DNA of 64,000 bases, taken from positions 186,001-250,000 of the forward strand of contig JYFJ02000077.1 of NCBI GenBank assembly GCA_000934665.2. The letters run 5' to 3'. Positions within the stretch are counted from its first letter, which is position 1. The number at the start of each line of letters is the position of its first letter. This stretch comes from Catajapyx aquilonaris (taxonomy: Eukaryota). This document shows, piece by piece, positions 1 to 64,000 of the stretch. Under the pieces are notes generated by a model. The model had not been told where the DNA came from and did no database searches. It saw only the letters and a program-made list of their open reading frames with translations. The translations under genes were made by a program, and so were the position numbers.

Positions 1-397
1 ACAAAAGTCGGGAGACAACCGCCGCGTTGGAGACGAAGCAGTTCCGCGATGTTTTGCCTGACCCACCCTACAGTCCAGACCTAGCCCCCTGTGACTTCTG
101 GCTATTCCTGAAGATGAAGGAACATCTGAAGGGCAAGAGTTTTGCGTCCGACGAAGAGGTCGCCAATGCAGTGCTTTGTTGGTGTCGTAAACAGCCAGCC
201 TCGTTCTTCTCTGACGGCATGCAAAAACTAGTGCGTCGAAGGCGGAAGTGCATCGCCGTCGGTGGAGATGTCGAAAAATGAATTGCTCCTCGGAAAGTGG
301 GCATTTCAAACTTTTATTTTGAATGTGACATCTTTCATGGTCATCCATTAATAAATAAGTTACAGACCAGGGGGCAAAATTTATTGAACAACCCTCG
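1..397 (+). mobile_element. 3' part of a mariner (Tc1/mariner) transposon, truncated by the window edge
   Basis: Transposase C-terminus followed by a mariner-type right TIR (...AAATTTATTGAACAACCCTCG, ending 397) and TA at 398-399. Confidence 0.9.
27..281 (+). pseudogene. Mariner transposase C-terminal fragment
   Basis: ORF contains PPYSPDLAPCDFWLF (the mariner YSPDLAPxD motif with the third catalytic Asp) and a typical tail (LKGKSF..DEEV...FFSDGMQKLV.R..KCI...GD.EK). Confidence 0.9.
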
Positions 398-408
398 TAT
401 GTATAGTA

Positions 409-1299
409 CAGAACCTTTTATTACGAATGTTACGACTCTATATGGACAAAAAGGTTATTCTGTTTCCAACCCCTGGGTTACCAGCATGTTTTTATGGATC
501 CTGAGGAAGGCTGGAAAAAGGCAATTAAAATCAAGAAAAAAAGAGGAAAAAAACAAGGGGAAGTAAGAAAATTTAAGGGGGGAAATTCATCTCAAATCTA
601 CTTAAAGGGACACTCCACTCAAAATGCAAGTTGGACTCTAAAAATCGGGCAAGAAATCCTGATTCCGAGTGTATAAGCAGTTTTTCTGAGAGACGAACGG
701 TAAGGCCAGGGCGAGCCGTCAAAGTTAGGCAATTCGAATCTGCCGCAAAACAGCAGCGCCTCTCCCGGGACTGGGCAGACATTGGCATATTCCTGCGCCA
801 TCTTGATCCACGCCATGGTCCGCGCCATCTTTGGTCCGTCCCACAGGTTTATCCCGCCACCTCTTGACCCGACCCGACTTTCAGTATTTAAACACTTTCG
901 CCTAGCGCCCAGTGGCGGCGCTCACGGCGGTGGCGGACTGGGCTGGCGGGGCAGCTCATTAGCAGACGACGCAAATTATGAGTCTTTAACGCCTCGTCCT
1001 GGCTTTTCTGTTCCGCGTAGAAAAAAACCGATTGCACCTTCGGAATCAGGATTTTTTGCCCGATTTTTAGAGCCCAACTTGCATTTTGAGTGGAGTGTCC
1101 CTTTAAGCATTGTACCAGGTTGAACATTTTGGTAATGAAAATTTTCGGAAAAAGTCGGGATGGGGTCATACGGGTTCCCCAGAGGTCGAGGACAAGATGT
1201 CCATAAGGTTGCGATGAAATCCGTTTGGGAATAATGTTGGATAGTCAGGATAAACATGTCGTCCATAGAGTCGTACATCATTCTTTATGAACGGGACTG
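409..1299. mobile_element. Old TA-flanked non-autonomous Tc1/pogo-type element hosting a nested MITE
   Basis: Left end TA|CAGAACCTTTTATTACGAATGTTACGACTCTATATGGAC resembles the reverse complement of the right end TA|CAGTCCCGTTCATAAAGAATGATGTACGACTCTATGGAC. TA flanks at 407-408 and 1300-1301. Confidence 0.6.
606..1102. mobile_element. Kolobok-like MITE (TTAA TSD, AG...CT termini)
   Basis: TTAA at 602-605 and 1103-1106. About 60 bp of near-perfect TIR (AGGGACACTCCACTCAAAATGCAAGTTGG...), with degenerate inverted similarity further inward. Purine termini fit Kolobok rather than piggyBac (CC). Confidence 0.8.
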
Positions 1300-1743
1300 T
1301 ACATATGTGTCTAACCCATAAGTCTTGAGCAGTTACCATGACCACATTAATATGTTATTGCAGGTTTGTCATTCTACAGAAATTAAGTTCAGGTACAAAC
1401 CTCAGGCACATTAATCAATGCTTGAAAAAAATTAATTGTGACCTGTTACTTATACAGTGAAACCTGTCTATAATGGACCCTTGATGCAGGGGAACTCGGG
1501 TAACAGAATTTGGTTTTGGCCTGGTGGAGGATGTTCAATACATTTTTGTCATATAAAGGGCAACCTGCATGTTTCATAAAATATTTGCTGTATGGAATGC
1601 TATAGGCTGCATTCAGTACTCTTTCAACTGCCCTTTTAAGACTTTTTGAAATTAGATATTGCCCAAATTAGTCCACTCTGCAAGACTAATTTCTGGTAAA
1701 GTGAATCAGGAGCATAATTATATTGATGGACTTTCTTCTGCAG

Positions 1744-2064
1744 GTGTGCACTTGGCAACCCTTCCCCCACCACCTCCGCCACAGCACCGTGTGTCACCTC
1801 ACCACTCACCAATGGATGAGGAGAAGAAGCGTGGAATGGAGTCGGAACTCATGCAAAGACTCACAACTGCAGCAGCTACTGCTGCATATGAGTCTGATGG
1901 GGCTGCCTTCCATGGTGGGGATGGAGGAGACAGGAAGGGGGGCAGTGGTGGTTCAGGAGGGGGCAGTGGTGGAGGAGGAGGTGGAAGTGGGAGTGCAGCG
2001 AGTGGTGCAGAAGGAGAAGCATCTGGTGGAAGGAATGAGGAAGGGGAAGGTGCAATGCCTGAAG
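1744..2064 (+). CDS. chinmo: Internal coding exon of chinmo orthologue (Pro/Gly-rich linker)
   Basis: Acceptor ttcttctgcag|, donor GAAG|gtagtt; phase 1 at both ends; open frame VHLATLPPPPPPQH...GGSGGG...MPE. Confidence 0.7.
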
Positions 2065-2128
2065 GTAGTTGTGGCTTAGTTGAGGCATATGTGTCAGGGA
2101 ACTTATCTCGGTGGTGTAATTATTCCAG

Positions 2129-2323
2129 ATTTGAGAATCAAAATGGAGCCTAGGGATGGTAATGCCAAGTCTGGTCAGCAGCAGCAGCATCGTTATTCGG
2201 ATGAACGTTCTAATAAGCACCCTGCTACACCCCATGTCATAGAAACTCAGGGGTGGGCAGTGGCCTCTTTTGCTCAACGAGTACCTGAAGGGACTGAGGG
2301 AGCAACAGTACAAAGTGCTGAAG
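2129..2323 (+). CDS. chinmo: Internal coding exon of chinmo orthologue
   Basis: 64-nt GT-AG intron at 2065-2128; acceptor tattccag|, donor GAAG|gttagt; phase 1/1. Encodes DLRIKMEP...TVQSAE, giving SAEG|KKLKC, similar to the ...TADGKKLKC I recall for Drosophila Chinmo. Confidence 0.75.
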
Positions 2324-2774
2324 GTTAGTGGTAACAAATTTTTAAAACTAGTACAGTAACTTGGGATGCCAGCAAGCCTGGTTTTTCTTATTCAACCTTT
2401 ACCTCTTGCTGTATGGAAATTATGTACCTAGACATATGAAGTTACAACCTTGGTAATATAAATGTGATATTGCACAACTTATAGCATCAAACTGATAATT
2501 TTGTGAAATCCTGAAATGTATATGGCTGCTGCATTACTAAATGCATATGCTATGGGCACAGTGATATGGGCATTTTTGCCGTAATGAACCAAGGTTCGGA
2601 CTATTTTCAACAAACTTTCATTGCGATTTGCCATGCTTGTGGAAAACCTATGGGGATGCTGTTTTTTCTATCAAGTTTCCAGGTAGAGAGGACTGCATTT
2701 TGCCACAGCTGCAGTGGTATAGCATGTGCAATATTTTTCAGAGGTTTTGAGTGCTTCATTTTTCTCACACACAG

Positions 2775-3271
2775 GCAAAAAGCTCAAGTGCCCGTTTTGT
2801 GACCGCCTATACGGCTACGAGACGAATCTGCGTGCGCACATCCGCCAGCGTCACCAGGGCATTCGTGTGCCCTGTCCCTTCTGCACCCGCACCTTCACCC
2901 GCAACAACACTGTGCGCCGGCACATTGCCCGGGAGCACCGTGGCCTCCTCACCATCCGTGGTTTGCAGCAGCAGCCAAGGGTACCTCCTTTGCCGACCGC
3001 TGCCCCCCAGCCTCCAACATCACATTCTTCGCAGCAGACCCCACCCAGGAGTGTTGTTGTGACTAACCCACCATCCTCATACGTGTCAGTCGTGACCTCC
3101 TCTGGGGGTGTCCCTACCATTACACACTCCTCTGCCCCACCACCCTCTCAGGTCAACTCTGGTGGTGGAGGCTATCCAGGACCCACCCAGGGGCAGCCAC
3201 CACCCTCACCAGGCCAGCAACAGACCTCTCACTCAGACCTGGGGCGACCACCGTCGGGATTTGGCCAGTGA
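2775..3271 (+). CDS. chinmo: Terminal exon of BTB-zinc-finger transcription factor Chinmo (two C2H2 fingers)
   Basis: Acceptor tttttctcacacacag|, phase 1. KKLKCPFCDRLYGYETNLRAHIRQRHQGIRVPCPFCTRTFTRNNTVRRHIAREH is near-identical to the Chinmo finger pair as I recall it. TGA stop at 3269-3271. The BTB exons lie upstream of the window. Confidence 0.92.
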
Positions 3272-3922
3272 GCGGTCATAATTGAGTATAATATTTCCCT
3301 GCCCCTTTTTTTAAACAAATGAATATATGATAATGGTAAGCTCCCACCCCAAAACACTACAAACCACATCCCTTTTTTTATACACCAGAACTGTTGTTTT
3401 TGTTCGGTTACGTTTTTAGAGAGGAGGGGATGAAGTAGGGAAGTGCTAAACCACATAGGTAATAACTAATATTCTATGGCCATGAATTTGCTTTATTCAG
3501 TGAAATTAGTTAAGCGTATAAAATTATTTTTAAACCCATCGACACACCAAGTGAAATGCTTATGTGATTGAGTAGGTGATGCATTGTGTTCTCCTCTAAT
3601 ACACAGTTTACACAGATACAAAATTCTTTGGAAAGTAAGCATTGTGCCAGGGCTAGTTGTATCAGCAAAGAGTAGGGGAAATTAATATTCTGATTGTGTA
3701 TGACATCCACAATTGGATAGTTTCGTATAATTTGCCATGCTACAACCAGCCCTTGATGCTGAAATGGGTGATTCCAGTATGCTTGCTTTTGGTTCAAAAT
3801 AAATTGGCAGTTAATTTTTTTGTCACAAAGTTCAGATAGACTCTCAAGGAATTTATTAGGACCGACCATGCCCGTTAAGGTTTATTCTACCTCCATAACT
3901 TCAAGAGTGGGCGAGAGTTATA

Positions 3923-4356
3923 CAGGTGACTCCGGATGTACCAGCCTCAGCTCTAACAGATTCTTGGTTATAGCAGACTCGAAAAGCTGGCCCCACCACA
4001 CATCCATATATGGCCTGTGTATTTGACTATAACAGACCTTGGTTATAGCCATAATGTTCTACTTGGCACTGGCGTCGGTCCACAGAGCACTACTTTTAGG
4101 GTCATGTTTGGGTAAAAGGTTTTTTTGAACCAACCTACCATCCTCTCTGTGCAGCTGGGTCAGTAGAATAATTTCCAGAGCCAGCCACCTGAACAAGGCC
4201 CGAAGTAGTGCTCTATGGAGGGACGGCAGCGTCAAATCCGTGTACAGCTAAGTTCACGCACAGGGGGAGGTATTTGCGCGACCTAAGTAATAGGCCGCAG
4301 TTATAGCTGACTGATTTCTGTGGTTCATTGAAGACTGTTACATCCAGAGTCTACTG
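3923..4356. mobile_element. pogo/Tigger-like MITE
   Basis: TA|CAGGTGACTCCGGATGTACCAG on the left versus reverse-complement right end TA|CAGTAGACTCTGGATGTAACAG; repeated subterminal GTTATAGC motifs; TA flanks at 3921-3922 and 4357-4358. Confidence 0.7.
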
Positions 4357-5095
4357 TATATACCATTGGACAGTACATTACAATAGAGACTGTCCAAGGG
4401 TATGGTATGTAGGACACCTGTCCACATTTCAAGATAAAACAACAGGGGTGAACATTCAAGCAATTTCCACCATTGTGGATCAGATCTGACTTCTTCTGCC
4501 CAGTATAAACCAAATTAGAAATAAGTTTGAAAATTATAAATAACATAATCACCTATTTAGGCATTAGCAGCATATTTGTTTTGTGCTGGTAGAAGCCAAT
4601 CTTCCAAATTGGAACTTGTCATTACTTTTTATTTTATCACATTCTACTTTGCATTTGTCAGGAACATATAAACTGTAAGGTCTTCAGTGCAACTTCATTT
4701 GCTTTGAAATATTTTGCAATGTAAAATAAAGAATCATCATGCTGATCGATAAGAAACAGAAGTTACATAGGGTGTGATGAAGTATAGGAGGATCCTTTTT
4801 CATAAAAATGGCATGAATGCATTGTCAAAACCAAGTGACAAGGTTTTATTATTCTGAGCAATATTGAGGTGCAGGATTTTCACATGTGCTAGTCACTGAT
4901 CACTCAACTTGCATGATGTCATGAAACAAGAAAGATTGGCAATGATGGAGAATGCAACAAGCATCTGAGATATGTCCAGTGGTTTGCTATGTTGCAAATA
5001 TTTACCACATGATGGCCTGACAGGTTCTGTACAGCATGCTCACCTGCAAGGGCAGTTCTCAGGTTGTTCTTAGGGCTCCTTTCTCACAGAATTTA

Positions 5096-5827
5096 CGAGG
5101 GCGAATCAGAAAGCAATTGAAAACTTTTTAAATTCAGAAGTTTTACTAGAGAAACTGAAACTGAGATATACATATGAAAGGGCAAGTCTTTCTCTAATTT
5201 TAGACATAGTCACCATACAATTTGGTGCATTTTTCTCAGCAGGACACTAGCTTTTCCATACCCCTGCAGAAAAAAGCGTCAGACTGGGTGGGAAGGCAGT
5301 GGGGGATGACCTCTTTCACTTCCTGGATGTTGCTGAAGTTCTTACCTGCCATGTGCTTCTTCATTGGTCCAAAGAGATGGCAGACCTTGGTTAAAACCAT
5401 CTCTTTGGACCAAAAAAGAAGCACCTGGCAGGTCAGAACTTCAGCATGGGTGGTAAGCCAGTGTGGGATGGCCTCTTTCACTTCCTCAATGTCGCTGAGT
5501 TCTTGAGATGCTAGTTCTTTTTTGGTCCAAAGAGGTGGTTTTACCCATGGTCTACCATCTCTTTGGACCAATGACGAAGCACCTAGCAGGTAAGAACGTC
5601 AGCAACATTGAGGAAGTGAAAGAGGCCATCCACCACTGGCTTCCCACCCAGTCTGATGTGTTTTTCTGCAGGGGTATGGAAGAGCAAGGGTCCTGCTGGG
5701 ACAAATCCACCAAAGTGTATGGTGACTATGACTAAAATTAGAGAAAGACTTGCCCTTTCGTATGTATATCTCATTTCAGTTTCTCTAGAATTAAAAAAGT
5801 TTTCAATTACTTTCTGATTCACCCTTG
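5096..5827. mobile_element. Palindromic (foldback) mariner-derived element built from transposase 3' ends
   Basis: TA|CGAGGGCGAATCAGAAAG...CTTTCTGATTCACCCTTG|TA. Inverted arms of ~280 bp both encode a mariner C-terminus (HLFGPM.KH.AGKN.SNI.EVKE.I..WLPTQSD.FFCRGME) on opposite strands. Confidence 0.9.
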
Positions 5828-6504
5828 TATGATTGATTGATTGGACTTTTATTTGTGCAAGAGCAGCATTAGCTATACTGAGCCAACATTACTCGCACCT
5901 GGTGAGGCTTGTGATTGAACTTGTTTCATCAAAATAATGTAAAACACTGCAAATAAGTAAAACACTCTTATACTTAATAACTTGCGCCCTGGGAATCATA
6001 ATACGTATCTTCTGCAGTTGCACATGTATTGCCCTTTAAATTGTTCTGCTGTTCCATTATTTTCATTGGACATGCTCGGTGACTAGTGCATGTGGAATTC
6101 CCAATTATTGCACTGTGTATAGGAAAGACAATGTGATTAGATTGTAATTGTTCTGACAATGAATTAATTTTTTTGCATGCATGTTTGGCCAATAATTCTA
6201 CTACTTGAGACGAAGCCAATTTTGTGGTTATCTGTAATATGTGATTTTGCACTCTCCCCTTCCAGTTGATGATCATGATAATTGAAGGCAGACTGGAGAA
6301 ATTTTAACTTCTGGGTTAAAGAAAGGGCAGAGTAGAATTTATTTATAGAGTCGGATGAGTATCTCATAGGCAGGTGTACTAGCACCTCATTTATTCGGGC
6401 AGTTTGCAGCATGTAGGGCCAGGTGGCCAGTCTTGGGAGGTGATTGCTGACCTAAAAGGTCCAACCCAAGAGGTAAGCCACACTGCTACTACTTTTAAGC
6501 TGTC

Positions 6505-6526
6505 ACATTACATACCTACTACCTCA
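6505..6526 (+). promoter_or_regulatory. Near-perfect let-7 complementary site
   Basis: ACATTACATACCTACTACCTCA versus let-7 reverse complement ACTATACAACCTACTACCTCA: miRNA nt 1-13 pair perfectly, one bulged T, then nt 14-17 and 20-21 pair. Confidence 0.85.
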
Positions 6527-7357
6527 AGTTTTATGTTTTTGGATGCATTTTTTTTATCTCCTCAAATATTATCAGGTTTATAGCCATGAAGTATTCCCCT
6601 CCTCTCACCTTGTAAAAGAACATTCAGTTAAAGGAAAACCGCCCGCTCAGGTACTTTAGTTTCTAGATTAGATGTATTTCACCCCAGCCCCCGCCAACTA
6701 ATTTTATATAGCAATGGAAAAAGTACAAACTTAACCTACACTGCAAAGCTGTTTGGTTTTTTAATCCAGCAATGCTCATCATATAGTTTTTACTGATGCA
6801 TTATTTGTTTTTATCTCAAGTTCAAATACATCTCAATTCAGGGCTCTGTACAGGTACAACAGTCATGATTCTCTGATTGTTGGATTCATTGTCCTTGTCT
6901 GACTCTATGTTTTTACTGTCTCTGCAAGCAGATATTCCGGGTAACAAAATATTCAATTCCTCTGTTGTCTTAAACCTTCATGCAGCTTGAGTTGGTGTTG
7001 TTTTCTTAGTGTTCGTGGTTTTTTTTTTTGCTGTTGAATTATTTTTTTCTGGTTGCAAGTGGACAATTTTATTGGTCATGGGCCCCTAGTTGTGTCATGG
7101 TGGCTGTGCTGTGGATACGTAAAAATAATTGTGGGCAGTTTTTTTTATAGTAAATTGATATGGGAGAGTTAGCCACCATTAAAATTGTCCATAGTTGGGA
7201 AGTATGATACATGACAACAATGTTGTGTGTTCTTGTGTTTGACTCTCAAGTGTGTTCTTCTGTTGCTCATAAGTAAGATTTCATGTCATGGTTTTAACAT
7301 GTATATGGGCATGTTGACTAACAGTTTAATTAGCATAATCAAGTTGCAATTATTGCA

Positions 7358-7364
7358 TACCTCA
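7358..7364 (+). promoter_or_regulatory. let-7 7mer-A1 seed site
   Basis: TACCTCA, about 30 nt upstream of a miR-125 seed match. Confidence 0.5.
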
Positions 7365-7376
7365 GGCTTTTTTAAA

Positions 7377-7400
7377 GTAAGTTGGGATTTGCTTCAGGGA
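7377..7400 (+). promoter_or_regulatory. miR-125 site with 3' supplementary pairing
   Basis: GTAAGTTGGG-ATTTGC-TTCAGGGA versus miR-125 reverse complement TCACAAGTTAGGGTCTCAGGGA: seed match TCAGGGA plus pairing to nt 11-20 with G:U wobbles. Confidence 0.6.
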
Positions 7401-8462
7401 CGGTACAATCAATCGTTGCAAAGGGTTTCTTTTTAGGTTTATTTTTGGTGCTACAAAAGATGCTTCAGAAGATGCATACAAATTTGTTTTTAGGGCCATT
7501 GTTGGATGTGCATGACTCAGTGCAGTCATGAACCACTATCGCAATAGTTAAACAGTTGAAACGCATACCGGTATTTACCTCGTAGGATAGCCACTCAAGT
7601 TTTACACAATCAATCAGGTGCTGGTAACAATCATAAACATGGTTACCTTTTCAAGACGGGTTTGTGAGCAGTTTATTTGTACCTTGTGTCATCTGTGCAA
7701 TTGTTGCAAATCTAGGATCTGAATGGGTTTGTGATGTGGTGCTGTTCAACAATGACAGCATAGAATTTGAGTCATTGAGATCAAGAAAGGGATAGGTGAC
7801 GGTATGGTCAGTATATGACAAGTTCCCCTATGATTCCACTGCAAACAAGTTGCTCTTGAGTAAATGCAAGAAATATGTCATTTGGTACTCTTATGAAATG
7901 GCGCCAATTGAGGCTGCCATAATGGCTTTTGCTTAAGAATTCAGGGCCTGTGGAGTCATTGATGGACTAGTGCATGAACATACCAGCAAAAGTAACGTAA
8001 TTTTATTAACAGACTTTTATGATATGGGAATTGTTTGTAATATTTTTAAATGTGGAAAATTAAATTCATCCCTGAAATTGAACGAAGCTTAATTTTTCTG
8101 GTATGAGTAGGCATCACTGACACAACAGATCTGGATTTGTAACACATTGTAATGTCTTAGATCTGAATTTATGATTAGTTTAAGTTTGTAATTAAGTGAT
8201 ATGTGGTGCGGTCAAATTGCAATATATATTTTTAATCGCCTCCTTGCCCCAAGTCCATAAGGTATGAAATCTTACTTATCATACACCTTGTTTTGCTGTG
8301 TCTGCCGAAGCAGACTACTTTGTACAATTTTGTTCGAGTCACGTTGGGCATTGTCAATCAGCATGTGGGGAGAAAAGAAGAAAAAAAAATAGACTTTCTT
8401 GTTTTACCCCGGCTTAAAAAGAAAAAAATCACAGCACACTGGCTAGTCATGACCAACAGGTA

Positions 8463-8482
8463 AACTGTTACAGATTACCTCA
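8463..8482 (+). promoter_or_regulatory. let-7 7mer-A1 site with 3' pairing
   Basis: AACTGTTACAGATTACCTCA: TACCTCA at 8476-8482, preceded by AACTGTTACA resembling the complement of the let-7 3' end (ACTATACA). Confidence 0.55.
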
Positions 8483-8905
8483 CACAGACCTCAGGAAAAT
8501 AGAGTTACATGGTACAATATCAGTTTTAAAAAATGAAAAAAAAATAGAGAAAGATTAACCCGTACCATTTTTATGATTGTAGTGTTTAAGTTTCTATCTT
8601 TATTCTTATATGTACATAATATATTATAAACACAGTATATTTGCTTTGTAATAGTAGTTTAGCAAGAGTAGATTTTAGAGCTTGTGACTGCGTCAAGGAA
8701 AGGGACAGTTGTCCAGTTTTATTTGCCTGTTTTTTTTTGTAAGTAGGGTTATGTGTGCCTAACATGGAGAGCACAGGTGGAAATGTAACGGAGGTGACTT
8801 TCTTTACCATGATGTTACATTGAGTGTGGCACAAGTCGTGAGCCCCAGGCGCCTCCTCCCAGTGTAATGTGTGCTTTTCATGGATGTTTTAGAGATGGGA
8901 TGGCA

Positions 8906-8913
8906 TACGGGTT
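8906..8913 (+). promoter_or_regulatory. miR-100 seed match
   Basis: TACGGGTT is the exact complement of miR-100 nt 1-8 (AACCCGUA). It is a single site. Confidence 0.35.
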
Positions 8914-9961
8914 GCGCAGTGGTACCTAATAGCAAAAAAACCCCACATAAATGCAGTAGTCAAAAAAAATTGTCAGGTTTTTCCAATACTTCCAGGATAG
9001 TAACAAATTATGGTACAAGTGCCAATACCAATTTTTGGCTTGACAAGTATCACTGCCGACCGCTTTTTCTAAGAAAAATAAAAGAGACAAATAGATAATA
9101 AGTCACCACATACAAATATTTAAGGTACCTCTAACATGGCACACTCAATGTTGGCGGAAGTATTTTTGTCTTGTGCTCTTCAAACCTCATTCAGCTGTAC
9201 CTCTTACCTGTTGCATTGTTTGTGGTACAACTTCCCACAAATGAGCCGGTAAATGCAACTAACAATAGGTTGTGTTCCCAGTTACACAACATTATGATGC
9301 CAGGATTTTTTTTACTCCCACTCTCAACAGACAAACTGTAACCCGAAGTACAAAGGCTGTCAGTTTCAAGTGCAAGTTTGAAGCAAAATATAAATAAATA
9401 AGTAAAGAAATTCAGAAAATAAATAAAAAGTAAAAAATAAAACAAAAAGTGTTGGAAGGAAGGGTGCGAATTTTTTCCCTTGGAAAGACGATAGTGTAGA
9501 TTCTTACTTGTGACATGTTTGATTTGATTATTTTTTGAGACACTGTATCAAAGTTGTTGATTGGTGGAAAGGTTCACATTTAGTGATCACGGGAGTGCAC
9601 ATGACATTCACATGAAATGTGGCAGGATGTGTAGGCAGTTGCACTCAATTTGTGGATTATAAAAAAAAAAAGAGTACTGTATAATGCTATCTATGATGTG
9701 ATTGAGGAGAGTTTTTTGAGGATCTATTTAGAGCCAAACTGCAGTGTATTAGCAGTTGGATTATATTATACTATGGAAAGATTTTTTATTTTGAGGGGGG
9801 GTGGGGGGATGAGCAAATGAAAAGCAGAAAAGTTTGGGGGAAATTTTTTGGCCCTTAGTAATCAGGAAAGTGTTCACATATACAGGATTACCCGACCAAG
9901 ATATAAGTTGCTTTTCTCTGTGTGAGATCATTTTGAGGCAGTCTATTTATTTTCCATTAAA

Positions 9962-9968
9962 TACCTCA
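9962..9968 (+). promoter_or_regulatory. let-7 7mer-A1 seed site
   Basis: TACCTCA. Confidence 0.4.
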
Positions 9969-10883
9969 TAGGATTTGTTCCAGAATTTTACAGGGAAGTT
10001 AGGCTTGAGACTAAATGACTCCCCAAAGCAGGTTTCTACAGCCGATGTTCCACCAGTTTCACTCAGGTTTAATATAGGTAACCAGGCAAAGTGATTTTTA
10101 TTTCCAGTTACAGAGAATCAACTGATGCATAATAACAGTGAGCTTAACTGGCAGCAAAGCTCAATTTTAATGCTTGAGTCAGAAAAAGTACCAATAATAA
10201 TAATCAGTTGTTTCCTCAATCTGCATACCTTTAAAAAAAAAATTATCTATCACCTTCCTCCTCTTTGTGGGTGTGTTATTATGGTCTTATTAGGTTGATA
10301 AAAGAAGCACAGCACGGTATCATCATAATTTAATTGTTGCAAAGCTGCAATAATTTACTGCAGAGCAGTGTATTACTTTCTAAGTTGGCAATCAATTGCG
10401 ATATATGCAGAGCTTTTTCAAATCGTTAATGAATTTGGCACTATATTATTATGAATTATATTTCTTTTTTTGCTAACTTTAGATTAACAAGTGTTGACAA
10501 ATGATTTTGAAGGTTGTGTTTGTTGAAAGTTTAGACTCTATTTGTTGGATTGGCTTTGAAAACATTATGTTCTGCATTATTTGTGTGTGTGTGAGAGTGT
10601 GTGCCATATTATGCATGCGTTTTAAAAATATATAAGTCAACCTTGATGGAACAAATGTGTGATTTTGTGTGGTTATGACAGAAATTTTATGTGGTATTTG
10701 TCTAATTTCCACTTTCAGCCATTAATATATTACACACTTTTATTTGAAAGGCTATGTTTTCAAGCAGAAATTAACTGACGTTGTGGATTTTTGGGTAATG
10801 AATCGGCTGTTAACAGGAATTACATTCACATTTTTAAAAACTCTTTCCAACATTTGGCACAAGTATTACAATGGATCATAACT

Positions 10884-10891
10884 CTACCTCA
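10884..10891 (+). promoter_or_regulatory. let-7 8mer seed site
   Basis: CTACCTCA. Confidence 0.55.
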
Positions 10892-12616
10892 CGATGAGTT
10901 TTGACTTTGTAAAAAGTTGTAATGTGAAAATATAGGGCAATTATGTTGGCAATTTAAAAATTGTCTACCTACTCTGCTCCCCCATAATGTAATGAAAAAA
11001 GGCATGATAAAAAAGTGTAACTTAACTACTCACACATGCATTGCAGCCACTGTGAAGTATTCATTATTGCAATGAGAAAAAATTCGTGTGGGTGAATTGT
11101 TGTTGTGTATGGTGTTTGTCTATATTCGAGGGAGTTTGCACTGATGTTCCAATATGAAAGCAGTGCCATTTTTATCTTTCTTTCATTTAAAAAAAAGCAG
11201 AAACAAAAATGGATGTACGGTGTTGTGCAGAGGTTCTTTTCACTTTGTTTTTCCAGAGCAAATCTTTCACTTCATTAGCCCGTGGCATAGGTGTTGTTGG
11301 AAAAGGAAAAAAAAAAAGAAGCAGGGTCATGCATGACGTGTGAAAATTGAGCATGAATATAATTTTTTATGTAGTGTTGCTTCAGGTGTGTGCTAATACA
11401 TTGTATTGGGAACATAAAAACCAAATATTTATAAATTGTGACTTTTTGGAAACTGAATGTGTCCCAATTTGTTTGGATTAAAAGTCAAAGAGTAGGCATA
11501 GCTTGTAGCAACAGTGACATATCTAGCAAGCACATTTGAAGACGTCCACTTACACACACTGTAAGCTCTTTCAAAATGGATAGCAAGTATTTTATTGGGT
11601 AGCTCGAGAAGAAATGCGAGATGATTAGGTAGAAATAGGCGCAAGTGCATTGAGGACAAGTAACGTTGAAGACTAATGTAAATGGCTCAATTTTATCTCA
11701 GATGTGACTGCATCATGCGTAAACCTCGTCAGTTTTTGAAATGCAACTCAGCCCAGTGGTTGCTGGTCAGTACATAGAATTGGAAGATTATGCTCTGTGC
11801 AAATTCAGTTACAATGGAACAAAAGTAAAAATCTGCGCTATTACTTGCTGCTGACTAACCATAATTAATGGAGAGACTTACCAAGAAACATTTTTGTATT
11901 TGAATCTTTGTAAGTGGTGCCGAACCACTTGTGATCACAGTTGTGCTCTTTCTTACTTAAGATGTGCTGACATGAAAATAACGTGATCTGAAACTTACTG
12001 TTTCCAGTTACGTAACTATTGACTGTTTACTTTTCAACATCACAGCAGACTGTAAACGAAATGACAGGGTATATTTTGCTCTGTACGTGTACGATATGTG
12101 CCTAGGGATACTTTCTGGGATGTCTTGACGTCCATTTGCTACGGTACAGATAGAGAACATGCTATTTACATAGTTGGCTAAGTTTTTTGCAGAAAAATGC
12201 CTTGCATTGTGCACTGATGGCCAGTTTTTATTAGAGAATTTTTCAATCTCCTTCAAACTTCATGAAATACCAAAGTCTCAAGTGCTACAGCAATTGTGCA
12301 TTAAGTGTGATGTGGAAAAAAAAAACTACACCTTTGGATATATGTCGACACATGAGTTTTTCCCTGTCTGTGCATTGTAAAACGATAACAATATTACAGC
12401 TTGAGGTACGAGTAGATGAAGTGAAAAAAATAGCATTATAAGTGCATATATTTTATCACTGCATGTGGTACCAAGTAGATAAACCAGGTGTCGTCACAAA
12501 TGTGTGGCATTTTGAGCAGTTACATACCATTTATGACTGTAATTTTTTTTTGTGGTTGTTGTTCATGTACAGTTGATTGTTATCCCTCTGGATATATAAA
12601 AAAAAACATATTTTAA

Positions 12617-12622
12617 AATAAA
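12617..12622 (+). terminator. Candidate distal polyadenylation signal of chinmo
   Basis: AATAAA followed by TTTTGTTGTCTTCTG; sequence composition changes within the next ~0.7 kb. Confidence 0.45.
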
Positions 12623-13797
12623 CCAGTGACATTTTGTTGTCTTCTGCATCTTGTTGCCTTTTAATGGTAACCTGACTATTCTGCTTACCCCCAATCCACA
12701 GGAGGAGATTATTGGATAGGTATGGATTACGTGCTTGGGGAAACTACATCATGCGCTTCCCAAGGGAGGAAAGTCAGTCAACGTCACGTTGCTATTGGGC
12801 CTCCAGGTCATCTTTCCTGAGCACATGCATTCTACTCTGTCAACTACACTAGTGGGCTGTGTCGTAGTCCTCGGTTTCCTCCCTAATGTTTTTTAGTGCT
12901 TGTACTTAATACTGTGATGGGAGTTGCTGCATGTCTTCCTGTGACTGAAGTGATTTCCATCCCAATTGAGTGGATCTCAAGAAAGACTGGCATTCAAAAG
13001 AGTGGTGTGAAAAATGGGATTAGTGGCCGTGATAGAGGTCGTGTTATAGCTAAGGAGCAAAATTGTATGTATGGTGTTTACTGCATGCACAGTGCGGTTG
13101 TGAAATGAAGTGCCATGAGTTAGTTTGGCATTTGCATCATTTAATATATTTACTGTTTACACACGGGATGTTCATATAGACAGTGAGGTTGGATGTACAT
13201 TATACTGTAGTTTGTTATCAATTAAACTATGACATATTTTAAATGTTATCTTGGCAATAGTATGGGCAAGTCAAGGTGAAGGATGATATTTTGTACTGTA
13301 CAAATGGGCCAAAGTGCACAAATCCAACGACCTATACATAATGTATAATGCGGGGAATTTCAATAACATTTTTAAAAATAACGCCGATGAATCTTGTTGA
13401 AATACTGGGATGAAAAAGGGTCTGATACCTTCAAAAGTTTCCTTATTTTCACAATTTACTTAAAAATGTCGATGGTCTTTGATCGTGTCAGGTAAGTTTT
13501 GCTTTATTCCTCTCATACCAGGTCCCTTCTCCCTAGGACTATAGGCCAAGATGTCAGATTTTTTTAAAAAACCTTTGGAGGCACTGTCACTTTATTACAT
13601 TGTGGTGGGTGGAGGGGGGAGGGAGAGAGAAATCCCACTAGTCGTTGGACCATAGGACAATTTTTTATTGTCCTTTCAAATGCAACGAGAGGAAATCTAC
13701 TTGCTCTTTCCACCGGATCGATTAAAAATGGGTTTCTTTTAAGATTCAAAGCGGCTGTCTCATCGAAATAGGGAATACGTATATTATTATTGAGTGT

Positions 13798-14122
13798 CAG
13801 GGAAGGCGTGGTGGCCGAGATGGTAACGTCTCGGCTTGCTGGGCGGAATGTCCGGGGTTCGATCCCCGCCCGGGAGTTCCCTTCCGCCTGCGTCAGTGGG
13901 TCTTGGCAACCTAGCCTTCTGGGGGACTGCACATGATGCATTTCCGACAATGCACTTTCACCTGTGTCCTCTCCCCAAAAATCCCTATCATTACTCAATT
14001 TCCTTCCCTGCACGGAGAATGAAGAAAAAAGTATAAATAATACTAGAAAATTGATGGTGGTATGCCACCCCCCTATAACGACTTACAGTTGTATCACGGG
14101 GTAAAATTTTTTAAAAAATAAA
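13798..14122 (+). mobile_element. tRNA-derived SINE, copy 1
   Basis: Pol III A box TGGCCGAGATGG and B box GGTTCGATCCC; A-rich tail; 15-bp TSD ATTATTAT(T/A)GAGTGT at 13783-13797 and 14123-14137; homologous to 47899-48220. Confidence 0.88.
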
Positions 14123-14634
14123 ATTATTATAGAGTGTATGAATCAGATTTTTAATGATATGCTGCATGAATTTTTATACACAACAGTGCTGTAATTCTCC
14201 CGACTTGATTCATACACTGCATTTTCGCGAATTTTTGTGATAGGAATGGATGAAATCACGCGAACACGGACAGAATCAATCGCGGCTATTTCCATCACAT
14301 GAGAAAGTCCTATATCCTCATAGGCGAAAGTATGTGCCACCAAAGGTTTGCACGTAAATGAAAAATACAGTATAATGTTTCACCGACGAATTTGTTGATA
14401 TTGTACGTAAAGCTGTACATTTAGCCCTTATTCGCCACAAAAAGTTGGCAAAATAATAAGTTTAGTCCCCGGAAATTAGCGCACATAGAGCGTGCTTCAC
14501 AATAATATAGTGGCTTCTCTAAGACAAACAAGCTCGTAATTAAGCATGGCAATCAATTCTCCCCTCAAATGTAAACCCCCCCGATAGTAATCATACTGCC
14601 AAAAAAAACAGCAAACCTCCAGCAAGAACCTGAA

Positions 14635-14815
14635 GTGACGAACAATCAGACTCCAATACCCAACGGTGGAATTGAAGCTTGGACCTCTCCAAAGCGACCT
14701 ATCCGATGGCCCTCGACCCAACTGACCCAGGTCGAAGAGATCTTCATCCAGCAGCCCCAATATGGAGGAAGGGACTACATAGCGGAAAACACGGATGAAA
14801 ATGGCCAACTTCCAG
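14635..14815 (+). CDS. Candidate exon with phase-1 donor (5' boundary uncertain)
   Basis: Open frame ...QYGGRDYIAENTDENGQLP ending at a consensus donor CAG|GTGAGT; no recognisable homology. Confidence 0.25.
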
Positions 14816-17800
14816 GTGAGTACCAGCAATCATCTGTGAGGCTGATGAAATGGATTAATACTTTGGAAGTGAGGTCCGGAAAATTCATTCCCTTCTGGAA
14901 TTTCCGGGCGGACACGTCTGGGGAAATGGAGAAATAGTCAAGATTCCAGGCGTATCTAGGGGTCTAGGGCATGGATCACACATGCCGAGCATGCTCGCAT
15001 TATCATGATTTCCTTTTTTTTTCTCTCGTAATTTTTGTGGGATTATTGCAGGGATGGAATGAGAACAATTGGAGGGATGACCTTGAGCGTGTCTATTATG
15101 GAAATATGGAAGCTGCTATGACGGATTCTTATTGACAGGTTTGCTCCAGATACAGTTTCGGAGATGTATGACAGTTACCTTGAAACTTGTCAAATTTCTT
15201 GGAGATTCTGTAGGCTTTGGGCATGATGGGTGTGTATCATGACTGACGGTTCAGATTGGTTGAAGGAGGCCAAAGTGGTGGTCAGTATGGCTCACATTTT
15301 TGGATGGAATAGCGGCATGATGCCAAGCAACAGTCTCTCATCAGATTCCTCAGGCATTGTAAGATATCTGATCCGTCTCCCCGGTAAAACTTCTTCACAA
15401 TATTTTCTCAAAAAAGTATCGGATATCTCCACCTCTTTTGTATGGCACCCAAACACTTTTCAAAAGGGATTCTTCGAGATTCGCCTCATCAGTTATGGCT
15501 ACAGGTGCTGTTAGTCTTCAGGCAATGTTCTTTCTCCATACCCAGGTGTTATTACATCGACGAGATCCACTGTCGAACCTTACCTGCGTCATGTACAATA
15601 TATTTTGAACTAGTGCCAATTGGTGCGTGATAGTTGACCTCTCTTATTGAATTATTGAAACAGCCATACGATCCTCCAAAGGCACTCCCCCCCCNAACCC
15701 CTTGTCAAGTGAAAAAGAGCGACGTTGCTCCAGCGCAGCGTGGTGACACCCTCATTACTCGCTTCACTTCATGTTGAGTGAATGGACTTAGAGCACCTCG
15801 CAGTTTTGCGACGAGGCGTGTCCCTCGATAAAGGCTCCCCTGCGGCACCTTTGACCGGTGTTTGCCCAGTGTATAGAGCCTCGGTTTTTTAATTTCATAG
15901 GGTTCCAGATATATAGGAATTTCGTGCATAATTGGAGGAGCCGTAGGCACAACTCCGTTAATTTCTCTTCGGTCACGTTCTACACTGGATGCGAGCTTTT
16001 CAAGGGAAAGTGGATTATTTTTCCCTTGCTTTTTATAAGAGACGTAAGTTAATTACGGTGAAGTATTTGCCAGTGTAAGGGCGAAAACGAATCGATGCCT
16101 GGCTAGTAGTAGTCGCTCACCATCTGGGTTAATGTCATTTTCAGGACACCTCACTTTATTCAAACTGGTGTAAATGGATGATATCTTGTTCTGGGTGTTT
16201 CGTCGTGAAATGAAATCTGGGATTCCCAAATACTAGCACAAAGTTAAATTCAATAAATTTGTATGCTCTTTTGGTGTAAGGACTAGCTTGTATGACATAT
16301 TCTGCGACAATATTGCGTAACCCATAGAGGCCTATAGACAGTCCTAAGCAGTATATGAACCAATTTGAAAACTTAATACACTAATTGCGAGGAATTATGG
16401 ATATCTTGCCAAGCAATGTAATACGCGCAGTTCCTGCAATTTAAATACTCTAACTGTAAAATTGTTAGCAAGATTTTCTGGAACGACGATGACGCCTCAG
16501 GGAACTTTATGATGTAATTCCATAATAATCTCCAATAAAATCACGAACGGGACTTAATACTTAGTTTCTTATAGTATTTTAGCCGTATAGTGTATATTCG
16601 CAACTACATACCGCAGGGAATTAATTAGCTCATAAATATAATTGCTTTCCCCCTATATAACTTGGTTATTACGAGCTCTGAGCACTATTACTTAAACTTC
16701 TTTGAAGAACATTATGCAATTATCGGACATCAGGCTGGACCGTGAGCTGGTAGTATAAATAGCCCGGCGTAAGGTTAATACAATATTCCGGCCAGGCTAA
16801 TCTGAACGTAACTTGAGACCTTGTCCACGTGACAGAATTTCAATAAGCTGAAAAGCTCCCTTTAAAAAAATAGTGGCCATAAGATCGTATGTCAGCCAGC
16901 CATAACCGACGAAAAAGGCGCTAAGCCGAACCCAATCAAATCTAATCGCGCGTATCGGTCATAAACTCCACACATAATATTCACCCCCCAAAAAATCTGC
17001 ATAGTCCTCTAGATTTTACAACCAGATCGATCAAGCCATAATAGTCGAAATGGGCCTTATATTATGTGGGGGGCTATACAAGTAGGATGCTGGTGCTCTC
17101 ACACCTCACAGGAGGGGCTCTCCACACCCCCCGCCTTCCCCCATCCCCCCTCTTCCGCCAATGTGCCCCCTAGGGTGTGCGCATACAGCCTCTGGCCTTG
17201 CCTCCCCAACCCAAGTGTATGGTCGTTCGAGGATGGAACCGGATGGAACGTATTTCTCTCGGTGATTCGGAAGGCGCTTATTTTGCCTGGTATTCCGGTG
17301 GTGTCTGTTGGGAGCGCTTGTCGATTGCTGGAGCGCTTTGTTGTGGGATACACATGCAGGCCTACAGGGATTGGAGGCGGCGTGGAGTAGGTAGGGTCCG
17401 TGTCGTTTGTTTCAAATGATGAGGGCACCCTGTGGGGGTGCTGGGATTGTAGAGTGGAAAGAGCATTGTCTTGGGAGTGGTTGAATGGCACGATTAGCAG
17501 GCCACGTGTCAACTGGAAGGTCATATGGGACTACCGAAATGTTGAGGTCGTATCATCAAAGTTGCCTACAATGAATGTAGCTGAATTGACAAGATAGAAA
17601 TTATGTGATCAGTTAGTGTTCAACAAAATAACTATGTCATATTGCAGTTCATTATTCAAATTAGCTGAGAAAATAGTTCAGCATAAAATTTGCATTGGGG
17701 CTGAATAGAGGGTAGGGACTAAGTTTGCTCTATAATAATAATTTTAAAAAACTACAGGTATATACTGTTACTGCGCGCAATTTTGTCAGACTTGTCGACT

Positions 17801-20800
17801 AGAGACTTGCCGCAGGAATTTTGGTCATCAGTAGATTGGGTTGGGGGAGAAAAAAAAGTGGGGGCACTAATTACGTGTTTTGGTGCTCAGAGCAAATGAG
17901 ATTGCAGCTGATAGTTGCGAACTACACTTCCAATTCAGATAGATTACTTTTGGGATTTTGGGACGCCCCCCCGATATATTTGTTATTGTGGAAAGTTGTG
18001 GTAGAAGTAGGGACCCGGCTTATTGGTTTAAAACTTTCAACCCTCTGGATTGTTATGACCTCGCTAGAGTTGATCAAATCAGGGTGTGGAGAAATAGTAT
18101 TGGAAATCTGTGTAATGAACTCCGGAGAGTGTCGTTTGCGGAAAGGGTATTAAATCACTGCACTTGTAGTTTATTTTAATGATTTGAGATGGAAGTTGTA
18201 TAAGTGCAGGACATCAGGCCATGAGCATCATTTTTATTGTTAATTTTGATTAATAATTATGTTATTAAAATTATTTTGGTGTTTCCGAGACGGGCGAGAT
18301 ATTTATTAAGCAAACAAAATCACAGTGTAGACCTTTTGCACTTTGCCTCACTACTGCATACATATTGATGTGTTCCGAGAATGTCTGATATAATTTTCAT
18401 TTTGATCATAACACTGTACACTTTACCTTTGAAACTTCGACGAGTTTAATTTTAGGTGCTTGAAATAAGGCCACTTTTTGTGCCTGAAAATTATAAGCAA
18501 ACTGAGGGTCTATTGGTAACAATTACGGCGTCCCCATTTTCGCCCACCTGATGAAATATTCTGTACACGAGTTTAAGTGGATGCGTTATATTGGAAATAG
18601 CACACTGTTGAAACTTGATAGGCCGTCATCTAATCGATAGGCTTTCGAAATCATGTAATAAAAATAGAGTAATGTTTTCCTGTCCTTTGAAGCTATTCAT
18701 TTTTAGAAGAGCATAAAAATAGGCCCACCATTCTTGCCACACAAAGACCGCTTCGTTTGCGTCATAACTGTGGTGAATCCACCATCTGCATTATATACGA
18801 TGGAAAGTCCGGGCATTGTGTAATATTTTATGAGACAAATTGATCTGAATTTTGGTCCAATCAAAATTTACGTAACATGCAATATTATTTTGTGTGTGTT
18901 AAAAGTGAGATTTAATATTTCACTGTCGTACAGGTAGACTGTTACCTAAAAAAAAGCACCGTATCTATTTCTAAGAGCATAGTATAATAATCTCAAAGGT
19001 GTTTCAGACTGACTTCTTTTAAGGAACTAATTGAGATATAATTTTCCATCAGCTGTGCATAATGCCGCCAAAGTGCTTCTTTCGGGTCTTTCCGGGCTCC
19101 TGCTCTTTATTGTATTACTCCACGGAAGGTATCGGCTAATAGAGTTACCTTCTGGCCAGAAGAGGGCAAAGGCTAGTTAATACTTAAAATAATGACAAAG
19201 TGAACTTAAGGTTTTTGTTGCCTTGAAATTGTGGCCTTGCCGCAAAAACGACACATTATTTGGTTTTAGGCATCAGCGTGATATGTCACTCTCGGGATGA
19301 AAGTTAAACAGTTAAGCTGCTTCTAAGTTTTACAATTCATATTCGGCTACTATATTATTTAAAGACATTGCATGGCGGAATGCCCTTTCCGTTTGTTTCA
19401 CAACAATTTGAATGCCTCGCTATACAAACAGGGCCAATGACATTTCCATGCACGACCAAAAATAAAGTTTAGGATCCCAAAGTCTCTCTTGCTAGAAATT
19501 GCTAATTAAGCCATCGCTACAGAATTTTCCTTTCAAATGAAACGAAGGGCTTCAGGGTTGGTAGAAAAGGCAAAACTTGTTCTAGAAAAAGATTTACTTT
19601 TGATCGAGTAAGTGGCAGTGATTACGTCTCTTGTTCCCAGAACCACTCTTCTTTCCGAGATACCCCCTGAATACAGATAAGTGCTTAAGTTTCTTCCGTC
19701 ACGTTTCAAAGAGACAGGAAAAGACGAGGAATGAGTCTTATTTGCATATAGTCTTTTGGAGGCAATGAGACACTCGGTTGACGTCACCCACACATGTCTC
19801 TCTACTCATGACGACCACCATATTGGATATGGCATTGGTTCAATCAAACCAGATGGATTGAAACCTCTTCGAAAAGGAGGTATAGACCCTTTGATTGAAT
19901 CCGCGATCTTTTTCCCATAGGAGTTATTCCGGTTATGAGGTTCGCTTTCTTCAGGCCTGGGACATTGTGGGGGGGACTGTAATATTATTGAAAATAGCTC
20001 CAGGGAGTAATATTCTTCTGAGATATTCAGAATTGGATCGGTGGGGAGTCAAAATTTTCATTTAGACGAGAGGAGTCTGGACTTGACCTCTTTTAGGCCT
20101 CGGAATATACCGGGTGTTCCGGAGACGCACATGCTTACTGGTAATCAGGAGCAACCACATCACAACAAAATTAACAGTTAACAGTTGTATATTTCATACC
20201 CATACACTAAACCAACAACTTTGCACATACATCTGGTTCTCATTTCCAACTCTCTTTCCACCTTGCTTCTAGTATACTCATTTTGTTGGCAACATTTGCA
20301 TGACCTTTGTTGGCACACCCTGTTTAGAGAAAGGTATATCCTAATCCACAAGCCTTCCCTGTGGATGCAGTGAATTATTTCTGAGACTCGGTATCCCGCA
20401 CTGGAGCAACCCTGTCAGGGCAAAGGTGTGTCCCCATTAAATATTAGTTTGGCCACTTTCATCAGAGGACGCATAAGCTAGGCCAGGGTTATGGGGATGG
20501 GGGGCAGGCATCTAGCTTATTTGCCCTTTTAAATATTAAACACTGTCAGCTTTTAAGTGATTGAAGCGAAATGACACGTTTAAATGGCGGTGGCGCTTTT
20601 GCTCGCTCTCTGCAATTTGACCAGTCATGTTGCTTGTGATGAATAGCGAAAATGACGGATTGCAACGTGCAGGAAAGGTTAGTTAGTTGTGTACAAACAG
20701 GGTGCTTCCAAATGTGAATCGTATTGCTCGCAGTGCTGGTGAGTTTACGACTTTCTTCCGGATAATATTTACATGCACATATTCACGATGTTGATACGTT

Positions 20801-21050
20801 TGCAATCTGGTCAAGGTTACTGTGAATTGAAGAGTACACACATTGCCACACTCACTGTTTGATTCTCAGAAGCCAAATGTGGCAATATATTGTTGCAGTA
20901 TACTACAGGGTGGTTCTGAACATTTTTCGGAAATGAATTCTTTGTTATTCTGTACCCAAAATTATGTCGGTATATTTCCTCTAAATTCCACACAGCTGCA
21001 CTTTTAGGCCAACTACTCCAATTTCTTGTACCGGTACAGTACCTCTCCAG

Positions 21051-21272
21051 GACGCACATCTGCTGTGGACAAGTCAGATACATTGTGGATATTATCCACA
21101 AAGAGTCCTATATTCCAGATAGGTAGAGGCACAGATGGGCCGGATCATTCAGAATCGATCTGGAGCAATCTACTTCAGCAAGAATCATTTTTCCCCCAGC
21201 ATGACATTGTCGTTCTGAAAGCTCAAAAGGATTCACAATGCGCGCAATTTGGCAGACATAATAAGCCGGAAG
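21051..21272 (+). CDS. Candidate 222-nt symmetric phase-1 exon
   Basis: Acceptor acctctccag|, donor GAAG|gtatgt; open frame (RTSAVDKSDT...GRHNKPE); no recognisable homology. Confidence 0.3.
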
Positions 21273-23170
21273 GTATGTGCATATAGAGTAGGGACTTTAA
21301 TTAGGCAGCCCATATGAGGCCACAAGTATGTGTCGTGAAAGGAGATAACAGTAATTTTTTTAAACGGGTGTTACAATATCAGGAGTAAATTTAAAGGTAA
21401 AAAAAAGTCGCACAAAGGTCATGCAACAATCGTCTGCAAATGGCTTCTGTATCTGGTATTGACGGTGCGGACCACGTGATATTCCAGTTGGTTACGGGAC
21501 ATTACCACAGTCACGCCTTGATGAATATTGATTGAACTTCTCCATACAGCGAACAGGAAGTGCCGAAAGTGAAAAACATTGTCACTGTTTTGCAACTTTT
21601 GTACAAAGAAGCATATCCATTGTGTACTATTAGTTGGTTGAGCGAAGTGTGCAGTATGTGCGTTGAATGCAGTGTACCCCGCAAAGGACGTAATATTGTT
21701 TTAAATTTTAGCTTCGGCACATAGTTTTGGAATGTCAGTAACTTATATGGTACTTAACGTAAAGAAAAATAGTTTCAAAATGTAACTAATACGTGATTAG
21801 TTGCATCAAAAATTCTGTTAATGTTGCAGGAAAATGTGATATACGTGTACCTTGCTCTGCGTTTATTACACATCAGTAATGAATTTCAGGAACAAATTAA
21901 GCGGGGGTTTTCCTGTATAGTTCGTGAATAAATTGAACATTGTTGTTGTGGTGCATTACATTTTACATTTTCATAACGTTCTGAACCTTTCCGACATTGC
22001 ACGTAGGTCTGCATCAAATTATTATGAAAATATTAATTCAACTAATACATGGCAAATATTGCATGTGCCTAATAAAAATATTGACATAAACCTGAGAAAT
22101 TGTGACTTCAGGTAATGATTAATTTCTCTACTTAAAAGGCAATGACATTTGCGCAAATAATACGGTTATTCAGTAATAACAAAAAAAAGTTATATTTATA
22201 TTACGTGCTGGAGAAGACGTAACATTTTCTTTATTTAATAACTTCAAAATTTTTGTTCTAATTAACATTCTGACATTTGAATCTCACCTTTCCCAATCAC
22301 CTGGCAAGTAAAATGACATAACTGCCAGAAAATATGAAACAACCTGACAAGCATCAAAGGAGGACTGATTGCAAACAGTTGAGCGCTTGCCTAAATGCAG
22401 AACGAAACAAAAATGCAATAAAATGCTCTTCAATATTTGCTCCTCTCTGTGCAAATCGCGTGTACAGAGTGAGCTAACATGTATATGGAAGACAAATGAC
22501 AAACAGTTCGTTTTTCTGGGAGTTAGCAGCCCAGAGAAATGAAAAGGGTTCGCCGTAAAGAGGAAAGGCTTTTGGAGAACGAGGGCAATTTTTCAGAGCA
22601 GTGCAGCTAGGAACGATTTGCGGTCCTTTTTTTTATTTTTACGATGGCCTCTAATGAAGTGTGGAAGAGAAGCGGCAAGCAAGGGAATGGACCCATCCAG
22701 TCGGGAGCTGCTTGATGAGGGATTCCCTTTCGTGTCAAATCAGCTCCTCTCCATACCCTGACGTGACAACTTTTCAACTCGCCCACTGTCCTGATCAAAT
22801 GAAGGTCATCCAGATGAACGACTTCGAAATCAAACGATCTCACAATATGATTTAACCACAAATTATGCAGCAATTGTCATTTTTAGTAATATGAAGAAAC
22901 GTACCCAAGTGGCTATAGAAATGGGAATCAATAGTGCTTTTTAAATTTTAAAACTGGCGTATTTTTAGAGAAGCCTTTTCCGTATCTGTTACCATTTTAA
23001 TGAACTTTTGCTGTAAATTATGCAGGGGTCATCTAAGAATAATTCAGAGTTAAGTTCCCTTTGAATTATAACAGCTGAGGAAAAGTTCACTTTGAAACTA
23101 TTTAGCTATTCAGTGAATACCCACGCCCCACCTCACGTCTCTGTGCTACTGTGCAGAATCTATCGACCCC

Positions 23171-23209
23171 CCCCCCCCCACTAACCAGAGCCCCCCCCAC
23201 TAACCAGAG
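23171..23209. repeat. Short tandem duplication (C-run + ACTAACCAGAG) x2
   Basis: CCCCCCCCACTAACCAGAG occurs twice in tandem. Confidence 0.8.
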
Positions 23210-25265
23210 ATTGCCATGATGTCAAAGACTAAAATGAAAGCAACATTACACGTAGCTAATTAATTGCAGTATGCAGCTCTAATTAATTCAAATTATTCAA
23301 CAGCATCGAGATGCCTCAACCACATGACGCCCCTGAGATGCGAGCATTCCCTTACAGCTCCTGGTCTTTATGATAATTTTGATGCATAAACATAGGAGGA
23401 CACCTACGTACGGATATACATATCTCTACATGCAAGTCGTGAAATTGAATAAAACTAGGCTCGAGTGCTCTGAATATAAAACCGAGGTTCACATTCACAT
23501 GGATTTAGGTCAGTTTCATGCTACGTATAATCCGTATGCATCTTCCTCCATGTTTAGGAGAAACCAAATGCAATAATGTCCAACTGAAGTGGACATGTGA
23601 CGTATGTCACCGGGAGGAAAACAAACCTGATGGGCGTGGCCATCAGAAGCAGCCCATCCGTAAATAACACGGGGCTCAAAGTGGGTCATTTATACCAGGT
23701 CCACCGCAAATGAGGAGGCTATAGAGAGATAGAAAAAAAAATGGGGGAGGAAAATGGGGGATAGGAGTGAGAGAGAGGTTGTGCATTGCTCCTGATTTCT
23801 GAAGTGGAGGAACCTGGTGGAAGAGGATGGGGGAAATCGATCTTTCCCAAATGCATCTCCGGCTGTCTCGCGTTTGCCATCTTCGGGTTTTGTTCGTGGA
23901 AAGGTCAGTTGGTTGTCGGTACCTGAAAAGAAACCATTCTACGTCCTCCCCCTTCTTCCCCTTCCTGCCCTCCCGCCCACCCCAGCCTCCTGCCTGTTTA
24001 TTAAGTCGGCGCTTCCCAGGCGACCTCTTCAGATGGCCTCTCCAACGGGAAGACGAGCGGAAATGGGATTTTAGTCTGTATCGCTCCTATATACGTACCC
24101 CCCCCAAAAAAAGAATCGTAAGGTTTCTCAGACATCAGATTTTTTTAGTCGCTAGGAAGTTTGCAGTGTACAGAATTTTTGTTGCGTCCGAAATATGTAC
24201 TATCTGGATGAAGTTAATCCAATAAATTAATTACAATTGCACCTCAGATTACTACGACATAACCAGTTCAAGGTGACTGAACATGCAACTGCGTAGCTCA
24301 AGAATTTTTAACGATGTCACTGCCTTGCAATTTATTCATGGGATAAATTTTTTGCTTACTCTTAGATTCGCTTTAAAATAAAGGTTAGTGCTCTATGTAC
24401 AGTGTACCTTAACAAGGCTCCAGGTTAATCCTCCGCACATAGCAAGAAATGCATTAGTCATTTTGTAAAGTGGGCACATATACAGAAGCCCACTGCACTT
24501 TTATTTATTTCGGTGCTATAATTGTACATTTGTCTAGACCTGTACAGTGCGTCTGGATAGCTGAATTCCTCTAGTACCAATGTGCGAGTAGCTTCGACTT
24601 TTGCAGTGTTGTACTGTACAGTACAGTACAGTACAACTCGTATCGATTATCCTAAAGTGGTTGCAACCAAGGAGCTTTTCTTTCGTTGCAAAATGCATAG
24701 ATTTCAGGGGCAGAGCTTTGCCCTCTCATGAATGAGCAAGGAGCAGTGAAGGGTCGTAAATATCGCATTTTCAAATATGATTTTTTTGATCCTTATTGAT
24801 GCTGGTGGTGAGTTTCAGTTTGCGTCACAAGCCTGCTTCGAGTTTGGAGTTCGTTACGTGGAGTTCACCTTTGCATGTTTAACTACCGGATTTTGTAAGC
24901 ACACATCTTGATGAGAGGAAGATGAGTTAGACGTGTGAAGACTGTGGGAGGAGACGCCGAGTGTCGAAACATGAATGTTTGGGATTATATGTATATAAGC
25001 AAGCACCAACTCCCCTTCAGCTCCTAGTTGCTGAACCATGAACAAATTACGAGGAGCGTGGGATGTTGCGTTAAGCTTACATCGAGGAATAGCTTAGTTT
25101 GCAGTTGCCAACAATGCCTTCAAATGTATACTTTTGTTTCTAAGTACGAGGTTCATATAAATTTTAATTGCATAATCGAAGGTAACTTACGTACACGTTG
25201 ATAATGTGAATATTTAAACGTACGCTAACATATTAAGTAGCTAATATTGCCGCCAGAAACATCAA

Positions 25266-25468
25266 ATAGCACTGTGTAATTGCTTTAAAATACAATTATT
25301 ACAAATATAAACATACTTGGCCGTTGGATAAACAGACTTGGCCGTATTTCAGATCTCACCACTTTTGACGGCCAAGCAGTCAGGAGAACTTGGCCTTTTT
25401 TTTACAGAAAGGTTTTTGGTGGGATAGCACTGTGTAATTGCTTTAAAATACCATTACAAATATAAACA
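25266..25468. repeat. ~45-bp direct repeat pair flanking a 110-bp spacer
   Basis: ATAGCACTGTGTAATTGCTTTAAAATAC...ATTACAAATATAAACA at 25266-25313 and 25424-25468. Confidence 0.85.
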
Positions 25469-25544
25469 CACTGTAGTATTCTGCTGGCGCAAAAATGTCA
25501 GAAATGGTTAGAAAAGGTAAAATAACTCAATTTTTTTCCTCCAG

Positions 25545-25613
25545 GGATGGTGTCCGGTACTCCCCCTTCTAAGCTGGCTTCAGAACCTTTGGCCGAGGTC
25601 ACCGAGGACACAG
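25545..25613 (+). CDS. Candidate 69-nt symmetric phase-1 exon
   Basis: Strong acceptor tttttttcctccag| and donor CAG|gtaagc; open frame MVSGTPPSKLASEPLAEVTEDT. Confidence 0.5.
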
Positions 25614-28600
25614 GTAAGCCGTCTATCTATTATGGAAGCAGCCTACCCCCAAATAGGCTTACTTGTTCGTTACTCGCTTTGCTGCTACGGCAGTAATTGG
25701 TTTGATAACATCGCGCACGCAAAACACGGGATGTATATTACATCGCTTGACTAGGATTTTTGGTTGGAAAAATAAAGCCTGGATGCATTGCTCTAGTGTT
25801 TGCTAAATGTGGAGGCTTCATCGTGGGGCTTTATGGCACACTGTACCGGATGAATTTCCGTGTATTGTGGGGCTAAATTCGCCACAAAATCCGGGCTCGG
25901 GTAGTCAAGCTCGCAGTGAGATACCTCGCATCACACAGTTATTGGGTTGAATGCTAATTGGCTTATTTTCTGATCGAGGCTTTTGAAATGAATGATTTTT
26001 TTGAAATTGATCGAACTTTGCTGAGTAGTGGTGAAATATCTGTAATAATTATATGATGTGTCTATAGTGGCAATCTGATGTACAGTATCTGTCGATAGCT
26101 TATCGGATATGCTTTTACTGATTGACCAACATGTAGAGCAATGATAAAATTAACTATACAACAATCCCAACCAAACTCGCTCAATGTAGATATATGAATG
26201 ACTACATGTTGGCCAGGCAGTACTTCAAGAGGGTATCACATACCGGTACACTACTCCCAATAACGTAGTATCTTGACATTTCCGGATACAGCGACATATT
26301 TCCACTTCCTTTGAAATTCCATCCTTGCCTTATAAAACTTGCCCATTGCTTTGAAATGCGATCGAATCGCTACAAAAATTCCTTCACAAAAGGCAAGACT
26401 TTTTTCTTCTTCTTCCACCACGACAATCTTTGAGGTGTGGTCGGCTTACTTCCTCTCACTTTGTGTGGGCGGCATCCAATCGAACTGGGGGAACTGCTGA
26501 TGAGAAGAAACCCAGCACTAAACAGGACTTCCTGAACTATATAGGGACCGGTCATAAATTCCACCACTTGCTCCAGACTTTGATGTCATCAAAAATAAAG
26601 ATGAATCCTAGACTTTCTCTCCAACTTTTCCCTCCCACAAAAGTTGGCTCTTATAAAATGCAAAATACTCTCACCCCTGGCAAATTGGCTCATTTGCATG
26701 TCGCCACTACCTGCTGAGATGTTATCAAATAGTGATCGTGTCAGTAAAGCCCGTTAAGGACAGGAATGAAGTCAGGGCCGCAGTGCATAAATGTTTACGT
26801 GAGGTTAATGCACGTAACCAGAATGCCTATTTAGCCCCCTTGACGTCATTAGGAATTTAATGCATCAACTCTCGGCAACACCCGAGGTTGCCTGTCCGTG
26901 AAATTTTCATTACGGTCAGACCCGAGACAGTCCTAACTAGAAACGACAACTACTCCAGGCTCACCTCTTTTTTTTGGTGTCTGCTGCTGGGGGAGAGGGT
27001 TATGAGTAATTAATGGGAACGTCGGGATTAAATGACGTGGATAATGATCCAACACAGGTGTTAACCTAGCCGCTTGGAACATCTTTTTCAAATAGAAAAG
27101 TAGGCTTATGAGTAACGAGGTATTTTTGTAGTGCATGTATATAAAAATAGATTATTTGGTCGCATGTTGAATGTACGTCTTGGTAACCAGGCTAGTGAAA
27201 TGGTAATTATCGAACGGAAACTGTCATTCGGGGAATTGAAAACGGTTGCTCCTTATTTATAGGCTCTTATTCAATACAGTTACCGATGAAATGGGATCGT
27301 TAAGAGAAAGCATCGAGTTAGTCCATTAAATAAAGTGTACGAAGCGGAAAGACATTGATGAACAAGACAAAAATACAATTTTGTCTTATATGTTACATTT
27401 TGGCAAACTTGTAACTGTCGATTTTGGGAGGACAGTGCAACAAAAAGTGCCCCCGAGTGGTTAGTCTCGCTGAAACCCCACCCTAGTGTGACACCATCTT
27501 TAATAATTGACTCCTGCCAGGAAAAGTCTATAGATATGAATTTTAATTTTCAGCGAATAATATATTATAGAAGCATAGTATTTTTCCTTGGAAAACTAAT
27601 AGTGCATAGCAGGCAACTGTCTTCTAATGTATGTAAAAATAAGAAAACCCCAACTTGTGGAATCAATATAAAGTATAGCGAGTTTTATTTAGCTCGTACA
27701 ACATGCAAATCAGATAAGCAGCAATGTTCAAATTTGGAAGTACTGGAAATAGCCTATTTTTTGGTGGCCCTCTTCCCCCCTGGCCTAGCCTCGGATTCTG
27801 TCGTCTCCGGGTACATTTTGCGGGAATGCAGACCGTTCCGGAGGATCTTCCTGATATATTTTGCATTGGAATAAGGGTTAGGTGGTATAGTAGAGAGGCA
27901 TGGCGTGGGAATAGGCTTATCTGGGATTCCCACTAGGGAATTCTCAGTCAGAGGAAACTTTTACGGCTGCCAGATAAGTCTGGACTGCCTGATGTCCCCC
28001 TTCCCAATATCCTACGCCCGGTTTTATCGGGACGTTTACCTTTGGCCAAGTTCCTTTTTTTTTTTACTTCTGAAGAACGATTGAAGTTTTTTGCTTCTCT
28101 GACGCATGCCAGCTGACGTCACGGGTGGAAATGGTGCGCAAAATTGTGTCAATGGTAATGTGAAGTGCGCGCCGGCCATTCCGGATCATGATCCCGTTGA
28201 GTCGCATGATGCGACGTATCATCATGCAAGCTACCAGTAGTGATCGGATTTTCTATGGTATTAGACTTCGGTGTAATACATTCACCCATCCGCATGTTGT
28301 GGTGTCCAATTCCGATTTGCAGGCACATTTCCGTAGAAAAACTGGAAATAGCTCTTATTCCAGTCGCTGCTATTTTTGACACGCAGTTTAAATTCTAATT
28401 GATGTACGTAGCTAAAATTTGATTTGCAATATCTGCATGTGTCTCCGATGGGCGTGTCAAACGCGACTGAACAAACGCCCGTTTTCCCGCCGCGTTTGAA
28501 ACGCTGAAGCCTTCGCTATATTTTGCGGAGAAATACATTTGCCTTCCACATCACGTAGGTTTGTAGCATAATATTTTGCATAGATGCGAGCTACTGATGT

Positions 28601-31600
28601 GGTTCCCAGGTCGACATCTCCTTACAAAAGAGACGGGGTTAGTGACGCTCAACGATGCAGAAACTGATTCCTTTGGGTGCTGTGAATCAGAGTGTAAGTC
28701 CGTGACGATAAGGCAGTTTTTTTTTTCTCAAGATGTTGGAGACAAACTTTGTGGTGCAACTTTGCCATCAGGCAAGTTTTTTTTTCATGGGCCTCCCAAC
28801 ATTTTTTTTCTTTAACATATAACAAGGTCGAAATCTGGAGTCTTCTCCACGCTGTCTGCTCTTGGCGAGGGCATGATAGATGACGAAGCCAAGTTTCGAT
28901 CCACGGAACCTCTTCCTACTTTCCTTGCTTCCTTCCGCACCCTTCTTTTTGGTTTCTTCAGACGTTTATCGTGGCCGCAGGGAAAAAGACGCTCAGGGAT
29001 GTTGGAGCTGTGATGGGGGAAAAGGATGGCGGATATTCCAAGACGGATGTGCAAATGAAAAGGAATGGTTGGGCCCACGTGGGCTCTAAGACTGGTTGAA
29101 TCACCTTTGCAAGTCGGCAGATTTTTTGGGGGAAGGCTTTGTCAAAAAAAGGAGATATCCAGGAAATGATTTATTGAGGGGATGACGTGGGGATTTCTTA
29201 TGTGCTCTCTGGAATAAGGCGTGGATTGAATTCTAGTCTAGAACAATCTCCTCGAACCATGCAAAAATTTTACAGGCTGGGATATTAACATAGTAGTCCT
29301 ATGAATTAATTCAGGAACACTTCAGTGCCTTCAAATGTCTCTATGAGAATTACCTCATGAATAATGCAAAAAGGTGGAATCAGTAATAATTTATAAGAAA
29401 ATGATAATACAGTAACATGAAAAAGTTACCTTATAGCTATACTTTATAAAAGATCAAGAGATCTTACTCTCACACCAGATGATTTATTTATCCAAAATTA
29501 ACCATTACAGTTGTCTGGTGTATGAGCGAAGTGGGAACAGCCATTTTACATAAGAAAAGAGGTTGTCATAAAGAGGGTCCTAAAACATTTATGATTCATC
29601 CACAAACACGATCCAGTCCCTCCTGCACTGACCCAAGCAAATCACTGATTTAGAATGACAATACTCGATGGCATGTATTACGTTATACTCTTCTTCTATA
29701 TCGGAAATTATTTTCTGACAACTCTAAATCACCAGGTATGTTGTGTTTTCGACTGAATCGCAAGGCGCAATAATTCGCATTCAGTATTCCCTTTCAGGCT
29801 CCAGGAAACAACTTTTGTTGCTTCGTGAAGAGTGGCATTATGCATGATAATCGGGTGGAAACCTAACACCCACATATAAAGATCATTTATACACGCAGAA
29901 ACCCTACGATAGGCTCACGTAGGTGGAATTCTGCCTTACATTGAAGCACGCCAATGCAAACTGATCAAAATACATCACATCCAAACTACTGCATATACAG
30001 TACAGCATCAAAGTAATGCGTCATTAATACATTATAAATATAGCAAGGCCATCCTAGCGAATGAATTATTACTATAGAATATACGTATAGTCCTGAAATG
30101 CAATTCCATGCATATTCGGTTTATCAGCCACGTTGCCCTGTACGGTGCAATGCAATGTTTGCCCAGTTGTATAGTGAAGTACTGTATTCTCTTTTCAAAC
30201 CACACGATGGAAAAGTACGGCTCGGTACCACCATGATGCCATAATTATCTCGATCCGTACTTTAGCATATTTATCTTAGAAACTCTTGCATTTTAAAATG
30301 TGGTTGCACTTCCTCCACTTTCGCTCGAGGTTAAACCCAAAGATGTGTCCAACATAATTATCTCTTTCATCCTCCAGCCAAAAGCTTCCTTATTTGATTC
30401 CAGTGCTTTAGCTCTAATTAGGCAAATTTGAGTGCAAATTGAACTGCACTGCCTGAGAGGTTATGATCACCTATCTGGTCCCCCCAGGAAAGGTTCCTCC
30501 TCCACCCAAAAGTCTCCTCAAAGGATGTCATTCAGGGAGGGCAAATATAAGTGTGGCTGGTGGTGGAAATGAAAGTGTAGTAGGTGTCCCTCAAAGTCCC
30601 ATCATTTAGCTTCTGGCAGCTCTAAAAATAATCCTCCGAAGCTTGGAAGCTGCAGTCATAACAAGTTCTGGCTGGTCGGATCGAGTGCTGGGTTTGGTTT
30701 TAGTGCACTTCTCAAACGTGTGACTTTTTTGTTTCCAATTTTGGGTTCAAAAATCCGTGCCCTATGACATTTCGGAGTAAATGAAGGTCTAAATTTGCAG
30801 TTGTTGAAGTACAGGCGTGTATGTGAAGCTGGGGGGTGGCTGAGTGGTGGGGACAAAAATGGCTGTCCACTTGTCACACTTGACACGATGGAATTGATTT
30901 GTAACACCGATGGTCGGTTTTCCGAGGGCAGGTTTCCTCCCTGCATTTATGCGCAGTTATTATCGCTCTACACAAATATTTGCATTCTGTATAATAATTT
31001 GCACTGTCGCTTAATTTCATACTCAGTTTTGCAGTGCCAGTGGGGCGAAATCCTGGAAAGGCAAATGTTAGAATTTCAGCTAATGCAAACATCCTCAGGT
31101 TTATACCCGTATAATCTCTGTTACGTTACGCCATGAAAACACGTAAATAGACTCGGAGCACTTTTTAATAAATTGCATTAACCCTGGAACTGCCAATAGG
31201 ATCAACAGAACACACTTTACTGTAATACAGTTGATTGCATGCCACAACAATGCAGTAAACCATCACAGTTCTTCTTTCAAAATAGTATTACAGTGGCACA
31301 ATTTATTGCAGCCAGGTTTAACGACCGTGTAAGACTGGACCTACACTCCTTTAAACGAGAGAACGATCTGACGTCACACCAGCTGTATTTTCTGAGCATG
31401 CGCAGTTGTATGCTTGCTGAGCGATTCCGGGATTGGAGGGAAGAACCGGGTGGAGGTGGGGCTGAACGTGACGTCATGTCGTTCTTTCCTTTAACAGACT
31501 TTAGGATTTTGTAAGCTCAGCCCATATATGCTTATAACGGAAAAACACCATTATAACAAGTGTCGCCGGATGTAAAATTTCCGGCGAGCAGGTTCCCCGG

Positions 31601-32766
31601 ATGTTGCTTTCCTCCGAGTTACAGCATACGACGTGGCTTAGTAATCTTTTTGCTCCTGAAAATGTTATTTTGGCAAATTGCTCGCAAAAACAGACTAAAA
31701 TTAGAAAGTAAGCATCGGAATGTTTGCGCACCACAGCAACGAAAATTCAGCAGAGTGGTTCTGCATTTGTTCAGAGATTCTTCAATCACTCTTCCAAGCG
31801 TTTGCTATTAGGTACACTCGATCGATGATGTTGATTTAGACGAATGGTCACATTTTTTTATACTAGGTCTATATGGTGGTTCTTCGAAAAGACTTTTGCA
31901 CAACAGCCTCTTTTCTAAGTCGGAGCGTTGAGATGCATAAGGCGATTTGTGAGAGGGAAAAACACACTTCTAGCCCAGTCCTTATAAATACTTGGCAAAA
32001 TTTGAGGATTAATTAGAGTTGCAGCCATTCATCTTTTGATGTGTAATTAAACAGACTAAGGGCCAGCAAAAGGACGGCTACAAGCTGGGGAGCTCTTTAT
32101 TAACCTGGTGCTAATTAACGGTCGTGAGCTTCATTTGCTCTCTGTCAGCCTTTATGCAACGCCTTAAGTCCTACATTCAGGTTTCATTATTGTAGACAGT
32201 CGGAGTATAGTCGCTTGCAAGTCAAGTTGTAAATTGGAACGAAAATATTTATATCTTGTCACGTGATAAACAAAATGATATACTCAACCGGGGAACTTGC
32301 AAATTACACGAATTCAGTAGCAGCCTATTTATTGGAGCAAAACATTAAACAACAATTAACTGAGGAAGAACAAAAGGGATTGACATGTAACTATTGATGT
32401 ATTAAAATGTATCGTCATTAATTATTCATTTCACAAACTCATTCCTTGTTTAATTATGCCCAGACCGATTAATATCGAACTTGAAAATTCGTCTAAAAAG
32501 TGATCATGGTCACATTGTGTTTGACACGTTAATATCCAGATTAAAATAATGTTCAGACACTGTTTGCCAGTCGATTACAAATTGGCACCTCACTGTCACA
32601 ATTATCGTTAATCACCCTGACATGAAATGCAAATGACTGATATGCACTACACTGTATACGCAGAAAATGAAAACCCTATCATGTCAATGAGAGGTGTGCA
32701 CTTATTATCCTACGTACGCATACGAGGGAAGATAAATACAACACATGTGGCAGAGTATATGTCCGC

Positions 32767-32767
<1 letters not shown>

Positions 32768-32839
<72 letters not shown>
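32768..32839. repeat. (AAT)24 microsatellite
   Basis: Perfect AAT array. Confidence 0.98.
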
Positions 32840-32840
<1 letters not shown>

Positions 32841-33574
32841 GTTGGTGTTGTTGCCAGACTGAGCTTTCAGCATTATTAATATCTTGCATAATCTGATCTA
32901 ATTGAGCTTTAGCCTAATATCCAATCAGTCGTCCAAGAAGTACCCTGGGATTAATAAAAAAATAATCTGAATAAATCTTAGGCAAGCTAGACAGAACCCG
33001 CACTTGAATCATGTCCTTACATAATATAAAACTGCATCTGGCTTGCTCGTTACCGCCTCAGATTTCTTAATAACCTCAAAAGCGAGTCCCCCACACGGCC
33101 CTGCACTTGACACGCAGTCAAACGGGGCATCAATATATGATTAGTTTCGGCCTCCAAGTGTCGCTCCATAAAAATTGCATTAAACATCGATCCGCAATGG
33201 TACCCACGTACCCCGTTGCAACCCCATAAAACCATCTCCATCAACCCCCACGCCGTAATAATCCTCACGAAGCGATGCACTCCACACGTGACACCCTGAT
33301 TTGTGTATGTTCCGCGGTGTCCCTCATGATCCATTGCGCTGGAAAGATGGAAAGCCACCTCTCCGCGCACCTCCCCCCCTCTCTCCCTCATTCCCATTTC
33401 AGTCTCCTCCACCCCCCAACACGCTTGAGCCGCTTCCAAACTCCCAGAAGCGAGCTACCAACCCAACTGGTCCAGATCAGCAGAAGCAGACGGACTCGCT
33501 CAAAGACCGATTCTGTGAGACCCGGTGTGATAGCAGCTGGTACAGCAGAAGACATTCACATATGCGTGGGGGTC

Positions 33575-33680
33575 ATGAGCAGTGAGACGCCTTCGAAGGT
33601 GGACAGGCAGGTGCGGAGCAGGTTCTTCAAGAAGTGTAAAAGTGCGACGTTTCAGGTAGACGGGGCTACGTACACTATAG
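33575..33680 (+). CDS. Pde1c: N-terminal coding exon of Ca2+/calmodulin-dependent cyclic nucleotide phosphodiesterase 1 (alternative in-frame ATG at 33347)
   Basis: MSSETPSKVDRQVRSRFFKKCKSATFQVDGATYTI matches the motif FKKCRSATFSIDGYSFTI that I recall from a vertebrate PDE1C long-isoform N-terminus. Consensus phase-1 donor ATAG|GTAAGT. No catalytic exons are visible in the window. Confidence 0.75.
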
Positions 33681-35587
33681 GTAAGTTATGCACATCCGTA
33701 TTGATCAGCTAAAAAGGAAGGAAAGGGAAATGGGACAGAGTATGTGATATGTAGATCAGCATATGTGCAGGTGATATTTCCACGGGGATGTGCAGGAATG
33801 TGTAAAATAGGTGTGGGTTGAGTTATTCAGGGTCGAGTCTGGCGCGCGTATGTATATATAGGGGGTATATTCAAATGAGAAGCAATAACGCGTGGAACCC
33901 AATTGGTTTCTGCCCAAGAGGGAGGTGACACGCCGTTTGGGAACTTTCGAGAGGACCGTGCATGGCGTTATTTTTTTTTAGAATGATGAATGCAGCCTCC
34001 AGGGTATAGGGATGTAGACTACTATGCAAACTACTGACAGAGCAAACTCTATTGGTGTTACACTCTAAAACATGCATGTTCGTGCAGAGCAAGTTATACC
34101 TACATGCAGATGTGCAGGGTGATGAATACATCCTGTTGTTGCTTCCAACTGGTTTCTACTTATACAAGTAGTAAACTTGTTGCTGGAGTAAACAAGTAAT
34201 TTCTTGAACTGGGGGATTGAGCAATGCACCACCTTGTACATTTTGCATAATATCTACAGTTTCATCCTGGCAGAGAATTAAAGAACTTCTTTATTACAAA
34301 CTGGGAAACTGTATTACTTTCAAAGCAGTTGTCCATCAACTTTTCTTGAGTGGAATAAGGTGTAATTAAAAGAACTGGTACAGTTCAATATTGAAGGATA
34401 AAGCACACGTATGCTATGTGAATTTCACGACTATTTCGTGTTAGCTTAGTTACTTTTATTCGCCTAGGCCCGAAGAAAATTCACGCAGTGCAGTTTCGCA
34501 TTCATTGCACATTATTATGCCATCATAAACTTGTTATGCACTTCTGATGTTAGCAAGATATAGCCGCACATAAAATATTCACCTACGTCAAGGTGTTGCT
34601 CAATCGTCATATCCAGGAACGAGTTACTCAAATTTAATTGCTATTATTACCACTGCAGATTGCTAACAACAACAACATTGCCAATTACACCTTACATTGA
34701 TTACATGAATCAAGGACCACAATGCCTACAAGAAGCAGGACGCCCGCTGTGCATTGTATGCATTCTCAACAAGTGTATAGGGTCTACAGTTAATGTTGTT
34801 ATTGTTCCCTGAGCCGATAATGCTTGAAGGATGAAAACAGGATTAAAAATTCATTATCAAACTTTCCTAGAAAAACCAGTGACGCACACTTACACTTGAA
34901 AATGATGCAGTGAAGAGCTGTTAAACAACTACTACATTATAATAATGATATTCTCTAGTAATCATTATGCAGAGCTTATAATAAAGGTGACACATAATAA
35001 GATGTACAAAATTATACTAGTGTTGTGTTGTTTATCCAACCATCGCATCGTGTCAAGTCCTGTATCATAATGTAGGTATAATTGACTGATAATAATTTCA
35101 ATAATATGTCAATTAACATGCAGTAGTACCAGCACGTTGTGTTAATGAGACAATGTATCTACAACGAGGTAGACCTCTGGGGGGATTATCTAAAAGCCAG
35201 ATAAGCTAATTGGCCCTGCTTCGTTGTTCATGTATGAAGGTAACTGACATGGCCCGTTTCAGCACTATCATATTACCAATTGTTAGCACCAATCCTGACG
35301 GATGATTACAATGGTGTGCATGTAGGAGGAAAACCTTTTTTCAGACCTCATGAATTTGATCCAATTACTGTCTACCATGAAGGGTTTTTTTTTTTTCACC
35401 CACCATTGTGAAGAAAAACTGCGCATTGTTGTCATCCGAATTTTTGGATCCATCCTCCCCAGAATTTTTTGCAACTTTTGGCTGCCACATCTGGCTGATG
35501 AGATAGAAACTAAGTTTTATGGGCAACTTGCAGAACCCGGAAGGAAATCGGATCCCAACTCGATGTGACAGGCGAACCGGAGAGCTG

Positions 35588-35645
35588 CCCCCCAGCCACC
35601 CCCTATCTCCCCCCNCCCAGCCACCCCCTATCTTCCCCCCCCCCT
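35588..35645. repeat. C-rich tandem duplication (CCCCCAGCCACCCCCTATCT) x2
   Basis: Two adjacent copies with an ambiguous base between them. Confidence 0.7.
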
Positions 35646-38600
35646 CCAGACTAATTGACGCTTTTGTAATCAACTAGTAAGTGAGCAATAACGCGCAGGG
35701 GCTGACTGATGCACCGGTGCCATTAATCCAAGATGGCTTAGCCGTTATTCATTCCCAGCAGAGTGCTCCCCCGGACGCGATTATACCTTTGATTGCAACT
35801 CGGTGGTTTTGATGCATGGGAGTGTCAGACGCATACATTTAATGCGCGCTTTTAGAGCTAAAATTATTTTTTGCTCATTTCCAGCTTGGAGACTGCAAGG
35901 TTTAAAATATTAGCTCAGTATAGGACATAACCAGGTTATTACAGATTTTAATTATTAACTAATAGTGACTGCACCTTTTGCAGTAGTCTGTACTTGAGAA
36001 GTTACAGTAGTAGGCTACACAGCACTTTAGATAGTGGTTACTTATGGGAACTGCAGTGTGTACAGTGTCCAGTATGCACCAATTAATTTGGTATGATTCA
36101 ATTTAGCCTCCAGTGTTAAATATGTATAAACCTCGGGTCCACAAAATCGAACCTTTATCTCCTGTTTTTCTGTTCCTCCGCTGGAAACAGACAAAATGAG
36201 CTGTAATTTGAAAGCAAATGGAGATAAAAAGCCAGTTTAGGCCAGACTTTTACGACAAATCAATGGCGGATTGTTTTCATAAGACTCTCACGCCCCAGTT
36301 GGAACATCAATTTATTTCCATAATGTTATGCCAGAATAACAGGAAATGCAAATGATGGGGCTCGTTTTACTGGAAGTCGAGTGCGCGGCATCGGATTATA
36401 TCTCGGGACTAATACTGTCAAGATGGCTTATGAAGTACAGGCATTTTGCCAAGGGGGCGAGTGTGTCATAGTAGCAAACAAGAGACCTGATTGCATTGTC
36501 ATGGTCTCAGATGCTCCCAGACTTACAACCCTTTGCAACTTTATTATTAGAATGCAAAACGCGTAGTATATATATCCGTATTTATGTTTGATTATTGGGA
36601 AGGTGCAATTCTATATGCCAATCATAAATTCGGATCTGGAGAGCAGAAAATGTAATTTGCGCCGAAAAAGGCTACTTCTGATATTGGAAATCGATAATTT
36701 CTTCACGTACTCGGATATATTTGATGGTAACTAAATCAAGAACTTCGCACTTGCTATGCCATGTGCGGTTGAGAAAACAATACTATGTCGGATGTTAGTC
36801 AATACCGGGATAGTTTACATCGTTAAAATCTGTTTCCAGTGGCAGAAACTGTGAAAATAGCAGGAGTGACGTCACTAGGATCTTTATGGCAGCGATTGTT
36901 CCACTTTCTGAGGGTCAGTTCTCCGGACGATGACATTAGAATGGTGGAGATGACACCCCCAAATGCTTTCGTTACTAAAAATAAACTTCCCAGCTATATA
37001 CGGGAGGTGCGACGTTCACAGTGTCATTGGCGAGATTGTGCCATATCCATTCCGGAAAGAATTCGTCCCTCGAGTCTCATTGCAACTGGCGAATATTTTC
37101 CTCCCCAAAGTGGATATCTGCACTTACTTGAGTGGGCTAATTTGTCGCGAAATTGGTCACACCGCAGTTTGAGATTTTCACTCGCAAAAGTGTAAACCTT
37201 TCTCAAAAAAATTGTGTCATAAATCCGCTAGATCTGGCGAATCACGCTGTCAGCTTAATACCCATGACGTCAATCCAGGGGTGGGAATTGACGATGAGCA
37301 GAGATACCACCATTTAAACACACGCACCTCATTTTGCGTCCAGGAAAATCTCCATGGAAACACCATGGCTCTTTCGCATTAGGTGTCCACTACCTTGGAT
37401 GCAAAATTTGGCAGTATAAAAACCTGACATAATGATTAATTGGCGTGGAAGAATATCGATATATGGATATGTTACACGTGCTGTTTTACACAAATATCGA
37501 CATAGTATACTGCTGTGCTTGCACTATTTCTCTGACATCATGACGCTGTTATACATACGACGCCCACATCAAACTCTGCATAATTATTAATATGTGGTTG
37601 CTGTGGTAACCACTAGAGATGCTAGTCGTTGAAGCGGAAGTTTTTGTCGCTGGAACCTCGGGTAATAGCACTGATTTTGAGGGCATGCCCCTAAAATATG
37701 ACGTCTTGTTTGATCGGAATTCTGCAGGCGAACAGTGTAGCGGGGGAGTAAGCCATTTTCATATTTCGTGCCTGGGATGTAGAAACGGAGCTCTCAGACC
37801 GCGTTATCTTCGTAATGACGACGGTGGTTCGATTGGCAAATGTGACAGAACCACCAGATCCTTTTTGGACACCTTGGTGGTGATGAGCTAATGTGTGAGT
37901 AGAAAAAGTCGATTTCTTGCTATGTAAGTTGCTATTGAATATTCGCGAAGGGTTGTTCGCGAATGATTTTTCAGGTAAGCAGTGTGGCAACATTGTGCTG
38001 CCTTGCCTTGGGAATACCTGGCACATATTGACTGACAGCATATGAACGAGTTCTGACAGCTCTTTCCGTTTTTTGATGTGGTGACGGTCTACTCCTGACA
38101 TGTGAATTGCTAATGGGTGGCAGTTGTATAGGAACAGAGTAAATAGCCGGGAGTACTAGAGATGACTTCCGCTGATGGCGATTGCATTTGGCTGCCAGGT
38201 ATGACCCTTTATGATATTCATGTTCAGTTACAAAATGGGTTACAAAAGGGGGATTGGTAACAAATTCACGAAAAAAATGTCAGTTGCGCATGTGACCTTG
38301 TACCTTCTTGACAATGTTTTAATGCTCAGGGAAATTGAGAGAAACATATAAATTCAGGTATGCTGCAAAAAAATATTTTCAAGAAATTGATTTCCTTTTG
38401 ACATTTGATGCGGTCGAGTTGCTACAGTGTATCCTGAGAGAACATCCTGTTTCCCAGAAGCACTTTTTACGTAAACTCAGCAAGTTGTTAGAAAAATGCC
38501 CGGGCTGCTTAAATTGTGGGTTTTCTTGGCAGTGTCTACCTTTCTGTTGTGAAAGTTACAGTAGCGTCCTGGCTACTCATGAATGCAGAAATCATTGGAG

Positions 38601-41600
38601 CAGATAACCTCACACGTTTAGATAGCATACGACGCAAGAATTGTTCCTTCTCTGGTTATTACTCTGTACAGGAACATATATAATGGGGTATTGATCTAGA
38701 AATTTACAGCGTTATTACAAAACGATGGGAAATAGCTTAATTTCCTACCATTCGAATGCTGCACGTGCTGCGTGCTATATTAATTCTTCTTACAGTACCT
38801 TATATTAATTTATCTGTGAACACTTGTACAGTATACACTCACATGTACAGACACATGCAAACTACTAGACTAGGAATATATCTTATTTTTTTTATTTTCC
38901 TGCACCGGTGTTACAGTGAGGGTATAACCATAACACGAGGATATCATTTTCAGTGTGTTTTGTTGTACTCTCACTTTATTTGTGTCCTGCTCTCCAAATG
39001 CACTCGAATTTGCATTCGAATTGAAATTGTGTATGCGCAAATACATCTCTTTGCAAATCCATTTAAAGGAGTAGCATCTGCGTGCATGAATACTGTATAG
39101 TTCTAAATGCTCGATTGTCCGTGACATTTGCTGCAGTATACAGTGCTCGCGCGTTAATTACTATTGTGTCAACACTCCAGCTATGAAAATTGAAATCATG
39201 CTAGGAGGTCCCTTCTTTTTTATTATACGAGTATGTACAGTAGGCTACCCTCTCTCGATTGATTCTAGGCCCATGACATTACACTAATCAAAAGCGCAAA
39301 ACGCTATTGCCAATTCAAGCACAAGGGAATAATAGGGGCTTTGTCCTCACATTTGCTTTGGTAATGAAAAACCTAGTTACTTTGTAGTGAGATATTTTCA
39401 GAAAGAAACTGGTTTATAGTATAAATGTGGTATGTAATTGTAGATCATTGCTGATGTTACTACCTATATCGGTCCCATAAGTTGAAACTATCAAATTCTT
39501 GGCACTGTCCCACAGATTGATGAAACTGAGGTATATGATAAAACTGTGCCGTGTACCTTGACCAATTTGGCCTAGACTGTGAGAGACAAACCTGAAATGT
39601 TATTCATTGTCTCCAGTGTTGCCAAAGTGAATCCAGTCTCCAAAAGTGCCCAGTAATGTTTGTCTACCCGGCGCAACATTAAAGTGATGAAACTTCCCTC
39701 TTTATCAACCTGATGAGTTGCGCTTCCTCTCCTCGACTAAACATGTATTTAGAGAACTCCCCCGCCCCCCTCCCCCTTCCCCATACACTGCCAAAAGTTC
39801 CCTCGCGGCATTTGAGCCGAATACCTGCCGCGATAAATCAAGTCGCGTGGGAGGGGAGGCAATGGTGGCTCAGGCTTGCCAACCCTACAAAATCCCACCT
39901 GTTGCACTTGGCGGGCTTTTCCTATATACACAAAATCCGGTCTCTACATATTCTGATCAGTATTATATTTTTACAAAAGATGCAAATTTTGTAGGGTTGG
40001 TTCATTTCGAGCCCGATTGTTAGTGAGTTAATTTACGCGCTTTCATCTTGATGGGGGAAATTACGCATTGCGCAAGTGGGAGAAATGGGGGTATAATGAA
40101 CTTGAAACAAGGTAGAAGGCTGAGGAGAAATGTGTGGGTTGTGTTTTTTTTTTTTGGTCGCTTTGTAGCTCTTGAAGGCCTTTCCATCACGCTAATGTGC
40201 TGCAGAGACGCAACTGCGGAAGTGTTTTCCATAATTGGGTCCTCAAGTATCAATTAGGACGATGCTGCGCAACTGTATGTGAAAATAGCGGTACAAAGGT
40301 ACGGTTGGTACGGCTTCCGGACTATTGAGCGTTAATTTTCATGTTAATCTTAATGTTTAACAGCCAACGATTGTATTGATTTCCGATGCAGCTGCGTGTG
40401 CTTTTTGCTTTCCACGTGATGTCATTAATTAAAGGTGACAAAGCCGGAATGTGACGCAAGTGACAAATGCAAGAAGTCAATAATATCAGTTCATACCGAA
40501 TATTCATGTCCACTTGAGCTGTATTGCAGTAGATGGGAGAGTGTAATTATTTTAATAAAGCTAGACCACTAATGGAGCTAATTAGGTGATAAATGATATG
40601 TACATAGGTACAAAGGTTATGGCTGTTTGCTTCTCACATGGTTGCAAGCTTCCGTTCCCACGCAATTAATCAGCCAGTTGCGGACCACACCCGCGTTTAC
40701 GAGCCACTTACCTGGTAACAAGATAACAGATTGTATTTAATAATATTAAACGCGTCGATGTTGAATTAAGGAGCTTTTAGGATGATTCAGCCCGTGACAC
40801 CTGAACATAAAATGAATCTGGTTGCTAAGGAGACTTTGAGAAAAAAATGTATTGATTCTGACCCTTTAATATCGTTAGGGAAGAAAAGTAACGAGATGAG
40901 AGTAGATTCTTCAGGGGATGGCGGATGGAAGCCTAAATAAAACCTCTGCGAGTGATTAGTGCAGTCCGAAATTGAGGATATTGATTTAGGTCCCAGTTTT
41001 CCACCTTTTAGGTCCCGAGTTTGATCCTAGAGTAGGTCATGTGGAACAACTTTCGATGAAAAACTCTCTTTTCTTTGTGTCGTACTCAATATGAGCTCTT
41101 TTTCTTTTCTGATCCGCTTGGTCATTATTACTCTGGGTCGTCGGCAAAGCCAGACCGCTTGTACCCAATGAACCGACAACAACAATGACAGCCGTCATTA
41201 ACTGAACTCGAGTCTAATTTGAACCAAAATAAATCCTCCTCCTATTCAATACAGTCGAAAGAGGAAACGAAAAGAACCTTCATCGGATGGTTGCTTTACA
41301 AGGATGTCTCAGAATAGTTTTCTCGTTACACAATAGTTCTGTTATGTGGCTGTACTTGAGAGAACTACTAAATAAATAACCAGCTGGGGCAGTTATTCCA
41401 CAATGAGGTATCACAAGTCTAGTTTCCTGTCATCCATGAAGTAGGTTTATACTGCATAAAAGTGTGGGTTTCGGATTGGCAATGTGCGCTCCCATGAATA
41501 CAAATTTCCGGATTCGATCACAATCCCTGGATTTTCTTTCTCACTATATTTAGAGACGGGTCTCCTCGACTTTTGTCTCATGTGGAATCTTCGCTTGACT

Positions 41601-44600
41601 ACATCCTCACCTTGGCCGAAGTCAAAAAGACTGTTCCAGACACTAAACTTGCTCGTACATCCTTTCAGGTGAATATCTTCGTCACTTTATAGTGACGTAC
41701 TTGAAAATAAGTTTACCATTGCCACCCATAATTTGTCCTTTGCAATGTTGACTATAATTGAGATGCCTTCTAAGAATATAGCAGCAAAACAAAATTGTAG
41801 TGCTCAATAATGTGCCGTAATAGTTTCCTAATAATGTTTGTGCTGTTAGATCTGATCTAATGCTCTTGTCCAGGATGATTGATGAATATATTTTCGTAAG
41901 CCTTTGGGACGGCCTGTAGTTTAGCGTCAGCCGGCGGACTTTGTGATGTTCCAAAACAACTTAAATCAATAATCCTGTACGTTACTCTCTTCGTTTCTTA
42001 TCAACTTTCTGACCAGATGGTAGTCAACAACATCTCCAATTGCAGCAGCAGGGAAGACATGATGACATAAAACATTGCACACAGTACTACTAGGAGGTTA
42101 AACCGACACAGAGGACATTCAGCGGAATATAACCAGTCCCGCCGAGAAGCCAGATTAATGAACTGTCAGCTAATATTGGTTGTAATCGTTGTAATTAATT
42201 ACAACCTGTACGGGTTTTATGCCCTTTGCCAGAAATCTGCATAGCCTACTGAATATTACGAACTCGTAGCTCAACAAAGAAGAACCTTGTTATCTGTTGG
42301 CTTGCAATAATACTGTAGAAACCTATAAAATGCTTCAATTAAAACTAACATATTTTTATTTAGTTTCTTGAGCCAATGAGACCGAATGAGAAAATTTCAC
42401 TGAATTTGGGCAAGTAAGATGCATTTTTCAGCTTATCCCTGCATACTGTACAATCGATATGATCTCTCCATATTTTGTAAAATATTTACGAATCCTTCCC
42501 AGCGTATACGTAGTCTTATAACTGTACCAATCTCATTATAAGTTTGCTGCAGCTTCGACGTAAACTCATTATATAAAGGTTTCTAAGCGTGACCTACAGT
42601 GAATCTGAGCGAAAATATTTACTGTGACAAGACTGACAACCATCACCTTCTAGAGCAGAGCTTACTATGCCTACATGGAATCCCTAAGTTCACACCTGCT
42701 CAGTGTCGTTAACATCACGTCACCTAATCTCCGACAGTGTCATACACCACGGGTACTGCCCCATTATAACGCCTAACAATTTGCAGTGTCAAATCCAGGT
42801 TCCTTACAGTGAATAGGCTACAACACGCATAAGGAGCAGGATCCTTGATGTCAGATATAAAGGAGATTTGATATTGCGCATGAACCATACAATAATGAAT
42901 GATGTTACAGTTACCAATATTTTACAGTAAAATATGAGTGATTAGCTCCAAATATGTGCCAACAACAATAATCTGGCTGGCTGTTATAAAATTACGGTTA
43001 CAGATGTATGCAGCCTGTTTACAAACAATAAAGATATGGATAGACAAAATAATACCGCAATTGCTTTAAAAATAATTCGTCGTGTGATTATGTCCATTGT
43101 TTCCTAGTTTAACACCCCCAAACTATACGGGACTTTCAATGAGACTTGCCTGTATATAGTTGGGACGAACTGCATAAATTCACTACATACATAGTGACAA
43201 AATCCTATTGGATACTGCACGTTTGCTTTCCACCCCATTGCCCCTCTTGTTCACAGGCACAAATTGCTCCTAGAAATGACCTGGCACAAAAACCACCCCT
43301 TTTATTACCCCTTCGAAATACTATGTGATTGACCCAACAGAGTCCCTCGACGCATTTCCTCGCTCATACATGCCAAAATGACTGGTGAATCAGTCCCTTG
43401 AAATTCATGGCTCTCGATAAATGGTTTTCTAGAGAGGGGATTGGGGAGGTGTTGACGGTGCATAGAGATGAAAGAGGGGGTGGTACGGGGGGGTTGGCCA
43501 GAATTACAGATTATTCATATTAGTCCGGAATGAAGCTGATAATGAAGTGCGAGTGTAGGGAAGAAGAAAAGCGGATTTCCTCTCCACAGTTTCGTTAGGG
43601 ACGAATAGACCACACCTGTTGTTCTCTTACATTATTCACAGGATTTGATTTTAGATTCCGTCACTTTTTTTTCTAGTGGATCCGGTTTTAGGTGACAAAG
43701 AATTCAATTTTGTCCTCGCTTGCCTTGCCGGGCGTTGAATAATGGATTTCTGGATCAGCTGAATTTTCTGGCTGGACTTGGAAGTGTTCTGACATACATG
43801 GCTACCTGAATCATAGATAAGTTAATGTGCCCCCAATCTTTGCCTTGTCGTGACGTACTCCAAGTCCATTTATCTGTGCAAACATGCCTTGATATTGATC
43901 ACAGAGTGGATGAAGATATAGTTAGTTCACTTACCAGGATGAGATTTTTTTTCCTTCGTATCAGTACAATTGTCTCTGCAAACACGACGGACCGAAATGA
44001 GACAAACAGGTGCAAAACAGTCACTTTTGTAATGAGAAAAAAGGGGGTTCGATATTTCGACTTTCTGGGAGCAGCGTAACCCAGGTTAAGGGTTTTATAA
44101 TGGGACTCAAAATGAAAAATGTGCCTTTTCTTCATAAATTATTCGTGAAAGCACTTTAGGACTCATCTGAAACACCTGCAGATGGTCGTTAGGAATAAGC
44201 ACAAAACACTTAACCACTACGAATTTACTTCAATCAACATCTGCCACTTCTAAAATTGGATAGTAATAATAGTCAGTACACTATAAAAACTCAGGCCACA
44301 TTCGAAGGATATTCAGTCGCATTTCTGAAGTTCAGTGGCACTGTTGTGATCGTTCAGACTGTGTATAATTATAGGGCACGTAATAGGCAAGATCAGAGGC
44401 AAGGCGGGTAAGAACCTATACAAATTACGTGCCTTACACATTGTCCTATATTTACACTTCATACCTTCCAACTTTCCACTCTCATGCCCGAGATCTTCTC
44501 GAGCAAATCCAAACCTATAGAAAGCAAGCAGGCTGTGTAACATGGTAATTCATATTGGGCGAGGACCTTCTCCTCTCTCTCTTTATAAGGTTCGGACCTC

Positions 44601-47600
44601 GCTAGTTATGGATGAATATTACGTCCGAGCTACGTCGTCCAGCCAACCGATGCTGCTGGAGAGGCCTTACCTTTTCGCTGTGGGGGAATCAGGTGAGGGA
44701 GGGTATTTATGGGTTGCCTGGGTAACCGTTGATAGAATGGAGAGAGTGTAGGGGGTGGGGGGAGAGCCTTTCTGTCCCCGTCGGTGTGACATTCAGGATT
44801 CATACGCGGCTGTCGAAACATCTGCACCGCTAATTTAAACTTGAGATGTGCCTTCTGATTAGGGTCGAGTCGGATAAAGGGCGTCAAAAAAAATGTATGA
44901 CGGTTGTAGGACGTCACGTTTTCCAGGTGGAGGCGATGTGTAATCGGAGACGTGTTTTATGTCATTTGGTGTTCATTAGTGCTGTATGTGAAGTCCTCTT
45001 TTTTAACAATATTAGAGTGACGGCGCCTCATTATGGGGGCTAAATTTACTGAGGTTTGAATGTGGGAGTGGAGAGGCTGCGTGTGACAAATTAATTGTTG
45101 GTATGGAGTTATATGTCGCTCCCCCCACTGATTACAGGGTGATCCAAACACTGCAGCATGTGCTAGTCATTTTATTGATTAATTTTAAATAATTCTGATA
45201 TTTAATTACATAATGTTGTAATCTTTTGTACAAACAATAATGAGTTGTGTGGTTTTATTTGCAAACTAAGCTGACCCTGATGGTACTGGCTTCCGAGCCA
45301 TCCTGTGCGCATGTATGGCCTCGTTGTTGTTGTTGTGCAGCTGGAACTTGCGGTGTCCTGGACTCCCATTAACATCTGCATTATAGGCAGGAAATTGGTT
45401 TGCTTTACCGATGGATTGCGAGTTATTAATATTTGATAACCTAGTTGGACCAGTCGGCAAAAGGTTATGAGAGAGTCAGCATGACTTGCACCGATACATG
45501 GATATAAATACTTGAAAGACAATTACACAGTGCCACTATGGCAGTAACCCGAATATTAATTATTATTTCATTCTGTTTGCATTTCGGTTGCAATTATGCA
45601 ACAAAACGCTCGGATGTGATATATACAATAACATAATAATTATGTTACACATTTTGCTCTGGCAATACAATATATGCAACAACAAAATAATTAAATGTTC
45701 AATACTTTAAATTGCGATGTCACACTGCCGATGTAATGTAGGAATTTTAAAATCCACCATTGAAAAGAGAGATCTATAATATACCGTACTGCAAATGAAC
45801 TCTTCTTGTGATCTTCCATGAATTGACCTTTTTTTCGACTGACAAAAGACTTGAGCGAATATTTCAAGAACTCTCTGTAATCAAATCCGACGATTCATTT
45901 AGCACGCATAGAAAGCGAAGGAAGTCTAAAAAGGAACCCGGTGTATCTGAAGCAGAAAAAGAAACTGGAAGAGTGTGTTTACTTGCTGCACAGCTTTATG
46001 TCGCAGTTAACTTTTTTTTTGTATTCGTCACGAGTCGAAGGTGTAGAGTAGAATAGCAAGTAGCGGATTGCAATGGATTTACCCAGCAGTGCTGCGAGAA
46101 ATGGCGCCATCTTCCCTTTTTCTGGAAGACGAATGGCAATATCTTAACCAAGCCTGAGGTCAGAATTCCTAACGAACCATTGGCATTTGGGAGGAGTCGC
46201 AAAAGGTCCGGAATTGGTAACCAACCCTCTTTCTCTCCTTCAAATAATGAAAAAAAAAAGCTGTCGAGGAATGACATTCCAACCGACCCCATATTGGATT
46301 CTTTGAAAGTATTAGCGCACTCAAATATTCATTACTAGTAGGTCGCCCTTTGCTGTCTAGATTGCATTTTTCACATATTGTAAATACCGAATTTATTTAT
46401 AAGCAGACACTTGGTTAATTGCTCACACTGCCTTGTTACGCCAATATGCATACCTTCTATATTTTCTCCTTACCTTCCGGATTTAGAAGGTATTTTGCAC
46501 AGAGAAGGTAATTTATAAGGTAAATGGTTAAGACGGCACACAACACATTCGGTGTCCTGAAACCCGAGCAGTGACACGCCTTCTTTGGTGCTAACAACTT
46601 AATCAACCGCTCTGCATCTATAAGTAGGTTATATCCGGAGCTACAAAATGAGTTGCACTGTGATTTGATTACCTCAGGGATTGTTGGTCGGGGGAAGTGG
46701 GAAGTGGGCCCCTTTATTTCTCAGTCCTCCTTTAACTCGTTTGCAACTCATTTGATGTCCCAGAAAACTGGGGGAACTATATTACAATGTTCTTCACCTG
46801 AGGAAAAAAAAATATGGCGACCAACATTCTAGTGGTAATCAATGCATTCGAGTAGGCTAATTTAATTTGGGCCACGGTAGCACGTGTGGAAATGGCGACT
46901 ATCACAATGGGGAGTCTTGATCACATGGCATGAATTCCTGATTTGTGACCCACGGATTGAGGTGATGGCCGGTTTAATTGGGATTAAGACCAGTAATATG
47001 TCTGAGGGTAGGGAAAATTAGGCTAATTTTAGTCCTGGGAGCAAGTTGGACGAGTTGAAGAGCATATGGCGTCTGTGAATGTATAATTTTGGCGGATTTT
47101 AAGCGCATGAGAGGGGAGAGCTCTCTCAAATAATATTTCAGCCTTGTTGCAATTCAAGGACTCTTTTCCATACCAGGCTTGATGTGCTGCAATGTTTCGA
47201 GCCGCACTTACAACTCATTAAGCGGAGGATACAGGTTCAAATAAAAGGACAAAATTGCGTGCTGTGTACCTGTATGTCCTAAAAATAGAATAGGGGGTCC
47301 GGTACTAATGATCTGCACCAAAAGGTCTATTATCACGTGAGTGGTGCGGCAACCCACGTAATGCTGATGGAATTTACAATAAAGATTGTAATGATGATAA
47401 CTATAATTGAAATGTTTTAAAGGCTTACAAAATAATGTTTTCTATGCAGAGTTGAGTCTAATAATGGAATAGAGCAAGCCTGAGGGTGTTAGGATGATTT
47501 TTTAACTCCTCTGAATAATTGAGAGTTCAGGAATATTCCGAGAGAAAATCGAACCTCCCTACAGTGCCGTCGTCGGCTTCCGGCTTGTGTTATTATATTT

Positions 47601-47898
47601 TCATCTTCTATTGTGTGCAGGAGATGGAAGCAGATTTCAAAATCTCCTTCTCATAACTTCATTAATTGGCATGGCTACAACCTTGACTTAAGGGGATTAA
47701 ATCTACAGCACCCTGTAAGTCATGTTAAAATGTTTTTCGGAATATTCTCGTCTGGTGGTATGCAACCGCAGACTGTTACAAGGAGAAATATTTATTAGTT
47801 TTTAATTTTAACATTAATAAAGAGTTAATGATGGCTGTTTAGCGTCAGGATACCATTCGAATATGTTAACATTCCTTTCTTGATTTACATCATAATGT

Positions 47899-48220
47899 TT
47901 TTTTTGTACCCCGGGATTACCGGTTCTATAGGGGGTGGCACACCACCATCAGCTTTCTGGTGTAATTTTTCTTCGCTCTCCGGTGCAAGGAATCAAGGAC
48001 ATACTAGGGTAAAGATAGGAATTTTTGGTGAGGGGACACAGGTGAAGGTGCAATGTCGTTGTGTCGGGCCATGTGCAGTCCCCCAGGAGGTAAGGTTGCC
48101 AGACACCTCCAAGGTGCAGGTCAGAGACCCTCCTGACGCAGGTGAAAGGGAACTCCCTGGCAAGGATCGAACCTGGGACCTTTCACTCAGCAAGCCGAGA
48201 CGTTTCCATCTCGTCCTCAT
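47899..48220 (-). mobile_element. tRNA-derived SINE, copy 2
   Basis: Reverse complement aligns with 13798-14122 throughout (B box GGTTCGATCC, GGGGGACTGCACATG, GATGGTGGT.TGCCACCCCCTATA, A tail); 10-bp TSD ATCATAATGT at 47889-47898 and 48221-48230. Confidence 0.88.
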
Positions 48221-51200
48221 ATCATAATGTGTCATCGAGAGGACAAAAACTTGACAATGTTTTCAGTAATGATGTAATCTGCCTGTCGCTATTTGCCTTG
48301 AACATATCCTGACTAATCATAGCTACCCATGCGACTTCCTTGTGTAAAGGTCAGTCTAATTTACAGGCTGAGGAGGTGACTAGCCGCGGCCTCTCAAAAA
48401 TAAAAGATGAATATTGTATCATACTGTACTGCGCTTTAGGTGCAGGTAATAAACTAGACAACTGGATTCGTCCTAAGTGTCCCGTGAAAAAATCATGAGC
48501 CCTTATTTTCTATAATACAGTATAGCTTCTATCGTCATCAATATATAATACAGCCATTTTTTCACTTAATATGTAAAGCACTTTGGTCTATTGTAATGCA
48601 AAATTACGTCATGACCAAGTTGTACTGTACAGTACCTTGTAATCTGCGTATTAAAATTCCTCTCCCACATCATACTTCTAAAAGCCGCACCTTCTATTCA
48701 CTATTATTAGAAGCTCGACTATACGAAATGTGTAAGAAAATATCAGAAAAAAGTAATTCGAGTAGCTAGATGAAATTTCAGCCTGATCCCGGGCGTGAGA
48801 TCTAAAGAGATGTAATTACGTGCGGTGAACGACTGCTTGCACCATCGATCGGGGGGACCTTGAGCCTGGCATTTTTTACTTGCTAAATAACTTCGTCTCC
48901 ACCCGTAGGTGCGGGGGCCGGTGCTTCCTAAGGGGGTGTCAATGACACATAATGCAATTCGTCACTGCTAATCTGGGTTCATATCGCGTAAAGCACGAAC
49001 CAGGATGGTCAACATGCTAATTGGCAAGGATTTTTTTAAATGGAATATATTATTTTTTTAGTCAGGAATGGTCACGTACTACACCGAAGTAAGCCATGTT
49101 TTTTTATCATTAATCTCGGCTGGCAGTCATCTTTTTAGAGGTCCAAGTTAACGTCGCATTCAACAGTGCGGCGTTACTATCATGTCTCCATATATAGTGC
49201 ACATACAGACTTGTTAATTGGGACATAAAATATTAACGATGTCAATATTGGTTTGGATCCGGAACTGAAGATCACAGCAATTTGTCTAATGGGGTTGTTT
49301 GCGGAAACATCAAAAAATAAATGGTAGTTTCAAAGCGGGTAAAATGGATTTGGGAATGTGATTCGGGGTGTCCCTGGAAAATTGAGCATCGATATGCGTG
49401 GATTTAAATAGTGATCATCCGTTTACATCTAGGCCACATATAGCCATTTGGCTGTAACTGGAAAAATTGGACTTCCGAAATCTCCATAATTCTTTTTTAC
49501 GTCCGTGTTTTTTATGTCGACGTTTTTGTCCATTGTTTATCAGGGCTTCAGAAAAGGAGAACGGAATTTAGAAAGGTTGTCTAAATTTAAACTCGGTGAC
49601 GTCAATTACGCTGTTAAAAATATGGGCTTGAATGGCACGTACAAAGTTAGGCAGCCTATCTGAATTCCCTTTCTATAGGGACATACACGTAGTATGTTAT
49701 GAATTGATCTCAATATAATCTAACAAATTTTAATGCACTAAACCGCTGGCATCTATATCAATCACCTTATTTTGAAACACACTTGTGCAGCATTTTCGGA
49801 TCATATGTCCCATCATCTGCAGGCTGCCCTGAAGCCACTCAGTCAATTATTATTCAGAGTTACTATAATCGAATCTGCCTTGTATAATAATGGAAGAAAG
49901 TGCATCGCTGAGGACAAATTGTTTTAAAGTAACAAGGTTACAAACGATTCGCATGAAGTAATTCGTGGTTTCCACGGACGAACACACTCTTGCAATTTGA
50001 AACTGACTAATAAATAGTGTCAAACATTGGACCTTTTTTTTTGTTATTTTACGGCCCGTAGCCTGTAAAATCGGTTGGGCAACCACGCAATTCTGATTAA
50101 CAGTTGAGCGAAAACCGCTGGGATCAGCTTGACAGGTTGGAAATGTTTTGTGTCTGAAACTGGAGAGAGATGTTCCACAGCCTCGATGCTGGCTTGCTTT
50201 TATTCACTGGGGCTTGTTTCTTTTTCTTCTGCGAAAATAAAGAAAGTCCCTGCTCCAGTGGACAGCGTTACAGATACATACATAATTCAGGAGGGATGGC
50301 AGCTTGTTGCGAGTTTTTCAAAGTGCGGGAGAATTCGCCAACATTTTAACGGATCTGGTTGTTTCCTAGGAGTCGAGAATCAGGTGGGAGTGACCTCTTG
50401 TAGTTAGTGCGAATTTAAGTGTAATTGGAGGAATGCCTTGGATACTTTGGAATATGGTCTTCTTCGATTTCGAGTAGGTCCAAATGCGATGCTTCTGTAA
50501 GATTGCGAAATTGGACGGAGCCTTATCGGTTAGGAAAGTATGCGCATGAAATTTTACTGAGGCTTTTGCAAGCCATTAAATTCTTATGGTTTTAGAGAGG
50601 TTTTAGTAGCATAAGTTGAGTGCCAGCCTGTCAGTCTGAGCTGATCTGATTTGACTCGAAGGAAAGATCTGATCTGATAGTTTGGCATGTTACTCACTTG
50701 CCAGTTTTTTTTAGTAATGTTTGTTACTGTTTCAGTTTTGCACTATTAGTTAACATGCTGATTCCACGTCCCAAAATTGTCAGACAGACCGAAAGGTAAA
50801 TAGTGTTTAGCCTGGTCTGCCGTCATCTAATGGCTATGTATACACAGCAGGCCGCCTATTCAAAAGCAACTTTATTATTTCGTGCAAAAATTACCGCTTC
50901 AGCAAAACGACTGCCCATTTGGAGTGCTCTCTACTCATTCACGCTGGATTGCGTTTATAAATATTTTTTTGTGCTGCAGTACTTTAGGCCTGTGGAGATC
51001 ATTTAATCACAACAGGACAGCTTGCAGTTATTTCCGCTGTTATTTCGCAGAGGCCGGCCGTAAATCTTCATAATTGTCATAAATGGCTGCAACTACGGTC
51101 GTAATAAAGATGGCTTTCATTAGTTAAAGGCTCCAACTGGTGTATGTTGAAAGATTAAACAAACTACGGGGTGTGTGCTGAACTAACTTTTAGGGGGTAA

Positions 51201-54200
51201 ACGAGGATATTTTTTATAACGTTATTGCAAATGAGATGCAAGAGCATCACATGATTGTATAAGATACTGTACACCGTATGTTTGAGCTGTATATCAGACA
51301 CTCCAAGGTAAATTGCTTTTTCAATATACCGGTACCGTAATTCAGGCAATTTTTATGCCAAGCTATTAAGTAGGATAACTAATACGGCTGTTAGAGAGAC
51401 TATGGTATTTTAAAAACAGCAAAAGTTATGGGTGGGTTCCGGACACAGTAGAGTACACAGCAGAGGTCTACCTGGTGAAATAGCCCCTGGAGACCATAAC
51501 ACCTGGACCGCTCCAACAACAACAACAGCAGCAACATGTTCTATACAGCCAAGTTATGAAGAGAAAACAACGGCATTATTTACAGTAATTAACTCATAAA
51601 TGTCTTTGCACTCATGCAGAAACCGGCAGAAACGTACTCACTGTCAGGTGTACTTTTGCGAGAGTCGTTGTGTTTTTGTAGAAATACGTACACCAGACGG
51701 TGCAAACTTCAGTAATTTTGGTCATTTTTCTATAGAAGTTAGTTCATATGTCGTGTTGCGAGAAATTACTCACTTGCAATATACAGTAGGCCTATCACCC
51801 TGTGAATTGAGCGTAACAAAATAATTCGAACGCTTTTCGTGCTGCTCTCATGAAACGCCATTGGCGAGATTTAAATTCCTGCGGGAAACCCCAAATGGGA
51901 AAAACAATTTGACACAATTTAGTCACCCGGCACGTTACAGTGGCCCTAAACAAATAAAGTTTGCACATTTTGGCCAAATTACTGGCTAAACCTCAGCGCA
52001 CCGAGTAATGCTCGTTGCTCCGTTTCTAATTCCCCGCAGCAAAAACCTAGATCGATTCTAATAGTGTTGAATTTCTACTGTGTGACAGTCCACCTCTTGA
52101 TCTGTTGAAATATTGATCGACAAGGGATGGGAAAAAAGGAGCGTAAAAGGGATGCTGGCACCTTGATCCGCCTGCGCATTGTTCTCTCTTATATCTATCC
52201 ATCTATAGTTCCCACCTATATATAATTTTTTTTTCAAGTCCCGCCTACATATAACTTGACAGAATAATTCCGGCGAAGGCTTGGCCGCAATTTCAGCAAT
52301 TGCATCAGCGGCATGCAAACTATTTTGTGGGCAACAGGGCGTGGGATGCGGTCGCTGAGGGAGGCCTGATTGCAACCTAATGGAATTTGGCCCTCCCCAG
52401 CAGCCGATCTAAAGACTCGCACTGTGCACCTTGCCCAAATTAGTGAGTCTTCCAGCCTTATCTGCGGGTGTAATTTGCCTCGTTTGGGATGTATTATACT
52501 CGCTGGCACTTGGGTTTCAGATAGTGCTGGTGGTTGCCGTTGGCGTAGGTGGAGGTGATGTCGAGGGGATTTTTTTAAATGTCTTTTTAAACTACTCTAT
52601 TTGGCATATCATTTCTGCTCGATAAATTTGTTATATTGAATAAAATAATTAATATGGTGGATGGAACGTAGATGAAAGAGGCGATACTCAAAGGGACTGA
52701 AATGGAGAAATCGTGTACAGTACGCCAGCACAAAACTTTGTGAACGATAGTTTCTTGTGTGGGAAGAAGTTATATGAGTTCAATCAGTATTTGCATGGGT
52801 TTCCCTTCCAGCCTTAAAATTTATTAGAAAAATGTTAATCAAGTGAGATAATTAAGAGGGTATCAAATTTTTTGTGTAAAAATTTGGACATGTGATTATA
52901 CACATAATAGTGGCTACAGTATCACTTACGTAGAATTAAGCACGTTGGAAAACCAGTGCTTAGGGCATTACCTAAAGAGCGAAATCACGTTCCTGAACAA
53001 CCAGAATAGATGTTGTCCATCATTTATTCATTGAACACAGGCACGAAAATGGGTCCTCTCAGCAGTGATGTGCGCATAAGAAGACTTCTCATTGGTTGGC
53101 TCAACAAAAGTTTTATCACTCCCGAACAGTTTGCAAGCAACCACATTACTTTCGGCTGCGCAATTCTAGACTCGCCTCGACAAAACGATACCACTGAATG
53201 CAATATAGATAGTACGGTCTGCCGCGCGCAGATGGGGCCCGTGTAGGACATTTTGCAACGGAAGCTTCGACTGTCGTCAGTGACAAAGAACAGCGTCGTT
53301 TGCACTAACTATACTAATTAATTCAGCCAACAGGCATGTCCAGAAAAGGTCAAAGTTTCGCCCAACAGCAATGCTCTTCGAAATGGGTACAATCCTACCT
53401 CCGAACCGGGAGTTCCTGAAACGACGCCATTTTGAGACCAACAAAATGTCTTCTCTCGAACATTTCTAGGACCCCCCCCCCTCTTTTTTCCTTTCTTCTT
53501 CTTCCCCTATCTCTCCTGCTTTCAAAGGCGTATTTGACCGCAAAGACCCTCGGGGCTTTCTCTTCAATTGCCTCGGAAAGACTAGAGACCCAATTGAGAT
53601 CCAGCTTTTAGTCAGAAAACGAAGGGACTGAGAAAGGAGGCAGCAGCAGCAGACACGAGATGAGCTTAATTGCTTCCAGGAAGGATTCCAGGCAGGGATC
53701 AAACGGAATTTAGCCACCCTTTTTTTGGGAAACTGGTCGATATTTCGCACTTCTATTATTATCACTAGTTTGTTGGATATTGGACCTAAAAAAGAACCAC
53801 GAAAATAGGACAATTTCCTGCTGGTTTGAAGGTTTGAATTTGGTTGACTCCACTAGCAATGTGGGAGAGTGCTACTGCTAAATATTAGCAATGACTTATG
53901 TCAGGGTGGAAATTCCGAAATATTTCTGCGAAATTTTCCTAGTTAGTTCAAGAGTTTTGGAGGTCACTTGTATGTCGTGTCAAATGAGGCCTTTTCCTGC
54001 CATGCCTCAGTGGCTTGTGAGCATGAACTGACTTGAGTCTCGTGCAAATAAAATTGTAGAGCGTGAAAGAGGAGGGCTTTCGAATTTTCAACTTGGTTCG
54101 CCAGGTGCCCTGCATTTAATCTCGATGGGCAAGTTGGTGGGGGTTTAGTTGGTCCCAGAGAAGGAATTGGACTAATCAAAGGCTTCTACCTCGACATTCG

Positions 54201-57200
54201 TTTGCCCCAGACTAGTTTGAGAGGACGAAATGGGCTCTCATTTGCCTAGACAGTTCCTATAGGAGAAGAAAATTGCCTGCCAAGAAAACCCTTTGCTATG
54301 CCAATCTGTGGGTTTTATTTCATACCAAGAGCAAGTTTGCCAGTTTACCTTTTCATAGCTGTTCTAGTGGTCTACAAATGTGTTTACAGAGAGGGGGATT
54401 GAAGAGAATTTTGTTGGCTCGTATAGAAGACGCCTGCAGTTTTCGTGCCTTCCCACGCGGGCCATTTTTGAACCTCTTTGTCGGAATTAATTTTCGAGCC
54501 TGGTGGAAGTGTGATAATAAGTTTATATCTGATGTGGAATCCCACTTGTATGCATTTCTAATGATATTTTCTTTGTCTTGCTGCTTTTTAATTGGCTGAT
54601 AGGTGATGACGTACGAGCTGGTAAGTCCAAACTTTATAAACTGTGATTCTTCTGACACATATGGCCTTCTATTGTACTGTAGGTAGTAAGGTAGCGGTTG
54701 TTTTTAGAGGTGAAAACATACGTTTCTTTATGTTGTACAAGTAGCAAAGAAAACAGTCATCTTCCTGTAGTTAATATTAATACTATAGCAACCTGTCTTC
54801 TTTGCATGTTGCCCCATTCAATACCTGGTTATAAATAATCCACCGTAAGTACCAAAACTTTTACGACACCGTCGAATTGCCATTCCCAAAGCGACTTTGC
54901 TGAACCCTCACAATTTGTCCCCAAACTGAAACACTTCGTGAAACTTATCCGCGACGCCCACACTCCCTAACTATAAATTATGTAAGGGCATGAAAATGTC
55001 TTGTATGATTTTGAGGTCGGATTCCCTTATCCATTGAAGCAAATGATCCATGAGGCTCGATCCAGTATTGCAATCAATCAAAGGTTCGGGAGGCAAGGGG
55101 ATCGTGCAGAAGGCGAGTCTCTTGGGGTAAGGTGGAGGAGAGCCAGTGGGGAGGAGGAAGCGGGGGGGGGGGGAAGTAGGGTATGGAGGAGACAGCCCAC
55201 CGCCCCAATTCATTCCGGAGATTCTCCGATAAAAGGGCCGGCGTTGTTGCCTGTGAAATAGGGCTCCGGAGAGGCCTCGTCAGTCGGATGGAATTATTCC
55301 AGCATCGCTCCCCCACCACCACCCAACCGCTCAATTCTTGGCCTTTCCAGGAGGAAATTGAGCGATCTATGCACGGGCACTGCCAGGAAATTGCCACCAG
55401 CTTTATTTATTGGCAAAAGAAGGGACGGAAATATTTTGCCTCGGGATTGGGGGAGTGTATTTTTTACGGCTTTCAAATTGATGTTTTGTTCAGAGTTATG
55501 CGATGTGAATGCATAATCTGTTGTGGTGGTGGCGGTTTCTATTTTATGTTTCAGAAAATCGTTGGGAAAGATATACTGGCGGATTTTTTTTGGACAGTTA
55601 GGATACAATAGTTTCGCTATTTGTGATTTTGATTTTACGTAACGTGACATATAGTCTCCGTATTACGTCATAATAATTGAGGTTTAATTAATTACACTTG
55701 TTTCAGATGGATCAAGGTGAAATGACGTAAAGTGTTATAATGGGAACTGTCAGCTGTTTACGACAGTTGTGTTGCGTATCAGTCTGCTTATACCCCTGTC
55801 TAATTCAGCATGATTAGAGAGTTGTAATTTAAAGCGAAAGTGATTTCAAAAAGCTCCGATTACTAGCATTTGACAAGTATATGTTACGCCATAATAATGC
55901 AATATTATTTTCTATCGTACTTGTATAACGCTTAACATATATCACAAAAATTGTTCCCGAAAAGCCATTTCTGCAAGTTGTCTTAGGTATTGAAGAGCAT
56001 TTTCAGCCCATGCCCGAACCTTCAAGTGAGCCAAAAGAGAACCGCGAAACCTCTGCCCCACCCCTCGTGTGTACCGGAAAGTATTGGTGTTCCGGGCTCT
56101 GTTGGAAGTCCGGAGACGCTCCGCCAGAGCGAGCGACTCTCCACTTCCCGTCCAACCCGGCCATAGTAATGTATGTATCGGATGCAAAACGTAGGCCATC
56201 CCCTGGTTAAAATGCGACTAAAGTTACGGCGGCGGGCATGAAAATGCCATTATCATGTGCAGCGTTAACGATGTGCAAAAATTTCATGCGCTCTGATTAT
56301 CGCAGAGTGCACAATTAATGTGAGGTAATATGGCGTATCCAGTGGGAACAGATCGTAACAAAAAAAATGCGTTTCGGGCCCCGGCACAAAATTCACATTA
56401 AAGTGATAACATTCCCGCTAGATTCTAGCTGATGCAAATGGATGCAAATGGAATGAAAATCGCCCGACGAACTTTTCCACCTATACAAAGTACAGGACAG
56501 ATTTTCCCACACACACTCAGATTGATAATAAAAAAGCACTTGCATGGGTGCCATGACCCTCTATATCCCACCGAATCTCTCTGTATAGCAGCCTAAGGGG
56601 AGCTTCCATTACAAAGACAGTGTTTATCGATGTTTATACCCCCAGAGAGGTGGACTGGACGCTACACTTTCATTGGGGCGAGTTAAATCCATTAATAGCT
56701 CATTAATAGCGACGCCTCCGGGTACATTAAGCTTGTACCATACATGAAAACTATTGCCGTTGATTTTAAAGGAAATGGGTTGCAACAGATGACAGGATTC
56801 ACAGCAACTGCTCATAAACACCTCTCAAGTGATAACTTATTTAAGTAGATCTGCATCGTTCAGATTATTATTAGTTTTTATGATGATGATTATTATTATG
56901 AACAAAAAAAGAACTAGCATAATGATTATAATCTCACAGCTGTACATATGTCACTGTCCTCCATATAGGCCGCTAAGCATACTCGGGGGGTTAATACCTA
57001 ATAATTGCCCACTTTTAAGGCCTGTACACCAAACTTTGCATTACATCGCGTGCATGCATCTCATCCACCTGTCCCTATATATATACACTCGACCGTTCAC
57101 AGTTCGTTAGCCCTGTCGGTTATACCACGGATTTTGCCTCCCCATATCCGGAGCCATGGGAAGGAAATCATCTGGTTGCTACGAGCAACCCCAACCGATT

Positions 57201-60200
57201 GTCAACCCCCGCATACAATTTTTATAACCACCCCCACCCCTTCCCATACCACCAGCATTAGTTGCAGGGAAATTCTCCTTGACCTGCTAAAGCCATTGCG
57301 GTCAATATAGTAAATCTGGGCATTAATCCTCATTTTTCCAGTTGTTTTTGGAGGGTTGTAGTAGCTCGTTAGGTGGCGCTGTGGGCTGAAAACGGACCAA
57401 ATCTCTCCTTTAACCTTTCCTAGTCCTGGAGCAAGTGTAAAGGGCGTTTCTCCAATTCTCATCCGTGCTGTTTGCGGAACTCAGACAAAAAGGAATAGTG
57501 GTACGCCACTGCACGACCTTTCCCAGTCAGCAGTCAAATCCGAATCATCAGAATTCTACAAGAAACTTAGGCCTTGTTTCCACAGGGTTAAATGACCTCG
57601 CACAAGAAAGCTCACTAATTACCCCGGGTTATTTCCCTAGGAATTAATTATAAATTATTCCTACGGGCCATATTTTGTGCGCTCGGATCCGCTTTTTCAA
57701 TGGCCAAGTACTGATTAGGCCGGAAATTACTTCGGGAAGGTGTTTTGTTACCCCCAGTCCCACCAGGGCTAGTCAGAGACATTACTTGAACTGGATCAAA
57801 AATAGTCGGAACAATCGATGCCCCCCATGTAAGCACACACCTACGAGAGAGTCTGCATGCGAATTTATGTCGCACAGTTATTGCCAGTTGGTGAAATGTT
57901 GATTGCACTTCGAGTCCCCAAATTGGCGTCTGGAGGCTTTGATCTCGTTTGCTTATCAAAGTTATAGCAGAATGTAGTGTGCTGTATATAGGTTCTCTTT
58001 TCATGTTATTACGTAGTGAACATTAATATGGGCGAGTTATGCGAGGAATTGATATGTACCGGCTAGATAGAACTTTCCAGGTAGTACGAAGCATTTTAAA
58101 TCAGATATATCATTTTAAGCAAAACGTATTGAATTTAACATACTAGCGAGTGATATTTATATCTAAAGATGCACTTGTTATCATTGCATCAGGTAACACT
58201 GCAGGAAGAAATTGGCAGCAAGAATGGCATTGTACACAACAAATTGTTGCTTTTTCTCAAATTATGTCTTCAAGCTTAGAAATGACGTGTCGTTGTCACT
58301 TATTGAAGCTGGTTATAAACAGGGAGTATCAAAAATATAAGATCTATTAACATTTCATTGAAGGGAAGTCGACCATTCAGTTCTTGAAGAGCTGAGAATT
58401 TACATTGAGAATGACCCATTTGGAGCCCGTTTCTAACCCATTTGGAACCCATTCACATTCGAGGTGAAGGGCTGGACGACTTTCCTGCACTGCAGTGCTT
58501 TAAAAGAATTATTTATTCCAGCTGAATATTATAGCAGCTAATATCTATAACCGCAAAAATTTACTATTATGAAGTTGATTATTTATAATAAGTAGCTTAG
58601 AGCAAAGAATTTCTAACACTTCTATTTATCACATTCCTTTCGACTGAAAGCTGTATCCATATAAGGACAATAATAATAATTGACATACGAAGCCAATGCA
58701 AATATTCATGTTTAAATTATTGCAGATCCGTATAGGATTCGTATATCTAGGAATCTGAGGTCTGCACTTCATAACATAATGTAAAAGTGTGTACTACTTT
58801 GAAGCGAATAGTAAATGCGACTGAAACATTATATATTCAGAGGAAAATTAAGTGACACCTTCCTTCAGATAATTTTATTGACTTGTCTAACAGAGCAGTT
58901 AAACTTATCCGGAATGAAATCACTTCCTCAGTAATCTCTTTAGAAAAGCACTTTGGCAGGTGGGTACTCTCAGCTGTATGTGTATTGGCACGAAAGTTGC
59001 TCTAATGAGTTGAGTTGGCCTTATGTTTCATTATGATTGAAACATATGTTTGAGGTAAATACCTCAGTACCGGGGATGACTTCATGTAGGGGTGTCATAT
59101 ATATGGTATAATGTACACTTTGATCAATGATAGTTATCACGGTAATGAGGCGATTGAGACCAAATGATACCTTTGATCAGTTATACCCAGTAGTCCATCC
59201 TAGAAGTTTGTCTGAATTATTATGTACCACTCGGTTTATAGGTCAGCGATTTCGTAACATTTCCATACAATATTGACATGACGTAAAAAGAAACACACAA
59301 GAATATCGCTTACGCCGAAGCTATTTCATCAGATTCGCAGAAAAGTATATAAAAATAGCAACCACGATCTAAATCCATCTGGGTCATTCCTTCACCCAGA
59401 ATATCATCTGACAATTTCCGCGAAATCCTCGCAACTTCCAGATATAGCCTTATATCCCCGGTACAGCAGCAGCTCCTACTCGCACTATTATCAAAGGCAC
59501 AATGTAGCTGAGCCAGGCTTTAAGAAAAGGCACATTACGAAACCAATATCCACCTGCTGCGAATTGCGTCCCGAGTCACCACCCCCTTATTTCCCAGAAA
59601 GTGATCATCAATTCACGGGATATAATGTGTACACTTGACCTTTCCGCCAGTTCCTTCCGAGAGCCACTCCAGACCAGAGGAAAGCGGTTCTTAATGTACA
59701 CAAAACCCGACTTTTTCTTCCCCTTCTTATTATTCGTCTCTAGGACTTTCAGTTAACCACAAATGCTCGTATTTGCATGACGTAACTCGGACATTTGCAC
59801 GAGTAAAGTGTTACTGTACACATTGTAGGCGTGGTTGGCAGAGAAACCTTGTATCTCCGTTGTCAACTAATGACTCTCACCTGATTTCCCAAATGAATTG
59901 GAAAAGTGGGAGGGAGTTTATATGATGGAGATGGGGGTTCTAGGTTACTTCACCACTTCATTTCATTAGGTGCTTTGAAGAGAATGGGCTAAGGATACAC
60001 TCGTGTAAAATTGAAGTCTTTGGCCGAAAAATGGCAGTGCATTTGCAAAATTACCAGTGCCAATTACTGTGGGTGTTGAGGGGTTGTGCAATTATTTAAT
60101 CGCAAGGCATAATCCGGGGTTATGCTGCCAGCAAGGTCTGGTTCAAACGTAATTTTGGTAAAGTGCCACTCGAGATTGAATAGTGTTATTTGACATCTTC

Positions 60201-60590
60201 GGCGTAATAACGTCACCTTTGACCTTTACCTGAGGATCCTGCATGGAAGGGGCATGTAAAGCATTAACGAGATTGAACTGAGGATTGGAATAAGGAAGAT
60301 TGGCACCGTCTGCAAAAATAGATTGTGCCTGCTCCTTAATAAGATTATTATATTCATAGCTATTCAATCTGCAGTTAAATTAAAGACGATTAGCCCCAAT
60401 CAGTGATCAAACACAAATTACTCTGGTTTCATACCGCCACGAGCCAAGCCAAATTAATATTTGTGGCAAATATTTCATTGTGCCAGAGGTCATTGAACAT
60501 GTCTAAAAATATGTGCCAGTGAGCCCAGAAGGCCACAAGTAATAGACTCCAATCCAGAGGGTCTAATCATGATCCCTTTGAAATTTGAAC

Positions 60591-60612
60591 NNNNNCCCCC
60601 CCCCCCCCCCCC
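60591..60612. other. Small assembly gap (N5) at a poly-C run
   Basis: nnnnn followed by a C homopolymer. Single Ns also occur in C runs near 15695 and 35615. Confidence 0.95.
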
Positions 60613-61507
60613 AATATTCTTCTTCATGCCTCGTAATGCCCTTTGATTATCATAATGCTTGCTGGACGGTTACGACAGGCCACGTTCCACCGGATCTCAT
60701 CATCTCTCCCAAATGGCCAGGGATATAGACTCCAGCCTATATCCGCCGGAGGAAGCAACGTAGAAGGAGAATGGTGACCTTCGCCTTCAACATTTTGATG
60801 GCCCGCCTTTATCTCATTCCCTTCCTCCAGAGACCGTTTTCAAGACTTCGGCACTCCACTTTTCTAGAGCTTTTACTTGTCCCGACGAAAATCATATTTT
60901 TTAGCCAGGATAAGAGCAGCTTCCGGGCAGAAATTGAGTGCGGATATGGCTTCTAGCTAGATGTAGAGTATAGTCAGAATTGTCAACTTGTACTGTAGCA
61001 GTGATTTGCCAGGATCAGCGTTCCTGAGACCCCTGGTACAGTATACTGTACCTTTGTTTTTTTCCAGCACCTTCTGATTAACTCAAACGCGTAAAAAAAT
61101 AGGTGATTGAAAGGTGTACTAGGGGTCTCAGGAGGTTATGTAATTCATCTGCTGTACGTTGTGGACTATTTACACGACTTGAATATTATTAAATTAATGT
61201 GGCCATGGTATAGCCTCAGAAAAAAATGCGGGACCGACTCTCTAGTGTCGAATCTCCGTGCTCTGTTATAATTACGCAAATGGGTCGACGATGGACACGC
61301 CCGTTTTTTTTGCATAAAAAACGTTAAAGGCGAAGAAAACTGTGGAAATATTATTCAAGGAGCTCTGCCGCGTCGTCGGACTTGAAAAGAGAAGATTACT
61401 AATCGGATTGTTCTCATTATGAGGAAGCGGCGGTTTCTTTGATATGCAGAGGAGCAGAGAATTATTACAAGTCTGGAATTGCGTACGTTTGACGAAAAAA
61501 AATCTCC

Positions 61508-61571
61508 ATGTCTGCAAATAGAAGTTTTATTAAAAACCCCTCCGTTAACAGAGCAGGTTCCCTCTTACCTG
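61508..61571 (+). CDS. Candidate alternative first coding exon (possibly Pde1c)
   Basis: ATG...MSANRSFIKNPSVNRAGSLLP then phase-1 donor CTG|GTGAGT; CpG-rich upstream sequence; same phase as the Pde1c exon donor. Confidence 0.35.
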
Positions 61572-63927
61572 GTGAGTTTTATGAAAACTCGTATATTTTA
61601 AGGGCATCATTTTTTGGCAATAGTCCTGAATCCGCATTTTTTACATCCAAAAATACCGTTCAACGACCCCTGAAATTCTAAAAATACATCTTTTGTGGTA
61701 GACCATCTTTCAGTATCGACCAAATAATCAACCTCTTTCTTTGGGGGCAGATTGTGTTTGCAGTTTCATTCCTTTCAACCACAAGCAGACATCCTCCCTT
61801 ACCCATTGAAAGAAAAATCAGAGCGAAAGAAGCCACAGCCTCATCCATGAATCACTCTCTTCACAACATGCTGCGTCACGCCTTAGGAGTTTGAAAAGAT
61901 GAAAAACATATATCATGGCCTGTTTATTTTCACTCTTCAAATTCATAGCTGAGAGAGTGTCGCCATTACTTCGGTCTCTTTATGTGGGAAATTATTTCAA
62001 AGGAAACGCGATTTGTGTATTCAAATAGTAGTGGTTACGTGAAATGGTGTCTTTAGTTCGGAAATTTTATTGGTAGTTTTAAATATCGAGGGCATCAGAG
62101 TGGAAGTTTATGTAGACATGATTTTTTAATGAATTAAAACGACGCCGTTCCGAAGATATCGTTTCCGGGTTCGGGCTGTGTAATAGCACATTACTCCCAT
62201 GCAGATGTCAACAATAGGTCATCAAACGATGCTCTGTGCATTTTGGCGCATATTATGCAATATGCAATTAATAAACTATTCAACAACCCCTCCTATTAGG
62301 ATATGTCCATCATTATTAATTTCCATTAATATCTAACCCGCGCAGTAAATTCCCCCACAACTTAGTACAGGCTTCCAAAAGTAGGTCTGTAACCCACAAC
62401 CACGTGACCTTTTCGCTTGAAAGACCCCATTTTTTAAAAGGGTCTTCACATGGCCGAGTGACCAGTTGCAGGCGTTGGCGTTCCCAATAAACTTTTCTCC
62501 CGTTTGTTTCGAACAAAAGCTTCATCGGTCAGCTCAACAAAACTATTGTATTTCTAGTGAAAGGCGCCCCCCCTCCCCACTAGCCTTACATGTCGACTTT
62601 GGAGTTTTGGTGCTACGAAGTTGATGCGAAAAGACGCGAACTGGCTCTAATTGGAAATCCCCAGGATCAGGTTTTCCAATTTCGCATCCCTGGCCTAGAC
62701 CCAAAGGGTAATACTAATCCCCACTCTGCTTGACCGTAGGTGGGGCTTGACTCGAGCACAACGACCTTTATGGGTGGGTGGTGATAGTGGAGGTCACTTA
62801 TATAAAAAGGGCGGTGACAGATCTTCCGGAGATAGGAAATACCTTGAGGAGTTATTGGATTTGGAGTGAAGAGAGGAAGCGGAATCTCTTGTTTGCTGAA
62901 GGACTGGGAATATCTCAGCTGTGCATAAGAGTTGGTCATATTGATCATTATTTGCATGATGGGAATAAGGCGGGGCTCTAACGTCACATGGAGGTCAGCT
63001 CTGCTTAATTAAAGAAATCGCAACTATTCTCTGATTACTTCAACAATTTCTATGCACATTTCATTGAAACAGAATGTCTGCCTGATTACCCCCACGTGCC
63101 TGTAACTCATAGAAAACCGGCAACAAAGCACAATTATACACCGCAAAGTAATATAGCGTGTCCCACATTATCATCTGCAAACGCGCTTATTACCAAACCC
63201 ATGGCCCACCCTCCAAGGACTCCCTGTCGTTCCTTTTGACGTAACCCAGCCAGGGAAGATTAATCTCATGGCGACGACGATAAGATGGCGGAATTGGGGT
63301 TGGGTGGAAGGGAGGCCTTCATTTTGGGGTTATATTCTGAGGCCTACTTAGGGATCCAGGGGAGATGAAAAGCTGCATAAATGCTATGGCCGACTCCGGA
63401 CCTAGCACCGGATTTCCACACATCCGACTCATCCGGGCTTTGCTGGGGGATTAGCTCCGCGTCAAGATTTCAACCATTGTGATAATGAGGATTCCGAGAA
63501 CAATTCTCTCCATAGCAAAGCAGGACAGAAGCACTTGGAACTGTGCAGGACTGAATTAAGGCGATAATGGTAGCCACTTTAACCGGAATCCTTCACGGCG
63601 CGGCGGTGGGTTTGTTGGAATTGGGCTTCTCAGGAGGGGAGTGTTTGACCCCGTTGCTGTCGTGGGAATTCTGGTCCAGACGGATGGTCGGATCTTCTGC
63701 CAAGATAGGGAGGAGGGTGGGTTGCGTACTTATTAGGATGAAATTTTTCATGGTGGGCAGGATCTTTTTATAATATCACGGTTTTGCTGGATGGTTGGTT
63801 ATTTGGTAAAGAGACACGTTTTAATTTGCGTGATTGGCGTGCTTATTCAATAAATTGTAGGCTAGAGTGCCATAATATTTATTATAATTTGTGGACCTGT
63901 CACACCAGCCTTCAGATTTAATATTTA

Positions 63928-64000
63928 CTAGCAGGATACCCGGCGTTGCTCGGGTTATGAAAGACTTTTCCATAGGAGTGACTCATTGATTTGGTAGTAA
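63928..64000 (-). mobile_element. Helitron-like 3' terminus (element continues beyond the window)
   Basis: Minus strand reads CCCGAGCAACGCCGGG (GC-rich imperfect hairpin), a 7-nt spacer, then CTAG|T, the canonical Helitron 3' end. Confidence 0.65.

Follow-up and report, generated by a model that had tools for sequence, protein, structure and literature searches.

The last coding exon of a predicted chinmo orthologue occupies positions 2775..3271 on the + strand of the window, which is the whole 64,000-nucleotide stretch of DNA analysed here. The exon follows an acceptor AG at 2773-2774 that, as read from the sequence, is preceded by a pyrimidine tract; it encodes two C2H2 fingers and a Pro/Ser/Gln-rich tail and terminates at a TGA codon (3269-3271). 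Pfam recognizes zf-C2H2 in two stretches of the exon, and a search for similar proteins retrieved 246 relatives at E ≤ 0.001, the named ones being mostly 'zinc finger protein chinmo', with the best named matches consisting of chinmo from many hexapod orders. A total of 45 invariant columns is common to the finger exon and the 13 chinmo proteins of alignment A1, which were drawn from Collembola, Odonata, Blattodea, Ephemeroptera, Coleoptera, Thysanoptera, Neuroptera, Hymenoptera, Diptera and Lepidoptera and include one copepod-like protein; the finger exon is closest to hexapod proteins. The Pfam fingers, the named relatives and the 45 invariant columns bear out the chinmo identity proposed in the first-pass annotation. 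Judged on its sequence, this last exon specifies the near-invariant chinmo finger pair, and the assignment of the gene as a chinmo orthologue holds. An open frame at 2080..2328 of the same strand is probably an internal chinmo coding exon and carries the peptide DLRIKMEP, matched by eye to PEDLRIKxEP of the A1 consensus of hexapod chinmo. Relatives of the upstream frame 1656-2153 were sought and none was found. The part of the gene that encodes the BTB domain lies 5' of the first base of the window.

Downstream of the stop codon, a putative chinmo 3'UTR of ~9.4 kb (3272..12640, + strand), with a predicted 3' end, displays no Pfam domain and a let-7 site excess confined to the sense strand. A UTR of ~9 kb is suggested by the spread of the let-7 sites, by the lack of Pfam domains in its ORFs (no match in any of the 17 ORFs of at least 70 aa) and by a candidate poly(A) signal, AATAAA at 12617..12622 (+), which matches the consensus and is followed by a T/GT-rich stretch. 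No AATAAA comes between it and the last let-7 site, although an ATTAAA is found at 11477, and sense AATAAA words are also located at 3798, 4725 and 9077 and in a cluster at 9393-9436. A gathering-threshold scan of the stretch returned no Rfam family. The G+C content is 0.35-0.38 over 6-12 kb, compared with ~0.41 elsewhere. A local direct duplication at 5279..5604, whose copies (5279-5446 and 5441-5604) are 77% alike, lies inside the putative UTR and contains no let-7 site; by eye it resembles a transposase remnant, and it has no Pfam match. The SINEs mentioned in the first-pass annotation were not recovered, as self-comparison of the window reveals only 4 repeat pairs and ARAGORN identifies no tRNA-like element, while the CpG depletion described there is present in a mild form only (observed/expected 0.70).

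Nine let-7 seed matches, all exact word matches on the + strand, are spread over 7 kb of the putative UTR and comprise two 8-mers, one 7mer-m8, three 7mer-A1 sites and three 6-mers. The 7mer-m8 site, CTACCTC at 3887..3893, is the first of the series and lies 616 bases past the chinmo stop. The 8-mer CTACCTCA is present at 6519-6526 and again at 10884..10891, the former extended upstream to CTACTACCTCA (6516..6526), which presumably would pair with let-7 nucleotides 1-11. The 7mer-A1 sites, TACCTCA, are positioned at 7358..7364, 8476..8482 and 9962..9968, and the 6-mers, TACCTC, at 7576..7581, 9126..9131 and 9198..9203; these three are bare 6-mers and individually weak. Including the copies inside the two 8-mers (6520 and 10885), the heptamer TACCTCA occurs five times in the array, at 7358, 8476 and 9962 in addition, and elsewhere on the + strand it is found exactly 3 times in the window (29351, 46670 and 59060). 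All nine TACCTC matches were found on the + strand where the first-pass annotation had placed them, and its tally of five TACCTCA words in the array and about three elsewhere agrees with these counts.

The chance model consisted of 2000 dinucleotide-preserving shuffles of 3272-10900. Within this interval TACCTC occurs 9 times against a shuffle mean of 0.84, TACCTCA 5 times against 0.37 and CTACCTC 3 times against 0.14, and none of the 2000 shuffles reaches any of these three counts; CTACCTCA occurs twice against 0.05 (P = 0.001). In contrast, the reverse complement of TACCTC is found 2 times against 1.45 (P = 0.42), and the reverse-complement 7- and 8-mers are absent from 3272-10900. Thus, relative to dinucleotide-shuffled controls on both strands, the word is enriched in sense and at chance in antisense. 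In a prior-free scan of the stretch TACCTC ranks 2 of all hexamers (Poisson p = 3e-7), with AAAAAA first, and TACCTCA ranks 3 among heptamers. On the same strand, 9 copies of TACCTC in 9369 bases compare with 7 in the 51360 bases of the rest of the window (binomial p = 2e-4). The sites are independent, since their flanks differ at all nine and none is inside an intra-window repeat. Sites for miR-125 and miR-100 are not enriched in the stretch, which holds one miR-125 7-mer (7394) and one miR-100 7-mer (8906), and a strand bias of Pumilio, ARE and Musashi-like words was sought and not found.

Similar arrays are found behind the chinmo-type genes of other arthropods. The comparison set comprised 74 contigs encoding the chinmo finger pair, picked by coding pattern only, and the 66 loci with at least 300 bases downstream formed 30 non-redundant clusters, each represented once. 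Downstream of the 30 pooled loci TACCTC reaches a count of 88 where 15.0 would be expected, is present in 25 of the 30 and ranks 2 of 4096 hexamers, while its antisense occurs 10 times against 13.9. The heptamers CTACCTC (48 against 2.9) and TACCTCA (57 against 5.2) are the top heptamers apart from simple repeats. Full 8-mers account for 40 of the 88 TACCTC matches, and at least one 7- or 8-mer is found in 24 of the 30 loci. Sense TACCTC is flat in the upstream non-ORF sequence of the same loci (8 against 6.9 expected) and numbers 7 against 2.7 in their ORFs. The hexapod-like loci (n=12) contribute 37 matches against 7.1 expected and the copepod-like loci (n=18) 51 against 7.9; at the hexapod-like locus L003 a tandemly repeated site inflates the count of 11, and leaving this locus out gives a hexapod-like total of 26 against 6.4. 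Taken singly, only 16 of the 30 loci reach significance at p < 0.05, and five have no site, four of these with fewer than 900 bases downstream and the fifth, L073, with none in 3961 bases. Over the 30 loci, neither the miR-125 word TCAGGG (13 against 12.4) nor the miR-100 word ACGGGT (14 against 8.8, counted as not enriched) shows enrichment. A miR-14-type 8-mer is present in 17 of the 18 copepod-like UTRs.

The hexapod-like genomic loci have their sites spread over 4-9 kb past the stop. Many copepod-like contigs look like spliced messages, as they contain an uninterrupted frame of 560-830 aa, and several of them end together after AATAAA/ATTAAA; in the full-frame contigs the sites extend up to 3.3 kb past the stop, ~100 bases before the shared end. 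Across 11 copepod-like UTRs, which have a median identity of 63% and share 35% invariant columns, two 8-mers persist in 11/11 and two distal sites in 11/11 and 10/11. A termite-like trio (L011, L013 and L017) keeps all 7 shared sites, yet was set aside as uninformative because its UTRs are 97% identical. A blastn comparison of window positions 1-13000 with the 74 loci gave 59 matches, to 59 loci, all within 2770-2950 (starts 2770-2810), and the UTR aligns with none. Only the finger-coding part aligns, and no relative alignable over the nine sites of the window was found among these loci; the conservation observed here concerns the target gene and, in one copepod-like group, individual sites.

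It is likely that the stretch from 3272 to ~12640 is the long 3'UTR of a chinmo orthologue, in a hexapod-looking arthropod, whose nine sense let-7 seed matches would mediate repression by let-7 as in Drosophila. The array is real and very probably works as a let-7 target in a long putative chinmo 3'UTR. Selection for let-7 control, as claimed in the first-pass annotation, is supported by the strand-specific excess in the window, its presence in 25 of 30 other loci, the flat upstream controls and the copepod-like seed matches kept in 11/11. We predict that a single UTR transcript spans the entire stretch, that this species makes let-7 at the appropriate time and that the message is repressed by it; to our knowledge, let-7 is universal in bilaterians. 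Following the Drosophila model, let-7 would rise late in juvenile life and let-7-loaded Argonaute would bind the sites. The several sites of each message would add up to cause deadenylation and translational repression, Chinmo protein would fall, and later programmes (Broad, E93 and later neuronal fates) would then take over.

An improbable alternative is that the sites act in RNA, in a separate same-strand downstream transcript such as a lncRNA or a let-7 sponge, with the chinmo UTR ending at the AATAAA of 3798 or 4725. Consistent with this, sense AATAAA words precede the signal at 12617, as listed above, and all sites but the one at 3887 are downstream of 4725. However, an 8.5 kb chinmo UTR is described for Drosophila (PMC7192631). 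Moreover, the copepod-like full-frame contigs hold sites and coding sequence together up to 3.3 kb past the stop, and the 4-9 kb spread of sites at the hexapod-like genomic loci also argues against a separate transcript. Even less probable is that TACCTC(A) is a DNA-level motif unrelated to let-7, for example a transcription-factor site in a downstream enhancer, although the stretch adjoins a developmental regulator and enhancers are common beside such genes. A motif of this type would ignore strand, so the bias of 9 to 2 in the window and of 88 to 10 over the 30 loci argues against it, as do the preference for the exact let-7 extensions (C before and A after, with 8-mers in 40/88) and the occurrence of the sites in message-like contigs. 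Although the stretch is rich in A+T and its composition is unlike that found elsewhere in the window, an origin of the excess in chance, in composition or in a repeat carrying the word is highly implausible and is rejected by the shuffles (0/2000), the hexamer rank of 2, the unique, repeat-free flanks and the recurrence in 25 of 30 unrelated loci. No more credible is that the words are splice donors (GAG/GTA) of a minus-strand gene, as GAGGTA, their reverse complement, looks like the beginning of a donor site but is followed on the minus strand at the nine sites by G, G, T, A, A, C, C, T and G, a misfit to the donor consensus, while no minus-strand ORF has a Pfam domain and the words are sense to chinmo in message-like contigs.

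The reading as a let-7 target array in the chinmo 3'UTR has implications beyond the window. The recurrence of let-7 arrays behind the chinmo-type genes of hexapod-like and copepod-like organisms is new here, and because the same excess recurs behind these genes in many arthropods the let-7/chinmo switch looks very old. On balance, we lean towards let-7 repression of chinmo being an ancestral timing module of the lineage to which hexapods and copepods belong, not restricted to flies and predating insect metamorphosis, in which the arrays were kept and the partner sites changed. The arrays in question are those of springtail-, mayfly-, louse-, termite-, beetle- and fly-like genomes and of many copepod-like messages, and the partner sites may have been miR-125 in flies and the miR-14-type 8-mer in copepod-like UTRs. 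Were it true that let-7 sites always accompany chinmo, from copepods to insects, let-7/chinmo would be a candidate ancestral juvenile-to-adult timer. Chinmo has recently been proposed to keep insects larval or nymphal in Drosophila, Tribolium, Blattella, Oncopeltus and the fall armyworm (PMC9169713, PMC10234633, PMC12758806, PMC12848571, PMC11626174). A central question is how it is switched off, a task for which let-7 is partly responsible in the fly. A literature search found no report of a let-7 array in a chinmo 3'UTR outside Drosophila; text searches of PMC12758806 and PMC10234633 returned 0 occurrences of microRNA or UTR wording, and let-7 appears in PMC12848571 in the reference list only. 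Taken by itself, the window provides a sound annotation, in which a chinmo gene ends and is followed by a long putative 3'UTR with nine let-7 sites.

The array of the window adds to a kind already known from Drosophila. Work by Wu et al. in 2012 is said by citing papers to have presented the D. melanogaster chinmo 3'UTR as a let-7-Complex target. The same 3'UTR is described as a target of let-7-Complex microRNAs by Chawla et al. 2016 (PMC4979967), and its length is given as 8.5 kb in PMC7192631. By its finger pair the gene of the window is the same as D. melanogaster chinmo, and in both the 3'UTR is of great length (8.5 kb for the fly gene, probably ~9.4 kb here) and has multiple sense let-7 seed matches, six in a 1.4 kb fly fragment and nine here. 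In contrast, the sites are packed into those 1.4 kb in the fly and spread over 7 kb here, and the fly fragment has four canonical miR-125 sites where the present stretch has one 7-mer and no enrichment. In addition, the host is not a fly and its array is a predicted target. Reports of the chinmo family are confined to hexapods and copepods (PMC13449613). A further BTB-zinc-finger factor is similar in having several let-7 sites in its 3'UTR, its chinmo orthology being uncertain according to its own paper. The classical multi-site let-7 targets are lin-41 and hbl-1 of C. elegans and HMGA2 and LIN28 of vertebrates. Although their proteins are unrelated to chinmo, these genes resemble the one described here in that each encodes a dosage-sensitive regulator of early or juvenile fate and bears an array of let-7 seed matches in its 3'UTR.

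The open frame at 2723–3271 encodes two C2H2 fingers. The exon itself (2775–3271, + strand) is preceded by a pyrimidine tract and AG at 2773–2774 and closed by a TGA at 3269–3271. A search among longer proteins with the exon product yielded 246 relatives. Most of the named ones, drawn from many hexapod orders, are annotated as "zinc finger protein chinmo" or "chronologically inappropriate morphogenesis" and show 73–95% identity over the fingers. The closest named proteins are hexapod, and the alignment of the exon product with 13 relatives displays 45 invariant columns. By sequence, the gene that precedes the let-7 array is thus a chinmo orthologue; its BTB domain has to be encoded before position 1 of the window. 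A 124-base inverted repeat with 83% identity (601–724 and 984–1107), on the 5' side of the chinmo exons, may mark the termini of a short transposable element. Three open frames, at 3–281 (+), 5236–5598 (−) and 5499–5735 (+), resemble by eye the C-terminal part of mariner-type transposases, without a Pfam match at the thresholds used, and a direct duplication of 165 bases is present at 5279–5604. No Pfam match was found for any of the 17 ORFs of at least 70 aa between 3.5 and 11.7 kb, and neither Rfam families nor tRNAs were detected anywhere in the window. Beyond chinmo, the segment at 12641–64000 forms a long gene-poor region with no obvious gene, no Rfam family and no tRNA; its ten ORFs of at least 130 aa look non-coding by eye, and it contains two repeat pairs only, 13813–14077 with 47927–48216 (inverted, 72%) and 25266–25317 with 25424–25472.

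Nine matches to the let-7 seed-match word TACCTC are found on the + strand of the putative chinmo 3'UTR (3272–12640), spanning approximately 7 kb. These comprise two 8-mers (CTACCTCA, 6519 and 10884), one 7mer-m8 (CTACCTC, 3887), three 7mer-A1 sites (TACCTCA, 7358, 8476 and 9962) and three bare 6-mers (7576, 9126 and 9198). Direct counting reproduced every position listed in the first-pass annotation, as well as its estimate of about three TACCTCA elsewhere, since three more lie on the + strand of the remaining window (29351, 46670 and 59060). At 46670–46680, 34 kb past the putative UTR, TACCTCAGGGA combines overlapping let-7 and miR-125 7-mer matches and is probably an isolated chance occurrence. 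The flanking sequence differs among all nine sites, and none lies within a repeat when the window is compared with itself. Against 2000 dinucleotide-preserving shuffles of 3272–10900, the observed counts of TACCTC (9 versus a shuffle mean of 0.84), TACCTCA (5 versus 0.37) and CTACCTC (3 versus 0.14) were reached in none, and that of CTACCTCA (2 versus 0.05) in two. The reverse complement of TACCTC is at chance level in the same stretch (2 versus 1.45), where reverse complements of the let-7 7-mers and 8-mer do not occur. As a guard against a pre-picked word, every hexamer and heptamer in the stretch was also ranked against a first-order expectation: TACCTC ranks second among hexamers, behind AAAAAA (p = 3e-7), and TACCTCA third among heptamers, behind two homopolymers. 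On the same strand, TACCTC occurs 9 times in the 9369 bases of the putative UTR versus 7 times in the remaining 51360 (binomial p = 2e-4). The array is therefore real, strand-specific and far above chance.

The putative UTR of the window has no alignable relative among 74 fetched loci, and therefore chinmo-type genes in general were examined for let-7 sites after the stop. Metagenome contigs were scanned with two finger peptide patterns, giving 74 confirmed loci picked on coding sequence alone. The 66 loci with at least 300 bases past the stop fell into 30 clusters sharing no stretch of at least 150 bases at 75% identity or more, each represented by the locus that extends furthest past the stop (108051 bases in total). 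Pooled over these 30 loci, TACCTC occurs 88 times versus 15.0 expected, in 25 loci, ranking second of 4096 hexamers after ACACAC, while its antisense GAGGTA occurs 10 times versus 13.9 expected, in 7 loci. CTACCTC (48 versus 2.9) and TACCTCA (57 versus 5.2), each in 23 loci, are the top heptamers other than simple repeats. Full 8-mers account for 40 of the 88 matches, far beyond chance for a bare hexamer. At least one let-7 7- or 8-mer is present in 24 of the 30 loci, and 16 are individually significant at p < 0.05. TACCTC is absent from five, four of them with less than 900 bases downstream and the fifth (L073) with 3961. As controls from the same loci, the sequence before the ORF gave 8 versus 6.9 (sense) and 11 versus 9.1 (antisense), and the ORFs themselves gave 7 TACCTC versus 2.7.

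Representatives were labelled by their best BLASTP match among named proteins. The 12 hexapod-like loci, nearest to termite, ant, springtail (three), beetle, mayfly, louse, fly (two) and bug (two), contain 37 TACCTC versus 7.1 expected. In the beetle-like locus L003, seven let-7 8-mers lie at +648 to +852 past the stop, 27–38 bases apart, six of them in the unit CTACCTCAGGAA; this array grew by tandem duplication. L003 holds 11 sites with the tandem array included, and without this locus the hexapod-like sum is 26 versus 6.4. The word CTCAGG is also over-represented (49 versus 11.9 pooled, 37 in hexapod-like loci), in L013, L003, L008, L001 and L007 and in the window at 5058, 6646, 7361, 8490 and 10062; six copies belong to the L003 tandem unit. 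The full miR-125 match TCAGGG is at chance in the pooled loci (13 versus 12.4).

For the other 18 loci, containing 51 TACCTC versus 7.9 expected, the nearest proteins are three unnamed chinmo-type proteins (P0088, P0098 and P0099). The named relatives retrieved with P0099 are copepod proteins (Tigriopus, Lepeophtheirus and Eurytemora), the sole named non-copepod match being a beetle "zinc finger protein chinmo". This agrees with the distribution in a 2026 survey, which finds chinmo in hexapods and seven of eight copepods and reports none from the remaining crustaceans or from myriapods and chelicerates (PMC13449613). Many copepod-like contigs look like spliced messages because they carry an uninterrupted frame of 560–830 aa. 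Several members of one copepod-like cluster share their end point, directly past AATAAA/ATTAAA, and the sites of that cluster therefore lie in a real 3'UTR. Across its 11 UTRs (median identity 63%, 35% invariant columns) both 8-mers are kept in all 11, and of two sites close to the 3' end one is kept in 11 and the other in 10; the cluster thus shows conservation at the level of single sites. A further 8-mer, AAGACTGA, which we take to match a miR-14-type seed, occurs 27 times downstream of the stop in 17 of the 18 copepod-like loci (L020, L035, L037, L039, L045, L049, L050, L055, L057, L060, L062, L063, L066, L067, L071, L072 and L073) and is absent from all 12 hexapod-like loci. Its 7-mer AAGACTG is found 32 times versus 7.5 expected in the pool; the window has this 7-mer only, at 4331 and 12983, the full AAGACTGA being absent.

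The first AATAAA past the last let-7 site in the window, at 12617, has a T/GT-rich stretch behind it, while G+C is 0.35–0.38 across 6–12 kb and returns to approximately 0.40–0.43 beyond 12 kb. These features make the region around 12.64 kb a plausible 3' end for chinmo, as a consensus match only. Sense AATAAA occurs less often than its reverse complement in 3272–12640 (8 versus 20; 40 versus 48 in the rest of the window). A long message may avoid premature poly(A) signals in this way, but the excess of T over A on this strand makes this only a weak hint. The sole rival reading left, an unlikely one, has the chinmo UTR end early, at AATAAA 3798 or 4725, with the distal sites in another sense transcript; against it, sites are contiguous with the coding sequence in message-like contigs of other species, and the Drosophila chinmo 3'UTR is 8.5 kb long (PMC7192631). 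Neither the strand bias nor the preference for let-7-specific flanking bases is in keeping with a DNA-level motif, and minus-strand splice donors do not fit either, as the flanking bases mismatch and coding frames are lacking. Chance, composition or repeats are excluded by the shuffles, the hexamer rank, the location of the sites outside repeats and the pooled recurrence in 30 loci.

Let-7 arrays thus recur behind chinmo-type genes of both hexapod-like and copepod-like organisms. The let-7/chinmo link proposed in the first-pass annotation is supported by this recurrence and by the strand-specific array behind a chinmo orthologue, with the contiguous transcript across the array as its putative part. 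The recurrence is more interesting than the window array and merits a proper comparative study. In the main articles of the non-subscription literature searched, no report of let-7 sites in chinmo outside Drosophila was found: Glossina and Tribolium microRNA papers merely cite the fly chinmo/let-7 work, and the terms microRNA, miRNA, post-transcription and UTR have no occurrence in the cockroach and Tribolium/Blattella chinmo papers. In Drosophila, removal of the let-7 sites lowers let-7-Complex repression from 17-fold to 6.9-fold (PMC4979967), and the Chinmo-to-Broad switch is reportedly reinforced by let-7-family microRNAs (PMC9169713). By analogy, in the window species, where we infer every step past the presence of the sites, a rise of let-7 would lead the nine sites to recruit let-7-loaded Argonaute onto the chinmo message, and this recruitment would produce a drop of Chinmo at the end of juvenile life. 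In contrast to Drosophila chinmo, canonical miR-125 and miR-100 sites are not enriched in the window or the pooled loci, and the window let-7 sites are spread over 7 kb.

What the first reader, a model, noticed from the sequence alone, without database searches (positions are those of the whole stretch)
6505..6526. Near-perfect, potentially sliceable let-7 site downstream of chinmo
Seen: 19 of 21 let-7 nucleotides can pair (nt 1-13 contiguous Watson-Crick, one target bulge, nt 14-17 and 20-21), on the sense strand 3.2 kb after the chinmo stop. Established: Drosophila chinmo is repressed by let-7 and miR-125 via its 3'UTR; most animal sites pair only through the seed; pairing across nt 10-11 permits Argonaute cleavage. 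Inference: this species may shut off the juvenile-stage factor Chinmo partly by let-7-guided slicing, an unusual mode in animals and a sharp developmental switch.
Basis: partly seen in the sequence, partly recalled or inferred. Interest (0 to 1): 0.85.

Follow-up and report, generated by a model that had tools for sequence, protein, structure and literature searches.

The report
Near-perfect let-7 site after chinmo
A 22-base stretch 3.2 kb after the stop codon of an arthropod chinmo gene matches the let-7 microRNA almost completely; it is most likely the strongest of six let-7 sites in a long untranslated tail, an old and widespread arrangement, while actual cutting of the message there is possible but untested.

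Summary
Window 6505-6526 (+) pairs with let-7 nt 1-13 without a break, then has one bulged target base, then pairs nt 14-17 and 20-21. The exact 13-mer occurs once in the window and in 0 of 100 shuffles.

The gene upstream is a chinmo orthologue. Its last exon is 2775-3271, with the stop at 3269-3271.

No RNA data could be obtained, so membership in the mRNA is inferred:
- Six let-7 sites of 7 nt or more lie on the sense strand between 3887 and 10891.
- The let-7 6-mer match ranks 2 of 4095 6-mers for enrichment there.
- In 74 chinmo loci from metagenome contigs, let-7 sites downstream of the stop number 131 on the sense strand and 7 on the antisense strand. CTACCTCA is the most strand-biased of 6026 8-mers.

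The extended pairing is not a shared feature. None of 75 sites in 38 dereplicated loci pairs contiguously past nt 11. Random flanks reach the observed energy in about 0.2% of trials.

Slicing is biochemically plausible, because fly Ago1-let-7 cleaves centre-paired sites in vitro (PMC12905440), but it is unproven here.

Verdict: an ordinary, conserved let-7-chinmo link with one unusual, lineage-specific site.

The parts
1656..2328 (+). Upstream coding segment(s) of the chinmo orthologue. Two overlapping open frames are present, and the frame change or small intron between them is not resolved.
   Evidence: ORFs 1656-2153 and 2080-2328. The second carries PDLRIKMEP, which matches the PEDLRxKxE block of the chinmo alignment consensus.
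2775..3271 (+). Last coding exon of the chinmo orthologue: two C2H2 zinc fingers plus a Pro/Ser/Gln-rich tail. The stop codon TGA is at 3269-3271.
   Evidence: A polypyrimidine tract and AG lie at 2773-2774. Pfam zf-C2H2 matches. The best database hits are named chinmo, with 73-95% identity in the aligned part, which includes the finger region. 46 columns are invariant in the alignment with 18 homologues.
3272..11000 (+). Inferred long 3'UTR. The true end is unknown: the last let-7 site ends at 10891, and possible poly(A) signals lie at 3798, 4725, 9077, 9393-9436, 11477 and 12617.
   Evidence: The stretch from the stop to 11000 holds no ORF of 130 aa or more. Nine of the window's 29 TACCTC 6-mers (both strands) lie here on the + strand, rank 2 of 4095 6-mers. 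No + strand TACCTC occurs between 12001 and 20000. The end coordinate was chosen after seeing the sites.
3887..3893 (+). let-7 7mer-m8 site
   Evidence: duplex -10.8 kcal/mol.
6505..6526 (+). The finding: a let-7 8-mer site extended to nt 13, a 1-nt target bulge (6513), then pairing to nt 14-17 and 20-21. The would-be scissile bond is 6516/6517.
   Evidence: The seed-matching bases 6521-6526 are predicted 0.98-1.0 unpaired in a +/-150 nt context.
7358..7364 (+). let-7 7mer-A1 site
   Evidence: -16.4 kcal/mol.
7394..7400 (+). miR-125 7mer-A1 match, 36 nt after the let-7 site at 7358
   Evidence: The miR-125 sequence is printed in PMC4979967.
8476..8482 (+). let-7 7mer-A1 site
   Evidence: -16.2 kcal/mol.
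9962..9968 (+). let-7 7mer-A1 site
   Evidence: -10.0 kcal/mol.
10884..10891 (+). Second let-7 8-mer site, seed-type only
   Evidence: -16.0 kcal/mol; predicted unpaired probability 0.85.

Best explanation
6505-6526 is a genuine let-7 response element. It is the strongest and most accessible of six in the long 3'UTR isoform of this arthropod's chinmo orthologue.

When let-7 rises late in development, let-7-loaded miRNA Argonaute (Ago1 class) binds the 8-mer seed match. Together with the five seed-type sites, it represses chinmo by the ordinary route of deadenylation, decay and translational block.

The pairing beyond the seed is specific to this lineage. It makes endonucleolytic cutting between 6516 and 6517 chemically possible, but repression does not need it.

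Shown: the sequence match, the chinmo identity, the strand-specific site cluster, and the wide conservation of let-7 sites after chinmo stop codons.

Inferred: that the transcript reaches the site, that this species' let-7 has the canonical sequence, and the mode of repression.
For: - Pairing geometry and energy.
- Best let-7 duplex in the window.
- Site counts in the window: six let-7 sites of 7 nt or more on the + strand in 3272-11000, five in the remaining roughly 56 kb of the + strand, and six on the whole - strand.
- Enrichment in 3272-11000: TACCTC ranks 2 of 4095 6-mers, and TACCTCA ranks 7 of 16,086 7-mers.
- Related loci from metagenome contigs: downstream of the stop, 131 sites on + against 7 on - over 183,171 nt in all 74 loci. 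In 38 clusters dereplicated at 90% identity, 75 against 7, and 27 of 29 representatives with at least 1 kb downstream carry a site. In 26 groups with no detectable downstream DNA similarity to each other, 46 against 5, and 8-mers 27 against 0.
- Unbiased test: CTACCTCA is the most strand-asymmetric of 6026 8-mers (25 loci against 0).
- Sites lie as far as 4.4 kb and 9.9 kb after the stop in other loci. The Drosophila 3'UTR is 8.5 kb (PMC7192631 passage), so 3.2 kb is an ordinary distance.
- Drosophila chinmo carries verified let-7 sites (PMC4979967 passages).
- The seed match is predicted open: 0.76 against a background of 0.35 +/- 0.20, n = 50.
- For fly Ago1-let-7, seed-only and fully complementary targets bind about equally well (5 against 2 pM; PMC12905440 passage), so canonical action does not depend on the extension.
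Against: - There is no transcript evidence for this species. AATAAA signals at 3798 and 4725 could end many transcripts before the site.
- The 11000 boundary used was chosen after the sites were seen.
- If the extension has no function, its occurrence (about 0.2% per 8-mer site) has to be luck.
- The many related loci are not phylogenetically independent. Several clusters keep sites at similar offsets.
- The species' own let-7 could not be read, because no genome is held.
Confidence: 0.6

Rival explanations
1. Slicing switch. let-7-loaded Ago1 cuts chinmo mRNA between 6516 and 6517. Because the cut is irreversible, this contributes materially to a sharp shut-off of Chinmo.
For: - Watson-Crick pairing is contiguous over nt 1-13, spanning the scissile position, with four more pairs after one bulge.
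- Fly Ago1 keeps slicer activity. When loaded with let-7 it cleaved 11-nt centred sites (g4-g14, g5-g15) about as well as a full complement in vitro (PMC12905440, section 13 read whole; assay buffer 3.5 mM Mg).
- Extended pairing adds almost nothing to binding affinity. If the extension was selected at all, it was selected for something other than affinity.
- The extension is unlikely by chance: 113-143 of 60,000 trials.
Against: - Pairing is interrupted by a target bulge after nt 13, and nt 18-19 are unpaired.
- The same paper notes that, for mammalian AGO2, centred-site cleavage needs more than 2 mM Mg, while cells hold less than 1 mM.
- Fly Ago1 is recalled to be a slow, product-inhibited nuclease (Forstemann 2007; cited in PMC12905440 but not read).
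- None of 75 let-7 sites after chinmo in 38 dereplicated loci pairs contiguously past nt 11. None of 48 8-mer sites reaches -22 kcal/mol. Slicing is therefore not the ancestral or common mode.
- Five other let-7 sites make slicing dispensable.
- No degradome or RACE data exist.
Confidence: 0.17
2. Target-directed effect on the miRNA. The highly complementary site exposes the let-7 3' end to tailing, trimming or degradation, so abundant juvenile chinmo mRNA holds let-7 down. This would be a double-negative switch.
For: The review PMC6175985 (passages) states that in fly lysate a seed match with up to 8 mismatches at the miRNA 3' end is enough to trigger tailing and trimming. This site pairs nt 1-13 plus six more, which exceeds that threshold. 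Animal miRNAs lack the protective 3' methyl group (same passages).
Against: - Known triggers pair extensively with the very 3' end and usually carry a central bulge ([abstract of 10.1101/2024.12.11.627053], 46). Here the centre is paired and nt 18-19 are open.
- A single site per mRNA must be abundant relative to let-7 to matter.
- No small-RNA data exist.
- It is not a shared feature of chinmo UTRs.
Confidence: 0.06
3. No function at this position. Either the transcript ends upstream or the stretch is intronic or intergenic, or the site is bound but the match beyond the seed is pure chance in neutrally drifting sequence.
For: - There is no RNA evidence.
- Proximal poly(A) signals lie at 3798 and 4725.
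- A transposon-like palindrome at 5094-5829 lies between the stop and the site.
- The first stage screened very many windows, so a 0.2% event will turn up somewhere.
- Extension beyond nt 8 in other lineages is at chance level: 11 of 56 sites paired at nt 8 continue to nt 9, against 14 expected.
Against: - let-7 sites flank the position on both sides and only on the sense strand.
- The same strand bias holds in unrelated lineages out to several kb.
- The site region is unique in the window and predicted accessible.
Confidence: 0.15

Closest known systems
let-7 (and miR-125) sites in the Drosophila melanogaster chinmo 3'UTR (Wu et al. 2012, not held; Chawla et al. 2016, PMC4979967, passages and supplement file 5)
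   Same: The target gene is the same orthologue and the miRNA is the same. [quoted passage not shown]
   Different: This site pairs with 19 of 21 let-7 nt, including the centre. I could not see the pairing of the fly sites, because S6 Fig is an image and the deletion oligos omit the seeds. miR-125 matches are sparse here: one 7-mer in the inferred UTR.
let-7 site 2 of Drosophila abrupt, another BTB zinc-finger gene, used as the 'verified' site in the PMC4979967 sensors
   Same: It is an extensively paired natural let-7 site (nt 1-9, 11-15 and 19-21, according to the S6 Fig legend).
   Different: The abrupt site is unpaired at nt 10, which blocks slicing. The site here is paired at nt 9-13.
Centred and fully complementary targets cleaved by fly Ago1-let-7 in vitro (PMC12905440, section 13)
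   Same: The guide is the same, pairing runs across g10/g11, and the predicted cut is at t10/t11.
   Different: Those are synthetic RNAs in 3.5 mM Mg. The natural site pairs g1-g13 rather than g4-g14 or g5-g15, and it has a bulge before g14.
miR-196-directed cleavage of HOXB8 mRNA in vertebrates (Yekta et al. 2004; recalled, not read) and frequent miRNA-guided cleavage in cnidarians (PMC3975064; title and start of abstract only)
   Same: These are natural animal miRNA sites with near-complete complementarity that are sliced.
   Different: Cleavage was shown there by mapping the products. The miRNA, target and Argonaute differ. Nothing comparable is shown here.
TDMD triggers (review PMC6175985, passages)
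   Same: A seed match plus extensive further complementarity within an mRNA.
   Different: Typical triggers leave the centre unpaired and pair the extreme 3' end. Here it is the reverse.

Membership tests
chinmo orthologue (BTB plus two C2H2 zinc fingers) | C-terminal pair of C2H2 fingers with the chinmo signature (KCPFCxRLYGYETNLRAHIRQRHQGIRVPCPFCxRTFTRNNTVRRH) | tested here: met
   Pfam zf-C2H2 matches. 46 invariant columns with 18 homologues. Best hits are named chinmo in many insects and a springtail.
chinmo orthologue (BTB plus two C2H2 zinc fingers) | N-terminal BTB/POZ domain in the same protein | not testable with these tools
   The BTB exon is not in the window, and no genome is held.
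Canonical animal let-7 8-mer site | Watson-Crick match to nt 2-8 plus A opposite nt 1 | tested here: met
   CTACCTCA at 6519-6526.
Canonical animal let-7 8-mer site | Lies in the 3'UTR of an expressed mRNA | tested here: inconclusive
   Support is indirect only: the strand-specific cluster and the same pattern in other lineages. No RNA data.
Canonical animal let-7 8-mer site | Conserved in orthologous UTRs | tested here: inconclusive
   At gene level it is conserved: 27 of 29 dereplicated loci with at least 1 kb downstream carry a site. This particular site could not be aligned to any locus, because there is no UTR similarity.
Sliceable (siRNA-like) miRNA target site | Uninterrupted pairing across nt 9-12, around the scissile bond | tested here: met
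   nt 1-13 are contiguous.
Sliceable (siRNA-like) miRNA target site | Continuous pairing on to about nt 16-17 (a requirement recalled from Argonaute kinetics work) | tested here: not met
   One target bulge (6513) interrupts the helix between nt 13 and nt 14; nt 14-17 pair after it.
Sliceable (siRNA-like) miRNA target site | Cleavage product with its 5' end opposite nt 10 | not testable with these tools
   No degradome or read data.
TDMD trigger | [quoted passage not shown] | tested here: not met
   The centre is paired and nt 18-19 are unpaired. The looser fly-lysate criterion (up to 8 mismatches at the 3' end; PMC6175985) is met.
let-7 family pre-miRNA on the opposite strand | Hairpin that matches Rfam let-7, or a stable fold | tested here: not met
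   No Rfam hit at the gathering threshold in the window. No let-7 hit at E <= 10 in 6200-6850. The minus-strand fold has z = 0.14 against shuffles.

The most novel reading that the evidence does not exclude
In this lineage one let-7 site in chinmo has evolved near-full complementarity so that the miRNA-class Argonaute slices the mRNA. That would be a natural let-7-guided cleavage target in an arthropod, adding an irreversible step to the juvenile-to-adult switch. Alternatively, the same site may feed back on let-7 stability.
Probability: 0.17. Interest if true: 0.75.

Novelty: new variant of a known kind. Interest (0 to 1): 0.4.

Why it matters
Regulation of chinmo by let-7 is established in Drosophila. 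This work adds three points.

First, the link appears to be old and widespread. The let-7 8-mer is the most strand-biased 8-mer after chinmo stop codons in dozens of unnamed arthropod contigs.

Second, those sites are normally seed-only.

Third, this genome carries one exception whose geometry the fly miRNA Argonaute can cut in vitro.

Natural slicing by a bilaterian miRNA is rare. A validated case in a core developmental-timing pair would interest both the miRNA field and the metamorphosis field. It would also give a natural substrate for asking when Ago1-class proteins slice in vivo. Without RNA data it remains a candidate.

Tried and rejected
- Whole genome: none is held, so the species' own let-7 and Argonautes could not be read.
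- Sequencing runs: no RNA holder was listed. The single holder, X1, is of unknown kind. I therefore have no read evidence of any kind.
- Antisense let-7-like miRNA gene (the minus strand begins like let-7): rejected. No Rfam hit and no stable hairpin.
- Repeat or transposon origin of the site: rejected. The only repeat in 3272-12700 is the palindrome at 5094-5829.
- Orthologous UTR alignment: the 74 related loci share only the zinc-finger coding segment with the window (68-84% identity). No UTR similarity was found, so no close relative is available.
- The 13-mer is absent from all 74 loci.
- chinmo in bacterial or archaeal genome contigs (possible host contamination): none.
- Earlier notes of this scan: nothing relevant.
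- Wu et al. 2012 is not held. S6 Fig of PMC4979967 is an image, so the pairing of the fly chinmo sites was not seen.
- The bacterial-type promoter/terminator scan of 6000-7000 is irrelevant to a eukaryote.
- Print search: the searches listed no paper describing a near-perfect let-7 site in chinmo or a let-7 cleavage product of chinmo. Only listings were seen, and most subscription papers are not in the library.

Full report
OBSERVATION. Window 6505-6526 on the + strand reads ACATTACATACCTACTACCTCA. The let-7 sequence used throughout is the one printed in PMC4979967 (methods passage; hairpin oligo in supplement file 5). RNAduplex pairs let-7 nt 1-17 with one bulged target base (T6513) between the partners of nt 13 and 14. 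It leaves nt 18-19 open and pairs nt 20-21. The duplex energy is -26.0 kcal/mol, against -34.7 for the perfect complement. The 13-mer 6514-6526 occurs once in the window and in 0 of 100 dinucleotide shuffles. No second copy appears even with two mismatches allowed. The site is the best let-7 duplex among 42,585 sliding windows on both strands; the next best is -23.0.

GENE CONTEXT. The open frame 2723-3271 (+) holds two C2H2 fingers. A polypyrimidine tract and AG at 2773-2774 place the exon start at about 2775, and the stop is TGA 3269-3271. In a search of longer proteins, the best hits are BTB-zinc-finger proteins named chinmo in many insects and a springtail. Identity is 73-95% over the aligned part, which includes the finger region, and no hit is near-identical. 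The alignment with 18 of those hits shows 46 invariant columns in the fingers. An upstream frame (2080-2328) carries the PDLRIKMEP block of the family. The BTB exon is outside the window. By similarity it is an arthropod, and its tail is most like springtail proteins. Apart from the chinmo exons, the window holds no ORF of 130 aa or more that I could assign to a gene.

IS THE SITE IN THE mRNA? I could not get direct evidence; see the paragraph on limits. Four lines of indirect evidence exist.
- On the + strand, let-7 sites of 7 nt or more lie at 3887, 6519 (8-mer), 7358, 8476, 9962 and 10884 (8-mer). That is six in 7.7 kb, against five in the other roughly 56 kb of that strand and six on the whole minus strand.
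- Against all k-mers, TACCTC is the second most enriched of 4095 6-mers in 3272-11000 (+), behind only TTTTTT. TACCTCA ranks 7 of 16,086 7-mers. The right-hand limit was chosen after seeing the sites, which inflates this somewhat. Even so, no + strand TACCTC occurs between 12001 and 20000.
- The site region is single-copy. The only repeat between the stop and 12.7 kb is a palindrome at 5094-5829.
- In a +/-150 nt fold, the seed-matching bases are predicted open: mean 0.76, with 6521-6526 at 0.98 or more, against a UTR background of 0.35 +/- 0.20 (n = 50). The other 8-mer scores 0.85.

COMPARATIVE EVIDENCE. A scan of metagenome contigs with the chinmo alignment returned 74 loci that carry the zinc-finger exon. 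They share only that coding segment with the window (68-84% DNA identity) and show no UTR similarity, so none is a close relative.
- Downstream of their stop codons there are 131 let-7 sites of 7 nt or more on the sense strand and 7 on the antisense strand, over 183,171 nt.
- After dereplication at 90% identity (38 clusters, longest downstream representative kept), the counts are 75 against 7. Of 29 representatives with at least 1 kb downstream, 27 have a site.
- With a stricter grouping (26 groups with no detectable downstream similarity to one another), the counts are 46 against 5, and 8-mers are 27 against 0. Of 18 groups with at least 1 kb downstream, 16 have a site.
- In an unbiased test, CTACCTCA is the most strand-asymmetric of 6026 8-mers (25 loci against 0), and CTACCTC is first of 9516 7-mers (27 against 2).
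- Sites occur up to 4.4 kb and 9.9 kb after the stop (L001, L014).
- By best protein hit, the loci resemble springtail, beetle, fly, ant, louse and mayfly proteins and a large unnamed group (rough labels only).

The let-7-chinmo link therefore extends far beyond Drosophila, and a let-7 site 3.2 kb into the UTR is ordinary. The searches listed no paper that shows this outside Drosophila. The two non-Drosophila papers I opened mention it only by citation.

IS THE EXTENDED PAIRING MORE THAN CHANCE? Within this UTR, three sites are paired at nt 8. The chance that one of them continues through nt 13 is about 3 x 4^-5 = 0.003. By energy, an 8-mer with random flanks reaches -26.0 or lower in 113 of 60,000 trials (real 18-mers from the UTR) or 143 of 60,000 (composition-matched).

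Other lineages show no such tendency. Among the 75 dereplicated sites, the last contiguously paired nt is 7 (19 sites), 8 (45), 9 (6), 10 (3) or 11 (2), and never 12 or more. Of the 56 sites paired at nt 8, 11 continue to nt 9, against 14 expected. The 48 8-mer sites have mean energy -16.47, against -16.64 for shuffled-flank nulls (Mann-Whitney p = 0.64). None of the 48 reaches -22, where the null fraction is 0.025.

The site is thus a real outlier. It is also a single, lineage-specific one, and the window was picked from a very large scan. Selection for the extension is possible, not demonstrated.

REJECTED ALTERNATIVE ANATOMY. The minus strand begins like let-7, so I tested for an antisense let-7-family hairpin. 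No Rfam family reaches the gathering threshold in the window. No let-7 hit appears at E <= 10 in 6200-6850 on either strand. The minus-strand fold is no better than shuffles (z = 0.14).

MECHANISM. The most likely reading (confidence 0.6) is canonical repression. let-7-Ago1 binds the accessible 8-mer and, together with the five other sites, recruits the deadenylation and decay machinery, as established for fly chinmo (PMC4979967 passages; PMC9169713 passage).

Slicing (0.17) is biochemically allowed. PMC12905440 (section 13 read whole; methods passage) reports that fly Ago1 cleaves between t10 and t11. It also reports that Ago1-let-7 cut 11-nt centred sites about as well as a full complement, in 3.5 mM Mg. 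Its binding data show that seed-only and fully complementary targets bind alike (5 against 2 pM). So if the extension is adaptive, it is adaptive for something other than affinity. Four points count against slicing:
- the bulge after nt 13;
- the paper's own caveat about Mg (stated for mammalian AGO2);
- the recalled slow turnover of Ago1;
- the absence of such sites in other lineages.

A third reading (0.06) is that the site exposes let-7 to tailing, trimming or decay. The review PMC6175985 (passages) gives a fly-lysate threshold of a seed match with up to 8 mismatches at the 3' end, which this site exceeds. However, its geometry (centre paired, nt 18-19 open) is not that of known triggers. 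The remaining 0.15 is that the site is not in the mRNA, or that the extension is meaningless.

NOVELTY AND VERDICT. Already known: let-7 regulation of chinmo through a long 3'UTR, rare sliced miRNA targets in animals, and slicing by fly Ago1-let-7 in vitro. New here: the breadth of let-7 site conservation after chinmo, the finding that those sites are seed-only as a rule, and this one exception. I rate it a new variant of a known kind, with interest 0.4.

LIMITS.
- No genome is held.
- The run search listed one holder of unknown kind and no RNA holder.
- Wu et al. 2012 is not held, and the figure showing the fly site pairings is an image that I could not read.
- The related loci are unnamed contigs of unknown tissue and type. 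Their downstream sequence is assumed to be UTR only because of the strand bias.

Noticed in passing
Loci L001-L074, downstream of the chinmo stop; window 4331 and 12983 (+): AAGACTGA, the 8-mer match to the miR-14 seed, is the second most strand-asymmetric 8-mer after chinmo stop codons (22 loci on the sense strand against 1 on the antisense, of 38 representatives). The miR-14 sequence was recalled, and I saw it labelled miR-14 only in a search listing. The window has the 7-mer AAGACTG at 4331 and 12983. Ten papers hold both 'chinmo' and 'miR-14'; none was read.
   Followed up: partly
Loci as above; window 7115 (+): ATACGTAA is also strongly strand-biased after chinmo stops (14 loci against 1) and occurs once in the inferred UTR at 7115. 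From recall only, it matches the seed of the Hox-cluster miRNA iab-8-5p.
   Followed up: no
window 5094-5829: A 736-nt palindrome (arms 83% identical) with mariner-like transposase fragments readable on both strands (ORFs 5236-5598 on the minus strand and 5499-5735 on the plus strand). It lies inside the inferred 3'UTR. If transcribed it would form a long hairpin.
   Followed up: partly
window 7358-7400 (+): A let-7 7mer-A1 (7358-7364) and a miR-125 7mer-A1 (7394-7400) lie 36 nt apart. This spacing is close to the 15-35 nt range that PMC4979967 cites for enhanced reporter repression by neighbouring sites.
   Followed up: no
L004, 647-851 nt after the stop: Seven let-7 sites spaced 27-38 nt apart, apparently a tandem array of let-7 sites in one beetle-like chinmo locus. 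The locus has 10 sites in 4,070 nt.
   Followed up: no
L021, L022, L026, L033, L035, L037: Separate 90%-identity clusters keep let-7 sites at similar offsets from the stop: about +350-460 and +520-665 in all six loci, and about +3,300-3,450 in L021, L022, L035 and L037. This is position-level conservation, including a site more than 3 kb into the UTR. L021 has one uninterrupted frame (447-2546) that runs through the finger match to the stop, which fits an origin from spliced mRNA.
   Followed up: partly
All 74 loci, upstream of the stop codon: let-7 sites of 7 nt or more are also strand-biased before the stop codon (47 sense against 9 antisense over 161,026 nt). Whether they lie in coding sequence, 5'UTRs or introns was not examined.
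   Followed up: no
window 3272-11000 (+): Other k-mers are enriched on the sense strand of the inferred UTR. TGTGATT has 6 of its 16 occurrences there (it contains the K-box TGTGAT), and TGTGTTC has 4 of 8. From recall only, these match the miR-2/13 family and miR-317 seeds.
   Followed up: no
window 1-1300: Transposon debris lies in the intron upstream of the chinmo exons: a mariner-like transposase fragment (3-281 +) and inverted copies of a short element (similar peptides in ORFs 577-867 on the plus strand and 976-1284 on the minus strand).
   Followed up: no
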